Assembly (NCBI GenBank): GCA_964106645.2
Contig: OZ067043.1
DNA length: 64,000 nt
Reading direction: 5' to 3' (one strand)
From: Podarcis pityusensis
Taxonomy: Eukaryota
Below the pieces are notes generated by a model. It was given only the letters and a program-made list of their open reading frames with translations. It was not told where the DNA came from and did not search any database. The translations under genes were made by a program, and so were the position numbers. Numbering within the stretch: the stretch's first letter is position 1; the number at the start of each line of letters is the position of its first letter. Below, one piece after another: positions 1 through 64,000 of this stretch.

Positions 1-529
1 AAAGCAGTTTTGATTTTGACTGAGGAAACAGCACATTTCACCCCATGCTGTTCTTCTCCTTTGGTTTGTAGAGTCCATAGCTGCATTTTTAAAGCAAAAA
101 GAACAAGGGGGAAAGACTTTCCCAGGGATAAGCTACATGCTACTGAGCTTGTCATGTCATATGGCCCTCAAGGACAGAAGGGATATATGTTGAAAAGAGA
201 AGAGTTCCTGTTTATGCAGCATGCTGACTACTTAAAAAACCCCACTGATAATAAAGGCACAATAAGATTGCAGTACAGTACTTTTAATTTGCAATGGGTG
301 CTTCCACAGAGCAGTGTTTTGTGGATGTAGTGCTGCTCATGCATGGAAGTTTTCTACAGTGTCCACACAATATTAGCCTCAGTGAAATGCTGTCCGATAT
401 TATTTTTCCATTTAACCCACATTTACTGTTTCTGCAAAAGAAAATTAAAAAACAACATGGAAATAGTGCATCTGCATTAAAGAGGGAGGAAAAGTGGATT
501 GTTGTTGGGTTTTTTGTTTTTTGATTACC

Positions 530-975
530 TGTCCTTCATCCTAATGTCCTAGGGTAGATTATAGCATTAAAAAAATATTAAAACAATATTAAAATCAATT
601 TAAAACAATTTGCAATCATACAAATAAGTGGGTCCTAAAAACATACACCTCAGATGTCAAAAGCCAGGGTAAAGGAGTACATCTTCAGCATTCTCCTGAA
701 GCTTTATAATGAAGGTGCCAGATGCCCCTCTGTGGGGAAGGAGTCCCACAGCTTAGGGGGCACCACAGAGAATGCCCTCTCCTGGGCTGCCATCTCTCGA
801 TCCTCTGAGAGCAGAGGAACTACCAAGATGTCCCCCTTTCAGCACTCAAGAGGGTCAGTAGGGAAGGAGGCAGTCTTGTGGGTATTTGGGGCCTGAGTGG
901 TTATAGGTTTTAAACACTAACATCAGCACCTTGAATTGGGCCCAGAAACAATCTGGCAACCAGTGCAGCTATTTT
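530..975 (-). mobile_element. L2-type LINE 3' fragment, degenerate
   Basis: The reverse strand resembles the L2 ORF2 end (RAFSV..P.LW.SLP-like, around 740-780) and the 3' end of the L2 copy at 60830-61100. Boundaries are approximate. Confidence 0.65.
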
Positions 976-3638
976 TAGTTCATTTAGAAAAGTACTTACA
1001 TATCACCATTTTGCAAAGCATCAGGGTGGAGATAAATAAATGGATAAATGTGAATGGTCTCAACCAGTCTATATTGTCATATCCAGGATACTAAGATTGT
1101 GAGTACACTATTTCAAAAATAAGAGAATTTAGAAATCTTTGACGCTGACTCCACTAGAGCCGCAGTGTTCTTCCAGGAAGGTCATTTGTTTAAGGAGCTG
1201 CAGGGATCTAGAATAAGGGTCAGTCCTATCAAATAAGAATCATCTGGCTTCATTCTGTTGCATCATGAGAGGTGGCTTTTCCAGCAGAGTGAAAGATTCC
1301 CTGGAGTTAGATTATGTAGCAAAACAATTAACCTTTTCTCTGTTGGAAACTATTCCTTGCCGATACCTATTAATTGTCATAACCTGTACGGAAGGCAGAA
1401 CAGCAACGTCAATAAAATATACCCTGTATTACTGCAAGTGTTTGGTACAAGTATGACTTTAATGTTTAGCTGCTGAAAAGATGCCAACCATGAGCAAAGA
1501 AAGGACAAACTTGTTTCACCCAGCAAGCATCCATCAGATCTGACATCCATCCTGTATCTCTAGACAAATTAGGAATCATTAATTCTTCATTATGCTGGGG
1601 AGTCTTATCCTACCTCGAGTATTCGTAATGTGTCTATTATTCTCACCCACTGCAAATACAGTTAACCTCAAGGCTATGGGACATCAAGATAGATGGCAGT
1701 CAGATGAAAGGGACAAGTTAATGGTTCTTCATATGTCTCATTATAGTACACAAGCCCTGAACATTTTGTTTTATTGCAAAATTATTCCGGCATTTGTGAA
1801 TTCCATATCCTGTTACAATAAAATATTTGACCTCCTGTGGTGGCCTCACTTAACCTGGAAGATAGTAGCCTGGAGACTGATTCGAAAAATTCCAAGGAAG
1901 ACGATTTGATGTATAAAATGACTACGCAAATGACTATATAAGATGCGGCTGACACGGTCCTTTTGCACTGGGGTTTCATTATAATTTTTACACCAAAAAA
2001 GGCTAAATTCATTCCACCACTTTTCACCTTTTAACAGTTAGCTGCCATTGATTTTTGCACTTTGCTTACTGATGACAATTCAGTGTAGTCTACTTTGTCT
2101 CTAGCTAAGCAGTTTTCATTTATCCTGAGGAGTAAACAAGGGAAAGGTGTTTCGTGTATCTCATCATGCAACCAGTTTTTGTTAGTATGTGTTTGCACTT
2201 GTTAGTTAGAAAAATACTTTTTCTAGTTCAAGGAAGCAAAGTGTGTGAAGTTGGAAGGCAAGCATGTTGGGAAGACTAGTGATAAAATCAGGATTGCATA
2301 CCACAAAAAAAAGGGAAGAGAAAAAAAAGACAAATGCTTGGTTTGCGTGCTTTGAACACTGTACCAAGGCAGGGGTTGCCAATCTTTTTAGAGCAGTGGG
2401 CACATTTTGAATACTGAGAAAATGTCATTGGTACCAGTTACAAAATGGCTACCATGGGAACATGGCATAATACAACATGGCTAGTGTGCTGACATGGTTC
2501 AACACAGAATTAAGGAGAGTATAGGCATTGCTGCCGCTGCCACCACCTAAACAACCTTGTGCTTGGGAAGCAAGGGAAGAAAAGAGAGCAGCAAATAACT
2601 GAGTACCAGTATCGATGGAACTGTCTGGAAATTTTGTTTGACTGGGCTAATAACAAAGGAAAGAAATGTTAAGTGGGACAGGTTGAAAGAGAGCATGCCT
2701 TGGTCAAATGGAGACAGAGGAATATGAGAGAGTTCACAATCAGAATAAGGAAAAATGGAACAATAACCAACAAATTATACCCAGAGAACTATTGTTATTG
2801 GCTGGCTTATAAACTGAATTAATTAACAAATGTTTGGTTTTTTTAATGCATTAAAACTAAAATCTTTTTTCTCTCTCTCTGAAGTTTTGTTTAAACCCTC
2901 TTGCAACACCCCCTTCCTATCTTTTGCCCTTCTAATGAGATATTTAACTACTTCGTTTATTTTTTTGTGCACTTTGATTTGTGGAGTTGCTAGGAGCTTT
3001 TTGTTCTATTATTCACCACAGGCCTCTGTGAGTATGTGTGTGCGCATACACATGCAAGCCTCCCCCCACACCTGTGCTTATTATGTGTCATCAGAAGGTG
3101 CTTGGCAGTCCGCAGTCTTGCCAACTGCCACTAATATATAAACACATCAGTACAATATATAGGGTCATCTGATGGTTTGGAAGGTCTTTTATTTCTCACT
3201 TCTGTAATCGAAGTAGAAGGGACAGATTGATTTTTCCCCCTTCTGCTTCTAGAGAAGAAAGATAGTTCAAATGAGTTGACTGTACTTCAGGTGACAGACA
3301 TTACTAGGGATAAACAACACCAGTGAGTCAAGAATGTTATAATCAATGGGTGAGCAGCTGTTATTCTGTTCAAGTGGTTTTCTTGTGTTGTCTATAGACT
3401 GCTCTCCATCCCTTGTGTTTGGAAGTCCAGTTTCCTTTACGTGATACATATTCTGTGTGGGTGTCTAAGTGGTAGAAGGGGGGCAGTATACAAGCTGCTA
3501 ATTTGTTGGAAGAACAAATGATGTGGCGTCTATATAAGGCTTTGTGCATAGTGTATTGCACAGCTGCTGTTTGTTGTGGTATTTGGGTGCATAGCATTAA
3601 CATGTAATGTGTTGCTATGGGGCTATGCATTGACTGTA

Positions 3639-3988
3639 AAGGTAAAGGTAAAGGTAAAGGTAAAGAGACCTCTGTCCATTAGGTCCAGTTGTGGCCAACT
3701 CTGGGGTTGCAACGCTCATCTTGCATTATTGGCCGAGGGAGCCGGCATACAGCTTCCAGGTCATGTGGCCAGCACATGGAAGAGCAGCACACGGAGACGC
3801 CGTTTACCTTCCCGCCGGAGCGGTACCTATTTATCTACTTGCACTTTGAAGTGCTTTCGAACTGCTAGGTGGGCAGGAGCAGGGACCGAGCAACGGGAGC
3901 TCACCCTGCCATGGGGATTCGAACCACCGACCTTCTGATCGGCAAGTCCTAGGCTCTGTGGTTTAACCCACAGCGCCACCCACGTCCC
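3639..3988 (-). mobile_element. Sauria SINE (lacertid subfamily), near full length
   Basis: Minus strand begins GGGACGTGGGTGGCGCTGTGGGTTAAACC, contains the B-box GGTTCGAATCC and ends in an (ACCTTT)n tail. 13-bp TSD TGCATTGACTGTA at 3626-3638 and 3996-4008. Confidence 0.92.
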
Positions 3989-5464
3989 AATGCATTGCAT
4001 TGACTGTACTGTACTATAAATGGTATACATTTTGGGGTTTGGACTCAAGAGAGCTAGCTGTGCCAGAAGGATTTCTTAAAGCTGATTAAACCTGCTGGCC
4101 AAGTCTGGTCATACCTTCCTGAGGCTGCTGGCGTATGGCTTGAAATAGTGAGGAACAATTTGAATCTTCCTTAACTTTAAGGAAAAACAACAGACTGCAG
4201 TTGTCAAGTTTGAGCCAGAGATTGAGAAAAACCTGGAGACAGAGATTAGTTTGGTCCCTAAACTAACAGCATTTGGGCTGGCTGGGACAGTGAGTTTACT
4301 TTGGCCGTTTGTTGGAGTGCTCTAGGTTTTGCATCCACCTATGCCTAGCTGTAGATTTGTAAATAAATTCAAATATTCCAGTGACTTCCTTCCAAAGGAA
4401 ATTAAACCCATGTACACATTGAACCCCTGCAACTCTCACTGCTCAGAAAAGTAAAGTAAGAGTAGCAATACTGTTTAAGGTAATATTTTGGGAATGTCAT
4501 AATTTTTAGTACTTGTGTTGTGCCAAGGAGAGGTCCTGGTTCTAGTGTCCCAGAAAAGATGTCAGATAACATTGCCAATCCTGTTCCCTACAAATGTCAT
4601 GCCGTGCACCCTTTTATATACTGTGCAAAGGTTTAAACCACGCAGGTGCACCTAGGCAGCTTATGCCCCTTGTGCAATACAAGTTGCAGCAATAGACAGC
4701 TGTAGCTGCACTCATAAATGGTGTCAACTAACAACACTTCATTTGCCAATGTCAGAGATTAGATTCAGGCTATAAAGTAGTCAGTTATAAAAGTAGTGTC
4801 ATACCAAACTCTGCAAGAAATATACAAGCTTCCATGCTGCACAAATCAGGCATGATTAAAGCATTCTCCAGACTTGCTAACCCATGAGGAAAGATCATGG
4901 GGATGAATGCATCAGCGCCATGCTCCCGTCACCCTCCACAAACTTCTGAAGTGGAGACCACCTATGGTGTTTCCCGGTGTATTTTAAAACCTTCTAAAAC
5001 GTGTGGGGATCCTCCATGAATATAGGGGCTCCCCACTTCAGAATTTCAGCCTTCAATTCATGTAGGCTGATGTATGGCTACAGCCAGCATGCTCATTCAT
5101 TCCCACAGCCCCCATTGTGTGTTAGCACCTAATCCAAATACCTGATGAGGCCTTCTGTCTATGAGTCTACAAAAACAAACTTGTAGATGAGTTGTTATGT
5201 AGAAGCTTGATTCATCACATGTGGCCTGAATCGAGATAATGGATTTAATTGTCTTAGCAATATAGTTATTTGTCTTATCAGTGCCAGTACCAGGAAGCTT
5301 ATGTTATTATCAACACTGCTTTGTAAATCATCACTACAGTATTTATTTTCATACATTTAGCATTTTATCCCTAACTTCTGGCCTCACTATTAAAATTTTA
5401 TATCTTTTACATCAATGCCCATTTATATATCTGCCAATTATATATCCTGCCAATTATATATCCC

Positions 5465-5600
5465 TCCATGTATCCAATGAAGTGGACTCTAGTCCTTTAA
5501 TGCTTATGCCATAATAAACCAATTAGTGTTTAAGATTGCATAAGAATTAAAGTGTTTTGCTTTAATTCTTTGCTTTAATTTTGCATTTGTTGCAACAAAA
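5465..5600 (+). mobile_element. Penelope-like element terminal fragment, degraded
   Basis: Similar to the copies at 28669 and 45493. The hammerhead core has decayed (CCAATGA...TAATGCTTA) and is followed by AATAAA and GTTAGTC/AAGGTGC-like blocks. Confidence 0.5.
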
Positions 5601-8349
5601 CTATCAACAACTACCCCTCTGAAACTTGTATGTCGCTATTCCAGCAGGAATCGGTCCAGTGAAATAGATATATAATACCTTGTCATCCCTATTCTCTTGA
5701 CAGCAAAAGCCATGTATACTGAGAAGGATTTGCAGAATGGAAGATAGTCCCGTAATTGTAATGGCTGTGTATCTTTTTACGACAGTTGTTGACATATTGG
5801 TTAGGAAGTCACAATATGTACATTTTATATGTTTTATTTGAATAATATTTGTAAGAGTTCATAGGCTTTTGAAACACCAAGCCAACACAAACATTGGCCA
5901 ACAGAATCTATGCACAGAAGGAAAAGATGCCACCTATTTTGTATGCCTCTGGGCTGAGCCTGGCACTGACATGCAATACGGTGGGCCTCCTATTGAGCTG
6001 CCGGTGCCAGTAACTCTACATTTCTCTCCTTTCAAGTACTGTCAGCCTCTACTAAGTTTTGCTTGCAAGGTTCATAAAGACTGTCATTCATTGTGGTGTA
6101 GCTACATAAACACCGATTTGTTGTGCTCTAAATGTTAGTGACTTCACAGCGAAGCTGTTCTAAACAGTAAATCTCTTGTAGAAGAGCCACACTCTCTTTC
6201 CTGCTGAATGATATTGCCACTGCTTTAGACTGTGCTTACTTTAAATAAACTACAGCTGGAGGGGATCTTCCCCTTTTGAATGATGGATTCTGAGGGGTGT
6301 TTTTCTCCCCCTAATCCTAGTTAATGTTACTTTTCTGACTATGTCAGACTATCCAATTAGGCCTAACGATCAGTTACAAGCACCAGCACACTCAAGTGTT
6401 CAGTTTTTCAGCCTCTTTCTTTCTTAATGCACACACCATATTAAATTAAACTCTCTTCCAGTCTGCAGCTTTTACAAGCTAAATGAAGAGACTGTACTCT
6501 TTCTTTGCAGCTCTTCATCAGATGCAAGAGAATCGTGTGCCCCTTCACTTTCACAAGGTTATTCAAGAGAATGTTTTTTATTCAGTGACTGGGCCTGAGA
6601 GACTTGCAGGCAAAGGACAGTGTAGTAGGTGAGCTATTGAGCAAGTGATATAAATTCTTAGGGGTGCTTTTGGCCCCATAATAAAATGGTGGCAAAGGTA
6701 ATCATGCAATATTGACATGGTTACTGCTCAGGTTGTGGTTATATCACAGTTTGTATTGTGTTGCAGTTAATGTTCATGTGTCCTTTTTATATGAATTTAA
6801 CAAGGGCACTCCAGCGTGCAGGTTTTTTGTGTTTTTTAAGAGAGCTGGGATGCAAATTTACTGCTCCTCTATTCACATTACTAGAGATGCTAGTGTTCCC
6901 AACAATCCATGTTCAGGAAAGCATTCAGGAAAATAAGAGGAAGGGAAGGACTTCACAGCTTTAACTTTGCAAATGTGAAAGGGGAGGAAAATGAATTGTC
7001 TTTTTGGAAGAGTCCCTTTTGTGCACTTGCATCTTGATTTGGAAAGGGTGATGTGGGTGCAGCAACAGATTTCGATACAATCCTATATCCAGAATGGAAT
7101 TGGAAGGAAGCTGCTTTACACCAATTGTCCTTTATGGTCTATTCTGGGGTAGGAAACCCAAAGATCTGCCTCTGAACTGTGGTCCTGCCCCACAGCTTGA
7201 GATGCCACAAGTATGATCCATAGGGTAGGCACCACATGCACATTACTACTACTACTACTATTATGGCTTGTACCCCATTGCCATGATATATATTTGGTAA
7301 GGGTTAGCACTCACTACTCCGGCTGAAGTATTCTGCACAAGCTGCAGGACCAGCCAGAAGAGAAACCTCATACAGGGCACATTACAGTAGTCTAAATATG
7401 ATTACCAGCACCTGAACCTGTGAACGTATCACAGCAGGCCTGGGGTTCCAACATCCCATTCGCTGACTATTTGAGGGTGCAACAGAGACAGCAATTTAGG
7501 TCTTTTTTGCTGCCTTTGTTGCTATATCTTTGGCATGGTGGCATGTTTTAAACACTGTTTCATTGGTTTCACACTTGATCTTGCACCACTTCTAGTCCAG
7601 CCATCCTCCAGCCTACATCATTGTTTGTAGCTCTGAGGAAAACCAAGGAGCACAACAAGCTCCATAGTGTTGAAGTGGGCACTCCCAAGCTGAACCTCAT
7701 CTCATTGCTCTACAATAGGGTAAGTGCATCAACAAGAACGACAGGATTTTTATATCAAGATCACAGCGCCCCTGGTTTGCCACCACAGTGCTAAATCAAA
7801 TGTGCAGAACGCTTCTGTACAACTGAAAATGAGAATTTGCTGTCAAAAACACTTCCAGCTAGACATAAATTTTTGGATAGTGTCCCAGAATGCTCTGGGT
7901 GGTCTTTTAAGACTACAGAGCACAGACCACAGTGGGCTATACATTTTGGCAGGGCTATCAGCTTTTTTCATGTCTCCTGCCAGTGATAGGATGGAAAACA
8001 TAACCAAAGATTTGTGAGACTTTTTTTGAAAACATGCCATGAAGTAAATAAAGGAGATGAAGAAGGAAACATTTTGTACTAATGCTGTACAGATGCCAAT
8101 CTACTTCTTAGTGAGCACCAATACCCCAAGGTAAAATTGGATCTTAAAGCATTCCTCCCCTTGACTATGTAATCTGTGTGGAGTAACACTGTGCGTGTGT
8201 GTTTTGTTATATCATATGGAGTTATTTGGTTACATATTTATGTTGTTCTTGCTGGAAATGTAATGTAAGCTGTTTGTCCCAAACCAGCTGAAGTTAATTG
8301 ACTTTAAGTTCCAATGAGGAGGAGCTCTAAGTACTTACATAACAAAGGG

Positions 8350-8507
8350 CCTCTGGATAGCTCAGTTGATTAGAGTGTGGTGCTGGTAACACCAAGGTTG
8401 CAGGTTTGAGCCCCATATGGGATAGCTGCATATTCCTGCATTGCAGGGGGTTGGAATAGATGATCCTTAGGATCCTTTGTAGCGCTACAGTTCTATGATT
8501 CTATGAG
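8350..8507 (+). mobile_element. tRNA-derived SINE with CR1-type 3' tail
   Basis: A-box-like TAGCTCAGTTGA and B-box-like GGTTTGAGCCC, then a CR1-like 3' end GGGTTGGA.TAGATGATCC...(TTCTATGA)2. Confidence 0.8.
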
Positions 8508-8682
8508 ACTTGTCCTGAAATATGGCATGGAGCAGCTGGAACAAACTGAACATGTTGGACAACATGATCCCCTCAGAAGGACTGTGGTTTCTGATGGGTT
8601 ACCTGGGACAAAATGTGACCCATTTGGAGACCATAGTTGGCTAAGGAAGGGCTTTCCAAAACAATTGGTTGGCATGCTAAGC

Positions 8683-9172
8683 AGCCAGTTCTGGGCACCA
8701 CAATTTAATAAGGATATTGACAAGCTGGAGCGTGTGCAGAGGAGGGAAACCAAGATGATCAAGGGTTTGGAGACCAAGCCTTATGAGGAACTGTTAAAGG
8801 AATGTTGAGCCTGGAAAAACCTGGAAAAGAGGAAATACATGATAGCCACCTTCAAATATCTAAAGGGCTGTCACATGGAAGATGGAGCAATCTTGTTTTC
8901 TCCTGCTCTGGAGGGTAGGACCCGAACCAATGAATTCAAGTTACAAGAAAAGAGATTCCGACTAAACATCAAGAAGAACTTTCTGACACTAAGAGCTGTT
9001 CAACAGTGGAACAGACACTCTTGGGAGGTTGTGGACTTTCCTTCATTGGAGGTTTTTAAGCAGAGGTTGGATGGTCATCTGTCTTGGATGCTTTAATTAA
9101 GATTTCCCGCATTGCAAGGGGTTGAACTAGATGGCCCTCAGGGTCCCTTCCAACTTTACATTTCTATTATTC
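8683..9172 (+). mobile_element. CR1 LINE 3' fragment (end of ORF2 plus 3'UTR)
   Basis: Translates to [27 protein letters not shown] and FKYLKG..RTRTN..RLNIKKNFLT.RAV.QWN, typical of the CR1 ORF2 C-terminus. ATTCT-type tail. Confidence 0.92.
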
Positions 9173-9456
9173 TTTGCACAGCCACCTATGGAGAAAAACA
9201 GAAGAGTCAATGGGTTAAGAGGCATGCTCAGAGTGCCAACAAGACTGGGCACCTGGAAAACACCTTGACATCTCCAGATATTGTTGAATTCTTAATGGCC
9301 AGTGGTCAGGTATCATGGAATATGTAATTCAAAACCTCAGGAGGCCACAGATTCCCCACCCTAAGTTGGAAGGATCAAACAGCATAGGAATTGATACGAA
9401 AAGACCTCTGCCCAAGACCTCAGAGACTTCCTGCCACCTGTCAGAGTCAACTATAT

Positions 9457-9457
<1 letters not shown>

Positions 9458-9491
<34 letters not shown>

Positions 9492-9492
9492 C
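9458..9492. repeat. (AAC)n microsatellite inside a SINE 3' remnant
   Basis: Direct observation. Confidence 0.9.
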
Positions 9493-11399
9493 TATATTGG
9501 GCTAGTTAGACAAACAGTCTAACCTGGTATAAGGCAACTACCTATGATCTGGGAATTCATTCTTGCCCTCCTTGTACCTGTCACACAGCAATGCCAATCG
9601 TGGCAGACAAATTAAGAAAAAAGAGCACCATTTCACTTTCTCAGCACAGAGCAGGCTCTAAATCCTCCAGATCTCTATTACCAAGGAGATTGCTATGACT
9701 AACATATGCTTTCACAAATAGCTTTGATAATCATCACATCACTAACAATGGAATGCGCCTAGGCTATCTTAGCTGGGATTCTAGCACCCCCTACAGTTTG
9801 TCCCTTAATTAGCAGTTTATCACTTTTGTTCTCTTGTGTTATGGTAATTTTAAAATGCAATATTAAAAACAGTTTGAAGCAAATTGTTGTTTTTTTAATG
9901 TTGCAGAGATGTTCCTTAGATACTGTACACCATGATGTGCTTCTTTGGATAGACATGGTATTTTTTCAGTTAAAGTTGTGAGGTTTTTCCATAGACATGG
10001 CTCTGAAGCCTTAATGTGCTTCGGATTTCCTTTAAGGCATTTGCCCTTTTTAACAGATCCCTGTCCCTTGTCCTTAAATCTTGAAGATCTCTCTTCCCCA
10101 GACAATGCATGATGCTGATGTTGTCCTCTCTCCGGTCGCATGCAGGCCTGCAGCACCAATCTACACCCTGGAAAAGAGAGAACAAACCAGTACAGCACTA
10201 TAATAACAGAGGACTGTGAGACTTATTTCTTCCAACTTTTCTTATTCTGACTTTAGGTTTACCAGAGTTCTAACACCTCTTTAAAAGCTCTCAAGTTGGC
10301 AGTCATTGAAGGCTGCTCAGTGGTGTGGGTGGCTTTCCTACTTTTCAATGTATTAGTACTCTCTTCTTAATCATCCCTCTTTCCCCTTGTCTGCTACTGT
10401 CTGCCATACTGTTCTGTGGCTATTCTGTGGTTTAATAATAAGCTGTTCACTGATTTAACAATGCTAAGCTGTGTTCAATAGATCCTAGTTAACCCAATGA
10501 TCAGTGGCCTACCCTCTGAGACAGTCAGTTGATGGATGACAAGAATTCTTCAATTAGTGTGTTCTTAATAAGCCAACTAGCCCTGCTGCAAAGGCCAATC
10601 AAGTTAGGAATTATACAAAGTAGACTTCAGGAACTGTCTTACCAGCAGCATCAGGCTAAAAAAAAGCCTGAAGCCCAATGATGAAGCACATTCTAGTGGC
10701 CATTAACATTTAAGTTACAGAATTCACTATGTTCCACTTATTGGCTAGACTATCAGAATCTTAAATTTGCCTGCAACTGGAAAACAGGCTATTCTTCTTT
10801 AATGTTTGCTTATGTAGAAGGGCATGTAGCTGAAATTTTGTTTTCTAGTCTCTCCCTCACAAAAAGCACCTGAAGGCAGGAAGAAAAGATTGGGTATTTA
10901 AAATTAATAATTAATTTCATTTGTTTAATTAAGTGAATGCATTTGTTTAAAATTAATTTTTGTTTTATTATTCTGTGCATGGATACAGAACACTTGCAGG
11001 CACACCAGGGATTGGCCCATAGCACTGTATGTTTCCAACAGTGGGAGGAAAAATGCAAATTCTTCCTTTGCCACTCCTGATTACTTCCCTGCCTTGGAGC
11101 TTCCCATGGGCCACATGGCAGAGTAGTGGTGGTGGTGAGAGCAAAGTCTGGTGAATGCCTTAGTACTCTCTTCTTCACTGCTCATGGCAGCTGCAGTGGC
11201 ACCAGCAGAATAATGACAATGATGCCACCTGCCACCATTGCAGGGTCAGATTGGACCTGGGTCAAAGATGGTGGGACAAGGAGATGACATGCTGGATGGA
11301 CTAGCTCTTCCTGTTTGTTGCTCTGTTTTCTATTGGTCCAAATTGTCTCTGTTGCCAAAGTGCTCTCCAACCATCAGACCCATGTTAGCCAGAACCAAT

Positions 11400-11587
11400 C
11401 ATAGCTGCCAACCTTCCCTTTTTTTGCAGGAAATTCCCTTATTCCAGCGCCGTTTCCCGCTGCTTCCCGCTGCTATCCCGGATTGTTAGATATCCCATAG
11501 ACTGTCCCTGGGACAGGTGAGGGTGCTGATCCCTTATTTTTGAGGCTGCTGATCCCTTATTTTCAAATCTGAAAGTTGACAGCTATG
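11400..11587. mobile_element. hAT-type MITE
   Basis: Terminal inverted repeats CATAGCTGCCAAC / GTTGACAGCTATG. 8-bp TSD GAACCAAT / GAACCAAC. Confidence 0.85.
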
Positions 11588-11736
11588 GAACCAACACAGT
11601 ACAAAACTGGAGCAGCAGTTGTCCTTCCTGGGACAATTTCAGGTCCCAGGAAGAAGTCTGGTATGTGGTGTGTGTGTATACGTGCATGCGTGCGTGCATG
11701 TACATACATACATATGTACATATATACAAAAGAGTA

Positions 11737-11977
11737 CAGTGGTACCTCTGGTTACAAACTTAATTCGTTTCGGAGGTCCATTCTTATCCCGAAACAATTC
11801 TTAACCTGAGGTGTGCTTTCACTAATGGGGCCTCCTGCTGCCACTGCACCGCCTGCGCACAATTTCTGTTCTCATCCTGGGGCAAAGTTTTCAACCAGAG
11901 GTACTATTTCCGGGTGAGCGAAGTTTGTAACCCAAAATGTTTGTAACCCAAAGCGTTCGTAACCCGAGGTACCACTG
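11737..11977. mobile_element. Tc1/pogo (Tigger-like) MITE
   Basis: TIRs CAGTGGTACCTC / GAGGTACCACTG flanked by TA dinucleotides. Same family as 48887-49128. Confidence 0.9.
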
Positions 11978-13134
11978 TATGCTGTTCATACTTCCATGTC
12001 CCTGATTGTTGGTCATGCTGGCAGGACCTGATGGGAGTCGAAATCCACAACATCTGGAGGACACCAGGTTGCAGATGGTTAGCCTAGACTATTCTTCAAC
12101 CTTGAGTCCCCAGATGTTGCTGCTATACAATTTCCATCATCTTTGTCCATTAGATAAACTAGAAGAGAATAATGAGAGCTGTAGTCCAAAACTCCTGCTG
12201 TGTTTTGAGTTGTGGCCATGCTAATATTGGGCTTTCCTGTGGCATCTACAACTAACTTTTATAGGAAAGGAGCACAGACAATGGGCACCCTACTCAAGCC
12301 TTCTCATTGTCTAATTGGGTCTGTCTGCTTACCCAAATGTCAGCCTTTGCCATGACTTCATTCATTGGCTAAAAGCATACCGTCCAAACTTATGGAAACT
12401 CAGACCTGTGATGCACATCTTCCATGATGCACTCCCAGGAGAATCACATGACCTGCACCTTGATGTCACCCTGAAAAGAAGCATTTTTTTTCAAAGTGAG
12501 AGTGCAGTGCGAGAGTGTGGCATCCAAAATGGCTTCCGCAATATCATGGGGAAAGAACAGGGCACAGGTATGGAGTAGGCAATTTTTCTTCAGAGAACAA
12601 ATGAGGAGCATTGTGGCTGCACATTTTGCCTCAAATCTCTGTTTCCACCTGTGTTGGAAACTTACACTGATTAAAAAGAAAGCTGGGAATTTGGGGGCTT
12701 ATGACTCAGCCAGGAGTAATGTACACAGTCCCCCTCCCCATGCACACTCACCACAGATTGAAGATCTGAAAGGGGCTATATTGTGATCTAAATGGCTGAC
12801 TGACAATCACTTCAAAACAAACTATTTTTTGAGCCCAGGATGGAATCAAGGAAGCTCACCACCACCATCAAAACACAACAGTCTGAATCAATTCAAGCTT
12901 TAAAATGAGCTTATTTACCATTGTGAATTTTTGCTCTGTTCCTCTCAGCAATTTTCACCATTATAGCTGCAGTCCCAATGAAAGTAGCCCAGACTGCATA
13001 GTATTGCTGTCACAGCAACTGCTCTCAAAGAGCTCTGCACAGAATTCAGCACATTGCTGCTGCTCCAGAAGACAAGTGCTAAATAACAGTAGCAACAGGC
13101 ATGAGGGCACATGATACAGCTGTCTTGCTGATAG

Positions 13135-13255
13135 TAAACAGGCTTCTGCCTGGTCAGTACTTGGATGGGAAGCTATCTGGGAACCCCATGTATGCTGCCT
13201 TGACCTCCAGGATGGAAGGAAGGAAGGCATGATATAAATCTACTAAATAAATAAT
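13135..13255 (+). mobile_element. 5S rRNA-derived SINE remnant
   Basis: GCCTGGTCAGTACTTGGATGGGA closely matches the internal control region of 5S rRNA (GCCTGGTTAGTACTTGGATGGGAG). Ends in a (TAAA)n tail. Not a complete 5S gene. Confidence 0.65.
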
Positions 13256-13635
13256 AGGGGTAATATTGCTGACCAGATATAAATCAGGAAAAGGACAAAG
13301 TACCTGTTTTACTCTCAGTATAACCAGGAGCTAAATATATAATTTTCCTCTCCTTTCTTCCTCTCACTTCATTATGTAAAATAGGATTTCCCCATTATCT
13401 ATTAAGGAAAGCCTATGTGATAATCTCATTAATCACAAAAGACTTCAAGGAAAGAGCATGAGACTGAAGAAGACCAGCACAAAATTAACCTCATCGATGA
13501 ACTGGTTGTTACTGCTGTGTTTGTATTGTGGTGATGCCAATAGTGTGTCTTCTAGTGGCATCTATAATTTTCATAGGAAAGGAGGGAAGTAAAATTTAAT
13601 AAATGATGCACTTTTATATTATTGTGAAAACTGAA

Positions 13636-13666
13636 GCAATAGCAACACCTACCACAAGGGGGAAAC
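13636..13666 (+). promoter_or_regulatory. possible CTCF site with upstream motif
   Basis: Core CCACAAGGGGGAAAC with GCAATA starting 16 nt upstream. The conserved C of GGC is replaced by A. Confidence 0.3.
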
Positions 13667-16600
13667 ATTGTGCCATGTAATCCATATTCTAAAACTATGG
13701 ATATAAATTGAGACACTTGCAGAATTATAATGCAAAATAACTTGATTCTCGCCTCCTGCACTAATGTGTGGATCAGAACATAATTGTCCTTTGGATTTCA
13801 CACCATTCCCAATGTTATGATATAGTTCTTGGCAAGAAACAAAACAAAAAACAAAACAACACCAAAATGCATTAAAATACATATTTTATGATAAAATACG
13901 CTTAGAAGTGCATTCAGTGAGATAAAGTACATATTTAAAATAGTATTTGTGATAAAATGCATAATTAAATAGATGTTTAGGAATTCTCATGCCACTTATT
14001 TTTTTTAATCAGATACATTCAGAAATAGGACCTAAAGGACTTTTGAAGGAATACAAGTGAAATTCACTGGAAAATATGTGGACTAGAAATATATAGATTC
14101 ATCCATCCCTAAGTATAAAAGGCTGAAATAACTTGTGTTCTGAAAATGAAGCCTGGGTGAATAGTAAAATGTTCCCTTCTTCAATTTAGTGAGTTCAAGT
14201 TCACTATTCTCTTGGTAGCACTAAGATCATTCTGTCTGCATAAGCATTTCTGTTTGCCCAACAAAACAAGCTACCACCTCCTCCCCTCTCCCCACGCTAT
14301 TTTCAGGGTTCAGCTGGCACTCACAAGAGGACTTGGGGAGGGAAAGGAGAAGCCCACCACACTCGTAGGAATAATTGCACTGGCTTCTGCTAATGTAACG
14401 ATTTAGCTGAATGCAGCCCATGGAAATTCATTGGTCAAAATACATTTCTATAGGCCTCTGTTTTGTTGGTATATAAATGATAGCCACCAGTTTCAGTAAC
14501 GTCACACAATTACCGGTATATTTATGGATACTAAAAATAGGTAGGAGATTTTGGCACTGGGGCAGACAACCATATGTGGAGAGCTTATAAAAGGGGAAAT
14601 AGGTAAGGCAGTGGGTTTGTATTTACAGCAGCACATCTTTAGGGGATATGTATTGATCCCCAGTTCCTGCACCATTCATTAAAAAAAGTCAATAGATAAA
14701 AAGATATTATGGGAGGGAATAAAGCATTTCAGCAAGGAGTAAAATAATGACAAAGTGGTATGAAGAAGGGGAAAGGGAATCTACCTATCAAACCACCTGA
14801 ACCACTTAATACAGTTCATTGTGACAGCTGTAACTGTGTTTACACAGATATGTCTGTTCAGCCAAGGGACAAAAATGCCTGGTGGAAATAATGATCATTT
14901 ATTTTTGAATGTAATGGATCCTTTTGCCTGATGGGAATTGAACAATCATGAAAATAAGGCACAAGCCATCTTGATACTGTTAACATTCACCCCTCCCAAA
15001 CCATCACCCAAGGCATGTCCTAATTTATGGCCATATTTTTACTATTTTATGGTTTTACCAAGGCTTCACATGCTCTGGTTCACTTTTTGTTATCCTAGTC
15101 CTGGACCCGTCATAGCTCCACCACACCCAAGACTGGGGCATCATTTCCTCTTATTCTAATCCAGAGCTGCCCTTCCCTGTGCTGCGGCTTGTGGCATTTA
15201 GAGCTTTATCTAATAGTTGCATGTTATCAATAACATTTGCATCAAAATCTGATGCTTGTAACTGCAAGATACTTGTCAATATGCTGTGGTTTAAATCTTG
15301 ATGAACATTGCCAATTTTTAAAATAATCTTTAAAATATATGGAGTGGCAAACAAGCCATTTATTGAAAATTAAGGTTAAATTAAGCACCCAACATCTATC
15401 TCTGGTAATAACTGCCCATTTTTGCCAGTCAAACTGTTGATGGATGAAATATCGCCGTAATAAATCTAGTGCACGCCTTCATGTGACATCCATAAATGGG
15501 TGGAATAAATCGCAATCAGCAATCTGCACATCAAGTATGGAGAGGCTAAACTGTATGCTAAATTATGAAGCTTATGCTTTAATGATTTTTATTGGTGTTT
15601 TGTTGTGATGCTGTTTATTATAGTTAAGTACTTTGGACAGTGAGGCATTGGAGAGCAGTCAGTGAAACCAGCCAAGTTAATGGGACTCCCTGACACCTTC
15701 CAAATGTACTGATAAATTATTAGGGAACCTGACCAGTTAATCTCTGTCTTCCTGTTTCTTGTTCTTTTTTGTCACTGTACCTTCAGAAAAAAGAGCACAC
15801 CTCTTTGTTCCTTTAGCACTGACCTTTGTGGACGGACTTTGACTAAATCTGACCTCTCTGCTCTTCCTGCCTTGTCCTTGTCCTTTTTTATTTGCCAGTG
15901 TCCCAGGAAATAGTATATTTGACATATAAACAAGGGGGCTCCTCAACAAACTGTTGCATTGTATCCCTGGGTGTGAGCCTGGGGTTGGAAAAAACAAAAA
16001 TTAGCATCAAAGGCTAATCCTTGATCTAACTTGAGTCCATGTGCAAAGCTTGCTTGCTTGTTTAGAACATTTAAAAATGCAGACCAGTCACCATGCAAGT
16101 CAATAGAGCACAAGGCTTCTGCATGCAAATGAGTGCTTGATTTGCCTGGCAGGAGGCAATATTAATAGGTTGCCCTTTACTGCAGCCTGAAAGATATAGG
16201 GAACTTTTGCCTGCGAATCAGGTAGCCAGAGTTTCGCCTCTGAACTGCAATGTTAGCAATGGATTACTTGGCAAGACCTCTGTATGCTATTCTCTCTCAT
16301 CACAGCTCTCCAACACTGCAACATGAGTGCAACAGTATACTGCAGCGCTGGTGGATGCAACTCTCTCAATCTATCCTGCAACAGGGGAGTTAAAAGCAAC
16401 AGATGATTCTACAAGGTTGTTGTACCTTCTCAGCTTCAGCCCATGCTCCAGCCTACAACAGAAGCCTTAATACTTCTGGACAGTATTGTAGCCCAAACCG
16501 CAATATTCAGTGTGAACTACAGTGCATAGTTCCATGGGTTTGTCTTCATGCATTCCCTCCCCCACACCCACCATCAGTTTAAAAGCAAATACTGCTTCTG

Positions 16601-17814
16601 ACTCTACTTGTTGCATGAATCAGCTGGAAGGGTGTGTGGGATGGGGTGAGGTACAAAGCAGCACAGTCAGGTGGTTTTGAACAGAGGCATCTAAAATAAC
16701 TGGATGCTCTGAAGCTTTTTCTGTATCTTCTTTCCTTCCACCCACTAAAAACAGGTGGCTGGCATCCCTTACCCTGTAAATGTCAGGACTGGTTAGATGG
16801 TTTGAAATGCTCACAGGGAAGTCAAGCAATTAATTCTCCCCCTTCACACATTCTCAGGGGTCTGTTTTGTCAGACAATTCAGCTGTATCCTTAAAGAATT
16901 TCACTCCCCTTGCTGTATTTACCCCCAGGGAATAGCTAGTCTCTCAAGCGAGATTAGGATCACTGTAGGCTGCTTCCTCTTGTATAAAGCCTAAGCAAGC
17001 AGGGCTGGGGGAAGGAATCAACCTAGAGATGTGAAGGCCCAGGAAGGGGACGGACAGATGGGGGAGGGTGTTTCCAGGCCTTCACATCTTTACACTGAGT
17101 TTCCTGAAATTTAGAATGTCTCTGAGGGAGACTGCAAGTACTTAAATGAACACTACCTGCTACATACCGGATGAACAAGTTTCCTAACATTTCTGGTATG
17201 GCATCTGAAGGTAACTTCACACATACACATTCATCACTGACTGAAACATCATGATGACTTGCATGTGCGAAAATGCCAAATGGCACAAATAGATCTTTCA
17301 TTTTACCTGTCATGACCTCAAACAGTATTTTTCAATTGAGGTACTTCACACATTCAGCTGTCAGTCTCTGAGTGGTGAGATTTGCTTCAGCAAACGTCCT
17401 ATGTCAAGTGAAATAGGGTATACTTGTTTTCATACATTTGTATATCCAGGGATTTATTAAATTTTTATTTTCAGTTTTCAGTCCAGTGGAAATTAAATGT
17501 GAACGATGTAAACAGATTACAATACATGTCTTGATTTTGCTAGCAGGGAATAAATAATTGTGGAAATCTTCAAAACTTTTCATTTCCCTTACAGCAAGAA
17601 AACATATTTGTAGATTTGGTTTTTGTTTGCTGTTACTTTGTTTGCTTTTATTTTTGCCAAATATTATAAATTTTAGAATTACAAATCTTAAGGCATAAAG
17701 CAAGAAATCCTCTGCCAGTCTGATCTATTATGACCCCCTACCCACTAAATTATGCTGCTGAAATAAAGGAAGTGGAAAGAAGGGTTCAATCAGTAGTAGT
17801 TTGGTTTTGGTACT

Positions 17815-18249
17815 TGTCAGGGAACTGCTATCGGAGCTAGAGGCGGAGGGAAGGCTCCAGAGGGATGGCGGAGAGGGTCCCAGTAGGGAGAGAGGCAGCC
17901 CGTCCACTGGGGAAGGAAATCAGCGTAACACCAGTAGAGAAGGGGGGCAGATGGCGGAATCAGAGAGGAGGCTCCAAGACTCCTCGCCGGAGACCAGCCA
18001 AGAGAGTACGGGTCCTCCGCTGCCCACACCCTCCCTGTGCAGAAGGCTTCCGCGCAGGGAGTCTAGGCGGAGACTAGGCGTCAAGGAACTTTTGTGCTGG
18101 AAGAAGTTTAAGAAACGCCCACTGACGGATTCTGCCAGCGACTGAGACAGTCACGATGCTGGAGGCTGTTCAGTCAGAAAGGGTTTAACCAGGTAACCTC
18201 CCCAGCAGTGGCGGCAACTTACGCACGAGCAACCCCTAAATCCATTACA
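17815..18249 (+). mobile_element. solo LTR (435 bp) of a Gypsy family related to the element at 38438-43928
   Basis: Starts TGTCAGGGAACTGC (same as the full element's LTR) and ends ...CCATTACA. 5-bp TSD GTACT at 17810-17814 and 18250-18254. Open frame 17816-18145 is homologous to the Pol C-terminus. Confidence 0.93.
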
Positions 18250-19662
18250 GTACTCAAAACAAATTCCTGGGCTCAGAATTCTTTAATTCTATGTGCATAC
18301 CTTTGGCACCTGATTCTCCTTGATGGATCTTGGTGTTCTTGGTTGTTGTTGTTTTTTAAAAAAAAGATCCTGCATGCCTGAAATCTGCTCACCCCATAGC
18401 AATGATGACTTCAAAGTTGCAGCTGGGTTAGAGTTCCTGTGGAAAGAGGGGACAGCCATTGTTCCTTCAATTACAGTTTCCTACTCGTGAGACAGTCATG
18501 TAATGCTTGTTTGTGGTTATGCACTAAATATCGATTCAGTGAATCAACACAGGGCAGGGATGGTGACACACAAATACAGCCTGCAATTTCCCATATTATT
18601 TAAGTAAATGCCCCTGAAATGTTTACTTGTATTTTCTCCCTTTCACAATACTGTTTTTAAAACTAAGGAGTAGCGGAGGGGTAAGACTCCAGACAATAAA
18701 ATACACTCCCTTTGTGCATTTGCACACAAAGGCAATTGCTTCAAGATGCCTTTATATATGGCCAAAACTGGCCTTTAGTTCTCAGAAGCAACAGGAAGTG
18801 AACCTCTGAACAATAGCTAATCACCGGAGGTTCCCTGCCTCCCAAACAGATGCTTATCTCCTTCTCCCAGGCTACCAACTGGGGCTTCCGGAGTCAGCAG
18901 AACTCTGAGACAGATTAGTTTCTTACACACACACACCAGCCACATCATGTGAGAAGTGTTCAACGGGTCTATCTTTAGAACTATTTTCCTCAAATATTTA
19001 AGATGATTTAAAAATGCAAACCTAGATACACATGCAAAAGAAAAAGTTGCGTTGATCTCAGGGGAACCTACTTCTGAGTAAACATGTTTAGAATTGTGCT
19101 GCATAGCCTTGAAGTCCATCTGATTAAATGGAGCATTTAAGTTCTGGTTAAATTTAAGGTGCCTCAGATTAAGCCAATACAGCAGCCTTCTTTTGAAACC
19201 CTTGGCAATGGGGAATATTTAGGGTTCTTCTCCCCACCCCCAGTTTTTAACATATCAACAGGAATGTAACACTTTGCACCTTGATGGAACTGTAGCAGCT
19301 GAGGTCTTAATTTGTGAATTGTTGGGACAAGTAACCTCCTTCATAATTACCCCCATTCTGACGATGTTTCAATATCAACCTCCCTGAAGATAAGATTGTT
19401 AGCACATCTCTGATGAATGAACACAAACCATAATTCATTTAGTAGTGAGTCCTGTGTCTCCTATAATACCTACAATTGATATTATTAATTTATTTATACA
19501 ATAGCTTCCTTATGCACCATTTATTTGGTTTTGTTTGTTTGTTCATTTCTATACCGTAAAACTGTGTGTGTGGTGTCAAGAATATCAAATAATACCAAAA
19601 TAACAAGCCACAGAGAACACAACAAATACATGGTGCTTTACAAAGAACAAGAAGCATAATAT

Positions 19663-20009
19663 AAAGGTAAAGGGACCCCTGACCATTAGGTCCAGTCATG
19701 ACCAATTCTGTGGTTGCGGCGCTCATCTTGCTTTATTGGCCGAGGGAGCCGGCGTACAGCTTCCGTGTCATGTGGCCAGCATGACTAAGCTGCTTCTGGC
19801 GAAACCAGAGCAGCGCACGGAAATGCCATTTACGTTCCCGCTGGAGTGGTTCCTATTTATCTACTCGCACTTTGACATGCTTTCGAACTGCTAGGTTGGC
19901 AGGAGCAGGGACCAAACAACGGGAGCTCACCCCGTTGTGGGGATTCGAACTGCTGACCTTCTGATTGGCAAGTCCTGGGCTCTGTGGTTTAACCCACAGC
20001 GCCACCCGC
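19663..20009 (-). mobile_element. Sauria SINE
   Basis: Collinear with the copy at 3639-3988, with an (ACCTTT) tail and tRNA-like head. Confidence 0.92.
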
Positions 20010-20284
20010 ATAGTATAGGAACTGCTTAGCTATTTGGAAGATGTCCACGTCTACTGTGCTAATTGAAAAGCAGACATGATTTCTCTGACTCCTGATAATT
20101 GGGTTATCTCAGGCAATTTGAGCACAACATTCCAGTTTTCTAGCTAGTACGGGAGCTGCTTAACTGTTTGGGGGATGTCTATGTCCTCTGCTTTGGGAAC
20201 CTGTTTTCAGGGCCTTCTAGTAGTCAGTTTGTCCCGAACAAGATTTCTGCTTCCTAGTGGGTGTGCAAGTACCATAATCATTTG

Positions 20285-20862
20285 CGGAGCTGAGTGGTAG
20301 AGCACATGCTTCGTGTGCAGAAGGTCCCAAGTTCAATTCCCAGCATCTCCAGGTCGGGCTGATGTAGATCCCAGCCTGGAGAGCGGCTGCCAGTCAGTGC
20401 AGAGGTATAGTGTGGGGTTGCCGTTGTCCTTGGCACATTTTCTGGAGGGGGGAACGACCAGGCGCCCCCATAACAGACTCCCATCAGATCCTGGCTTTGG
20501 CATGCGAGGGAGCTGTCAAGGCAGCTTTTTCGCATCCAACTGCAGCTCCGCTTCAGCTCCACTCTGCTTTAGCTCCGCTTCTGACCCGGGGCAGATTGAA
20601 GAGTTGGTGGCAGAGAGCTGCCGCCCTCTCCTTGGCTGGGCTGCACCATGCGCAGCTCCACAGCAGTGGAGAGAGGCTGCCGGCCATGGCAGCTCCATCC
20701 CTGTGTCAAGCCTGACCCGTGGGTGGAGTGATGCTGCAGAGTGTGACGGACCTGCTGCTTCCTCGCACCCAGCCCAGTAGCCCTAGCAGAGAGAGGAGAA
20801 TGGGTGCTGCATTTCCTTACGGTCCATCACTGAGTCAGTGTAAACAATACTGAGATAGAGAC
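20285..20862 (+). mobile_element. tRNA-derived SINE (Squam3-like) interrupted by a hAT MITE
   Basis: Head AGTGGTAGAGCA...AGTTCAATTCCC. The body resumes at 20833 (AGTCAGTGTAAACAATACTGAG). The family name is from recall. Confidence 0.7.
20400..20832. mobile_element. GC-rich hAT-type non-autonomous element
   Basis: CAG...CTG ends with a perfect 8-bp TSD AGTCAGTG at 20392-20399 and 20833-20840. Confidence 0.7.
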
Positions 20863-22628
20863 ATACATATCAATAGCGTGATATGTACCTATATCCCTGC
20901 CTTTGGGTATTATATACGCCTATAGCGTTTGGAGTTACATTTATACCAACTTTCTGTGTTCTAGGCAGCGTGGAAGTACTGTACTGTAACCATTTGAGAG
21001 AGGTGGTAACCTTCTTGCTCCTTAGTTCCGGATGTCATAGCTAATAGTTATGTTTGTATGTATACGTACTTAACTTTCTTATGGAGTGAATCGAAACGAA
21101 GTGTCACGTTTGTGTGGTAAGCAAGGACTGTTGTTGCTGCCTAAGATTTTTATGGATGATGTTGCAAGGGATTTAGCTTGAGTTCAGATACAGCTTCCTT
21201 TGTTCCAGCGCAAGTGGGAAGTCACCACCACCAATCCTTTCCTTCTACAACCCTTTTTCTTCCCACACTGCTGGGAGCATTTTGTGTGTTTGAAAGAACA
21301 TTACTGCAAAGTTGAGCAATTCACACCTCCTTTCTCAGTTTCTTTCAGGCAGTCCTTGCTGGGTGGTCATCCCTCTCCTTCAAGTCTTGCTGTAGTCAGT
21401 TTTAGTCTTAAAACAAATCTTTAGAAAACTATATTCATTGAAATGTAAGAGCAGTGTACCAAACTTTTACCTACCTTCTCTTATTCATTTTTGTACAATA
21501 AGCTGCTTTTACCTAATTCACATAAGAATTACATGAGAAATATTTTGAAAAATGGTCTTTCTAATCTCTTTTTCACTGTTCTTTACAATATCCATTTGAA
21601 AGCTGCTAACTCTTGAGGCCTTGGGAGTATAATAAGGAATGTCTCCAAAGAAATGACCCTTTCTTCGTGTGGGGAAAAGATTGGGCCAAAACTATTATGC
21701 ACCATCTGTCTTGCAGTATTTAGCAAAGGAACTTATAGAAAACATGTTTTCTGGCAGATAAATTCCTAACCATATGTCCATTGCATCATTTAGTGTGAAA
21801 CTAAATAGACTTTTAAATATTTGGACAAAATCCTAGTCTTTGAATTAGTATTCAACACAAAAGCATGGGAAATCAGTTAAGCCGCCTGCAAGCTCTTAGC
21901 ACCCTATTACCTACCAACCATTGCTTAGTGTTTATAGAATCAGATTACTTTCTACAAAGATTTGAGCATCTCCAAGGCCAGATTAAGGTGATTGGGGGCC
22001 TGGTGCAGTTTCCAAAACAGGACCACCCCCCTTTCCAAAAAAGGGAACACATGAAATAAGTTACCACAATAAACGTTTTGTGGTATCTTGAAGACTAACA
22101 TGTTTATAATGACATAATCTTTCATGTACTACAGAAAAGAAATGAAAAACAAGGAGCAGATTATGAAGCAAGCGGAAAATCACTATGCTGCATCTTTTTC
22201 CTTTCTCCTCTGCTTCTTGGCAAAGCAGCGAAATCTGCCTCTCAACACAACCAACACATAGGCAGGCAAAAACAAGAAAGATGGAAAGGAGCCCACCAAG
22301 TCACTTCTTCCCTCCCCCTTCCAAGGGGGCTAGGCTAGAAATTTACTTTAAAAAGGAAAAAGAAAGCTCAGACTCTGGGCCCCCTTACAGGTATAGGTCC
22401 AGGCAACTGTAGCATGAATATTCAGCCTTGATTATTTCAGTCCATGTTTGTACTGAAAACGGCAAAATAAATTTGGCCTACACTGGAGCGTCTAACATAA
22501 AACATACTAGTTTTTTTTTATTAAAAAATTATGAGTGGGGCTGAAATTGCCTGGCAGTAGATTATGGAAAAACGGAACAAGCTGTTTTTACACAAACAAA
22601 TGCACAATTAAGGATGCAATCCTATGCC

Positions 22629-23027
22629 TAGGGCCGTCTTAAGCATATCCAGCACCGAGGTGCAAAGCTCCCTCTGGCGCACCCCCCAACCCCCATTTCC
22701 CGGAGTTTTTTAGGGAGGACAGCACTGCCAGTGGGGCTGGAGGAGGCAGGCAGCAGCTGGAGGGCGGCTCCTCCAGTGGGGGAAGAGACGGGGGCTGGAC
22801 GCGGCACCTCCCGGCTCAACTGGCCACTTTGTGCCGTGGTGGCCACAGCAGACGGAGGCTTCAGATGCGGTGCGGCGCTACTTCAGTGCGGCATGGCGGA
22901 GGCGGGTGAGGACAGCGAGCTGATGCTGGGAGGTGCCACGTCCAGCCTCTGCCTCTTCCCTGGCGCCCTCCAGAACATGGTGCCCTGGTGCCCCATGCCA
23001 CTAGCCTCTATGGGTAAGACGCCCCTG
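22629..23027. mobile_element. GC-rich hAT-type MITE
   Basis: TIRs TAGGGCCGTCTTA / TAAGACGCCCCTG. 8-bp TSD CCTATGCC / CCTGTGCC. Confidence 0.85.
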
Positions 23028-24907
23028 CCTGTGCCTGAAGCCCCAATGAATTCAGCTTATCTTCTGAGTAAACATGTATAGGATTGTACTGTAAGTTATG
23101 AGATGGTTACTTTGGAAAGTACATGGAGCTGAAGAACAAAGTTGGAATAGTGAAACAGTTTCCCACTGCCATTTTCAGCTCTATGTGCTTTTAAAGACTC
23201 CACTCAGATTCCCACATCCCTAGGAAAAGTCCAGTATGTGTCCATGTGCTTGTTCTCCTTCTGTCTTTTGAGTGCAGGCAGATCTCATAGGAGGAGGATA
23301 GAAGTGACCAGAACTGGTGGCATGCATGGCACTCACTCAAAACTGCAAATGTCATCCCTTTCATTATTGTTGTTATTATTATTTGTCTATCTGCTGCCTC
23401 CAGTAAAACAGGTTGTTGAACCTTGCAAGAAGTATTTACCAGAGGCAAACAGGAATGAATATACCACCAAGAGGAGCAACCACTCCTTCACCAGCCTTCA
23501 GTTGTGGGCAATATCAGACCATAATAGTTAAGAATTGAATCCTCTGCTTCAGAGGGAATTTCTCTGTCTGCTGGAAGCTAGAGAGCTCAGGTCACCATAC
23601 TGGGAACAATGGGATCACTATACAAATACCCAGTTACTTTAATGCCATTGATTTCAACAGATGCTAATTACAAAGGAAGAGCCATGTTGTGTATTGCAGT
23701 TTCTGCAATACGCAACTGCCCACTGCATGGTTGTATATCTTAATATAGCTACTGGGGGTGAGTTTGCCCCCCACTTCCAATTAGGGGTAGAATGAGCAGG
23801 TGAGAAGGAAGCATGCTGTGTCCACATCCTGGATGAGACTATAGGGGTAGAGTCTTGACCTTTACAGAGCAGCCCTATGCCATCTCCCCCACTTTCAGGT
23901 ACTCACCCATCCTTTGATTGATAGTGGGGGCTATGGTTGATTGCTTTTCATGGAGGCTGGATATAGAAATTCTCTTGGTGGGACCTTAATTGGCCATTGG
24001 GCAATTATTAATTTTTTGCCTACTTCTTATGCCTTTCGGGTGATGCTGTTTTGGCTCATAGGTCCCCATCCCCCCCCCCCCCCCGGTCATGTTAGGGCAT
24101 TCAGTGGAGGCACCAGTTGGATGAGTGGTGAACACATTGAGGCCCCTGGAGGGTTAAAGAAAACCAAGGCATCCCACCTCTTAGTAAGGGGACATACTTT
24201 GGCTAGGGTGGCTGTCTTCTTGTTGAGTGGAAGAAACTTTCACTATAGCATGTTAAGCAGATGTCTACTAATGAATAACACTTATTACTTATTAATAAGT
24301 AAATTAAAGTTATCGAGAAAGTTACATTTGAATTACAGAATCTCCACTCACACTAGTGAAGAATAAACTTCCAAGTGTCTGTATCCTAAAGGCCTATAGG
24401 TTGCTTTCTTATCCTATTTTTGGTAGAATGCACTATTTTTAATACCTTTTTTAAAAAAGGAAAGGCGAGTCAAGGTCAGTAGCTATAGTCCGGATGGGCC
24501 TGCTATTTTATTCCATTCAAGCCCACACTTCAATGAAATGAGAGAGAATGCCAGGAAACTGGGCAGCATGAACAGGAGTGACTGAGAGGGGCAGCCAGGA
24601 AGAGAAAAGATGTGGGTGACGTGGTCATTATTCTCGGTGCTCCAGACAGGAACTGACATCTGGTTTGTGGAATTCACCTTTGCATTTAAATGGCTTTTGC
24701 CTTAGCTTTGATTGACGCTTCTGTTACAACTGTGCCTCACTTTCCAGGGAGCAGATGTTGCTTTAGCTGTTCGTTGCAGCACAGCGACAAAGATGACAGC
24801 AAATTAGGCTGCTTGTTGTAAATGAAACCAGTGAGCGCTGGGTGTTTCCTGGAAAAGAATGCTAGTTATATAAAAACGGGGGTGGCCAGTTTATGAATAC
24901 TCCAGAA

Positions 24908-25038
24908 CAAGTTGGTTAGAGTGTGCTGCTGCTAATGCCAAGGTTGCAGGTTTGATCCCCGTATGGGACAGCTTTGCAGGGGGCCGGACTAGATGATCCC
25001 CGGGGTCCCTTCCAACACTACAATTCTATGATTCTGTG
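24908..25038 (+). mobile_element. tRNA-derived SINE with CR1 tail (second copy)
   Basis: Collinear with 8350-8507 and ends ATTCTATGATTCTGTGA. Confidence 0.8.
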
Positions 25039-25747
25039 AACTCTTATTTGGCAATTATCCAGAGGCCAGATTACACCAATTCTTAAAGAATTACACTAAG
25101 TGGTGATTTGCTTCTGGGCCCAATTCAAGGTGCTGGTGCTTAACTTTAAAGTTTGTAAGCAAATTACCTAAAGAATGTGATCCTTGTGCAATACAGTCTT
25201 CAACTGAGGCAAGTGCTACCATTGGTAAAGTGTCTTAAACAAGCACAAGGAGCCTTTTCTGTGGTGGTACTGTGACTTTGGCTCGACAGGCAGTGGCATG
25301 AGAAGTTGCCTCTCCCCACATCCCACCCAGACACTTACGTAGATCTGGGAATTAAAGATTTGTTGATGGCACCACACAATCCCATAGTAAAGCTTGTTGT
25401 GATTCAAGCACATGCTTTTAGCATGCATTATGAAGATCTTTATTATGTTTTTATATTCATTTTCTGTACACCACTTGGCTATTCTCTGCTATTCTCTGTA
25501 GAGCAGTTCATAAATTCTGAAACAGAATAAATAAGAATATATTTTTGGCAGCAGGTTAAGAGTTTCTTGTTTACCCACACATTTTAGAGTGATTACTTTT
25601 GTCTTCAGTTCGCTTTTTTGGCTTACAGCTGCTGTCTGTGAATTTTTATTGTTTTGCAGTGGTTATGTTTTCTATTTATTGTTGTTGTTTTTTATTGCAT
25701 ACCACCCTGGAATCCATTTGGGTGAAAAGTGGTTTAGCATGGTTTGA

Positions 25748-25763
25748 AAATAAATAAATAAAT

Positions 25764-25806
<43 letters not shown>
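25748..25806. repeat. (AAAT)n(AAAG)n microsatellite at an L2-type tail
   Basis: Direct observation. Confidence 0.85.
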
Positions 25807-25808
<2 letters not shown>

Positions 25809-27524
25809 TACTGTACAAACTAGCAACCCCCTGATTGGTCTATAATAAAGTTGCTGCCATCTGGAAAGATTTCACTGCTATGGAACACATGTGCTCAGGA
25901 AACCAATATGCTCAGATATCTGGATGTAGATATATTACATAGTTGTTAGATAGAGAATCCAGATAAGAGACGTAACATTAAAGTTGTGTGGAATAGCTCC
26001 AGTCCTTACAATGTGAAAACATTTCCCTTTAACTCTGAGTGAATCAGTGGACAAACATTTGAGAAAGACCACAAAAAAACAAAAGGCCCAGACAAAATAT
26101 CTGATGATCCTACAGCAATCTCTCAAACAGGCAGTTTAGGAAAGGAAAGAGAAAGTGTGTGACATGATTTGATAAGGGTTGATTTCAAACAGGCTCAAAC
26201 AACATACATCCGGTGGGCAGATTGTGGTCCTTGGGGGAATTTCAACTTTGGTCTACCATCTCTTTAAAACTGGAAGCTGCTGAGAACACAGATGCAAATT
26301 GCATCTCTCTCTGCATCTCTCACACACACAAACAGCGTTTCAGACACATATGGAAACAGGTGCAGCAATAGAGCAAACTTTTACCCTGACTGCAGCTGTG
26401 CGAAACAAACACAACTTGGTTATAGAGGGCCAATTTGTTTACTCCTGTTTGCTCTCCTTTGTGAAAGAGAGTTCCTTCTTGCTGCGGCCTTGGGGAGTAA
26501 AGAAGGCAATAAGACTTTGTTTGGGCTGAGACAGGCTTGACATTTCTTTTTTCTTTTCTTTTTCTTTTTTTAAAGGAAGATCAGTATTATTTTGATCGCT
26601 GGAATGGGATGCAGGGCAAATGTTCTGGTTTTCTTTCTTTCTTTATCTTAAAAAAGGTATTTTCTGCCTCTAGGGTAAAGAAGCTAAGTGAAAGTAAAAT
26701 AAGGTTCTAATGCTGTTTATTTAACAGCAGTTACCCTTTGGCTGAGATTGCTTCCACACAACTCGTTTTCTCTAGAACTGACATAATTTGTTCACTGCCA
26801 GTGCTTCCAGACAGCAATTTATTGTGGAATCAGCACATGTAAGTTTTGTTGTTGTTGTTGTTTGCAATGGCCACACATCATTGTCTTCAAAATACCAGCC
26901 TGTAGTCTGTCCCCACCTGTAATCCATATTTACATAGGTGGCTACGAGCCACCTATATAGAAGCAGCCACTGACCAATATCCTCTAGGAGCTGGTAGGAA
27001 AGTTGCTAGAAAATTAGAAAGTGCACAGAGAGCTCCTTGACTGCATGTAAGTGTGCTTTCTATCACCATCATCTTTTTTTGCTTATTGATGATGAACCCT
27101 TCCATACTCTCAACAAGCAGAGGTCTCATGTGGTGAGTGTAACATGTAGCCAGGCTCTCTAAGACGTTAACTTCTGGCCATTCATAAGATGGTTTCCTTT
27201 CTGAGTGATCCATGTTTGTTACATGTGTACAAACTTAAACACATGGAACATGAATGCTAGCTGCTGATATTCTAAGTGAATATTCAGGGCATTTAAACTA
27301 AAACACTCAGAAGAGACATTCAGACATTATTCCCCATTGCATGGATTGCCCCAAAGACGAAGAGTTTTCTGACAGCAACTGCAGTAAGTGAATAATGTAT
27401 AACAGATGTATGTGTGGTGTGAATCCCGACTGTAAAATAAGAAAATTTTCCTCAAATGTTCCTTCATAGCCTCAGAAAGGAGTGACTGAGCAACTTACAA
27501 GTTTTCTAACCTTGTGAAACATGG

Positions 27525-27825
27525 GAAGCTGCCTTATACTGAGTTGAGACAATTGGTCCACCTTTCTCAGTGCTGTCAACATCAGGTGGGGGGAGCCAGT
27601 GGACTTCCAGGTGTTGCTGAACTACAGCTCCCATCAGCATGGGAGCATGGACCATGGGAGTTATAATTCAGGCACATCCAGAGTTCCAAAGGTTCCCCAC
27701 ACCTGGTCTTCTCTGGTGAGCCCTGGCTATCCAGTGTTTCAGACAGGAGTCTTTCCCAGCCCTACTGGAGATGCCAGGATGAGACCTGGGGCCTTCTGCA
27801 TGCAAAGCAGATGCTCTACCACTGA
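27525..27825 (-). mobile_element. Squam3-like SINE interrupted by a small MITE (about 27584-27705)
   Basis: Reverse complement of the head and tail seen at 20285 and 45455 (GAAGCTGCCTTATACTGAGT...ATGCTCTACCACTGA). Confidence 0.65.
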
Positions 27826-28668
27826 ATGCAGCAGGGAAAGGCCCAGCCATAAATAAAGTTATCAAGAACTCTTTGTGGAGAAGATATGTGGGAACCTGAG
27901 AGGCCATCATGAGAAGCTGAGAGCTGGAAGAAATTGTGTATGAGTGTTGTGAGTGCAGGGAGCTGGCAAGTGATTTGTGGTTGATGAGGGAAAATGTCAG
28001 AATTTGGATCCTTTCAGTTATAAAAATCTTCTGTTCCCATACAGTTCCTTTCCTCCACCCACCCCACCATACAAAGAATCTAAAGCCGATTCCAACATAA
28101 TATTTTGCTCTCACATATTTTGTTTTGAAGTGATCCCAGGAGCTCCTACACATGGAGAGTATTGCCTGGGAATTATAGCTTTTGCTTGATGTACTGTGAA
28201 AGGTTTCTTAGCCTCCTGCCCAGTGCTGTAAAAAAACCAACAACCGAAAATATAAAACAGTATGTGGGAAAAGACCTCTAGCATATTTGGATGAAAACGA
28301 AAAACTTATAAAACTGTGTTGCAAAAACTTAAATTTAAAGCGTAGGTCTATAGGAATGAAAACAATAATCACCTGACAAACAATTTTCACTTAAAAGTAA
28401 ATAACTCTTCCAATGAATTATTCTATTTGACAAAGAGAGATAATCAAATCCATACCAAGGTGACATATGGATCTTTTTATCCTTTCAAACAGTGGTAGCA
28501 ATGTGGTGCTGAATTCCAACACCAGATATTGTTGAACTTCAGCTCCCATCAGCCCTAGCCATAGTAGCTGATGAGCAAGAATGATGGGAATTGTAGTCCA
28601 ACAAAAAATCTAGAGGGCATCTGGTTGCCTATCTAATGCAACTTTAAAGAAAACCAAACTTTAACCTT

Positions 28669-28822
28669 CAGGTAGGTGGCCGTGTTGGTCTGATGCAGTC
28701 GAAATAAATTTAAAAAATTGTCCAGTAGCACCTTAGAGACCAACTAAGTTTGTTATGGGTACAGTATAAGCTTTCGTGTGCATGCACACTTCTTCAGATA
28801 CTTTCAGATACCTTCTTCAGAT
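28669..28822 (-). mobile_element. Penelope-like element short terminal fragment
   Basis: 11-bp TSD ACTTTAACCTT at 28658-28668 and 28823-28833. Homologous to 45493-45699 and carries a hammerhead motif. Confidence 0.7.
28763..28802 (-). ncRNA. minimal type I hammerhead ribozyme motif (PLE-associated)
   Basis: Minus strand reads AGUAU-CUGAAGA-A-GUGUG(CAUG)CACAC-GAAA-GC-UU-AUACU. It has the CUGANGA and GAAA cores, stem II, a 5-bp stem I and a palindromic AGCU in place of stem III. Confidence 0.65.
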
Positions 28823-30489
28823 ACTTTAACCTTGTTCTCATATAATCTTTTCTTTAATGATTGGTCCATCAAAAAATGGGCAAAAACTAAAATTAAAAAG
28901 AACCACACCACTGATCATTTATAGAGTAAAATTAAAACAAAATGAATATTCTCAGATCCAGAGTTCCTAACATTTAGTGGCGCCTTTATTTAGCTGCTTT
29001 GTAGCATTACAGGAAAGAAATGCTTTTGAAATGGGGTAGAGCGAATTTGGACAGGAAGCTAGTGGGTTCCTGGTTTAGCTTTCTATCTTTCCTGCTGTCA
29101 TACCCATGGGGATAAGATGCTGGTTCCACTTTTCTCTGTGTGCTGTGCATATGCATAAGCAACCAACATGGACTCGTCTGAGGGAATGTGTTGCTTAGCA
29201 TTATTTACTCCTGTGATGCATTGATACCATGAGAAAAATCTTCTAAACCTAAGCTAGGAGACTTGTTTTTGCTGTATTATTGCAATGCTTCATTTTAATT
29301 TAAACTGCTTTTAAAGACCAAGCTGAAAGGTGCTTAAATACAACAACTCTTAAATAAAACCTACAAAAATGCTACTGTTTTTGGTTCTACACAAAAATCC
29401 CAGTTTCCTAACTGTGAAGCACATGAATAGCTTTGAAGTTTTAGAGAATAACTGGAAAGGTCCTACTTATTTGAAATGTTTTCCTTCAGTAAAAGAATAA
29501 TTTACAACCAAACTATGAAAGACAAAAATTATCAGTTGCATGTTTGGCAACTGATAAAAGCATCATGTGCCACATTGCTCTTGTTTAATGGCTTGTACTC
29601 TGTCCTTCTGCATATACACTTTCTGTGGCCTCTTCACCTGTGTCTGGTCTGGGAAGATGCAGACACACAGCAAAAAATGCTAAAGAATTCAGTCCATATT
29701 ATTATTGGCTATACACTAAAGAGGTTGTTTAATTCTTGAATTTGTAATGCTTATTTACACATTTATTTTTGAGAAATTATTATCCATCGGAGTGGTTCCC
29801 AGTGGATTTATATGTTATATCTTTTGACAATATCAGGAGAGATGTGATTCCTCAGGTTTATGTCCTTCACCCTTCCTAGTGTAAAGAACAAGGTAGGAAA
29901 TGGACTGCTTTTAACGAAAGGGCTGGTGCAATGATGTTTTTATCGTAAAGCTATTTGTATGTTTTAAACATATTTTATATGCATATAATTTCAATTCTAT
30001 TAATGTTTAATTGGTTTTTAAGTATAGTTTTTTCTGTGTTTTAGCGATTCTTGTTTTTATCTGTAAACCGCCTTGAGTCCCATCAGGAGAAAAGGCAGAG
30101 AATGAATGAATGAATGAATGAATGCCACTAGTCAGAGCTACACCATGAGAAACAAGCCAAATGATTCCTTCGGAAAGACAACAGGAGGCCTTTTCAAACA
30201 ACTGTTAATGATAGTCTTTGTGCAGTTCTGATAACATTTATTTTATGCTGTCTCCTGTTGGTTTTATCTGTTCTAATACTACCACATTGTGGCTGATATA
30301 ATTTTGTTAATATAATTGTTTTAACTTTCACTAAACACTGCTCTGGAAACTTCCGGGTTTAAAAAGCTGCCTATAAATTGAAATAAACAAACAAAGACAA
30401 TGGATGTGGGTGGGAGACAGAGTTGTGAACAAAGTAGGCAATTTTTTTAATTTAATTTTTCACCCCATCTTTTCTACAAAGAGCTCATA

Positions 30490-30655
30490 AGGCATATATA
30501 TATATATTCTTCCATTTTGTCTTCACAACCATGGTGAGGTGGATTAGGCTGAGACAGTGGCTTGGTCAACATCATCCAGTAAACTTCATGGCTGAGTAAG
30601 GATTTGAACTCTGCCCTAAGTCCTAACCTCTACTCATTGCATCATGGTAGCTCTA
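30490..30655 (-). mobile_element. old MIR/Ther1-like SINE fragment
   Basis: TCTTCACAAC..GTGAGGT..ATTAGGCTGAGA..GGATTTGAAC, resembling the CORE-SINE reverse strand. Confidence 0.5.
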
Positions 30656-33600
30656 AGTGATACCTTACAGCAGGTGTTCTCTTCTGTGTTGTAATTAGCT
30701 AGTAGTGACAGCATTTTTACCTGTCACTTGAAAACATTTTTCTGTTAATATTTTCCTTAAAAAAGAGAGAGGATATATTGAGCATTCATTCTTTGCTCAA
30801 TTTCATGTCTCTTTTATTTTTTTAAAAAAAATACTTTCCCATTGTGGAGAGCATGTCCTCAGGCAAAGTTCACCAGTTCCTTTTATATAATATGGGGACA
30901 GAACTGTCATAAGTGGAAAGGCCCATTGAAACAGCCCAGAATTCAATGAACTGCACTCATTATGGACGAAAAACACCTGATGTGACGGTTTGGAGAAATG
31001 CTACAAATCTGTGGAGAAACTCAGGGGAATGTTCTCAAACATTCTTGATCTTTTTTACTGGCAGATTTGGCTATTTCATCTTTATCCCATCTCAGAGCTA
31101 GACTCATTATGAACATGAAAACTTTGTGACGGCAGCAACAGCCTGGGGATCAATACCAGTGGCAGCTTATTTCTTCCAGAGACGGCCTGCATTTATGAGG
31201 AACAAACATTCCTCTCCAATCAATGAAGTCTGAAAACCTTTCTCAGTAAACAGTGGGTAGCAATTAAATGTGAAAGGTCAATTATCATCCTTCCCTAAAA
31301 CTTGCCTGTGCAAACGCCTTTCCTAAAATCTGCTTGTTTTTCTGAAAACAGATTGATTTTTCCCTCAGCAAAAACATGTAATAATTTCTCAAGGAGAATT
31401 TACAATAAGCCTGCGTTGCAACTCTACAAACACGACAGCAATTACAAGATAATTCCCTGGCTTTTCCACACTACCTGTGGGTTAATAACAGCAGCCAGAC
31501 AGCTGGATCTTTTAAAATAAACTAGTATGGGTAAGAATCTTAGCAAGAGCTGAGGTTTCCAAGCAGATATTGACCCAAGATCCCATAGAAACGAAATATC
31601 TACCTGGGCTCATTGCCTAACTGATGTGTCCATGGGAATAAATGGCCTTTCATTGAAGGGGAGAGGTAGGTAATGCAATTCTAACTGATTTAAGCAGGAT
31701 TAGTCAAAGTGGTGCCCACCAGCCAACATGGTGTCAGCATCAGCCAGCATTGACTTAGGGTCAAGGGTGGTAGGGCCAAATGGGTGATAGGGGCCAAATG
31801 AAGCCCTTCATGCCTCTCTATCTGGCCCTTGAGACTCTCCCTAGGCTATAATCCCTCCACAGACCACACCTCTTCCTGCTCTCTGCCCTCCTTGAATGGA
31901 ATGTGTTCTTGAACGGTGAGAATACCTTGTGCTTGTCTTGACAGAAGATGGCAAGAGATGTGTGTGCACTGTGTAGAAAACCAGTTCCATACACTTGCCA
32001 TGCCCACTTATTGTACCTGCCCCCGTTGTTGTTTTTAACGATCTGACATTTTCCTAGGTAGTCTAGAAGCTTTCATAGTTATAAACAAACCTTATCTTTC
32101 TTATTTAGCTATATTTCAAAACTGTATTAGAGTATAATAAAATTTATGTTTGAAAATACCTAAAAACCACCAATCACAGGGTGAAGTTTTTATTGTCCTA
32201 AGCGCTCTGCAGAGCCAAACAGGAAGGGCATATGGATTAACACCAAAATGGCTTTCAGTGATTCACAGATATGGTCCTCTTGGCTGACCCCTATAACTAT
32301 AGTGTTTTGCTACTAGACGAGTCTTAAATTAATGGGCCATAGCTGGCTTTGTGTTTTATTTGGGAAACCTGATGTGAGTGGGTGACAATTAATTCTGTGG
32401 AGGGCAAACCTACAATTGGCATGTACATTAACATTAACATGTTAGTTGTGTAAGTTAAGAGGCTGTGGGAATGAGGGATCTTATGCTCTTACTCATGCCC
32501 CGCTCCCTGCTTTTAAGTACAAAAACAGGAAGACTATTAAATTCTTAGGGCAGAAACAGTGCCTTGAATTTATGATGTGGGTGGTATACACCATGGGGTG
32601 TTTTTATAATATTGGCTATGTAATGTCAACATGTTCCATGCAAATATCAATGAATGAATATGTGGGGCAGCTCCAGGAGCAGTTTGGTGTGAGTACCAAA
32701 GCAGAGGGTGTGTTAGCTGCAGGAAACTGCACTTGACATTTACCAAATCAATGGGATTAATGATGTGGCTGTCAAGGAGATACGTTATGCGATGATGATA
32801 TCATATTTTTATTTTGCTGGTATGTATGAACTTAAAAGTCAACATGACTTCATGTTTTTGCACAATCTGGGTTTTGTGTGTGTGAAAACTTCCTTGTAGA
32901 AGAACTGTGGTCCCATCTCAGACTTCTGACCTTACGTATAATTTGTTTGAAGTGCTGAATTTCTGAAAAGTAAGATGCCCAAGCCCTTCTGGTCTGAACA
33001 CTCTGTTCCTTAATCCTGAATGTGTGGAGATAGACTGTGATTACCCAGCAGTCAGAGAAAGGCACTCTGTGCATGCTCATATTGTTTTTTTTCTTTAGTA
33101 TTACTTTGTGTGTTCCAGGACACAGCCCTTATACTGAAACTAAAACCTGATTCTGAACCTTTGCATTAATCAACTCTTGCTTGTATAATACACTGGGATA
33201 TTTATTAAAACAGGTGGGGAGGGGGGAGTAGCATAAAAATGTCATACAAAAATGTCATACAGGCTCTGCTTCCTGAAGTTTACCCTGCACGACATTCCTC
33301 TCAGAAATGGATTTGTATGTTTTAGAATCATAGCATTCTTACTAAGAGAAAAAAATGCATTCTAATTGTCTCATCATATGGACAAAAATTGGGGGGGGGG
33401 GGGGAGTTGCCACAATTTGTCACGTGGATAATTAATGTATACTATATTCAATTATTTAAAAATGATCCATTTGCTGTTATTGAAAATAAGCTAACCTTGT
33501 TGAGCCACAGAGAAACCAGAAAGCAAGGTTGTGAGTAAACTCTGCTTTCCAAATATCAGCCAATGCAGGAATCTGGTTTCTTGCATTGGGAGAGATTTGG

Positions 33601-34288
33601 AGTAGATGATGTTTTAAGGTCCTTTCCATGATTCTAAGCAAACAAGCAAAACCAAAACTGTTAAGGGGGCTTTAAAATTGCTTAGTAAGAAACTGTCCAA
33701 AATAATTCAAAAAAAATTGGAAATATACTGCCTGCCTGCAGTATATTGAGCCATCTGGGTCAGAGACAAGGAGTGCAAATTATGTGGCAGCTGTCTAACT
33801 TTCACTGTCACCACAAACTAGTGCCAGGACTAATGATTTTAGGAAATGCATTGAGGATGAAGGTTTAACTATCACCACAGATAGTCAGTGAATTAGTGTG
33901 GTGTTAACCTAAATGGAAGGTGTGAGTCATAGGACAAGGAGCTGACTAACATGGCTTTCATATATTTCAGTCCAGGGATTTTGTGATTGTAATCCTATGT
34001 CACCTACTTGAAAAGTACACTCAATAGTAATGAGAATTTAACTGGTTAGGTAAAACCCTGTTCAGTTGTTCTCCGTGCATACAAAATATGTGTGAAGAAG
34101 AGAGCAATAGGACCATGGTGCGGGTTCTGCCTGTGACATTATGCAAGGAACTAGTCCCAACCCCTGGACATTTGCACCCAAGTGCAGATAGTCCTATGGG
34201 ATCCTTTATGTATAGCTTCTACGCAGTGCTATTTTTATCGAAAAAGAGGTGCCAGAACTCACCATGAACTGATTGTTCTCTTATAATG

Positions 34289-36929
34289 TGGCAACCTAAA
34301 AGTAACACGACAGGCTAATAATTTGATTACAACACTTTATATAGCTACTAAATCGTACCTTCATTCAGAGTCAAGTGGCATACAATATATACAAGGTAAC
34401 ACCAACTAATGTGACTTCAGAGAATTTCCCAAAGTAGGGAATTTTTTCAATGGTGTATCAAACAGAGAACGATTCAAGCTTGAGGCGACATGCCTTCCAA
34501 AATAGGTATAAAGTCCCAACCACAACACGGATGCACCTGGTTATATTCACAACTTATTCATATATTTAGCAGTGAACACGCTGAAAGAAGTTGGTGCTCC
34601 ACAGGTTGGGAATTTATACTTATTTTGGTGTTACCTTGTATATGTTGTATGCCATTTGACTCTGAATGAAGATACAATTTAGTAGCTATAATAAAGTGTC
34701 GTAATCAAATTATTTTTATTTTTTATTTTTTAAAAATGATATTTATTAAGAGTTTAAGAATTACAGAAAAAAGAAAAAAGAAAACAACAAAAAAATTAAC
34801 AAAGCATACATTACAATACATAAAGAGAAAAGCATAAAAAACAATACAACAATACAGCAAAAAAAAACCACAATAACATTAAAACACACATCCAATGTTC
34901 CATATCTTTATCTTTCACTTACTTGTTTCATCGACCTCCTCACCACCTCCCTTTTTGTATTCTAATTTAATTAATTATTTCAGCAAATTCTTTCCATCTT
35001 TCTCAATTTTTGTTATATAATGTATCTTAACGATCTAACCTTTAAATTAACTCAACAAATCCTTTCCATCTTTCACTATATTCTGTCATTCAATTTACCT
35101 TAATTTATTTAACCTTCTCTTGCCATAAAAAAAACCTTAAAACTTAAAACTTAATGTACATAACTCCTTATATCATTTCTACTAAAGCCAAATACTTTCA
35201 TTCCAACGTTTTTCCTAATACTCATTAATTTTACACTAATTCTCAAAATAATTTTTTTAAAAACTTTCTTCCAATCTTCATCCAACGTCTCTTCTTCCTG
35301 GTCTCAGGTTTTGTCAGTCCTTCTTGTTCATTCCATCTAGTCCATCAACCTGGTGATCTTATATCCGAGGCTCTTAAGTCTTTTCCATGTCCCTTCTGCA
35401 GATCTTCTTCTTGTTTATACCTGGACTTTACTTTATCTTTTGTTGATCTTTTTCTTAATTTCTTTCCTTTCTCCTTGGGGGGTAGGTCTCAGGAGGACTC
35501 CAATCCAAAAATATCTCCATCTCTCCTCAGCAGATCAGCCCATTCCCCACAGTCCCATTCCCCAGAGTCAACACTGTAATCCAGAAAGTATTTAAAAGCA
35601 TGTTTCAAAGTCCTTCCAAAATTAAGAGCCCTCACAACTCCAGACCCCCCCTGGTCTACTCCAGATTCAAACTTCAAAAACAGCAGCTTATGCTCCTGCA
35701 AGGCCTCGGATCTCTCCATTTGTGTTACTTGAGGTTCAACAGCAACCTCCTCCATTATCTTCTGCACTTGCGCTTGCCCTGTCAAAACAAGTCCCTGGGC
35801 TGGTTCCTGAATGGTTTCTATATGAGTATTCGCCGTTTGTCCAAAGTTTTTAACTGCAACAGTCATCAAATCCATCTTCTCATGCATCTGCTCCAGCAAA
35901 GCACTTGTCTTGCAAAAAGCAAGCACCAAGACTTCTTGTAAACACATTTTTATTCAAGGTCAGAGTCTGGTCTCACGATCCTAATCTTACAGCTGTGAAC
36001 TCCCCAGATCGACTCCGGCAACAAATTAACAAGCTCCCTCTAGAGGAGACAATTTCTATTTGTATCCATCTTTTGAAAGCAGGACCAACAAAGAAAAATT
36101 ACTTTCCTTTTTCAAATACTTTGTTTCTTTGAATGCAAGAAGCAACATTGGAGTCAATTTGTTTCTCTTTTTTTTACTATCTGTCAAAAGATGTTCCATT
36201 CACAGTCGATGAACTTCCCCGTAAATTTCTGTCTCTGACACCCCGTTCCCAGGTTTGAGACGGTGGAAATTTATCTTTCTTTACTCTCTCTCCTGCAGGC
36301 TTAAACAGTCAAAAATTCCCCCCCTTTCTCCTGCTTCCAAGAGGGGTTTTGGTGGTAATAACTGAAGGAAATTTAGACATTTATATACGACTTTCCAGAC
36401 TTTAGCTTACAAAGTTTTTGCTTCAATCTATTTACAAAAAGCGGGAGGCGTACTTCCTGTTTAGAACCTTCCCGCTTCAGTGCCAAATTAAAATGTTTCT
36501 TAATCCAATTTTCCGTTCTACTCACGGGTACTTGTTTAGAGTCCAATTGTCCACAGGAAAAAGTCAGCGCTCTCCGGCAACGGCTGTGCGGCTTCACTCC
36601 GTAAAAGTAGTGGTTGATTCAAAACACCACGCCACTCACCCCACGTCGCTTCGGATCCCCGAAAAAGGGTTTCCCTGCGAGTAGGGGAGGCGCTCCTGGT
36701 GTCAGCCGAATCCCACGTTCCCAGGCTTCCTCCGCCTGGGATTTTTAGAGGGTCTCCGCCTTCGCCGCGGCGGCAAGACCCGATTTTCACGGAGCGGGTT
36801 CCTCTCAGTCAGAGGAACTCCGCCATTGCCGGTGGCGCTAACCCGGAAGTTTTCGTAATCAAATTATTAGCCTGTCGTGTTGCTTTTAGATTGCCAGATT
36901 TTTCTGTTTGCAACACGGGGGATCTTTGC
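34289..36929. mobile_element. unclassified insertion with a ~117-bp inverted duplication (possibly Penelope-like), itself split by an L1
   Basis: 15-bp TSD TGTTCTCTTATAATG at 34274-34288 and 36930-36944. The arm at 34289-34405 is the reverse complement of 34625-34714 plus 36869-36896. Confidence 0.65.
34715..36852 (-). mobile_element. non-autonomous, internally deleted L1-clade LINE (~2.1 kb)
   Basis: 16-bp TSD TCGTAATCAAATTATT at 34699-34714 and 36853-36868. CpG-rich 5' end ACTTCCGG...CAATGGCGG, ORF2 C-terminal remnant DQEEETLDEDWKK at about 35263-35303, then AATAAA and a poly(A) tail. Confidence 0.8.
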
Positions 36930-37056
36930 TGTTCTCTTATAATGGCAGTGGCACCCACCTGAGAGGTGTCGGAACTGAGTTCCAGCGAGTTCCAGCTGAA
37001 AAAAGCCCTGCTTCTATGCATGGAATACAACTGAACAACTTAAATATATGTTAGAT

Positions 37057-37331
37057 CAGGGGTTGGCGACGTTTTTTGAGGCCGGGCCGATCCACTCCCC
37101 GTAGACCTCTTGGTGGGCCGGAGCATACATGCCTCTGCGCACCTGCGCATGCACACATGCTATTTATGGGGCTCTTCCGACCCGGAAGTTGGTCCCTGCA
37201 ATGAGAAAAGAAATGGCACCACGGAGGGGGGGAGCACAAAATCCCCACGCCGATCCACGGAACAGCTGTGGGCCGGTCCAGGAAGCTCATGGGCCGGAAC
37301 TGGCTCATGGGTCTTAGGTTGCCGACCTCTG
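37057..37331. mobile_element. hAT-type MITE
   Basis: TIRs CAGGGGTTGGCGAC / GTTGCCGACCTCTG. Perfect 8-bp TSD TGTTAGAT. Confidence 0.88.
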
Positions 37332-37862
37332 TGTTAGATCTCTCCCTCCTGCAACTCTCTTTTAGTGAATGGCTAAAATAGGGGTAAGGAAAGTAGATGA
37401 AGTAATGCAGTGGAGTACTTATGTTTAGGGATGAGACAGGGGCTTATTTATTTAGGCACAAGCCCCCAGTGGAAGATCAGCTCAATGTCCCAGTAATCAA
37501 ACATCCTGAACATTTCAAGAATATTTTGCTTCTGATCCACATTAATTTTCTTCATTATACAGTGACCTAGAGACATCATTGTCATATCTGATGAGCTTGA
37601 GGTTTAATTGTAGCAATTTTGCCTCTTCTCTTACCTTAATAAAATAATGAAGCATGATTCTTCTTTCAAAAACTGGGATAAGACCTGGCATTTTTTAAAC
37701 ACACTTGACAAGGATTTGAAATGTGTGCACCTTAAACCCATCTTGAAGACACTAGCTTCACTTGTTATTTTTTAATTATCTTTCACTCTGTCCTCCTTAA
37801 TTTGGGATATTTATACCTGTCACTGAGCTGTGCCAGCTAAAAGAAAAAAGGAGTATAAATCA

Positions 37863-37864
<2 letters not shown>

Positions 37865-37897
<33 letters not shown>
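37865..37897. repeat. (CT)n(AT)n microsatellite
   Basis: Direct observation. Confidence 0.9.
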
Positions 37898-38437
37898 AAC
37901 TGAAACAAAATATTATAACAACAGATGTTTCCCCTGCAGTAATAGTTTCCGGTCCTAAACTAAAAATAAAAGCTATTATGCCAGTAAATGAATATAAATT
38001 AAAAAATAATCTACTAAGGAATTTCCTTGCTTATCATGTTTCCATAAAATAAGTGAGATTATCTTCATGGTTATAACCGTATATCCATGATAATGATGTT
38101 TTCTCAGTTGCAGGAAAGTGTATTCTAATTTTCATTAGGGAGTCTCTATGAAAATTAATTTCTAGGTTGAAAAATATAGGATGGCCTACTAAGTATGGGA
38201 AATTCTGCTCATACTTTTCAGGTTCATGTAATTATTATTACTATGGTTTATTGTAAAAAAAATAAAAAAATACAGTGCCCCCCATGTAATTTTGAATCAC
38301 ATAAATTAAACTTGTGTACCCCACCTCACCCCCGAGTTCAAATATAAACCTCCCAGAGATTGGGAAGGGTATTCACATTAATCTACAGCAGTAGAAAATA
38401 GTAGATAACCACAGTAGGTACCACTGCAGTGGGAAGG

Positions 38438-38845
38438 TGAGATGGGACGATGAGCTGCTTGTGTGTAAAATCCTAGTCCCTCAGAGTTTGGTCAAGTTTG
38501 CAAACCTCTGTCTGTAACGGAGCCCCTTAAACATGGCTCCGTCAGTCGCTGGCAGATTCCGACAGTGGTTGCTTTCGGAATCGCTTCCAACATAAAAGCT
38601 CCTTAACGGAAACACGTCTTCTGGACTCTCTGCGTGACAGTTTCCGGCGAGGAGTGGGTGTCCCTACAGGAGGTCCTGAAACCTCCCCACTGTTTTCGCT
38701 GGAAGTGTCTCTGAGCCATCCCTCCAGCTCACTTTCCCTCAGCTCAGCTCCTCTCCCCCTACTGGTTCCCTCTTCAGCTGCTGAGTCTCTCCCAACCTGT
38801 GTGAGCCCTTTCACTTCCCTTCCTTCCGATGGCAGTTCCCTGACA
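38438..38845 (-). repeat. 3' LTR
   Basis: Identical to 43521-43928 except C38827 versus T43910. Confidence 0.97.
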
Positions 38846-41800
38846 TCCACCTCCCCTCCAGGGCCCCCTTCATCCCCTCTCGCCCCCTCCTCTACGGGCG
38901 GTGAGGAGGCAAAACCCCGGAATGAACTTCCTTCATCTTCCGATGTCCCGAACACTTCTCTCCACCTGTTGCGGTTCCTGGTCTCGAAGTACTCCTCCTC
39001 CTCAGAGTCCATCTCCCCTTCCCCTTCCGAGTCCGAGAATCCTTCCAACTCCTCCTCCTCATCGGTGGTCCCAAAGTATTCCCTCCGGAACCTCTCCACA
39101 GGCTGAGGTTTCCTTGGGAACCTTTGATGGAACGTTTCTATCAATACCTCGTCATTGATATCTTCTGCCATTACCCAAGTGTTTTCTGACTCCGGTTCTC
39201 CTTCCCACGCTACCAAATACTCCACCTGATCCCCCTTCCACCTGGCGTCGAGGATTTCTGCCACATGGCTGCTGCATTCCCTTTCTTCTATGACCGGTCC
39301 CCGAGTGGCCATCCCTTCTCGTCCCCCCTCATACGGTGACAGTAACGACCTGTGAAATACTGGGTGCAGTTTCATGTGGTTGGGTAACCGGAGCCTGAAA
39401 GCCACTGGGTTGACCTGTTGAATGACCTCAAAGGGACCCAATCTCCTGGGTCTTAATTTCTTACAACCTCCTTTGAACGGCAACCCTTGGGTTGACAGCC
39501 ACACCCTATCTCCCACCCTTATGGTTTCACCTTCCCTTCGGTTCTTGTCTGCCTGCCTCTTGTATTCTTCCTTCGCCCTTTCTAAGTTGAGTTGGAGCTG
39601 ACGATGGATTGCTTCCATTTCTTCTACAAAATGCTCGGCTGCCGGGACGCTCCATCTCTCCCCTTCTCCCCCTGGGAAACCCCTGGGATGACACCCATAA
39701 TTAGCCAAGAAGGGGCTCATCCCTGTGGACACATTCTCGGCATTGTTGTAGGCAAATTCCGCCAGCGCCAACTTTTCTACCCAGTCATTCTCTCTGTCAT
39801 TGACATAACACCTCAGGTATTGCTGGAGGACACCGTTTGCTCTTTCCGCCTGCCCGTTGGTTTCAGGGTGCCGGGCAGTCGAAAAGTTGACCTCCACCTG
39901 CAGTAAGCTCATGAGCTTCCTCCAGAACCTGGAAGTAAATTGTTTTCCTCGGTCTGAGACCACCCTCAATGGCACCCCGTGCAACCTAAAAATGTGTTCT
40001 ACAAATAACTTCGCTGTCTCTTCCGCCGTGACTGCATGCGAGCAGGCTACAAAGTGGCACATCTTTGTTAGTAGGTCTACCACCACCATGATGGCTGTTT
40101 TCCCCTTGGACTTCGGCAGATCAGTCATAAAATCTATCGACACTGCCTCCCAAGGTCGTTCTGGGGTTGGTAAGGGTTCTAATAGCCCCGCCGGTGCCCG
40201 CCTCTCCCCTTTGGCTCGCTGGCATTGCTCACACCCTCTTACATACTCCCGTACATCTTCCCTCACCTTAGGCCACCAAAATTCCCTGGTGACCAACCAC
40301 ATGGTTTTGTGTTGTCCAAAATGCCCCGCCGTGGGGCTGTCGTGCAACTGCTTGAGTACCCTCCCCCTTAAGTCTCCTTCAGGGATATACAGTGCCCCTT
40401 TGTAATACAAAGCTCCATTTCTTTCCTCGAAACCCCCTGGTTCCTCTCCCTCACCCCTAAGACCTCTGAGCTTATTCTGGGCGTATTCATCATTCTCTGT
40501 TTCCTCTACCAGTTCTCTTTGTCCCACCAATGCCGCCCCACACACCCAGCGGTCCTCTGGAATGACATGTCTCTCTTCGGGTGCTCCCTCCCCCTCCAAA
40601 TATTCAGGTTTGCGTGAGAGAGCGTCCGCCCTAATGTTCTCTGGGCCTGGCACGTAACAAATCTCAAAGTTAAATTTGGAGAACTCCTGGGCCCATCTCA
40701 CTTGCCGTTGGTTGAGCACTCGTGCCGTCCTCCAATACTCTAGGTTCTTGTGGTCAGTGCACACTTGCACCTTATGTTGTGCGCCAATTAGCAGGTGCCT
40801 CCATCTCCGGAACGCCTCATGAATGGCTAGTAGTTCTCGGTCATACACCGTGTAGTTCCTCTCGGATTTGTTCAGCTTTCGCGAAAAAAAGGCACACGGT
40901 CTCCACTCTGACTCCTCCTTCCCTGGCTGCAGAAGCACCGCCCCAATCGCTCTGTCTGATGCGTCAGTTTCCACTCTCATCGGTTTTTGTAAATCCACAT
41001 GCAGGAGTTGTTGTTCCGAGGCGAAGGCCCTTTTTAGTTCCTCAAATGCTCGCTCCGCCTCCTCAGTCCAAACGAACTTCTTCTTACTGCTGAGACAGTC
41101 CGTAATGGGCGCCGTCAGGTGGGCAAAGTTTCGGATGAACTTACGATAGAAGTTCCCAAATCCTAGGAACCTCTGCACATCCTTCCTTGTTTTGGGTGTT
41201 TTCCATTCCAGCACCGCCTGGACCTTGCCGGGATCCATGGCCAATCCCTTGTCTGACAGGCGATACCCCAGGAATTCCACCTCCTTGGTATGAAACTGAC
41301 ACTTCTCCAGTTTCACCCACAGCTGGTTGGCTTGCAGCCTGCTCAACACTTCTCTGACGTCTCTCACATGCTGCTCCTCATTCTCAGAATACACCAACAC
41401 GTCGTCTAAGAAGGCCACACAATTCTTGTAAAGCAAAGGCCCCAGGACGTGGTTCATAAACGATTGAAAGCACGCGGAGCCTCCTTGTAGGCCGAAGGGC
41501 ATAACTAAATATTCAAATGCCCCCAAAGGGGTGAACATGGTGGTTTTCCATTCATCCCCCTTCCTTATTCGTATCAGGTTGTACGCCCCCCTTAGGTCCA
41601 GTTTAGTAAAAATCTTTCCCTTCCTGACCCTTGTCAAAATGTCGTCAATCCTGGGCATAGGGAAAGCCACTGGTTCTGACACTGCATTTAAGGCCCTGAA
41701 GTCACACACAAGCCTCGGCTTGTTCGTGTTTTTTTTATCCACAAAAAACACTGGGCTGCCCCCCACCGCCCTGGACTCTCTGATGAACCCTCTCTTCAGG

Positions 41801-42633
41801 TTCTTGTCAATGAACTCTCTTAGCTCCTGCATCTCTCTGTCTGACATGGCGTACAGCTTGCCTACAGGGAGCTGTGCCCCAGGGAGTAAATTGATTTGAC
41901 AGTCAAAGGGTCTATGCGGGGGTAGTTGGTCAGCTTCCCTTTCGCTGAAGACGTCGCGGAGATCTGCGTATTGTCGTGGTACCTTCACGTTCTCCGTTAC
42001 TTCAGTCCCTGCTAGGGTGGCTTGGGCCCCTGCCAAACCCTTTCCCTCTTTGCAGTGTTCTAAGCAATGTGCTGAACCAAAAGAAACCACTCTCTGATGC
42101 CAGCCCACCAGCGGATCATGTAACGCTAGCCAGCTCATCCCCAATATAATGGGAGCTCCTCCCAAGGTGGCCACATTAAACGCTATCAGTTCTGTGTGCC
42201 TTGCCACCTTCATTATCATTGGGACGGTCTGCAAGCTGACTTCTCCTCCCAACAGCTCCCTGCCATCGATCGTGGTCACCTGCAGGGGGTTGCTTAAAGG
42301 GATCGTCTGTATCTGGTGTTCAGCTGCAAACTCTTTGCTCATGAAATTGCAGGAGCTGCCTGAGTCCAACAGCGCCTTTATCTTTAGAGGGTGTCCGTTT
42401 GGCAGCTCTAGCGCCACTTCTATCACTAGGGCGGGTTTAGGAGGTTCTGGCGTGGGCACTTTCACTGCTCTTTGGCCTGGCTGCTGTGCCCCGACGGTGG
42501 CAGCCAGGCGTTGGCTTTTACTTGCTTCGGTATTTCTTCCTCTCTTCCCTCCACAGCTCCTACCATCCCTTGCCATTCCTTCCTCTGGGGGCAGACTCTG
42601 GCAAAGTGACCTGGCTGTTGGCAGAGATAGCAT
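38542..42633 (-). CDS. pol: Pol polyprotein (protease, reverse transcriptase, RNase H, integrase, chromodomain, acidic/basic C-terminal tail), probably expressed as Gag-Pol by -1 frameshift near 42520
   Basis: Protease LLDSGSSCNF; RT LDLRGAY, MPFGL and FLDD; RNase H TDASD; integrase HDSPTAGH..CEQC zinc finger and IDF/SDRG/AER DDE; GPF motif; chromodomain YLVAW..ENTW. 1363 codons without a stop. Confidence 0.97.
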   Translation of the reverse strand: MLSLPTARSLCQSLPPEEGMARDGRSCGGKRGRNTEASKSQRLAATVGAQQPGQRAVKVPTPEPPKPALVIEVALELPNGHPLKIKALLDSGSSCNFMSKEFAAEHQIQTIPLSNPLQVTTIDGRELLGGEVSLQTVPMIMKVARHTELIAFNVATLGGAPIILGMSWLALHDPLVGWHQRVVSFGSAHCLEHCKEGKGLAGAQATLAGTEVTENVKVPRQYADLRDVFSEREADQLPPHRPFDCQINLLPGAQLPVGKLYAMSDREMQELREFIDKNLKRGFIRESRAVGGSPVFFVDKKNTNKPRLVCDFRALNAVSEPVAFPMPRIDDILTRVRKGKIFTKLDLRGAYNLIRIRKGDEWKTTMFTPLGAFEYLVMPFGLQGGSACFQSFMNHVLGPLLYKNCVAFLDDVLVYSENEEQHVRDVREVLSRLQANQLWVKLEKCQFHTKEVEFLGYRLSDKGLAMDPGKVQAVLEWKTPKTRKDVQRFLGFGNFYRKFIRNFAHLTAPITDCLSSKKKFVWTEEAERAFEELKRAFASEQQLLHVDLQKPMRVETDASDRAIGAVLLQPGKEESEWRPCAFFSRKLNKSERNYTVYDRELLAIHEAFRRWRHLLIGAQHKVQVCTDHKNLEYWRTARVLNQRQVRWAQEFSKFNFEICYVPGPENIRADALSRKPEYLEGEGAPEERHVIPEDRWVCGAALVGQRELVEETENDEYAQNKLRGLRGEGEEPGGFEERNGALYYKGALYIPEGDLRGRVLKQLHDSPTAGHFGQHKTMWLVTREFWWPKVREDVREYVRGCEQCQRAKGERRAPAGLLEPLPTPERPWEAVSIDFMTDLPKSKGKTAIMVVVDLLTKMCHFVACSHAVTAEETAKLFVEHIFRLHGVPLRVVSDRGKQFTSRFWRKLMSLLQVEVNFSTARHPETNGQAERANGVLQQYLRCYVNDRENDWVEKLALAEFAYNNAENVSTGMSPFLANYGCHPRGFPGGEGERWSVPAAEHFVEEMEAIHRQLQLNLERAKEEYKRQADKNRREGETIRVGDRVWLSTQGLPFKGGCKKLRPRRLGPFEVIQQVNPVAFRLRLPNHMKLHPVFHRSLLSPYEGGREGMATRGPVIEERECSSHVAEILDARWKGDQVEYLVAWEGEPESENTWVMAEDINDEVLIETFHQRFPRKPQPVERFRREYFGTTDEEEELEGFSDSEGEGEMDSEEEEYFETRNRNRWREVFGTSEDEGSSFRGFASSPPVEEGARGDEGGPGGEVDVRELPSEGREVKGLTQVGRDSAAEEGTSRGRGAELRESELEGWLRDTSSENSGEVSGPPVGTPTPRRKLSRRESRRRVSVKELLCWKRFRKQPLSESASD
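38846..38859 (-). promoter_or_regulatory. polypurine tract (PPT)
   Basis: Minus-strand GGAGGGGAGGTGGA directly abuts the TG of the 3' LTR. Confidence 0.85.
42454..42522 (-). promoter_or_regulatory. putative -1 ribosomal frameshift signal (slippery site plus H-type pseudoknot)
   Basis: pol is in the -1 frame relative to gag. A_GUA_AAA, a 6-nt spacer, 10-bp stem 1 GCCUGGCUGC/GCAGCCAGGC, and loop GGGCAC pairing with downstream GUGCCC. Confidence 0.7.
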
Positions 42634-43475
42634 TTCCGGGCGCCTTTTCCCTCCTTCTTTCCCCCCTCACTGGGCTTTGAAACTGCGCGCGCGCGCGCTG
42701 TTCCGATTTCCATCGGCTCTGCCGGCGGGAAAGTTGGCTCTGGAATGTCTGGAATGCGGAACTCCTTCCAACGTTCCCCCTTCCCTTCCCGCCTCTCCAA
42801 TGCTCTCGCCTCCTGGCGCGCTCCTATGGTCAGCGCTGATTTGGTCAGCTGGTCCATAGACTCCGCCCTGGGCGCCCGGGAAAGTTCGTCTTTCACAGCC
42901 GAAGAAAGCCCTTCTTCAAAGAGCATTTGAATGGGTTCCGCCGATAGATCCCACCCCAATTTATGGATCAACATGGTGAACTCAGTCCAGTACTCACGGA
43001 CAGATCGGCTCCCCTGTTTGCAAGCCATTAACTGTCTGCGGACCACTCCCTGTTCAATATCGCTGGAAAACATCAGATCCATGGCGCGAAAGAACTTCAT
43101 CGTGTCCTTTAGGACGTCACTATTCGCTGCCATCAGGGGTCTAACCCAGTCTCTCGCCCCCTTTTCAAGATGCCCAATCACGAAAGCCACTCGTGATTCC
43201 TCGTCAGGGAATTCATCAAACTGCAGATTGAGGGCATATTGCATCTCTGTCCGAAAGCCATGATAGTCTTTGGGCTCCCCCCCAAACTTCTGCACCAATC
43301 CTGGTACCTTTCTGACGAGCTGGGTGTCTTTCCCCTTTTTGTCTGCATCCTGAGCCCTCCTCTCCTCGAGCCTCGCCGTCTGCAGCGCTAGCTGGACCTC
43401 CAACACCCGGTACCTTTCTTCCAGGCTTAGACCCGCTCCAGCTCCTGCTTCTCCGGTTCCGGCTGGGTTGCTCAT
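42462..43475 (-). CDS. gag: Gag (retrotransposon capsid domain plus CCHC zinc knuckle), PEG10/sushi-like
   Basis: 337-aa ORF starting 45 nt after the 5' LTR. Contains KQGSRSVREY..EF (major homology region-like), EPMEIG and CYLCQQPGHFARVC (CX2CX4HX4C). Confidence 0.95.
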   Translation of the reverse strand: MSNPAGTGEAGAGAGLSLEERYRVLEVQLALQTARLEERRAQDADKKGKDTQLVRKVPGLVQKFGGEPKDYHGFRTEMQYALNLQFDEFPDEESRVAFVIGHLEKGARDWVRPLMAANSDVLKDTMKFFRAMDLMFSSDIEQGVVRRQLMACKQGSRSVREYWTEFTMLIHKLGWDLSAEPIQMLFEEGLSSAVKDELSRAPRAESMDQLTKSALTIGARQEARALERREGKGERWKEFRIPDIPEPTFPPAEPMEIGTARARAVSKPSEGGKKEGKGARKCYLCQQPGHFARVCPQRKEWQGMVGAVEGREEEIPKQVKANAWLPPSGHSSQAKEQ

Positions 43476-43507
43476 GATGCCTTCTCCTGCACAAGCTGCT
43501 CACGGAG

Positions 43508-43518
43508 ACTGTCGGAAT
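43508..43518 (-). promoter_or_regulatory. self-priming primer-binding site
   Basis: ATTCCGACAGT lies 2 nt after the 5' LTR and is perfectly complementary to ACTGTCGGAAT inside the LTR (43639-43649). No TGG-initiated tRNA PBS is present. Confidence 0.8.
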
Positions 43519-43520
43519 GC

Positions 43521-43928
43521 TGAGATGGGACGATGAGCTGCTTGTGTGTAAAATCCTAGTCCCTCAGAGTTTGGTCAAGTTTGCAAACCTCTGTCTGTAA
43601 CGGAGCCCCTTAAACATGGCTCCGTCAGTCGCTGGCAGATTCCGACAGTGGTTGCTTTCGGAATCGCTTCCAACATAAAAGCTCCTTAACGGAAACACGT
43701 CTTCTGGACTCTCTGCGTGACAGTTTCCGGCGAGGAGTGGGTGTCCCTACAGGAGGTCCTGAAACCTCCCCACTGTTTTCGCTGGAAGTGTCTCTGAGCC
43801 ATCCCTCCAGCTCACTTTCCCTCAGCTCAGCTCCTCTCCCCCTACTGGTTCCCTCTTCAGCTGCTGAGTCTCTCCCAACCTGTGTGAGCCCTTTCACTTC
43901 CCTTCCTTCTGATGGCAGTTCCCTGACA
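43521..43928 (-). repeat. 5' LTR
   Basis: TGTCAGGGAACTGC...CCATCTCA, 408 bp, followed by the PBS and gag. Confidence 0.97.
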
Positions 43929-45492
43929 GAAGGTAAACAGCGTTTCCGTACACTGTGGTTTCTGTCGCGGTGTCCCGTTGCACCAGAAGTGGTTTAGTCA
44001 TGTTGGCCACATGATCTGGAAAGCTATCTGCAGACAAATGCCGGCTCCCTCAGCCTAAAAGCAGAGTTGAGCACCACACCCCATAGTTGAATTCGACTGG
44101 ACTTAATCAGCCGGGGTCCTTTACCCTTAACAGCAGTAGAAAGATGGTCTTTCAATAAAATATTTGTTTTTGCATTTGGCCAGAAATGCTAAAATCAGAA
44201 TCTCTATGGTAACATAGAAATTGTTGAGACTTGTAGGTGTATTTTCCATTTACTGGGCATTATACTAGGGGCGGAGAGCAGGCAGGGGCGTGGCTGGTGC
44301 ACATCCCGGGGGTGTGGCACGTCGCCCGCGGGGGCATGGCACCTAGCGTGGTGGGGGGGCACACAGCGTGTGTCTGGGGGGGGCAGTCACGATGGTACCC
44401 TGCTCCCTGATAGTGCTGGGGGCGGTGTGCTCCCCGCGCGCGCCCCCATTCCTCTGCCAATGGGCAGCAGTGATGTATCTTTAGCAAAGATCAGAACTAC
44501 CTCATACCTGTCAACTGCTCCAGAAAAAACGGGACATCTCATTTTTTTTTCTCACAAAAGGACAGTGGTCAAAGTGGCTGCCATGATTTTGCACGATTTT
44601 GGGCTGCACTTTTTTCAGGCATGGCACCCAAAAGCACACATTTTGGGGTGCTGCCCAAGATTGCTGCCCTGAAAAAAAGCATTTTGGGGGAGCAGCGATT
44701 TTGTGTAGCACCCCAAAACATTCATTTTTGGGTGCTGTGCCAGGAAAAATTTGCTGTGATTTGTGCAGGAGGGTTGATCTGGAAGATAGTGTCCTGGATA
44801 TGGGGGTGCATTGTATTGGAAGAGCCAAACTAGAAGTTACACAGGTCAGAAACTTTGGCCTTCCAGATGTCACTGGACTACAACTCCCATCATCTCTGAT
44901 AATTGACTGTGCCAGCTGGGGCTGATGGGAATTGGGAGTCCAATAATATCAGAAGTTCCGCACCTGTCTTACACTTAACATGTGGTTGCTACCAAAAATG
45001 GCTGCTTGTCTAGATTCCCCCTCCCTTTCCCTGTCTAACAGAACCCATCTGTGCCTAGATGGTTACAATGCTGTAGTTTGCTCTGATGCTGCTCTCCAAC
45101 ATTGACTGCTACTTATACTTATTGGGTAGGGGGAGTGCCACACTGAATGTCAATGTAAACTATGAAGCCTGCTAACATAAAACAATGGCGTGGGAGAATA
45201 AAGTGTGGAACAGAAGATGGACCACAGAGGTGTGAGGAAAGACATATGCAACATAAGCTCTTCTGGTTCTACCTCTGACTTCTGTGCATTCAGCAGAACC
45301 TCTGCATAGCACCTATGTGCACATAAGCTTTATGCATCTAGACTCTCTGCATAGTCAAGGACCCTGTTTTTTCCAGGGTGTACAAGCCCATATACATGCA
45401 AGATGAATGCGTGTAGTTTCACATCAGAGGTTCTGCTGCATTGATAGAGGTCAGAGCATAGGGCCGAAGCTTAGTGGTCCAGCATATACTCT

Positions 45493-45699
45493 AGTTATAG
45501 GTAGGTAGCCTTGTTGGTCCGCCGTAGTTGAAACAAATAAAAAAATTCCTTCCAGTAGCACCTTAGAGACCAACTAAGTTTGTTATGAAAACAGAAGTGC
45601 CTGGCGTGCTCTGGTCCATGGGGTCACGAAGAGTCAGACACGACTAAACGACTAAACAACAACAACAAGTTTGTTATTGGTATGAGCTTTCGTGTGCAT
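45493..45699 (-). mobile_element. Penelope-like fragment truncated inside its hammerhead
   Basis: TSD GCATATACTCT at 45482-45492 and 45700-45710. Homologous to 28669-28822. Confidence 0.7.
45587..45666 (+). mobile_element. RTE-BovB LINE 3' tail
   Basis: GCCTGGCGTGCT..GTCCATGGGGTCACGAAGAGTCAGACACGACTAAACGACTAAAC(AAC)n. TSD AAGTTTGTTAT. Confidence 0.85.
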
Positions 45700-48600
45700 G
45701 CATATACTCTGCATGCAGAAAGTTCCTGGTTGAACTCCTAGCATCTCAGGTGAAAATAAAGATTTAGCAGGAGATATCAAAGACCTCTCTGTGAGGCAGA
45801 CTTTGGGCAGCTAATGCTAGTAATAGGAGGCAATACTGGGCTAATTGTGCCAATGTATAAGGCAGCTTCATATGTAAATCCACTTCCTCTCTAGTTTAGG
45901 TGGAATTGTGGCTTTGTTGTATGGTAGAACCCTGTGGAACTTAAAACAAGTATGAGTTAATGTTAACACTTGTGTGTGTGAAGTAATTAAAAGAAGGGCA
46001 AGCAAAATGTTTTTAGTGTGATTTATCTCATTTAATTTAGAGAAATCCAGTGACAATGAAGCTTCTTGTTACTTGCAGTGACACCCAAATAAAACAAGGA
46101 CTAATTTCATTGGTTTTGAAAATCATGCTTGCTTACATTTCAGAATGTTTCCAGTTACAGGCAATGTCCCCTCCTGGGTTAACTTGATGTTAATTCACAT
46201 TAAGTTATTCATTTTTTTCCCTTCACTCTACCATTGCTTATTTTGTAGTACTAGGAGCCAGAACTGGATTCTTGTAAGGTTTTTCCCAAGTTCCCTCCAA
46301 TGGTGATCTGTTTGCAGTTTTTAAAATTCTGACATGCACCATGTTGCTGTTATAACACATGAAATGTGCATTTACATTCTCTACTTATGTAGTGTTCATA
46401 TTAGATTACTTTCAAAAAGCTTTCTGTGACATTTTTACAGTTTTAAATTCTGGGAATGTCCTGTCCACAGTGATAGAAAGCAGTTTCCAGGAAAGAGTTA
46501 AACTGATGTAATATTGTAGGGCGGAAGTTTAACAAATGTGAGAACTATATAAAGCTATGAGATCAGAGGTTTAGAAACATCTTTTAGAAGGGAATCCTAT
46601 CGAACTCAGTACTGACCTCACTTTTACTCATAGGCACTGCTTAACAGTTCACCGTTGGAAATAATGTTACAGTGGAGTTTTAAAGTACTGAAGGAAAGGC
46701 ATTTATTCTGGACAGTGTTCTGTGCTTTGAGCCTGCTGGGTGAGTATTCGGTATGGGGGGGTGGACCCAACCTTACAATTGCTGTGTTACTTGCAGACAG
46801 AAAATGAAGAATGAATCTTGTTCTGCCTGTGCCATAGTTATTGAATACTGACGGAAGTTTATCTCTTGTAATATCTGTTAGATAGCTAGATGCTAATAAC
46901 ATTAGAAGCAAACTGGTAAACAGAATGCACAGCATGTAAAGGAATAGTGCACACAACTGAAATACTCTAATTAGTGGCATATAGAATTTTTGCAGGTTTT
47001 ATAGTTGTATAGTTGCCCATGTGCAGAAGTGGCATACAGAAGGCTATCAGATGCACACATTTTATTCATGGTTTTGCAATTCTCCGTACTAGACATCTCC
47101 AGTGATTGTTAGCAAGGCTTCAGTATCCCAGAGACTAACATACATTATTTTTATTAAACATAAAATCCTAGACTGTGTAGCTGAGCGCGTCTGTTTGTAG
47201 CCTGCTAGCCTATAGTGGTTGGCACAACTGACTACTTTTGGTAATTACTGTTACTATTTTTGAATGCTTATGCATTTTATTTGTACAACTTAAAAAAAGT
47301 AATGATTAGGGAATGTTATGTTACTAATTTCTAAGTTGAAGGTACTGCATAGTGTATGTATAGCACAACTGAGTATTTTGCACACTTTTGCAGCCAGACT
47401 ACTTTAATTTCTCTTTATCCACTAGACCATAAGACCCTCCTTAGACAAGTCACTGGACTGTATTCCTGTCTTTCTAATGTTTATTGCACTTTTTAGTACT
47501 CCCCAAAGGATCGTGCTTATCCTGCTCTGAAGCTGGCATGGCCTGTTTATTTATTTTGTGGGGTTTTGTTTTTCCTTCTTACATCTACTGGCCAAGTCAC
47601 AGTTCATATGGCAGTTGTATTTGCTGCCCGTGTACATCAAGTGAGCAGGAGAGATGTGTGTCTGCAGCTGGTCACAGCATGTTTCAGGGACATCACTTTG
47701 GTGGCTATGCAATTAATTGCCCTCCTGTTTTAAACCATTCAGGTTTAAAAATCAAAGATTTTGAAAGGAAAAAGCAAAGTAAGGCCTAATTTGTGTGGCT
47801 GCAATTAACTTTGTAAACAAATAAATATAATATGGTCTTCTTTTTCAGTGTTGTGTGTGAAAATTGTCTTGTAGCTGGCTTTCTAACATCCAGATATAGG
47901 TTTTTTTAAAAAATACATGTGGAATTGCTACTGCTGCAGTCTCTGCAAGTTCAGTGTTGAACTTTATTAAACCCTTTTGAAATTTTATCTAATTTTATCT
48001 AGTAATTGAAAAAGCAATGTGATACTCTATTCCCTTTAAAAGTAGGCTTCACTCCACACAATTACTTGAACCAGCTAGGGAGAAAATCATGTAAGCACAT
48101 TTACCAATGAAATCCAATGTTGAATAAACATAGGAATCGGCATGCATCTCTCTATTGTGACTCTCATTCATACTACATTGAAAGGCTTCTAATGTGAATG
48201 AGAAGGTGCATCCAGGTCCATTAGTTATGTACAACTAGAGCTGGATTTCCATCGCAATTAGAGATGCTTTCCAACACATGAATTTGCATTTTGAAGATGC
48301 ACATAGGGTTCTGTTTTTGGCTCCTGTCTACACTTGGCAAATATTTTCAAGGTAATTTTACGCCTGTGTGTCTTGGCTTCGTCTTCTGCAATAATACTTT
48401 ATCTTCTTGGGCATATTGCCTAGAAATGTATGCATGAAAAGCATTATGTCATAGTTAAAGCAGTGGTGGAATGCAGGCATACGAAGCTTGCTTAGCTGCC
48501 TAGATATATCCTCATCAGTGAGCTTGCATTTTCTATTAGGGAAACATGGTTTTTGTTTTTGTTTTGGTAAGTAAAGCTAGTAGTCACCATATCTTGGGCT

Positions 48601-48886
48601 GTGAACGTGCTGGATTTCCCTCTCTAAAACATGAAAAACAATTGGGTTTAATTTGTGTTCTGTCATGACATGCAAGTAAATCCCATGCCAAAACCTCCAT
48701 CACCTTAGAACATACAGTACACTATTACTAACTTTCAGAAATATACTAATCAAACTGAATATGCCTCAGAAAACTATCAGCTAAAACCATGCATTTCTCT
48801 GAGATGTAATTGTTTTTATTTTTATTTTTATGCTGTGACTTAGGGTGGTACAGTGACTTAGGTTTATGCTGTGACTTAGGGTGGTA

Positions 48887-49128
48887 CAGTGGTACCTCGG
48901 GTTAAGTACTTAATTCGTTCTGGAGGTCCGTACTTAACCTGAAACTGTTCTTAACCTGAAGCACCACTTTAGCTAATGGGACCTCCTGCTGCCGCCACGC
49001 CGCCGGAGCCCAATTTCTGTTCTTATCCTGAAGCAAAGTTCTTAACCTGAAGCACTATTTCTGGGTTAGCGGAGTGTGTAACCTGAAGCGTATGTAAACT
49101 GAAGCGTATGTAACCTGAGGTACCACTG
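48887..49128. mobile_element. Tc1/pogo (Tigger-like) MITE
   Basis: TA-CAGTGGTACCTC...GAGGTACCACTG-TA. Confidence 0.9.
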
Positions 49129-50212
49129 TATACAGATTGATTGATTGAATAAATAAATAAAGTTAGTTAAACACATTAAGAACAAGAGTAATTTACAGAT
49201 ACATTCCTACGGTGACAGTATTGTGAGGTGGCACTTGGTAGTTGAGGAAATGTCCCGTCCCCCCTTGGTCCACTGGCTGTGTACACAACATACATTTAAA
49301 GCACCCCACCCCCACAAGAATCCTGGTAGCTGCAGTTTGTTAAGGGTGCTGGGAAATGTAGTACTGTGGGAGGAGGTAAACAACACTTTGTTTGTATGTG
49401 GATAGTATGTCATTTTCTTGGCACAAAGGTCAACCACTTTTATGTCTATTTCCTGTTCCTAATTTTCAGCATCAGTTGTGTTTTCTCAGGCTACCTTGAG
49501 GTATGTGTGGGTAAAAATATTAAGTGCAAAAATGAATTATACACATCCAAATGCACTGTAGACTTGAACTGGTAAACCTAAGCCAGTCACATTTTTCCAG
49601 CACATGTTCTCTGCATGCCCACAGCTCTTAGGTCATACACAACTCCCTTTCACACATTACATGTTTACCACAGCAAACAGAAATGTAACCATAGCCTACA
49701 CGATTGTGAAGCAGCTTTTAGGTTTTTTGTTCTGCATAGATAGAAGTACACGTGATGACATTCAGAGGCATCAAGTGATACATTGATCTGATCCTTCAAG
49801 GTTCTGCAAGACATCTATTGTGAGATGCTAGTTTCTCAACTCCCACTGATTTATATGAAAATAAGGTCAGTTTTCCCAATTACCAAAAAGATGGCTTATG
49901 TTCTGAGAGCATCTTATTGTAACTTTATTTGTTTCTTTATTTAACTTGATTTTCACTGTGATTTCATAGTTCACACACACTGTTAACAAAGTTACACTGT
50001 TTTATGTGCACATGTTAAAATGTAAAGTATGAATGCAACAAACATATTTTTATAAACATGCCTATTATATGCTACTAGGGAGCTAGGATTGCCTATAGCC
50101 CCCCCCCCCATGTGTGTATGCTAAGAAACAAATATATGTTTGCCACTACATAATGTCTGAAGCAAGAGAAAACTCCTACATGGAAACAACTTCGCTATTG
50201 CAAAAAGCATGT

Positions 50213-50430
50213 AACAACAACAACAACAACAACAATTTATTATTTATACCCCACTCATCTGCCTGGGTTTTCCCAGCTACTCTTGGGCAGCTTCCAACAA
50301 AATATTAAAAATAAAATAAAACATCACTAAACAGGGCTGCCTTCAGATGCCTTCTAAAAGTCAGATAGTTGTTTATTTCCTTGACGTCTGATTGGATGGC
50401 GTTCCACAGGGCGGGTGCCACTACCGAGAA
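50213..50430 (-). mobile_element. L2-type LINE 3' end with (TTG)n tail
   Basis: Reverse strand TTCTCGGTAGTGGCACCCGCCCTGTGGAACGCC translates to FSVVAPALWNA. Confidence 0.7.
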
Positions 50431-53273
50431 GACTACTACCATGCCATATGTGGCAATCTCAACCATGTCTAAATATGATTTGCAAGTGTGATTTTTATAG
50501 ACAGGAGTAGTAACACAGTGCCCTCCTTATATTATTGAACTCCAACTCCCATCATCCCTGACTATTAGCCATCCTGCAGGGTATCTAACAACATCTGGAG
50601 GGTGCCATGTTGTCTGTCCATGCTATGTAGGAAGCTTTACCCCTTGAAGTGGATCTGACATTCCAGATTTCAGTCCTGATGACCACCATGTTTGTGGTCA
50701 ATCTGTTTTAAATAAGAATGTTGCAATCACAGCTGATTGTTAATTATGTTATTTAGAAAACTATATCAATATACAAGCCAGCTTCTGCTTTTCATGTCAA
50801 GATAATGTTTTTGATGTTGCTTTTGGCCTCATAAAAGATGCTTAAATATTAAATTAACGGTTCAAGAAAAGTTTCCTTTGGCATGAGTAATGGAATATTC
50901 AAGTAGCCTGAACCTGACATTCCCTACAAATTAATAATTATACAGTTTGGATGCTAAATTTCATTTTGACATTTACAAATTAATTTTATTTGAAATGTGT
51001 ACCTATGAGATGGTGTGATTTAGACTTAAGTGCAGTCTAGAAGAGAAAATTCATAATGTGATTAATCATTACAGATTTAAATTCAAATAGTTAATAAACA
51101 ACTAAAAGACAAATTACCTGAGCTGAAGTGAAATATTCAAGCAATTACATTCAAATTATTTCAGTCAGGTTTCAAAGTTTACAAAGATTATAAAACCCAG
51201 ATATTCATATAATTTAATCCATTGTCTGAAGAATAAGCTATTGAAATAGCAGGCTAGCAGCCAAGCAAAAATCTCTTTTATCAGTTTTGTCTGAGTGTTG
51301 ATTAGGTGAGCATGCTTGCAATGATGTAATGGCTTAAGCTGTCATCCTCTCTCCTTCCCACATTCTCTTAGCCCTTTTTTGGCATTGTTCGTGACTGCAA
51401 AAGCCCACACCCAAATCCTGTCTGGGCCATATGGAATAGGAAAAAGGGTTCAGGAGGGGGAAAGCATAGAATTTTATCGGATATTTCCAGAGGGAAAGGG
51501 ACTCCACCCTTTGAATTCCTGCCACATGGCAGGAGAGGAGCAAAGCTAGAGATTCATGAGTAATGTAGCTCAGAGTCCCCAAAGGTGGTGCTCATTATAA
51601 CTGCTGGAAGAATAAAATATAAATACTGATGGAATTCGTAATCCTGGCCTCTCGATTTCAGTTATTTCCCATTTCATCCAAGATATGAAATTCTGGATCT
51701 GAGCATTATCACTGCTAGCATGCTATGGGATCAATATGATATTCTTTTGCATTCTGAGTACTAATAAAGGTGCTTACCACTACCTCCCATTTTCATTTTT
51801 AATCTCATTCAATCTATCATTATAATATCCAGTTATAATTGGGCAATCAAACAAGTGGACATACCATTTAAGAGGGCTGCGGCTGCTTTTCATGTTACTT
51901 TTTAAAGTTGCAAGTTCACCATCTGGAAGATCTGAGAAGACACATAAAATCATTAAGTGAGACTTAACTGAGCAAAGTGTTACTGAGCGAAGACTTGTGT
52001 TCAGCATGTCTCAGAAATTGATTCAAAAGTCTATGGAATCTCTCTCAGAGACATACATGTTTATAATATTACTCATATTTCCCCATGTATCATCAGATAT
52101 AAGTGTAATTCCCAAAAGTATATCCATGCAGTAGAGACTGTGAGACAGTAAACCATATTTATTCCCCCCTTTGTGCATGTATGTAATTTATTTAAAGCAG
52201 TATATCATGCAGCTTCTTTGCCAATTTTTGGTGTCGTTACAAAACAGTGTACATTTTGAACTTTATGGCATGAAACCTGAAAGTTCATATGAATGCTTTA
52301 TATCTTCACCGTGGATTTAGCATGACCGTATGCCTTTATTGGTGAATACATTTAGACAGATCACATGCTGTTTCATGGGCTCTGGGCAGCAGGGATGGCC
52401 CTACCATTAGCCAGAGCATGACGGTTGCCTCGAACAGCAGTTTTTGGATGTCATGAAAAGGCAGCAAGTTGTTAGTTATTTAAATTATTGTTATTGTATT
52501 TTTACTACCAGGGAGGAAGAAGATGTGTTTGTGGTACTTTTTACCTCAGATGCTAAAACAACTTGAATGGCCTTGGGTACTGTGTATCTTAATTTGGTGG
52601 GAAGGGTGCCATTTATTGCTCTGCAACAGGCACCCAGTCTTGGGAGATGGCCCTGCTGGGCAGCTTACACCAATTTCATCACCCATCTTATTTCTCACTA
52701 CCCCAAAATGACTCATATTATAGATACTGGGTATGGAAGTTTTGAGCGGACCAAAGAGAAATGACAACAAAAAATGTCATTTCTCTCCATGAGCACTTGT
52801 CCCTCCCTTTCCCTTCAAATTCTGCTCTTTGACAAATGTACGTTATTCAAATTCTCTTAACCTTACTTAGACTCCTTCCTGCCATCTACAGCAGAAACAA
52901 AAGTCAGGTTGAGAGGAGGCAGACAACTTTCACTGAGAGAGAGAGAGAGAGAGAGTAGTGTGTGTGTTGCCTGCTGTGTGCATGAGGAACCCAGTTCCAG
53001 CTGCTGGAGCGACAGCAGGTGGAGACATCTGTGGTGATAGTTCCCCTTGCGACTTCTTTTCCTCTTCTTCCTGACAGGGCAGTTTCCTAAATGGCTGCCA
53101 TGTAAGGAGAGCTGTTGCCTATATATGTGCCTGGGCTATAATTTTTCTATAACCACAAACAGTGGTGATGGGAACACCTAAGATGTGGTAGCCAATTAAT
53201 AAAGCAATATTTACTTAACAATTGTTAACAGGTTTCTGTGTTTGAATCAGAATAACACATGTGGAAAGCCAAC

Positions 53274-53277
<4 letters not shown>

Positions 53278-53306
<29 letters not shown>
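53278..53306. repeat. (GT)n microsatellite
   Basis: Direct observation. Confidence 0.95.
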
Positions 53307-53309
<3 letters not shown>

Positions 53310-56244
53310 GGGAGAGAGAGATTCAGCAACCAGCCTGTACTTCTTATACTGGTGCGCTGAGTGGGGGAGCAATATACAAAATACACTGGCCCTGTCTGAA
53401 CAGTGGGGTAGCTATATGAAGAGGATGAATGATGTTATGTAAAGCTCATTAAGCAGTATTATTCTTTATTTGTAAAACCAACAGAGTGCATAGTTTAAAG
53501 AACAGCATGGTTAACAACAGTAGTAATGAAATTTATTATTTCTATAGTGGGGTTATTTTTTGGTGTTCAAAGTTATAATTATCTCAACAATCCTAACAAC
53601 AACCCAGTAAGGTAGCCTTTGCCAACTTGGTGCCCTCTGGATATTTGGGGCTACAACTCCCATCATCCTTAGCCAGCATGGCCAACAGCTGATGGGAATT
53701 GTAGTCCAAAAACATCTGGAGGGTAGCAGGTTTGTGAAGGCTGTTGTAATGTATATCAGTATTATTCAGAAGTCCCATGGTGTACTTGCCGTGAATATTG
53801 TGATGGAAGAGTATATTTATGGGTGCATTATAGTCTTTTGGTAAAGTTTGCTCTTTTTATTTAAATTACAACATCAATTAAAGCTGTAATCCTACACCTA
53901 CTTACCTGGGAATAAGACCTGCAGCACTCAGTGGATCTTACCTCTGAGCAGGCATGTCTAGAATTACCTGTTACATTACACTCTCAGGGAGTATGAAAAA
54001 TAGTGTGCTCACGATTGATTATACAGAGGAAGCTAAATATACAAACTCCCTTTGTTAGCCTCACAGCTTACACAGTTTCACCCAATAAAGGTTAAGGTCT
54101 TTCCATTTGTTTCTGTGGAGACAGATATTTGAGTAGTGTAGGTAATGATGTAGAACTTCCGTTTGACTGTGTGAGGACAAATCATTTTAAAGATGTGTTT
54201 ATGTTGCTTGGGGACTATTTGATTTGATTTGGGACAAATAGTTCTCAGTTAATTGTCTTTGGAAAGCCAAAGGGGACCGATACTTGGAGCAAATGATATT
54301 TTGCTAAAGTTTGCAGAATGCAAATAATATTAAACTTGGCAAAATGTCATTCCTCTCCAACAACTAGTTGATATAAACAAAGGGTTTTTTTTTAATGCAA
54401 ACTGTAACATGTAGCTGCTTCAAACACCAGTGGTTTTATGTTTATTGTGTCCACTTGGCTTCAGCAATGCAGTGCAAACTCTCGGCACTAATAAATTCAT
54501 ACAGAGTTTCCAAAACTAATGAAAACAAGCTGTGCATAAAATTGTGACAATTGAGGCAAGTTCCATGCCCATGTGCGCTGTTAAGGATCCTTTGGGCTCT
54601 AACGATACAGAACAATTTGAAGTTTCTTAGTATGAAGTATCTACATGAAGTGTAAAAGTTGGAAAATTTGGGGGTGGTTGTGGCAGGGAAGGAATAAATA
54701 AATAAGAAATAATTAGGACCTTGTTTTACAGTATTTGAGGTGGAGAAAATATTTGCCAAAATGTTAAGGTGATTTCTAAAACATCTGGAAAAATTCAGGA
54801 GTTTTTGTTTGGGTGGTTGTGGCACTTGGGGAGGCCAAGTGTTAGGAACTATGCCATTGTAATGAAGTAAGACTTTTTGCTAATGTCCATGTAAACAATG
54901 GCACATACTCATGAAGGCTTATGAAAGCGGTATATGACGCTGATTACTCTATTTATCCTTTGCCACAAAAATCTTGTCTCCTGTTCTTGATTTGATCTAA
55001 CTTTTTCTTGGGGAAACAAAATGTAGCAACTATTTTTTTATTTTTTTTGTAATCAGGCTGCAGAATGCATTGTAAGTCCTTTTTCGTGAACAAAGAATTA
55101 TATTGGTGGAGCAATTTGGATTGCCAGTTAATCAGCTTTGCAAGTTGATTCAAACATCCCTTTTCTACTGTCCTCAAAGTGTGGTGCATAATTAAGGAGT
55201 TACTAGTAGAATACAGAGGTTTTCAAATCTTTACTGTGCAACATGTTGAACATTGTATTGAAATCTGAATATGTACATCTAATGATATCCAACATGTTTT
55301 GCAAATGAAGATAAGCCAGTCCCTCCTTACAATGAAACATGGGTGAGAAGTACTGCCTGGTTGGCTGTTTACCCTATACCCTTATATTTAGATAGATCTG
55401 CCTGCTCTGTTTATAAGGAGACAAAATATTACTATTAGAGTTTATTTAAAATGCTACCCATTTAAATCTTATCTCTTTTCCTGTAATTCAATTTCCTTCC
55501 AGGCACCTTCATCTCATGGAACTAAGTAATCTTTTTTTATTCTTCATTGAGGTTTTAATGCTCATTACTAAAGGGATGGCTTTTAATGGATAAACAATTC
55601 TTTTTTCATGAACTTGGGCAATCAGGATAAGCAATTTAAGGATTTCTAAAAGGTGGCTGCATATAGGTTTTACAAACTGTACAGATATAACTATATACCT
55701 GTAGCTAAAATTTCAGAGCTTTTAGCAGTGAAGACCCCCTCCCGGGTTTTTTAAAATTTCTATTATGTTAACCAAAATAGTGGATAAGGCAAGTGCATGA
55801 AAGAGATAACGATCAGGCTGGAAAGCAGTTTGTGAACCTTGCGTATTTGGATGGATTTAAATTATTTATTTATATCCTGCCCGGTGGAACAAGTAGGTCT
55901 TAACTGCCCATCTGAATGAATGGAAAGAAGAAGCCTGGTGGATCTACCCAGAAAGGATGTTGCATGATAAAGATGCCACCACATAAAAGGTCCTGTCTCT
56001 CACGTCTAACCTCCAAGCAATAGTACAGAGAGAATGGCTTCTGATGTTGATCTCAGGCCTTGAGCAGACTGGGAACAAATGGTTTCATCTCAATGAGTTT
56101 AGCTGCATTAAGAGACATTTATCTGATTTATGCTGCAACCCTGAGTCCATTTATCTGTGGGTACATCCCACTGAACTCAATGGGACTCTTTTCAGAATAG
56201 ACAGGTCTACGTTTAGTGCTGTCGACCCTACTATTAACTTAAAA

Positions 56245-56291
56245 TCAGTTGGTAGAGCATGAGACTCTTAATCTCAGGGTCGTGGGTTCGA
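56245..56291 (+). pseudogene. truncated tRNA-Lys(CTT) fragment (pseudogene or SINE head)
   Basis: TCAGTTGGTAGAGCATGAGACTCTTAATCTCAGGGTCGTGGGTTCGA matches the D, anticodon and T arms of vertebrate tRNA-Lys-CTT. Both acceptor-stem strands are missing. Confidence 0.8.
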
Positions 56292-56689
56292 TTCAATTTA
56301 AATTAATTTATTCAGTTGATTCTGTGTAATTTTCCAAGCGGTTGTTTTTGATTTTTTTTACATCAGCTTTGGCTTCTGTTAAGTAATAAACAAGGAACTC
56401 CCTTTACTCACATGGAATTATGGCTGCTGTGTGCACAGCTGTTCCAGTATTGTTCTTAATGTTGTATGCTGTCATCCTCCTTTGGGATTCAGAGTGGAAG
56501 AAAGACTATCCTCCTTGTTTGTTGCTGTTAAAGTGTTCTACAATAGCAGTGCAAAGGAAACGCCAAAGCAGGTTGGTTTACTTGTGGTTTTCTGGATAGT
56601 GTTGAGCTCCAAAACCCATCAGCCTCAGCCAGCATGACCAGTGGTCAGGGAGAATGGGAGTTTATCTATTTATGCCATCATTCTTATAT

Positions 56690-57430
56690 CCTGCTCTTCC
56701 TTCCTTAGGAAACACAGGGCAAATTACAATAAAGGCAATTAAATATTTTTGAAACAGTAATAAAAAAAGAAGCCTTTAACATAAAAATCAGGGAATCATT
56801 AGAAACAGCAGTAGAGTCTACAGAATCGGCATTTACATTCGAAATGCCTGGATGAAGTTTTTAAATGCACCTAAACATGTTAACTGTGAGGGACAGCTAT
56901 ATCTTACAGGGGAGGAAGTTCCGTAAATGGGACAGCGCCACTGAGAAGGATCTGTCTTATGGCCCCAACCAGCAATCAACTTCTGCTGATTATTATTATT
57001 ATTTAGTAAATTTCTGTGATGCCCTTCATCTGAAGATCATAGAGCAGTTTACAATATAAAAACACAAAAATACATGCCATAACAACGAACATAAACATAA
57101 TAACAAACACCCCACAGTTTAAAAGGACATAGATTGTTTAATTAGCCGAGGGCCTGGAAGAAGGGGAATGTTTTTTCCTGGCACCTAAAGACATGCAATG
57201 AAGGCACCAGGCAAGGCTTCCTGGGGAGAGCATTCCACAAGTGGGGAGCCAGCAAAGAAAAGGCGCATTCCCATATTGCCACCCTCCAGGGCTCTCATGG
57301 AGGAAACAACTTGCAGGGCTGATGGTATTGGAGACACTCCTTCAAGTACTAGGATTCTAATTTGTTCAGAGCTTTATACACAACTACCAGGGCCTTGAAT
57401 TGGACCTGGTAGTTCACTGGCAACCAGTCC
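56690..57430 (-). mobile_element. cluster of degenerate L2 3' fragments
   Basis: 56990-57290 is the reverse complement of a sequence similar to the L2 3' end at 60800-61110. Confidence 0.6.
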
Positions 57431-59362
57431 AAAGTTTTAAGGATCCCCCATTGCTGCCCAGTGTGACAGTGGTGTGTGATGCTATCTGCAGCTTCTGGGG
57501 TCCCTTCAAGTGGGGATGTCAGAAAATTCCAACAGAAACTGGTGTGTCAATTGCCATCGTTCTCTTATGTATCCCATGTTTGGAAAGGAAAGCAAACCAG
57601 CTAATAAGATAAATATCCACTGTTGTTTTCAGGCCACAAATGGTACATAACATTATGTAATTGATTATTCCCCCCCCACACACACACATTTGTATTGTGT
57701 TTCCTTTGCATTCTTTATCTTCAATCCATGGTGAATGACAGATAGCTAATTGACCCCTACATGTTTCCACCACTTCGAGAAGGAAGCATGGAAGCATCCA
57801 TAGAAGGCTCATCCTCCTCTCTTAGCAAAGTCAGGAATAGAATGCACAGATCCTTCTTTAGTTACTACATCACAGGCCTCCCTTGTGATTAAAGACCTGC
57901 TTCACACAAAATAAACTGTACTTGTGCCACTGGCAAGAGCTATTTTAAATAGTTCCTTTCCCTCAATGTGCTTTTTTGTTTGAGGCTTTCTTATACTCTG
58001 TTATTTAAGACAGGATACAGTTCTCTTGCTACTATTTAAAATGTAAAACTAAACATAGTCAGAGGTGGGTGCAGGTCTCAGCATGGCATTAGTATAACAT
58101 GCTTGGCATGTTTTTCTCGTCTTGAGGACACTGCAAAACATGGCCTTCTTCTCTTCTACATCTCCTATAGAAGGCCTAAGTCCCATTACTGCTCTCAGAG
58201 GCTGATGGACCCAATGAGTTTCCTGACGACTCTGGGGGATTTTCCATCTACGATGGGCACTCCTGTTGAAGCCCTGGCCGAACTCTAAAACATCCAAATG
58301 GTTTGGGCCATTGACACAAGCGCCTCTAAGTACCCTTTCCTGCTTCCTGGAGCCCACTTGGCTGCCTGGTATATTCCAGACCTCAAGGCAAGGAAACAAG
58401 TTAGGAGGCGGTTTGAACATGAGTGGAGGAAAACTCTGTTCGAATGCAGTCAAATACTGGTGAGGGCTCGTCATCGAGTCCACCTTGTGGCATACTTTGC
58501 TGCCTCCATTGCATCCTCGTTATGCCATCTGGCAGAACTTTTTGAGGTTGTGTGGGGCCTCTTACAGTCTGACCCAAAGGAGGTGACAGAACTGATGGTA
58601 GCTTGCTGTAACTTGTTTGCAAAGCATTTTGAGGATAAAATCGCTTGCATCCACCAGGATCTTGACTGTTACAGCAGATGAATCTGAAGGAGAGTCCAGA
58701 GCACTTTCTAGTCTTGCTGTTTTGGATGAGTTTCAGTTAGTAAGGCGTGCTTGAGGATGTGGACATGGTGCTTCAATCAGTTAAGGTGACCACTTGCTCT
58801 GGACCCTTGCCCCTCGTGGCTGATCAAAACTAGCAGGGAGGGGACAGCTGGCTGGGCCAGGGAAGTGATCAGTGCCTCCTTCAAGAGGAGTGGTCCCTGC
58901 CTGCTTGAAGGAGGCAGCTGTCAAACCACTCCTAAGAAACCCTCTCTGGATTTGGGAAATCTAGCTAACTACTGGCCAGTTGCCAGTCTCCCCTTCTTGG
59001 ACAAGATTATTGAGCGGCTAGACATGGATCAGATTCCGGTGCTCTGGGAGGAAACAGATTTTCTAGATCAATTTCAAATGTGGTGTAGGTCTGGTTTTGG
59101 TGCAGAAACTGCTTTGGTCACCCTGCATGATGATCACTGTTGGGAGAGAAATGGGAAAATGTGTCCCTGTTAATTATCCTCAGCCTCTCAGCAGCTTTCG
59201 ATACCATTGACCATGGTATCCTTCTGGAGTGGCTGTCTGAATTGAGTGTGAGTGGCCCCAATCTGTGGTGAGTCTAGTCCTATTTGGATGGATGTTTCCA
59301 GACAGTGATGCTTGGGGAGTGCTCTTCAGCCCTGTGGAGCCTTCAATTTGGGGTTCCTTGGG

Positions 59363-59910
59363 AACTGGCTGAAATGACTGGTAGAATCCGTGACCAGGGA
59401 GAAGAGTCGGTGGAAGAAGATTGGAAGAAATTTAAAGATTATCTGCAGAAACATTGCAAAATTAAAGAATGTTAGAGTGATGTTGGATTGAAATTAAGTG
59501 GCTTCTAGCTGTACAGGCTTTAAAGTTATATATAGATCAAGATTAAGGATTAGGATTAAAAAAAAGTTAAAAGAAATGGAAAATTGGTTTTTAATAGGTA
59601 AAAATTTAATGTTATATTATGTTAAGATTAAAGATTGGGATTAAAAAAAAGGGGGAAAGGAATTGCTGGACAAACAAATTGAACTGGAATACAAAAGAGG
59701 GAGGTATGAGGAGGTCCAGAAAATAAGTAAATTTAAAAGTGGTGATGAAAAGGTGATATTGTTTTTAAGTGTTTTCTTTTTTTGTTTTTTGTTTTTTGTA
59801 CTGTGTATTGCGTATTTTTGTATTGTGTATTTTTCTTTTTTACTTTTAATTCTTTTTTATTGATGTGTCCTTTTATATTGGAAACTTTAATAAATATCAT
59901 TAAAAAAAAA
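59363..59910 (+). mobile_element. 5'-truncated L1-clade 3' end
   Basis: ORF2 end MTGRIRDQGEESVEEDWKKFKDYLQKHC, AT-rich 3'UTR, AATAAA and poly(A). TSD CAATTTGGGGTTCCTTGGG at 59344-59362 and 59911-59929. Confidence 0.85.
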
Positions 59911-60058
59911 CAATTTGGGGTTCCTTGGGGAGCCTTCAATTTTGGGGTTCAATTTTATCCCCTGTGCTGTTTTACATCTACATGAAATTGCTGAGTGGGG
60001 TTATCTGGAAATTTGGAATGTTTTAGTCGGCAATATGCTGATTACACCCAGCTATATT

Positions 60059-60170
60059 CAGTGCCAGAACTCAACATGAACACTTTCCTTATTCTGTTAT
60101 ATGGCAATGGTGCCCACCTGAGAGGTGCTGGAACTGAGTTCCAGTGAGTTCCATCTGAAAAAAAGCCCTG
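60059..60170. mobile_element. hAT MITE inserted in the L2 RT motif
   Basis: Same family as 34224-37010. Ends CAGTG / GCCCTG with a degenerate 8-bp TSD GCTATATT / GCTCTACT. Confidence 0.7.
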
Positions 60171-61689
60171 GCTCTACTTTTCCTTTACATCTGCAGGTGT
60201 GGCAGTAGATGTGCTGAACTATTGTCTTGTCTTGGTAATGGACTGGATAAGAGCCAACAAACTGAAGCTCAATTCAGATAAGACTGAGGGATTGTCAGTG
60301 GGTGGTTCTGTAGAGCAGATGGATGGGATGTTGCCTGCTCTGGATGGGGTTACACTTGTAGTTTGGGGGTACTTCTGAATCCGTTGCTGTCACTTGAGGC
60401 TCAGGTGGCCTTGGTAGCATGGAGTGCCTTCCGTCAGCTTCAGGTGGTGGCACAGCTGTGCCCCCATCTGGGCTGGGAAAGCCTAACTTCTGTCATCTAT
60501 GCTGTGGTAATCTCTAGGTTAGATTACTGCAATGCATTATACATAGGGCTGCCTCTGAAGATGATTAGGAAATTTTAGCTGGTGCAGAATTTGGCAGCTA
60601 GGTTGCTCACTGAGGTAGGATGGTTTGATCCTGACCCAACTGCACTGGTTGCCAATTAGTTTCTGGTCCCAATGCAAAGTACTGGTTTTGACCTATAACG
60701 TTTTAAACAGCTCAGGACTGCAGTACCTTAAGGACCGCATCTCCCCATAGGAACCAACCTGGACCCTATGATCATCATCTGAGGCACTTCTTCTTCCACA
60801 GTAGATCTGGAGGGTGGCAACACAAGAATGGGCCTTTTCTGTGGTGGCTGCCCATGTGGAATGTTCTCTCCAGGGAGGCTCGCCTGGCACCTTCATTATA
60901 TGTCTTTAAGCGTCAGTTGAAAATGTTTCTCTATAATCAGGCCTTTGGCTAATTAACACTCTATTGCCTTTTAATGTGTTTGTGGGAGTGGGGTTATTGG
61001 CTTGTTTTTGTTTTATTTTGTATTTTGTGTTCTCATTTTGTATTTGTATGTTGTGAACTGCCCTGGAAACTTGAAAGGTAGTATACAAATTTAATAAAGA
61101 ATAATAATAATTACTGCAGCTGCCACTTCTGCTACTCTTCTGGTTTGGCAGCTGGGGGAGCCAGTTTTCATCAAAAGTAGATCATTTCCGCATCCCTCAC
61201 ACAATGTGTAAATAAGTCCTGATGGCAATAAAGGACACTGGTCCTGTAATTGTGCTTGCCGATGGATACTTCTGCTGATTTATGGCTATACCTATGCTAG
61301 TTTTGACCAAACTCAGGCTGAAACAAATTGCCCATTCTCAGAGTCTTATGGTCTCATGATAGACAAGTCATTGATGCCCAAAGAAAATACAGCAGCTGTC
61401 CTTGGAGAAAATCCTCCTATTAGCTACGCATATCATTTTTGCTGGAGGAAAGCCCTGAGGGAAAGGATAGCTGTTACTTTGTGCAAGTCTATTTGTCCTT
61501 GAACATGTAGCATATAATAATATTGTTTTACAGGGCGCAGTTAGATGAGATGGCAAGAGATTTGTGATTGGATCTCCCACTGTTTTTTAAAAGAAAAAAT
61601 GCAACTGCAGGTGGGCCTGATTCATATTAGGAGTTACGTAGCTGGGAGACGAGACTTTAAGCCTTTCTCCTTCAGCCAAGGTGAATCAT

Positions 61690-61880
61690 CTGGATTGGAT
61701 TATTGCAGTGTACTCTACATGAGACTCCATTTGAAGAGTCTTCAGAAATTGCAATTGGTCCAGAATGAAGCAGAGAGAATAAAGGTGGGTGCTTGCTTAT
61801 GGGAGGCCTGCAGGTGGTGCTTCCAAGCACAATCCAAAGTGTTGATGATTATATTTAAAGCCCTAAATGGCTTAGGTTCA
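61690..61880 (+). mobile_element. old L2 ORF2 fragment
   Basis: LDYCSVLYMRLHLKSLQKLQLVQN..KVLMIIFKALNGLG is typical of the L2 ORF2 C-terminal region. Confidence 0.7.
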
Positions 61881-64000
61881 GGATACTTATGCAAGCACAC
61901 GATTAAAGGTGGCCAACCTTTAATACAGCTGATATAAATGAGGCCAGAGATTCTGGCGGTGCGCATGCTGCTTTGCCTGTTGACCTCTGATTTGCTGTCA
62001 GATGTGTTCAATCTTTACACAGTTCTGGAATCAATGGTGACTGCCCCATGGCCCTAGCCACATCTTGGTCAATCTCTTTGGCATGCTGTTCTTCTTCCAC
62101 TCAACAATTGCTCCTTTGCCCTCCTCTGCCAGGTGCTGCCACAGTTCTTTGCTTCTTGGGTGGTGGGGTTCTTATAGAGCTGTTTTTAGTGCCAAAAGCC
62201 CTGTGTGTAGTTGTCTAGTCTTGAAGACAGGTTTCAGAAGGACGGTCTGGGGTTTAACAGTCATGTTTGGTCAACTGTGTCAGTGTCAGTGTTTGCACAC
62301 ATCTGCTTCCTCAGATCCCAACATCCCTTTTTGTCTTGTTTCTATTTGCCTAGCATCTCAAAGGTCACACTGAACCCCTTAGCCTTGTTTTCAGCCTCTG
62401 ATAAGTAACATCAAGAATACACATACATACATACACACACACATACATCCTTAGCAACTGCAGAAGACGTGCTCATGGACCTTCTGCTGTCAAATATAGT
62501 TTGGCCCACAGAATCTACTCTGAAATGGTGTAGGATGCTCAGCAAAGGGTATGATTCCATTTGTTCAATAGCTGAAGCATGGTAGCACTAAACAGCATGG
62601 AGGTGCCAACTTCGTTCTGCTAGAAATAAGTCTCAGGTAGATTATTTTTGGTGTCTGAAAAGGGCAGCAAAGCAGTAATTATTTGATTTATCATAATTGT
62701 ATTTTTAGTGTCCAATGAGCGGAGCTTGTGGAATTTTCTGCCTTAGATGCCAAAATAACTTGATAGCCCTTGGGTACTATACACCTTGATGTGAGGTGGG
62801 GATATGTGCCCACTAAGGCACTGAAGGGTCTTGGACCAACTCAGGTATGGTGAGCTTGCAACCATATGAAATACACACATCCTGGGTAGTGTCATCTAAT
62901 ACATCAACCCTGCTGTTTCAGGCGCTTGGCTCTGAATATTTGTTCTAGATTAATTTTAAGATAATCCAGAATTCTTGGCAGAGAGAGTGTATCCTCTTGC
63001 ACAACAGACTGTTCTTTTAATAAGGCTGGTGGGTATAAATAAACAACTTACTGAAACACTGGGAAATAATTGATTTATTGTTCTTGTTCTAACCTTTTGA
63101 CCTGAAGAGAGAACAGGGTGGTATGGAGGGACAGAATTAAAATTCCCCTCAAAACTACTGCCCATATTCAAACTAAAATGCATTCAACTGTTTTCTCTTC
63201 TCTACTGCTATATTAAATGAAATAATAAATATCCAAGGCCTTTGGTTATAGCCTTTTAAACTGTGTTTGGGTGGTGGGGTTATTCTTTTTGCTTGTTATT
63301 ATGGTATATATTTTTATATCTTTGGATGAAGGGCAGTATAGAAATTTAATGAATAGAACAAAAATATTAATAAAATAATTACTGAGGAATTTATAAAAGC
63401 AATGTATAGTACAGGAAGTCTTGAAATATATCAGAATCGCCATTCACTAGTTGGAACATGGAATTGTCATATTTTAAAAGGAACAAAAATGCAGCTTTTG
63501 CAAAATACAAGGAGGAGAAGGAAGGATATTTTAAACTTATTTTCTTGCTGCCTGTGTTCCAAGATCTGGGGGTCCCTGCCTCTGAGACAAACCTGTCCTC
63601 ATGTTGAGAGAAAAGGTAGTTCAAAAAGGCTTACTTAAGGAAGAAAACAGCATTTGTCTCCATCAAACATGCCAAGTTTGAATGGCCTCTGCTAGCAGTG
63701 TATGTAATTAGTTTCACTATTAATAAATTGCCTAAAAGAAAAACAAGGCAGCCCTTTTTTATCTAAGATGTTGACAGATTATGGCAAAGTCCTGGCCTTG
63801 TCATCTCTCAGCTGCCTTGACTACTACTTGTCTCTCATCTTCCCTTGATCCACTTGGCTGGCGGAATTATTCAGCTCTCTCATCACTTGGACAGTATGAC
63901 ATGGACACTTCTCCTTCCATCTCTACATTGGGTTCCTGTCTCCTTACAGATACTGCACAAGTTGCTTGTCCTTAACTTCATAACCCCCCATAGCTTTGCC

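Follow-up and report, generated by a model that had tools for sequence, protein, structure and literature searches.

Our preferred reading, to which we assign a probability of about 0.6, is that the solo LTR at positions 17,815–18,249 (+) of the window (the whole stretch of 64,000 nt that was analysed) inherits the last 109 pol codons of a lacertid Gypsy chromovirus clade, that a basic/Cys-Trp motif encoded by this frame has been under selection, and that the tail is likely an integrase module for nuclear entry and chromatin tethering. In families A, B, D and E of the clade, pol crosses the polypurine tract into the 3' LTR, and we regard this read-through, together with selection in the replicating lineages, as practically certain. 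The solo LTR is a fossil of that selection on Pol in replicating elements.

The solo LTR and the families of the window

The solo LTR is 435 bp long, has TG..CA ends, and is flanked by a 5-bp TSD (GTACT at 17,810–17,814 and 18,250–18,254). Its sequence assigns it to family B, the sister family of the Gypsy chromovirus that is present in the window and is here called family A. The first-pass annotation had called it diverged; it is not an old copy but a young member of a large family (96–98% to its relatives), and the 40 LTR copies scored of 3414 candidates are 96–100% identical. Perfect TSDs were found for 22 of 30 fetched B1 LTRs. The frame of the solo LTR was confirmed to be open from base 2 for 109 codons, followed by TGA (17,816–18,145, +), and that in the LTR of the full-length element for 100 codons; an open frame of 109 codons, taken alone, has a chance probability of P=0.019 (base shuffles). 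The noted identity of 30 of the last 44 amino acids between the two frames also held, with 15 of these 30 residues encoded by different codons; the same applies to 9 of the 15 identical residues in the block that the annotation had quoted. The 27-bp difference in LTR length proved to be in frame and amounts to a net nine codons. A search with the pattern of variant codons recovered B subfamilies in 5 of 8 matches and chance matches in the other 3.

The family A element is full-length (38,438–43,928, −; TSD CCTTC), and its LTRs differ at 1 of 408 nt. On the same strand, it contains the 5' LTR at 43,521–43,928, a gag frame at 42,462–43,499 (345 codons from stop to stop, with capsid and CCHC knuckle), and a pol frame of 1374 codons at 38,542–42,666 that encodes, in this order, PR-RT-RH-IN-SH3, a chromodomain, an acidic tail and the LTR tail. 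The PR-RT-RH-IN order and the C-terminal chromodomain found with Pfam, as well as the TG..CA LTRs, the polypurine tract and the 5-bp TSD, match a Ty3/Gypsy chromovirus. Pfam yielded no family matching the LTR peptide, and no match in the 138 window ORFs of at least 75 aa outside this element. Over 104 aa, no difference was seen among the 150 copies listed (there are at least 150 copies), and the same 1374-codon pol frame was counted by eye in about 106 of the 150. Family A is very young and abundant, and the element of the window is intact.

Several further features were observed in and around the elements. A GGGAAAC-type slippery heptamer is located at the gag/pol overlap in B and D (loci L064, L032 and L119), and family A, the most active family, is without it at the matching place (window about 42,500–42,530, −). 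One SINE-like interspersed repeat (88–89% alike) is found at 3655–3981, 19,662–20,007 and 43,977–44,081, with one copy inverted and adjoining the 5' end of the element. Short MITE-like elements with terminal inverted repeats are present at 11,728–11,986, 48,884–49,131 and 34,340–34,690.

Read-through of pol into the 3' LTR

In the family A element, the polypurine tract (38,846–38,871, −) is read in frame, the junction GGA-TGT-CAG encodes D-V-R, and the 3' LTR (38,438–38,845, −) encodes Pol residues 1275–1374 (38,545–38,844), including the basic/Cys-Trp motif at 38,572–38,634. The solo LTR has the corresponding frame of 109 codons, which in a 3' LTR supplies the C-terminus of family B Pol. Read-through in family B, a check that the first-pass annotation had proposed, was found in frame at 6 of the 8 junctions examined (5 loci had been picked for long frames; the two exceptions were one deleted and one frameshifted copy).

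Family D was revealed by one of its solo LTRs (638 bp, TSD ACGTG, internally rearranged), which is nested in an A-type 3' LTR (L082:1955–2592). The family has a 762-bp LTR and an RT at 68% to that of A; one of two elements contained a read-through pol of 1558 codons, and the LTR frame was open for 209–213 codons in 29 of 29 loci. The RTs of the D and E lineages together range from 68 to 80% to A. A third P. muralis protein provided a query, ending before the Cys-Trp motif, that recovered many older subfamilies. This diverged set comprised 52 loci fetched from 150 listed matches; the junction was present in 50 and in frame in 48 of the 52. The LTR frame was open up to the Cys-Trp motif in 34 loci, in 12 the motif followed a stop or was displaced into another frame, and in 4 the pattern did not detect it. 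In a tree with one chromovirus outgroup, D, A+B and E formed separate clades with starred support (52 of 66 rows, those of at least 140 aa). The in-frame LTR lengths vary from 67 to 213 codons, and nearly all begin with D-V-R at the GGA-TGT-CAG junction. Nearly all likewise end in the consensus basic, G/S, hydrophobic, R/K, R/K/E, L/W/F, L/A, C, W, basic, with the order W-C in D.

The only proteins with the tail that homolog searches retrieved were Podarcis muralis UniRef proteins and one Logan protein, a distribution that may reflect annotation rather than range. These relatives make a lacertid host probable. A pattern scan of metagenomes gave 596 matches, none of which was confirmed, the ESM Atlas contained no usable match for the tail (only chromodomain clusters, under 0.9), and PDB profile searches with alignments of the tail and of the TIM-like motifs described below gave only matches at E=0.45–1.4. 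The region is covered by contigs from four sequencing runs; such contigs do not mark RNA starts or ends.

A further motif is shared by the LTR frames of E and of basal B copies (L121–L156 and others) and reads Y-R-E/D-P, then a hydrophobic pair, a Ser run and acidic residues; it is absent from A and B1, and we take it to resemble a phospho-SIM. In addition, the older full-length copies cluster strongly on a single contig of 38 Mb, which may be a W chromosome or another non-recombining region.

Selection on the LTR-encoded tail

The first-pass annotation had proposed purifying selection on an LTR-encoded peptide and had expected a dN/dS well below 1 over the U3 ORF. The A/B comparison of the last 44 codons agreed with this expectation, with a pN/pS of 0.25 (CI 0.14–0.38), and the value was 0.22 (0.12–0.38) when the last 8 codons were omitted. 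Within-B pairs mostly gave 0.09–0.33 for the same region, with one value of 0.00 and one of 0.68 for a near-identical pair. By codon position, A and B are identical at 31, 37 and 18 of 44 sites, and 26 of the 46 mismatches fall on third positions (hypergeometric P=5e-5). The shifted sense frames had pN/pS values of 1.64 and 2.16, and the antisense frame that shares third positions had, as expected, 0.34. The portion of the frame that is conserved across lineages is the motif of a basic cluster, a hydrophobic Cys-Trp segment and a second basic cluster (18,053–18,115, + in the solo LTR). Its Gly, Leu and Cys are each encoded by several codons, its synonymous sites are saturated (pS about 1.0, pN 0.18), and five disjoint E pairs gave 0.29 (0.12–0.58) for the 8 codons ending at W.

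With the NG86 method, natural copies were compared in six pairs. The values were 0.09–0.40 for the pol core (the higher ones include private damage and out-of-frame starts), 0.05–0.28 for the chromodomain, and 0.12–0.25 for the TIM-like motifs versus 0.33–0.53 for the linkers. The first 56–65 LTR codons were weakly constrained (0.26–0.80), and the last 44 gave 0.09–0.24, with wide intervals for close pairs (up to 1.14 for A1/A3). These substitution patterns indicate that purifying selection maintains the terminal basic/Cys-Trp motif in replicating lineages, and that constraint is uneven along the LTR frame.

Among 27 near-identical B1 LTRs (30 minus 3 duplicates), the singleton changes numbered 33 N and 15 S, where the ratio of sites is about 3:1 (binomial P=0.31). 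For the last 44 codons, the changes fixed between B1 and B2 (3N:12S) differed from the singletons (11N:5S; Fisher P=0.011), whereas for the first 65 codons fixed and singleton changes did not differ (P=0.80). The proposed purifying selection is thus upheld for the amino acid sequence by the A/B ratio, the third-position skew and the comparison of fixed with singleton changes, but not for the solo copy itself, for which the singletons are compatible with neutrality. The two private changes of the solo LTR are both non-synonymous.

The LTR frame of family A contains no ATG and hence no Met. Therefore, what the 3' LTR encodes is the C-terminus of Pol/integrase and not the separate LTR product that the first-pass annotation had envisaged; because, in addition, the private mutations look neutral, selection acted on the Pol/integrase tail in replicating elements and not on a solo-LTR peptide. 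An accessory protein encoded by the LTR itself, nef- or sag-like, possibly made from solo LTRs and useful to the host, would fit the internal Met at codon 46 of the solo LTR frame and the open frame in 30 of 30 fetched B1 LTRs. However, open frames are expected in these copies because they are young, the frame of A is continuous with pol, the frame precedes the inferred start of the RNA, and the neutral-like private mutations argue against a function of the solo copies, so that such a protein is extremely improbable.

Primer binding site and constraint on the RNA level

No tRNA-type PBS was found in the elements examined. The survey included 25 elements, 12 of which had a 5'-LTR alignment; in 9 of these 12, the LTR contains a perfect complement of 10–11 nt to the PBS, with family-specific sequence on both sides. 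One of the remaining three has a single mismatch, which would be a G-U pair, and two gave partial alignments without the true LTR end. In the family A element, the PBS (43,508–43,518, −) lacks a tRNA-type TGG start and is complementary over 11 nt to a site in the 5' LTR (43,639–43,649; shuffle P=0.0024). The 11-nt site complementary to the family B PBS is located at 18,121–18,131 (+) in the solo LTR and, by the mechanism published for Tf1/sushi elements, would be the RNA 5' end and self-primer, and thereby the U3/R border. Self-priming with a PBS complementary to the element's own LTR is described for Tf1/sushi elements in the available parts of two papers (PMC6317226, PMC4600332), and we consider it very probable for the clade studied here.

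In A, B and D, the complementary site falls in the last 8 codons of the frame, whereas one E element has its stop ahead of the site. Within these 8 codons, A and B differ by two non-synonymous and no synonymous changes, and both changes are mirrored in the PBS. Because of this overlap with the inferred self-priming site, the constraint on the last 8 codons probably acts on the RNA, through pairing with the PBS. The claim of the first-pass annotation that selection extends beyond promoter DNA stands for the basic/Cys-Trp motif but probably not for these terminal codons.

Could promoter or RNA constraints alone explain the whole conservation? In A, B and D, 23 nt separate the Trp codon from the site downstream, which is a TATA-like distance from the inferred start, and the DNA at the motif is AT-rich in A and D; for the last 8 codons, the explanation holds. 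In E, however, the distance is 24–31 nt and the DNA is not AT-rich, which argues against a promoter-only reading, as do the saturated synonymous sites over the motif and the retention of the frame across LTR ORFs of 67–213 codons. For the motif, this explanation is largely refuted, and we rate it as very improbable overall.

Downstream of the stop codon, the annotated length of 104 nt applies to both LTRs of the window but is not a constant of the clade, as relatives with a placeable end have 100–129 nt. The poor conservation of this part was also reproduced (45% identity, ungapped), but it is presumably R/U5, and a local hairpin with modest z-scores is predicted at and beyond the stop in A and B (18,140–18,175, +, and 43,586–43,630). 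The hairpin is present in A and most B copies, which have no AATAAA after the stop; AATAAA is found there, without such a hairpin, in D, E and two basal B copies. From the position of AATAAA in D and E, the genomic RNA would include the entire frame within its 3' end. Folds of the whole post-stop region were not significant (z −0.2 to −1.2), and Rfam yielded only three sub-threshold chance matches.

Motifs upstream of and within the LTR

Between the chromodomain (PF00385; 39,121–39,264, − in the family A element) and the polypurine tract, A, B and E contain two TIM-like motifs and D contains one, each composed of an aromatic helix, an S/T-acidic linker and FxGF. In family A, motif 1 (39,037–39,093, −) has a helix, an acidic S/T linker and LxGF, with L in place of the first F of the FxGF found in most relatives, and motif 2 (38,911–38,967, −) has a W-x-x-x-F helix, an acidic linker and FRGF; the single motif of D has an S/T rather than an acidic linker. 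In a screen of 63 loci, FxGF was found in 57 of 57 post-chromodomain regions (shuffle mean 3.9), a count that is inflated because 52 of the 63 loci were retrieved by a motif-holding query; D was found independently. The full pattern of helix, linker of 7–16 aa and FxGF was present in 55 of the 57 regions (shuffle 0.2), and 55 also had a CK2-type S/T site. The chromodomain itself, compared with a chromovirus outgroup, has apparently lost the first and third of the aromatics that we take to form its cage, and D is also without the Trp. Group II chromodomains of such a kind are described, in the accessible text of one paper, from plants only (PMC3605345).

According to the parts of the source at hand, TIMs consist of a helix with an F/L/V/I anchor, an acidic linker of 8–16 aa and FxGF; tandem TIMs and control by CK2 are known, and FxGF is specific to and essential for binding to LEDGF and HRP2 (PMC9987994). 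Exons of LEDGF and HRP2-like genes are present in this genome, and one LEDGF-family exon is identical to P. muralis PSIP1. We slightly favour the view that the TIM-like motifs may bind LEDGF/HRP2. The stricter LEDGF-type consensus D/ExExFxGF, as given in excerpts of another paper (PMC8022399), was found in 29 of 57 regions and is absent from the family A copy of the window and from the printed B1, B2 and D copies. That it is missed in A, B and D would suit an alternative in which the tail serves generic nuclear import or nucleic-acid binding and FxGF binds another TND protein (IWS1, TFIIS, ELOA, MED26 or PNUTS) or acts in transcription and not in integration; TIMs indeed engage several TND proteins (PMC9987994, in the parts available). 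The published specificity of FxGF and its retention at low pN/pS speak against this alternative, which we judge to be improbable.

The 38 distinct LTR-encoded tails, which were selected by this very pattern, all have Cys adjacent to Trp (in W-C order in D) and a net charge of +5 to +11 over 25 aa. The classical bipartite NLS consists of two basic clusters 10–12 aa apart; 12 of the 38 tails match it, including those of A and B1 (shuffle mean 1.4, maximum 6), and in the family D tail the second basic cluster is missing. The near-invariant Cys is not accounted for by an NLS. By analogy, the motif might combine a bipartite NLS with docking of a host factor via the Cys-Trp linker, a tentative assignment that we place a little below even odds. 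The Cys keeps alive another interpretation of the same read-through product, namely a membrane anchor, with Gag-Pol or particles attached to a membrane through a basic amphipathic helix whose Cys is S-acylated. The motif presumably resembles the palmitoylated helix 8 of GPCRs, and the Cys-Trp pair, the charge and a hydrophobic moment of 0.27–0.54 in all but one E tail are in line with it. However, A and B reach a moment of only about 0.2 and D one of about 0.1, the tail follows a chromodomain and motifs of a nuclear type in the same protein, and a small set of papers listed on the subject included no retrotransposon precedent; a membrane anchor is therefore unlikely.

Discussion

The preferred reading, an integrase tail for nuclear entry and chromatin tethering, suggests the following scheme. 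In A, B and D, RNA synthesis would start some 8 codons ahead of the stop, with self-priming at this site; given that start, the frame would fill U3, and only the copy at the 3' end of the genomic RNA would be translated, within Gag-Pol. The end of Gag-Pol would consist of the chromodomain, two TIM-like motifs, a spacer and the basic/Cys-Trp motif. After phosphorylation by CK2, the two helix-acidic-FxGF motifs could bind the TND/IBD of LEDGF or HRP2, and this tether would bias insertion toward transcribed chromatin, replacing the degenerate chromodomain. The LTR-encoded motif would act as a bipartite NLS, with a Cys-Trp linker that docks a host factor, as in Ty1 integrase. In its widest form, which we put forward only tentatively, the proposal is that a vertebrate retrotransposon clade swapped chromodomain targeting for mimicry: tandem FxGF motifs would hijack LEDGF/HRP2, convergent with lentiviruses but via the host's own type of linear motif, and would be joined by a docking/import motif encoded in U3 whose last codons double as the self-primer.

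The element is, as judged from its sequence, a chromovirus with Tf1/sushi-type priming. It shares with Tf1/sushi chromoviruses the order PR-RT-RH-IN-chromodomain and the 5-bp TSD and, as far as the available parts of the papers describe them, the self-priming PBS (PMC6317226, PMC4600332) and the LTR start TGTYANR of the Sushi model (PMC3601003). Unlike in these elements, Pol runs 190–370 aa beyond the chromodomain and through U3, and A and most B copies are without AATAAA after the stop; the U3 is purine-rich and coding, whereas that of Sushi is described as T-rich in the source excerpts. Plant CRM elements of group A likewise have a pol that extends into the 3' LTR and an LTR-encoded putative targeting motif, the CR motif. 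However, CRM elements, as described in the accessible literature, are centromeric, use a tRNA-Met PBS and have the CR motif in place of a chromodomain. Here, the PBS is self-priming, a chromodomain is kept upstream of the polypurine tract, the host is a vertebrate, copies are found on many chromosomes, and the LTR-encoded motif shows no known likeness. The resemblance to CRM is probably convergent, and the element is not a CRM member.

The Ty1 integrase C-terminus, with its bipartite NLS and TD1, also has two basic clusters around a linker whose hydrophobic residues, Trp among them, dock a host factor (PMC7459421, PMC10050235, available parts). Nevertheless, Ty1 belongs to the Copia elements, the spacing of its NLS clusters is about 30 aa versus about 10 here, and, unlike for the motif studied here, no LTR placement is described in these parts. 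The LEDGF/HRP2 partners IWS1, MLL1, JPO2 and JIL-1 resemble the tail in having, in tandem, a helix, an acidic S/T linker and FxGF (PMC9987994, PMC6877644, PMC10854676, excerpts), whereas the motifs described here are located on a retrotransposon integrase tail, and those of A, B and D miss the strict consensus. In the accessible descriptions, HIV-1 integrase engages LEDGF by a pre-structured surface and not by a linear motif as here.

The 40 distinct insertion sites of solo LTRs (B, D) show a symmetric target preference, with A/T at the position three bases away from the TSD on each side (39/40 and 40/40) and A/T at the TSD centre in 35 of 40. Pol III targeting as in Ty1 was rejected, as a tRNA call was obtained in only 1 of 40 insertion flanks.

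Literature searches yielded neither read-through in a vertebrate chromovirus nor a TIM on a retrotransposon, with subscription papers and repeat-library annotations beyond reach. Pol extending into the LTR is already known for plant chromoviruses, and the vertebrate case was not found described. New here are the FxGF-type motifs, by motif type candidate LEDGF/HRP2 ligands, that directly precede the LTR and adjoin a chromodomain whose aromatic cage has apparently been lost. For lizard genomes, the read-through explains the open frames in many solo LTRs. As a single stretch of DNA combines the roles of protein tail, U3 and att site, and probably that of primer, conservation of LTR codons should not always be equated with selection on a protein. 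If the FxGF motifs bind LEDGF/HRP2, a non-lentiviral mobile element, in a very young and abundant family, would be using the tether of HIV.

Follow-up and report, generated by a model that had tools for sequence, protein, structure and literature searches.

The pol frame of a self-priming Gypsy chromovirus from Podarcis pityusensis continues into the 3' LTR, where its last codons appear to be under purifying selection

Read-through of pol into the 3' LTR

We found that the pol frame of a full-length Ty3/Gypsy element, located on the minus strand of a 64,000-nucleotide stretch of Podarcis pityusensis DNA (contig OZ067043.1; hereafter the window, to which all positions refer), continues beyond the chromodomain and the polypurine tract (PPT) into the 3' LTR, and codon patterns among related copies indicate that the last ~45 LTR codons are under purifying selection at the protein level in the clade of families A to E. 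The element belongs to family A, a young, very abundant and recently mobile lineage of self-priming Gypsy chromoviruses. Its LTR-encoded, selected pol tail is a vertebrate variant of a design known from plants.

The two LTRs (43928-43521 and 38845-38438) are 408 bp each, have TG...CA ends, differ at one synonymous site and are flanked by the 5-bp target site duplication (TSD) CCTTC at 43929-43933 and 38433-38437. The pol frame (42666-38542, 1374 codons from stop to stop) contains the Pfam domains PR, RT, RNase H, IN, SH3 and Chromo (the last at residues 1135-1182), followed by a tail of ~190 amino acids. The order PR-RT-RH-IN with a C-terminal chromodomain, together with the LTR ends, the PPT adjoining the 3' LTR and the short TSD, is that of a Ty3/Gypsy chromovirus. 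The primer binding site (PBS; 43508-43518) is complementary to 11 nt within the LTR (LTR nt 280-290), which predicts self-priming of the Tf1/sushi type; primer and PBS covary between families, and a predicted RNA fold pairs the two (z -1.94). The self-primer puts the inferred border between U3 and R near LTR nt 280. The gag frame (42462-43499, minus strand, ATG at 43475) encodes a capsid-like region and a CCHC knuckle and overlaps pol, which lies in the -1 frame, by 205 nt (42462-42666), the zinc knuckle being inside the overlap. An AATAAA-type signal was present in most LTRs of families C to E, and none was found in those of families A and B (38438-38845; 17815-18249). Among named proteins, the nearest are UniRef entries of Podarcis muralis, two of which, P0004 and P0006, contain the whole tail. 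A LEDGF exon of the host is an exact match to lacertid proteins.

As the original prediction stated, no stop codon follows the chromodomain, and the frame passes through the PPT (38846-38859, translated as G-G-E-V-D) into 303 coding bases of the LTR. When counted after the first LTR base, which completes the Asp codon of D|VREL as its third base, these are 100 codons (38844-38545) and a TGA at 38544-38542. The stop lies 24 nt past the primer start, and all of the inferred U3 is coding in this element. The predicted superposition of self-primer and protein was also seen, the last eight codons and the stop (38542-38568) overlapping the copy of the self-primer at 38566-38556, the inferred start of R. 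No in-frame ATG is present within the LTR frame of family A, and the LTR stretch is continuous with pol, so that it is not a separate ORF. An antisense frame of 191 codons (38531-39106) was rejected as a candidate, since other families have stops in it. Contigs of four sequencing runs cover the tail; contigs of this kind are uninformative on expression, strand and start.

When the LTR segment of this copy was shuffled with its dinucleotides preserved, the frame remained open in 3.4% of 2000 trials, and the corresponding range across 14 correctly registered elements (the mis-registered row of L140 was dropped) was 1.2-13.6%. The open frame of a single copy is thus modest evidence; the argument is carried by conservation between families and by codon-level selection.

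Read-through in other copies and families

Most intact members of the family do not stop before the LTR: 27 of 30 family A copies, chosen solely by their SH3 domain, have a frame that stays open to the same end, and the other three are broken upstream or do not contain the junction. By a hand count, the full 1374-codon frame is present in 102 of 150 among the copies listed. For the older families, 69 copies were picked on SH3, nine of them without the junction, and in 40 of the remaining 60 the LTR frame is open to the position of the Cys-Trp pair described below (hand count, with some duplicates). The solo LTR at 17815-18249 (plus strand, 435 bp, TSD GTACT), which had been taken as independent support, indeed provides it: it belongs to family B and has an open frame of 109 codons in the same phase with a homologous module at its end, and family B copies with the internal region attached also read through. 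Pairs of 5' and 3' LTRs confirmed 70 to 109 LTR codons in families A to E (70 to 90 in C to E), the read-through being present in four diverged sister families besides family A. In family F, a separate clade, LTR pairs confirmed that pol extends 117 codons into the LTR. In family H (L189, L190, L193 and L194), an old chromovirus, pol ends directly after the chromodomain and before the PPT, and the tail is therefore not required by every relative.

A phylogenetic tree of the SH3-chromo region placed families A to E together with family I, P0011 and P0016 in one supported clade and family F with family H; this tree, unrooted and built without named reference elements, fits one or two origins of the long tail. 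Read-through was not seen in the two family I copies, both of which are interrupted at the junction, where the upstream frame ends; the two are split by the insertion of another abundant LTR element, which has the TSD CTTAG. Family I (L249, L293 and L294) is a sister family in which one FxGF motif (see below) is very clear, and in L293 the LTR-side frame ends with CLFCWRR.

Among 44 two-LTR elements, which were partly selected on the tail, both frames are open in 22, one LTR is broken in 15, and seven were scored as broken in both. Only two or three of these seven share one lesion (a stop in L153; a change in a G-run in L236 and perhaps L235), and the occurrence of the same break in both LTRs of two or three of the 44 elements indicates that copies with a broken tail were inserted.

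Selection on the LTR-encoded peptide

We compared 39 family B copies, picked on SH3, by separating inherited variants (common to at least three copies) from private ones, with CpG changes excluded. In LTR codons 66-101, inherited variants were N6:S15 (w 0.13) and private variants N33:S13 (w 0.85; p=0.0013), with a synonymous rate near that of IN; the SH3-chromo region of IN, used as a control, gave w 0.08 for inherited and 0.60 for private variants. LTR codons 1-65 had w 1.23 and thus no constraint, and selection was not significant in family B when the whole LTR frame was treated as one unit (p=0.65). The other two frames and the region after the stop gave w 0.8-2.7. The best window, which was picked post hoc from the alignment, was matched in 1 of 300 permutations. 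The dN/dS comparison that the original prediction had proposed is therefore favourable, and its claim that the LTR encodes a C-terminal module of integrase holds for the last ~45 codons; the ~60 LTR codons that precede them form a spacer that varies freely within the frame. In the present copy, the spacer corresponds to 38677-38844 (residues 1275-1330), is variable in sequence and length with the frame kept, and is predicted to be disordered, and the module corresponds to 38569-38676 (residues 1331-1366), including the Cys-Trp codons at 38592-38587.

Comparisons between families are consistent with the codon test. Between families A and B, pN was 0.20-0.24 and pS 0.89-0.96 over 36 codons around the motif, and the relation was reversed in the other frames; in six of seven short comparisons among families C to E, the highest pS was found in the pol frame. 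The peptides follow the pattern basic - hydrophobic - x x - hydrophobic hydrophobic - C W - basic, with synonymous swaps in the codons beneath L-L-C-W. The CW motif was also found in the distant protein P0011 and in the LTR-side frame of the sister family I. Cys-Trp is the part that changes least across A to E, I and P0011; the basic residues are variable.

These results bear on the possibility that the stop was simply lost, that a purine-rich U3 is open by chance and that the tail has no function. Such neutral read-through would agree with the frequency at which a shuffled LTR is open, with w near 1 in the spacer, with the few elements inserted with a broken tail and with family F, in which no selection signal was detected in the tails of 46 copies (N7:S3, w 0.87; low power). 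It does not explain the selection on the last ~45 codons. Moreover, the distance from the LTR start to the CW motif ranges from 179 to 287 nt and is always in phase in open copies (partly owing to selection on open frames), and most breaks are private to one LTR, as in the 15 of 44 elements with one broken and one open frame. We give neutrality very little credence; it is largely refuted for the A to E clade, a statement which does not extend to family F.

An alternative in which the conserved segment is a DNA element, namely a core promoter lying ~30 nt before the start site, with the peptide as a by-product, draws on the spacing of the motif: the Cys-Trp codons, TG(T/C)TGG, lie 26-31 nt upstream of the self-primer in all seven elements in which both were found, which is the position of a core promoter, and family F has GATAAA at a similar distance, just past its stop. 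Synonymous sites near saturation (pS 0.9 between A and B; 0.56 within B), the loss of the TTTTAT of family A through synonymous swaps in family B subfamilies and the specificity of the signal for the pol frame all argue against this alternative, which we consider improbable as an explanation of the segment, although Cys-Trp itself may overlie a 6-nt DNA motif. The TGTTGG under Cys-Trp was also considered as a relic LTR end and was rejected, since the case of L249 is a nested element.

The position of the stop would fit a role at the RNA level, in which translation of U3 would bring the stop near the 3' end of the RNA and shield the genomic RNA from decay, the motifs being secondary. The stop is always near the U3/R border, 18-39 nt past the primer start in families A to E (5 nt before it in one case) and ~36 nt before it in family F, and such a role would account for a spacer that is open yet unconstrained. 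It leaves the amino acid conservation of the module unexplained, and family H has a normal 3' UTR; we therefore regard this role as highly improbable.

A cage-less chromodomain and two FxGF motifs upstream of the PPT

The original prediction read the tail as an LTR module. This was borne out in part and missed what lies just upstream in the same tail, namely a chromodomain without its cage and two motifs resembling the TND-interacting motifs (TIMs) of host proteins. The chromodomain (39121-39264) does not have the first and third residues of the aromatic cage (S and E here), the cage being defined as in PMC3605345 (papers are cited by PMC number, for their accessible text). In sliding windows, two more constrained islands with low N:S appeared between the chromodomain and the PPT, and they coincide with two motifs of the form helix-F, 8-9 acidic residues and FxGF. 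Motif 1 (39037-39090) has a linker of 8 acidic residues and LxGF here, with FxGF in the sister families, and motif 2 (38911-38964) has W..VF, a linker of 9 acidic residues and FRGF. By one tally, F, G and F are invariant in 12 of 12 motifs; FxGF is found in 11 of 12, motif 1 of family A being LxGF. TIMs are defined by a short helix with a hydrophobic anchor, an acidic S/T-rich linker of 8-16 residues and FxGF (PMC9987994), and the invariant hydrophobic anchor F and the acidic linker of 8-9 residues agree with this definition. TIMs bind TFIIS-N-terminal (TND) domains, more strongly once phosphorylated by CK2. According to the same source, every known partner of LEDGF and HRP2 carries FxGF, and lentiviral integrases use the same domain.

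The cage is lost in families A to E and I and in P0011, and it is kept in families F and H, which do not have the FxGF motifs. Among 150 representatives, 43 were callable, 40 of which have a cage and no motif and three a motif and no cage; on the tree, the loss of the cage and the gain of the motifs count as a single event.

Searching the PDB by sequence with motif 1, with the tail or with a motif profile gave no significant match (the best, at E 0.74, was a Numb peptide), the TIM profile retrieved no known TIM in the PDB, and a search of the ESM Atlas gave no usable match. A complex prediction for the lizard LEDGF IBD with motif 1 scored 0.06 against a mark of 0.34, a value that, for a peptide in this tool, speaks neither for nor against binding. 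AlphaFold predicted a disordered tail (pLDDT < 50), in which motif 1 and the Cys-Trp segment were modelled as helices with low confidence.

Relation to known elements

Protein-coding U3 regions are known from retroviruses, in HIV nef and MMTV sag. These had been named as precedents, and the likeness holds as far as a protein-coding U3 is concerned; nef and sag are, however, separate ORFs, whereas the LTR stretch described here is the C-terminus of Pol. The closer precedent is the pol of plant CRM group A chromoviruses, which runs into the 3' LTR and encodes a targeting motif there (PMC3059260, PMC3605345, PMC6317226), and the coding-LTR layout is accordingly not new. The present element shares with CRM group A the extension of pol into the 3' LTR but is not a member of that group. 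In CRM group A the CR motif replaces the chromodomain, whereas the present element retains, upstream of the PPT, a chromodomain without the cage, followed by two FxGF motifs; the CRM elements are centromeric, tRNA-Met primed and from angiosperms, while this element has a self-complementary PBS and squamate relatives. The likeness to CRM group A is one of layout.

With the Tf1/sushi V-clade (Sushi-ichi, Amn) the element shares a chromodomain integrase and self-priming through an 11-nt complement of the PBS (PMC6317226, PMC7175516), the PBS of Tf1 pairing with the element's own RNA (PMC7175516), and its LTR start, TGTCA, is comparable with the att motif of Sushi (PMC3601003). It differs from these elements in the 100-codon LTR-encoded tail and the FxGF motifs, which are absent from their descriptions in the accessible texts. 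The accessible text of PMC3601003 has no mention of ORFs in Sushi LTRs, and that of PMC7264820 has no match for an overlap with the LTR. The candidate motifs resemble the TIMs of host proteins such as IWS1, JPO2, KMT2A and others in the helix with a hydrophobic anchor, the acidic linker, FxGF and the tandem copies (PMC9987994), and differ in that they lie in a retrotransposon integrase, upstream of an LTR. The accessible text of that review names lentiviral integrases as the viral users of the TIM-binding domains and has no match for 'transpos'.

Short import or targeting motifs in a disordered integrase tail have counterparts in yeast. The integrase C-terminus of Ty1 contains an NLS. In Ty5, a short motif at the integrase C-terminus targets the element (PMC7175516); both are Copia elements, and in the accessible text the tail is not described as LTR-encoded. 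The original prediction had left its novelty to a check of the literature, and our search of openly accessible papers found neither a vertebrate LTR-encoded pol tail nor an FxGF motif in a retrotransposon integrase.

A possible targeting function of the tail

We cautiously favour a reading, which we hold to be slightly on the likely side, in which the integrase carries a disordered tail of ~190 amino acids with short motifs for nuclear import and for tethering to host chromatin. A -1 frameshift would yield Gag-Pol, and the tail would remain attached to IN. Its order would be a degenerate chromodomain, two docking motifs, a free spacer extending across the PPT and over most of U3, and the basic/LCW helix. 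The FxGF motifs may dock on TND domains, most likely those of LEDGF or HRP2, as a substitute for methyl-lysine reading, and the LTR-encoded helix may act as a nuclear import signal and as a second contact with chromatin or DNA. Runs such as K-R-F-R-K in families A, B, D and E presumably fit the classical NLS pattern, which family C fits less well. The overlap with U3 would have a small cost, because the PPT and the LTR terminus dictate no more than a few codons (G-x-V-D-V-R-E), because a purine-rich U3 tolerates an open spacer and because the frame ends about where the 5' end of the RNA (the self-primer) begins.

The module could also be a real peptide with another role, either as an acylation or membrane-binding site at the invariant Cys, which sits between hydrophobic and basic residues, or as an Arg/Ser-rich RNA chaperone for particle assembly, possibly freed by the protease. 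The conservation of Cys-Trp over the basic residues would fit this possibility, since an NLS has no need of an invariant Cys, and the CW helix may resemble acylated helices. Nevertheless, a test for an amphipathic helix in this segment was not significant beyond shuffles, the module sits on IN behind the chromodomain and two TIM-like motifs, and the basic patch at the end of the family F tail is without Cys. We consider such a role unlikely.

A broader proposal, which we regard as possible and somewhat doubtful, is that a squamate Gypsy lineage may have traded methyl-lysine reading for host mimicry, with the cage lost, tandem FxGF motifs gained for docking on LEDGF/HRP2, at the domain that HIV integrase uses, and a second anchor placed in U3, and that LTR-encoded integrase tails may serve vertebrate sushi-type elements in general as a targeting slot that has been remodelled repeatedly. 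The interest of the tail lies mainly in the testable targeting hypothesis that arises when an LTR-encoded module is found together with FxGF motifs of host type and a chromodomain without its cage. Insertion-site choice by vertebrate chromoviruses is poorly known, and two short peptides and many young insertions are now at hand. If the FxGF motifs bind LEDGF or HRP2, a retrotransposon would have reached the lentiviral tethering factor by copying a host motif. In any case, the coding-LTR design of centromeric elements in plants is now seen in a vertebrate lineage that is very abundant and was recently mobile. Where LTR-finders or ORF annotators end pol at the PPT, this part of the protein is lost.

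Tails of related elements

Family F (L185-L188, L195, L196, L201 and L202) is a second young clade, in which the chromodomain cage is kept and the copies have frames of 1623 or 1270 codons. The basic patch at the end of its tail contains RRSARL, which we take to resemble the nucleosome-binding core of HMGN, and the frame is open in 42 of 46 copies. Relatives of family F, P0061 (Rhineura) and P0135 (Vipera), have long tails, acidic and then basic, past a PPT-like junction. The older families B to E, H and I are strongly represented on one contig (C19 of G000) in the match lists, as would be expected for a non-recombining or repeat-rich chromosome.

Fish relatives appear to end 13-44 amino acids past a PPT-like junction. 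Among the matches listed, 17 of 150 representatives (P0020, P0024, P0074 and 14 others) have a GG(S/T/D/N)V junction followed by 13-44 residues, and their short tail is probably LTR-encoded. These tails end with R-x-x-S-P-x-(Y/F), which presumably resembles C-terminal BRCT-binding phospho-motifs, and the three representatives that were checked are from cyprinid fish.

What the first reader, a model, noticed from the sequence alone, without database searches (positions are those of the whole stretch)
38911..39090. Two TIM/IBM-like (F-x-G-F) motifs in the integrase tail: possible tethering to LEDGF or TFIIS-domain proteins
Seen: after the chromodomain come two similar acidic units, FRREYFGTTDEEEELEGF (39037-39090) and WREVFGTSEDEGSSFRGF (38911-38964), each with S/T residues in a CK2-like acidic context. 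Known: the TFIIS N-terminal domain interacting motif, also called the LEDGF integrase-binding-domain motif, of IWS1, POGZ, CDCA7L/JPO2 and MLL1 consists of a short helix ending in Phe, an acidic phosphorylatable linker and FxGF. Lentiviral integrase uses LEDGF for targeting through a different interface. Inference: this retrotransposon may mimic the host motif to dock on LEDGF/HDGFL2 or elongation factors and so steer integration. The first unit (LEGF) is a weaker match.
Basis: partly seen in the sequence, partly recalled or inferred. Interest (0 to 1): 0.85.

Follow-up and report, generated by a model that had tools for sequence, protein, structure and literature searches.

The report
LEDGF-type docking motifs in lizard retrotransposon integrase
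A young, intact lizard Ty3/gypsy retrotransposon carries, behind its integrase chromodomain, two conserved short motifs that look like the peptides host proteins use to dock on the chromatin tethers LEDGF/HDGFL2, so it may choose integration sites by host mimicry; binding has not been tested.

Summary
On the minus strand lies an intact chromovirus: LTRs 38438-38845 and 43521-43928 with one mismatch, a 5-bp target-site duplication, gag, and a 1363-aa pol. Its integrase tail holds FRREYFGTTDEEEELEGF (39037-39090) and WREVFGTSEDEGSSFRGF (38911-38964).

The units are more than chance. All carriers form one strongly supported clade of lacertid-lizard chromoviruses (100/100), including families only 29-37% identical to this copy over chromodomain and tail. 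In a nine-sequence tail alignment, six columns are invariant; five are the motif-defining W, F and F-x-G-F of unit 2. Synonymous sites are saturated while these residues hold, sometimes through different codons.

The layout is a predicted short helix ending in Phe, an 8-9-residue acidic S/T/G linker, then FxGF in a disordered tail. This fits the published definition of TND-interacting / IBD-binding motifs and resembles the validated DPF3a peptide. Unit 1 here is a derived LEGF; sister lineages have FxGF. The chromodomain keeps one of three aromatic-cage residues.

Binding to LEDGF/HDGFL2 and any integration bias remain untested, because no TND sequence was available to the tools. No precedent was found in the held literature.

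The parts
43929..43933 (-). Target-site duplication CCTTC, upstream copy
   Evidence: Read directly. Identical 5-mer flanks the 3' LTR.
43521..43928 (-). 5' LTR (408 bp, TG...CA)
   Evidence: LTR-LTR alignment shows one mismatch. Direct repeat found. Ends read.
42462..43475 (-). gag ORF (337 aa)
   Evidence: Pfam Retrotrans_gag, Ty3_capsid and zf-CCHC.
38542..42633 (-). pol ORF (1363 aa): PR-RT-RNaseH-IN(H2C2, rve, SH3_Tf2-1)-chromodomain-tail. It overlaps gag in another frame.
39121..39264 (-). Chromodomain (pol aa 1124-1171). Only one of the three HP1 aromatic-cage residues (the Trp) is kept.
   Evidence: Pfam PF00385, E=7e-10. Alignment to Drosophila HP1 1KNA shows Tyr->Ser/His, Trp kept and Tyr->Glu. 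The AF2 fold is confident.
39073..39099 (-). Unit 1 helix VERFRREYF (aa 1179-1187)
   Evidence: AF2 helix at model residues 58-66. The aromatic-x3-hydrophobic-Phe pattern is kept in relatives.
39049..39072 (-). Unit 1 linker GTTDEEEE (8 aa, CK2-type T1189/T1190)
   Evidence: The 8-16-residue linker criterion comes from PMC9987994.
39037..39048 (-). Unit 1 LEGF (aa 1196-1199), a derived variant of FxGF
   Evidence: Own family has LEGF/MEGF. Sister lineages have FVGF, FEGF, FKGF or FQGF. This copy is one codon shorter than L001 here.
38950..38964 (-). Unit 2 helix part WREVF (aa 1224-1228)
   Evidence: AF2 short helix at model residues 104-107, at low pLDDT. W and F are invariant in A4.
38923..38949 (-). 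Unit 2 linker GTSEDEGSS (9 aa, CK2-type T1230/S1231, with Ser at -2 and Glu at -4 from FxGF)
   Evidence: The consensus comes from PMC8022399 and PMC7337902.
38911..38922 (-). Unit 2 FRGF (aa 1238-1241)
   Evidence: F, G and F are invariant across 9 sequences down to 29% identity. Relatives encode them with different synonymous codons. No frequent variant was listed at these codons in contigs of 4 runs.
38846..38893 (-). Purine-rich tract / PPT abutting the 3' LTR, translated as EEGARGDEGGPGGEVD
   Evidence: Read. The conserved block EGGPGGEVDVREL coincides with the PPT and LTR terminus, so it carries nucleotide-level constraint, unlike the two units.
38438..38845 (-). 3' LTR. The last ~100 pol codons (to the stop at 38542) are LTR-encoded.
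38433..38437 (-). Target-site duplication CCTTC, downstream copy

Best explanation
The two units are genuine short linear motifs under purifying selection in the disordered C-terminal tail of a chromoviral integrase. Each has a short amphipathic helix ending in Phe, an 8-9-residue acidic, CK2-phosphorylatable linker, and an FxGF-type turn; unit 2 has FRGF and unit 1 a weakened LEGF. This is the architecture cellular proteins (KMT2A, IWS1, JPO2, POGZ, ASK, DPF3a) use to dock on the TFIIS-N-terminal-type domain (the IBD) of the H3K36me readers LEDGF/PSIP1 and HRP2/HDGFL2. Most likely mechanism, inferred: integrase in the pre-integration complex presents one or two such motifs to the host's LEDGF/HDGFL2 IBD. 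Its PWWP domain then tethers the complex to H3K36-methylated transcribed chromatin. CK2 phosphorylation of the linker may strengthen the contact. The chromodomain, with its degenerate methyl-lysine cage, probably contributes little canonical H3K9me reading. Shown here: the motif exists, is clade-wide, is constrained at the amino-acid level, and fits the published motif definition. Inferred: the partner, the phospho-switch, and any effect on integration sites.
For: 1) Element and motif.
2) Conservation: the helix-linker-FxGF unit follows the chromodomain in every retrieved lineage of one clade. These are the window's own family (P0001-3); P0004, P0061, P0186 and P0190; P0195; P0005 (unit 2 only); and P0009, P0154, P0155, P0188, P0189 and P0191 (DFFDDWLF-TPTLSAST-FQGF).
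3) In alignment A4 (identity down to 29%), six tail columns are invariant, and five of them are W, F, F, G, F of unit 2.
4) A tree on SH3+chromodomain puts all true carriers in one clade with 100/100 support and deep internal branches of 0.23-0.74.
5) Protein-level selection: between the window and L001, pS is 0.69-0.79 (saturated) against pN 0.20-0.24 in the tail and units. The conserved F/G/F use different synonymous codons in L001 and L002.
6) The regex [DE].[DEST].F.GF hits 14 times in 216,300 aa of retrieved proteins, against 0.64 expected. Ten hits are in these tails.
7) AF2 predicts helices exactly at VERFRREYF and REVF and disorder elsewhere.
8) Literature: the TIM is defined as helix + 8-16-aa acidic/G/S/T linker + FxGF, with FxGF present in all known LEDGF/HRP2 partners and CK2 phosphorylation enhancing binding (PMC9987994). 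The consensus is D/ExExFxGF (PMC8022399) or S/ExFxGF. The DPF3a peptide LFGSTSESDTSTFHGFDEDD binds the HRP2 IBD directly, and F>A mutations abolish binding (PMC7337902). Compare unit 2, VFGTSEDEGSSFRGF. The FxGF-LEDGF-domain contact is conserved as far as Drosophila JIL-1/JASPer (PMC6877644).
9) The chromodomain cage is degenerate.
Against: No binding or docking test was possible, because no TND/IBD sequence could be obtained through the tools. No insertion-site data exist; the window holds one full copy and one solo LTR in AT-rich sequence with no recognisable gene. The motif is short, and acidic-aromatic peptides bind many partners. Unit 1 of this copy has Leu in place of the first Phe. The P0009 family has a Ser/Thr-rich rather than acidic linker. 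Named carriers come from Podarcis only, plus two contigs of unknown host, so the phylogenetic sample is narrow. FxGF is absent from the Anolis sister group. The unit 2 helix is only 4 residues at low pLDDT. PDB sequence search and Atlas feature search of the tail were uninformative.
Confidence: 0.45

Rival explanations
1. The units are real, selected docking motifs, but for a partner other than a TND/IBD. Candidates include histone H2A-H2B or H3-H4 (acidic stretch with aromatic anchor, as in histone chaperones), an acidic-activation-domain receptor (Mediator or TFIIH-type), or a transport or adaptor domain that reads acidic Phe-Gly peptides.
For: The tail is strongly acidic: 36 E and 9 D in 192 aa. 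It has aromatic residues between the units as well (EEEEYFE, SDWE). Conservation and selection show function but do not identify the partner.
Against: Generic acidic-aromatic binders do not need an invariant Gly in F-x-G-F or a fixed 8-10-residue spacing from a helix-terminal Phe, and both are kept across the clade. The acidic spacer between the units varies freely in length and sequence. The match to the IBM consensus and the DPF3a peptide is specific.
Confidence: 0.3
2. The units act within the element itself. They could be acidic/aromatic segments that fold back on the basic LTR-encoded C-terminus (RRKLSRRESRRR...) or on the SH3/chromodomain. Alternatively they could mediate integrase multimerisation or regulated processing, rather than host tethering.
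For: An acidic region is followed by a conserved basic C-terminus that is also under purifying selection (pN 0.28 against pS 0.74). Duplicated units could bridge subunits.
Against: AF2 gives no confident contact of the tail with the chromodomain; pLDDT is below 50 and the tail is extended. P0005 keeps only unit 2 and the P0009 family mainly unit 1, which fits an independent SLiM better than a fixed intramolecular structure. The resemblance to a host motif would be left unexplained.
Confidence: 0.12
3. There is no protein function. The similarity among copies would reflect recent common descent or nucleotide-level constraint (PPT, LTR end, RNA structure), and the resemblance to FxGF motifs would be chance in an acidic low-complexity tail.
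For: The shuffle probability of one acidic FxGF is only about 2%, unremarkable for a post-hoc observation. The neighbouring conserved block EGGPGGEVDVREL is explained by the PPT and LTR terminus.
Against: Synonymous sites in the units are saturated while the residues are kept, and the same F/G/F are encoded by different codons. The motif-defining positions account for five of the six invariant tail columns at 29-50% identity. The motif persists across internal branches summing to more than one substitution per site. It lies 15 nt or more upstream of the purine tract.
Confidence: 0.05

Closest known systems
Cellular TND-interacting / IBD-binding motifs (TIM/IBM) of KMT2A, IWS1, JPO2/CDCA7L, POGZ, ASK, MED1 and especially DPF3a
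   Same: Disordered context, a short helix with an anchoring Phe, an 8-16-residue acidic S/T/G linker with CK2 sites, and FxGF. Tandem motifs occur in one protein, as in JPO2, SPT6, LEO1 and IWS1. Unit 2 (VFGTSEDEGSSFRGF) parallels the HRP2-binding DPF3a peptide LFGSTSESDTSTFHGF, with Ser at -2 as in DPF3a and ASK.
   Different: It is carried by a retrotransposon integrase, not a host transcription regulator. Binding is untested. Unit 1 of this copy has LEGF.
HIV-1 (lentiviral) integrase-LEDGF/p75 tethering
   Same: The proposed outcome is the same: the integrase is docked on the LEDGF IBD, whose PWWP domain reads H3K36me chromatin. The HIV IN site on the IBD overlaps that of the KMT2A FxGF motif (PMC8022399).
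   Different: From general knowledge, lentiviral IN binds through the folded catalytic-core dimer interface, not a linear FxGF motif. Here the contact would be by mimicry of cellular partners, in a Ty3/gypsy element.
Integrase C-terminal tail tethers: MLV IN-BET ET domain, Ty1 IN-AC40, Ty5 IN-Sir4
   Same: A short peptide in the disordered C-terminus of integrase binds a host chromatin or transcription factor and sets target choice (PMC7459421 for Ty1 and PMC4121521 for MLV, both listed). From general knowledge, Ty5 targeting is phospho-regulated.
   Different: The motif and presumed partner are different. None of these uses an FxGF/TND interface.
Chromoviruses with a functional chromodomain (e.g. 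MAGGY, Tf1/sushi group) and plant group II chromodomains
   Same: Same element class and the same position of the chromodomain at the IN C-terminus.
   Different: In this clade the aromatic cage is reduced to one Trp, which is itself lost in the P0009 family. A long motif-bearing tail follows the chromodomain. Most fish and amphibian relatives instead have basic RGRGRPRR-type tails.
Drosophila JIL-1 DFxGFDE motif binding the LEDGF domain of JASPer
   Same: It shows that the FxGF-LEDGF-domain contact is ancient and portable across animals (PMC6877644).
   Different: The carrier is a host kinase, not a mobile element.

Membership tests
TIM / IBM (TND-interacting, LEDGF/HRP2 IBD-binding motif) | Lies in an intrinsically disordered region | tested here: met
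   In the AF2 model, residues 68-105, 108-110, 119-123 and 125-132 have pLDDT below 50 with no tertiary contacts.
TIM / IBM (TND-interacting, LEDGF/HRP2 IBD-binding motif) | Obligate short alpha-helix presenting conserved Phe/Val/Leu/Ile | tested here: met
   Predicted helices at VERFRREYF (aa 1179-1187) and REVF (aa 1225-1228), the latter short and at low pLDDT. The aromatic and terminal Phe are invariant. This is prediction only.
TIM / IBM (TND-interacting, LEDGF/HRP2 IBD-binding motif) | Flexible acidic linker of 8-16 residues rich in D/E, G, S/T | tested here: met
   The linkers are GTTDEEEE (8 aa) and GTSEDEGSS (9 aa); relatives have 8-10. The criterion comes from PMC9987994. The P0009 family linker is S/T-rich but not acidic.
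TIM / IBM (TND-interacting, LEDGF/HRP2 IBD-binding motif) | FxGF, present in all known LEDGF/HRP2 partners, with consensus D/E-x-E/S-x-F-x-G-F | tested here: met
   Unit 2 is E-G-S-S-F-R-G-F, which matches, and F, G, F are invariant. Unit 1 in this copy is LEGF and does not match strictly, but sister lineages have EDFVGF, ESFEGF or EDFKGF.
TIM / IBM (TND-interacting, LEDGF/HRP2 IBD-binding motif) | CK2 phosphorylation of the linker that raises affinity | not testable with these tools
   Only consensus sites (S/T-x-x-D/E at T1189, T1190, T1230, S1231, S1200, S1202) can be read from the sequence.
TIM / IBM (TND-interacting, LEDGF/HRP2 IBD-binding motif) | Direct, Phe-dependent binding to a TND/IBD | not testable with these tools
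   No TND/IBD sequence was obtainable from the window, search results or the allowed references. PDB sequence search of the tail was blank.
Chromovirus (Ty3/gypsy LTR retrotransposon, Metaviridae) | gag, then pol with PR-RT-RNaseH-IN and a chromodomain at the IN C-terminus | tested here: met
   Pfam hits in that order.
Chromovirus (Ty3/gypsy LTR retrotransposon, Metaviridae) | Flanking LTRs (TG...CA) with a target-site duplication | tested here: met
   408-bp LTRs with one mismatch and a 5-bp TSD, CCTTC.
HP1-type methyl-lysine-reading chromodomain | Three-residue aromatic cage (Drosophila HP1 Tyr24, Trp45, Tyr48) | tested here: not met
   Alignment to 1KNA shows Ser/His, Trp and Glu at the three positions. 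In the P0009 family the Trp is Arg.

The most novel reading that the evidence does not exclude
A clade of lizard chromoviruses has let the methyl-lysine cage of its chromodomain decay. It has instead acquired a tandem, CK2-switchable copy of the host's own IBD-binding motif, through which its integrase docks on LEDGF/HDGFL2. This would be the first natural non-lentiviral retroelement to use the LEDGF pathway. It would do so by mimicking cellular partners rather than through the lentiviral catalytic-core interface, giving HIV-like targeting of transcribed gene bodies in a vertebrate germ line.
Probability: 0.35. Interest if true: 0.85.

Novelty: new variant of a known kind. Interest (0 to 1): 0.7.

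Why it matters
Retroelement integrases choose targets by tethering to host factors, and each known tether (LEDGF for lentiviruses, BET for gammaretroviruses, Pol III factors or Sir4 for yeast Ty elements) has informed both virology and vector design. A Ty3/gypsy element that copies the host's own LEDGF/HDGFL2-binding peptide would be convergent evolution onto the LEDGF pathway through a different interface. It would extend TND-TIM biology to mobile elements. It would also offer a natural, compact, possibly phospho-switchable targeting peptide. The contrast with the basic, AT-hook-like tails of related fish and amphibian elements suggests that the post-chromodomain tail is an exchangeable targeting module. 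The idea is directly testable with peptides and with insertion-site statistics in the many sequenced Podarcis genomes.

Tried and rejected
1) PDB sequence search with the 87-aa tail at E<=10 gave no hit. This is expected for a short linear motif and is uninformative.
2) ESM Atlas feature search of tail aa 1172-1262 gave best scores of 0.77-0.79, below the useful range.
3) The look-up of encoding contigs for P0003 returned nothing on record, so dN/dS within the window's own family could not be computed. L001 and L002 were used instead.
4) Three primary TIM/IBM papers are not held: PMC6065015, PMC8943916 and Tesina 2015. Definitions were taken from the review PMC9987994 and from PMC7337902 and PMC8022399.
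5) Complex prediction was not run. It needs a TND/IBD chain, and none is in the window or in any search result; the reference option covers only bacteria, archaea and phages.
6) Expression is not established. No run on record as RNA holds the stretch. Contigs of a run guessed to be RNA (X15) cover 38994-39300 with 7 differences, but that run may be DNA.
7) Insertion context is uninformative. Flanking ORFs of 150 aa or more have no Pfam family, and the flanks are 36-47% GC non-coding DNA.
8) The Anolis 'TDEEENLGF' was considered as a homologous unit and rejected as an FxGF match, because Asn sits at the first Phe position.
9) P0149's 'LPGF' in a basic tail is a chance regex hit outside the clade.
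10) The antisense ORFs 38654-39106 and 38901-39158 lie opposite the GA-rich coding tail and are taken as compositional artefacts.
Full report
**1. What is at the site**

The stretch lies in a 1363-aa minus-strand ORF, 38542-42633. Pfam finds, in order, retroviral protease, RVT_1, RNase H, integrase H2C2 zinc finger, rve core, the Tf2-1-type SH3 domain, and a chromodomain at aa 1124-1171. An upstream overlapping ORF (42462-43475) is gag, with a Ty3-type capsid and a CCHC knuckle.

Two 408-bp LTRs (43521-43928 and 38438-38845, TG...CA) differ at one position. They are flanked by a 5-bp target-site duplication, CCTTC. This is therefore a young, apparently intact Ty3/gypsy chromovirus.

The nearest database proteins are 'Gypsy retrotransposon integrase-like' entries from Podarcis muralis. 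Near-identical DNA occurs in contigs of runs under at least seven organism labels. The host is thus a lacertid lizard.

pol reads through the polypurine tract and about 100 codons into the 3' LTR.

**2. The observation**

Both units are present exactly as described. FRREYFGTTDEEEELEGF is aa 1182-1199 (39037-39090) and WREVFGTSEDEGSSFRGF is aa 1224-1241 (38911-38964). They are paralogous: aromatic-R-x-E-hydrophobic-F-G-T-[TS]-acidic...-[LF]-x-G-F. CK2-type acceptors (S/T-x-x-D/E) are T1189, T1190, T1230 and S1231, plus S1200 and S1202 after LEGF.

Shuffling the 192-aa tail yields an acidic FxGF in 1.9% of trials and two acidic [FL]xGF in 0.06%. On its own this is unimpressive for a post-hoc find, so I turned to conservation.

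**3. Conservation**

A full HMMER scan of representative proteins with pol aa 994-1363 and two word-indexed searches gave 296 related proteins. I located the chromodomain end in each and read the tails. A helix-linker-FxGF unit directly behind the chromodomain occurs in the following.

- **The window's own family (P0001-3):** LEGF or MEGF, plus FRGF.
- **P0004 (a Logan contig, L001), P0061, P0186 and P0190:** ...RFWEEQF-[AG]TTD-acidic-F[VE]GF, plus ...W-E-x-V-F...SSFRGF.
- **P0195:** FKGF plus FLGF. The latter, in the context E-D-E-I-F-L-G-F, is a perfect ExExFxGF.
- **P0005 (an ENA metagenome contig, L002):** unit 1 is lost and unit 2 kept, as QWKTVFESDENEDTDFLGF.
- **A second Podarcis family (P0009, P0154, P0155, P0188, P0189, P0191):** DFFDDWLF-TPTLSAST-FQGF-SSDEE. 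This family is 32-37% identical to the window over chromodomain and tail.

Unit 1's LEGF is therefore a derived state of FxGF. This copy is one codon shorter there than L001.

In alignment A4 (nine sequences, identity to the window down to 29%), six columns behind the chromodomain boundary are invariant. Five of them are W, F, F, G, F of unit 2; the sixth is a later Gly. The acidic spacer between the units varies in length and sequence.

The strict published pattern [DE].[DEST].F.GF hits 14 times in 216,300 residues, against 0.64 expected from composition. Ten hits are in these tails, and three are the structured RT 'EFLGF'.

A maximum-likelihood tree on the SH3+chromodomain region puts all true carriers in one clade with 100/100 support. 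Of its 15 rows, 14 carry the motif; the exception, P0010, has a decayed tail. Internal branches are 0.23-0.74 substitutions per site. The Anolis group lies outside this clade and has no FxGF, only 'TDEEENLGF'. Crotalus, amphibian and fish relatives lack the motif, and most fish-type tails are basic, of the form RGRGRPRR.

**4. Selection is on the protein**

Between the window and L001, synonymous differences are saturated while non-synonymous ones are far lower. pS is 0.77 in the pre-LTR tail and 0.69 over both units. pN is 0.24 and 0.20 respectively.

The conserved Phe, Gly and Phe are written with different codons in the window, L001 and L002: TTC/TTT/TTC, GGT/GGG/GGG and TTT/TTC/TTT. The neighbouring conserved block EGGPGGEVDVREL does coincide with the PPT and the LTR terminus. 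The units, however, lie 15 nt or more upstream of that tract and show no nucleotide-level constraint.

Contigs from four runs list no frequent variant in the FRGF codons. The listed variants in unit 2 are third-position changes or match substitutions seen in relatives.

**5. Structure**

AlphaFold2 on alignment A3 folds the chromodomain confidently. It leaves the tail disordered (pLDDT below 50) except for a helix at VERFRREYF (aa 1179-1187) and a short one at REVF (aa 1225-1228). Each of these ends at the Phe that precedes the linker.

Aligned to Drosophila HP1 (1KNA), the chromodomain keeps only the Trp of the three aromatic-cage residues; the Tyr positions are Ser/His and Glu. In the P0009 family even the Trp is Arg. 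Canonical H3K9me reading is therefore unlikely in this clade.

**6. Comparison with the known motif**

The review PMC9987994 defines TIMs by three features:

- an obligate short helix anchoring through Phe/Val/Leu/Ile;
- a flexible 8-16-residue linker rich in D/E, G and S/T that CK2 phosphorylates to raise affinity;
- an optional FxGF, which is nevertheless present in all known LEDGF and HRP2 partners and essential for their interaction.

The review also notes that several proteins carry two or three TIMs. The consensus is given as D/ExExFxGF (PMC8022399) or S/ExFxGF (PMC7337902). The DPF3a peptide LFGSTSESDTSTFHGFDEDD binds the HRP2 IBD directly. Binding is enhanced by phospho-Ser at -2 and abolished by F>A.

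Unit 2 here, VFGTSEDEGSSFRGF, has the same hydrophobic-F-G-[ST][ST] start, a 9-residue acidic/Ser linker, Glu at -4, Ser at -2, and FxGF. The FxGF-LEDGF-domain contact is conserved as far as Drosophila JIL-1/JASPer (PMC6877644). All sequence-testable membership criteria are met for unit 2. Unit 1 fails only the first Phe in this copy.

**7. Interpretation**

- **Shown:** a clade-wide, protein-level-constrained, duplicated SLiM with TIM/IBM architecture in a disordered integrase tail.
- **Inferred:** it docks integrase on the host LEDGF/HDGFL2 IBD and so tethers integration to H3K36-methylated transcribed chromatin, possibly tuned by CK2. I put this at about 0.45.
- **Rivals:** a different host partner, such as histones, an activation-domain receptor or an adaptor domain (0.30); an intramolecular or multimerisation role (0.12); and no function (0.05, largely excluded).

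**8. What could not be done**

No TND/IBD sequence is available from the window, the search results or the permitted references, so no complex prediction was run, and I did not type one from memory. Insertion-site bias cannot be judged from one window; the flanks are featureless AT-rich DNA. Expression is not established.

**9. Novelty**

Full-text searches found no paper combining FxGF, the IBD-binding motif or the TND-interacting motif with retrotransposons or retroelements in the sense proposed here. Tethering through a peptide in the integrase C-terminus is a known principle, as in MLV-BET, Ty1-AC40 and Ty5-Sir4. Lentiviruses use LEDGF through another interface. I therefore class this as a new variant of a known kind.

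That shows the element is multicopy but is not independent evidence.

Noticed in passing
window 38542-38845 (minus strand): The last ~100 codons of pol are encoded by the 3' LTR. This LTR-encoded, largely basic C-terminus (…RRKLSRRESRRRVSVKELLCWKRF…) is itself under purifying selection against L001 (pN 0.28, pS 0.74) and is conserved in P0001, P0003 and P0004.
   Followed up: partly
window 39121-39264 (minus strand): The chromodomain keeps only the Trp of the HP1 aromatic cage (Tyr->Ser/His, Tyr->Glu). In the P0009 family the Trp is Arg. Canonical methyl-lysine reading is unlikely in this clade.
   Followed up: partly
window 17930-18127 (plus strand): tblastn finds a 56%-identical match to pol aa 1290-1358, the LTR-encoded tail. 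It is a diverged solo LTR of a related family with the frame still open over 69 codons.
   Followed up: no
window 38846-38893 and the LTR start at 38845: The highly conserved peptide block EGGPGGEVDVRELPSE is encoded by the polypurine tract and the LTR's terminal TGTCAGGGAACTG. Its conservation probably reflects cis-acting DNA/RNA constraint overlaid on coding.
   Followed up: partly
P0019-P0153 (related proteins): Most fish- and amphibian-type relatives carry a basic tail beginning HP[ND]RPAPRGRGRPRR (AT-hook-like) and often ending ...SPEY/F, in place of the acidic FxGF tail. The post-chromodomain tail looks like an exchangeable module.
   Followed up: no
P0196, P0198, P0202 (Anolis carolinensis): The Anolis sister group has a tail with 'VVTDEEENLGFPPF'. 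This recalls the T-D-E-E-E...x-G-F part of unit 1 but lacks the first Phe and the helix. It is either a remnant or an unrelated acidic stretch.
   Followed up: no
P0006 (NCBI XP_077774286.1): A Podarcis muralis gene model named 'vomeronasal type-2 receptor 26-like' contains integrase and SH3 domains of this element family (61-77% identity). It is probably a chimeric gene prediction across a TE insertion.
   Followed up: no
window 42462-42633: gag and pol overlap by 172 nt in different frames, implying a frameshift or another recoding route for pol. The site was not mapped.
   Followed up: no
window 38654-39106 and 38901-39158 (plus strand): Long antisense ORFs (150 and 85 aa) lie opposite the GA-rich tail-coding region. 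They are most likely a by-product of composition.
   Followed up: no
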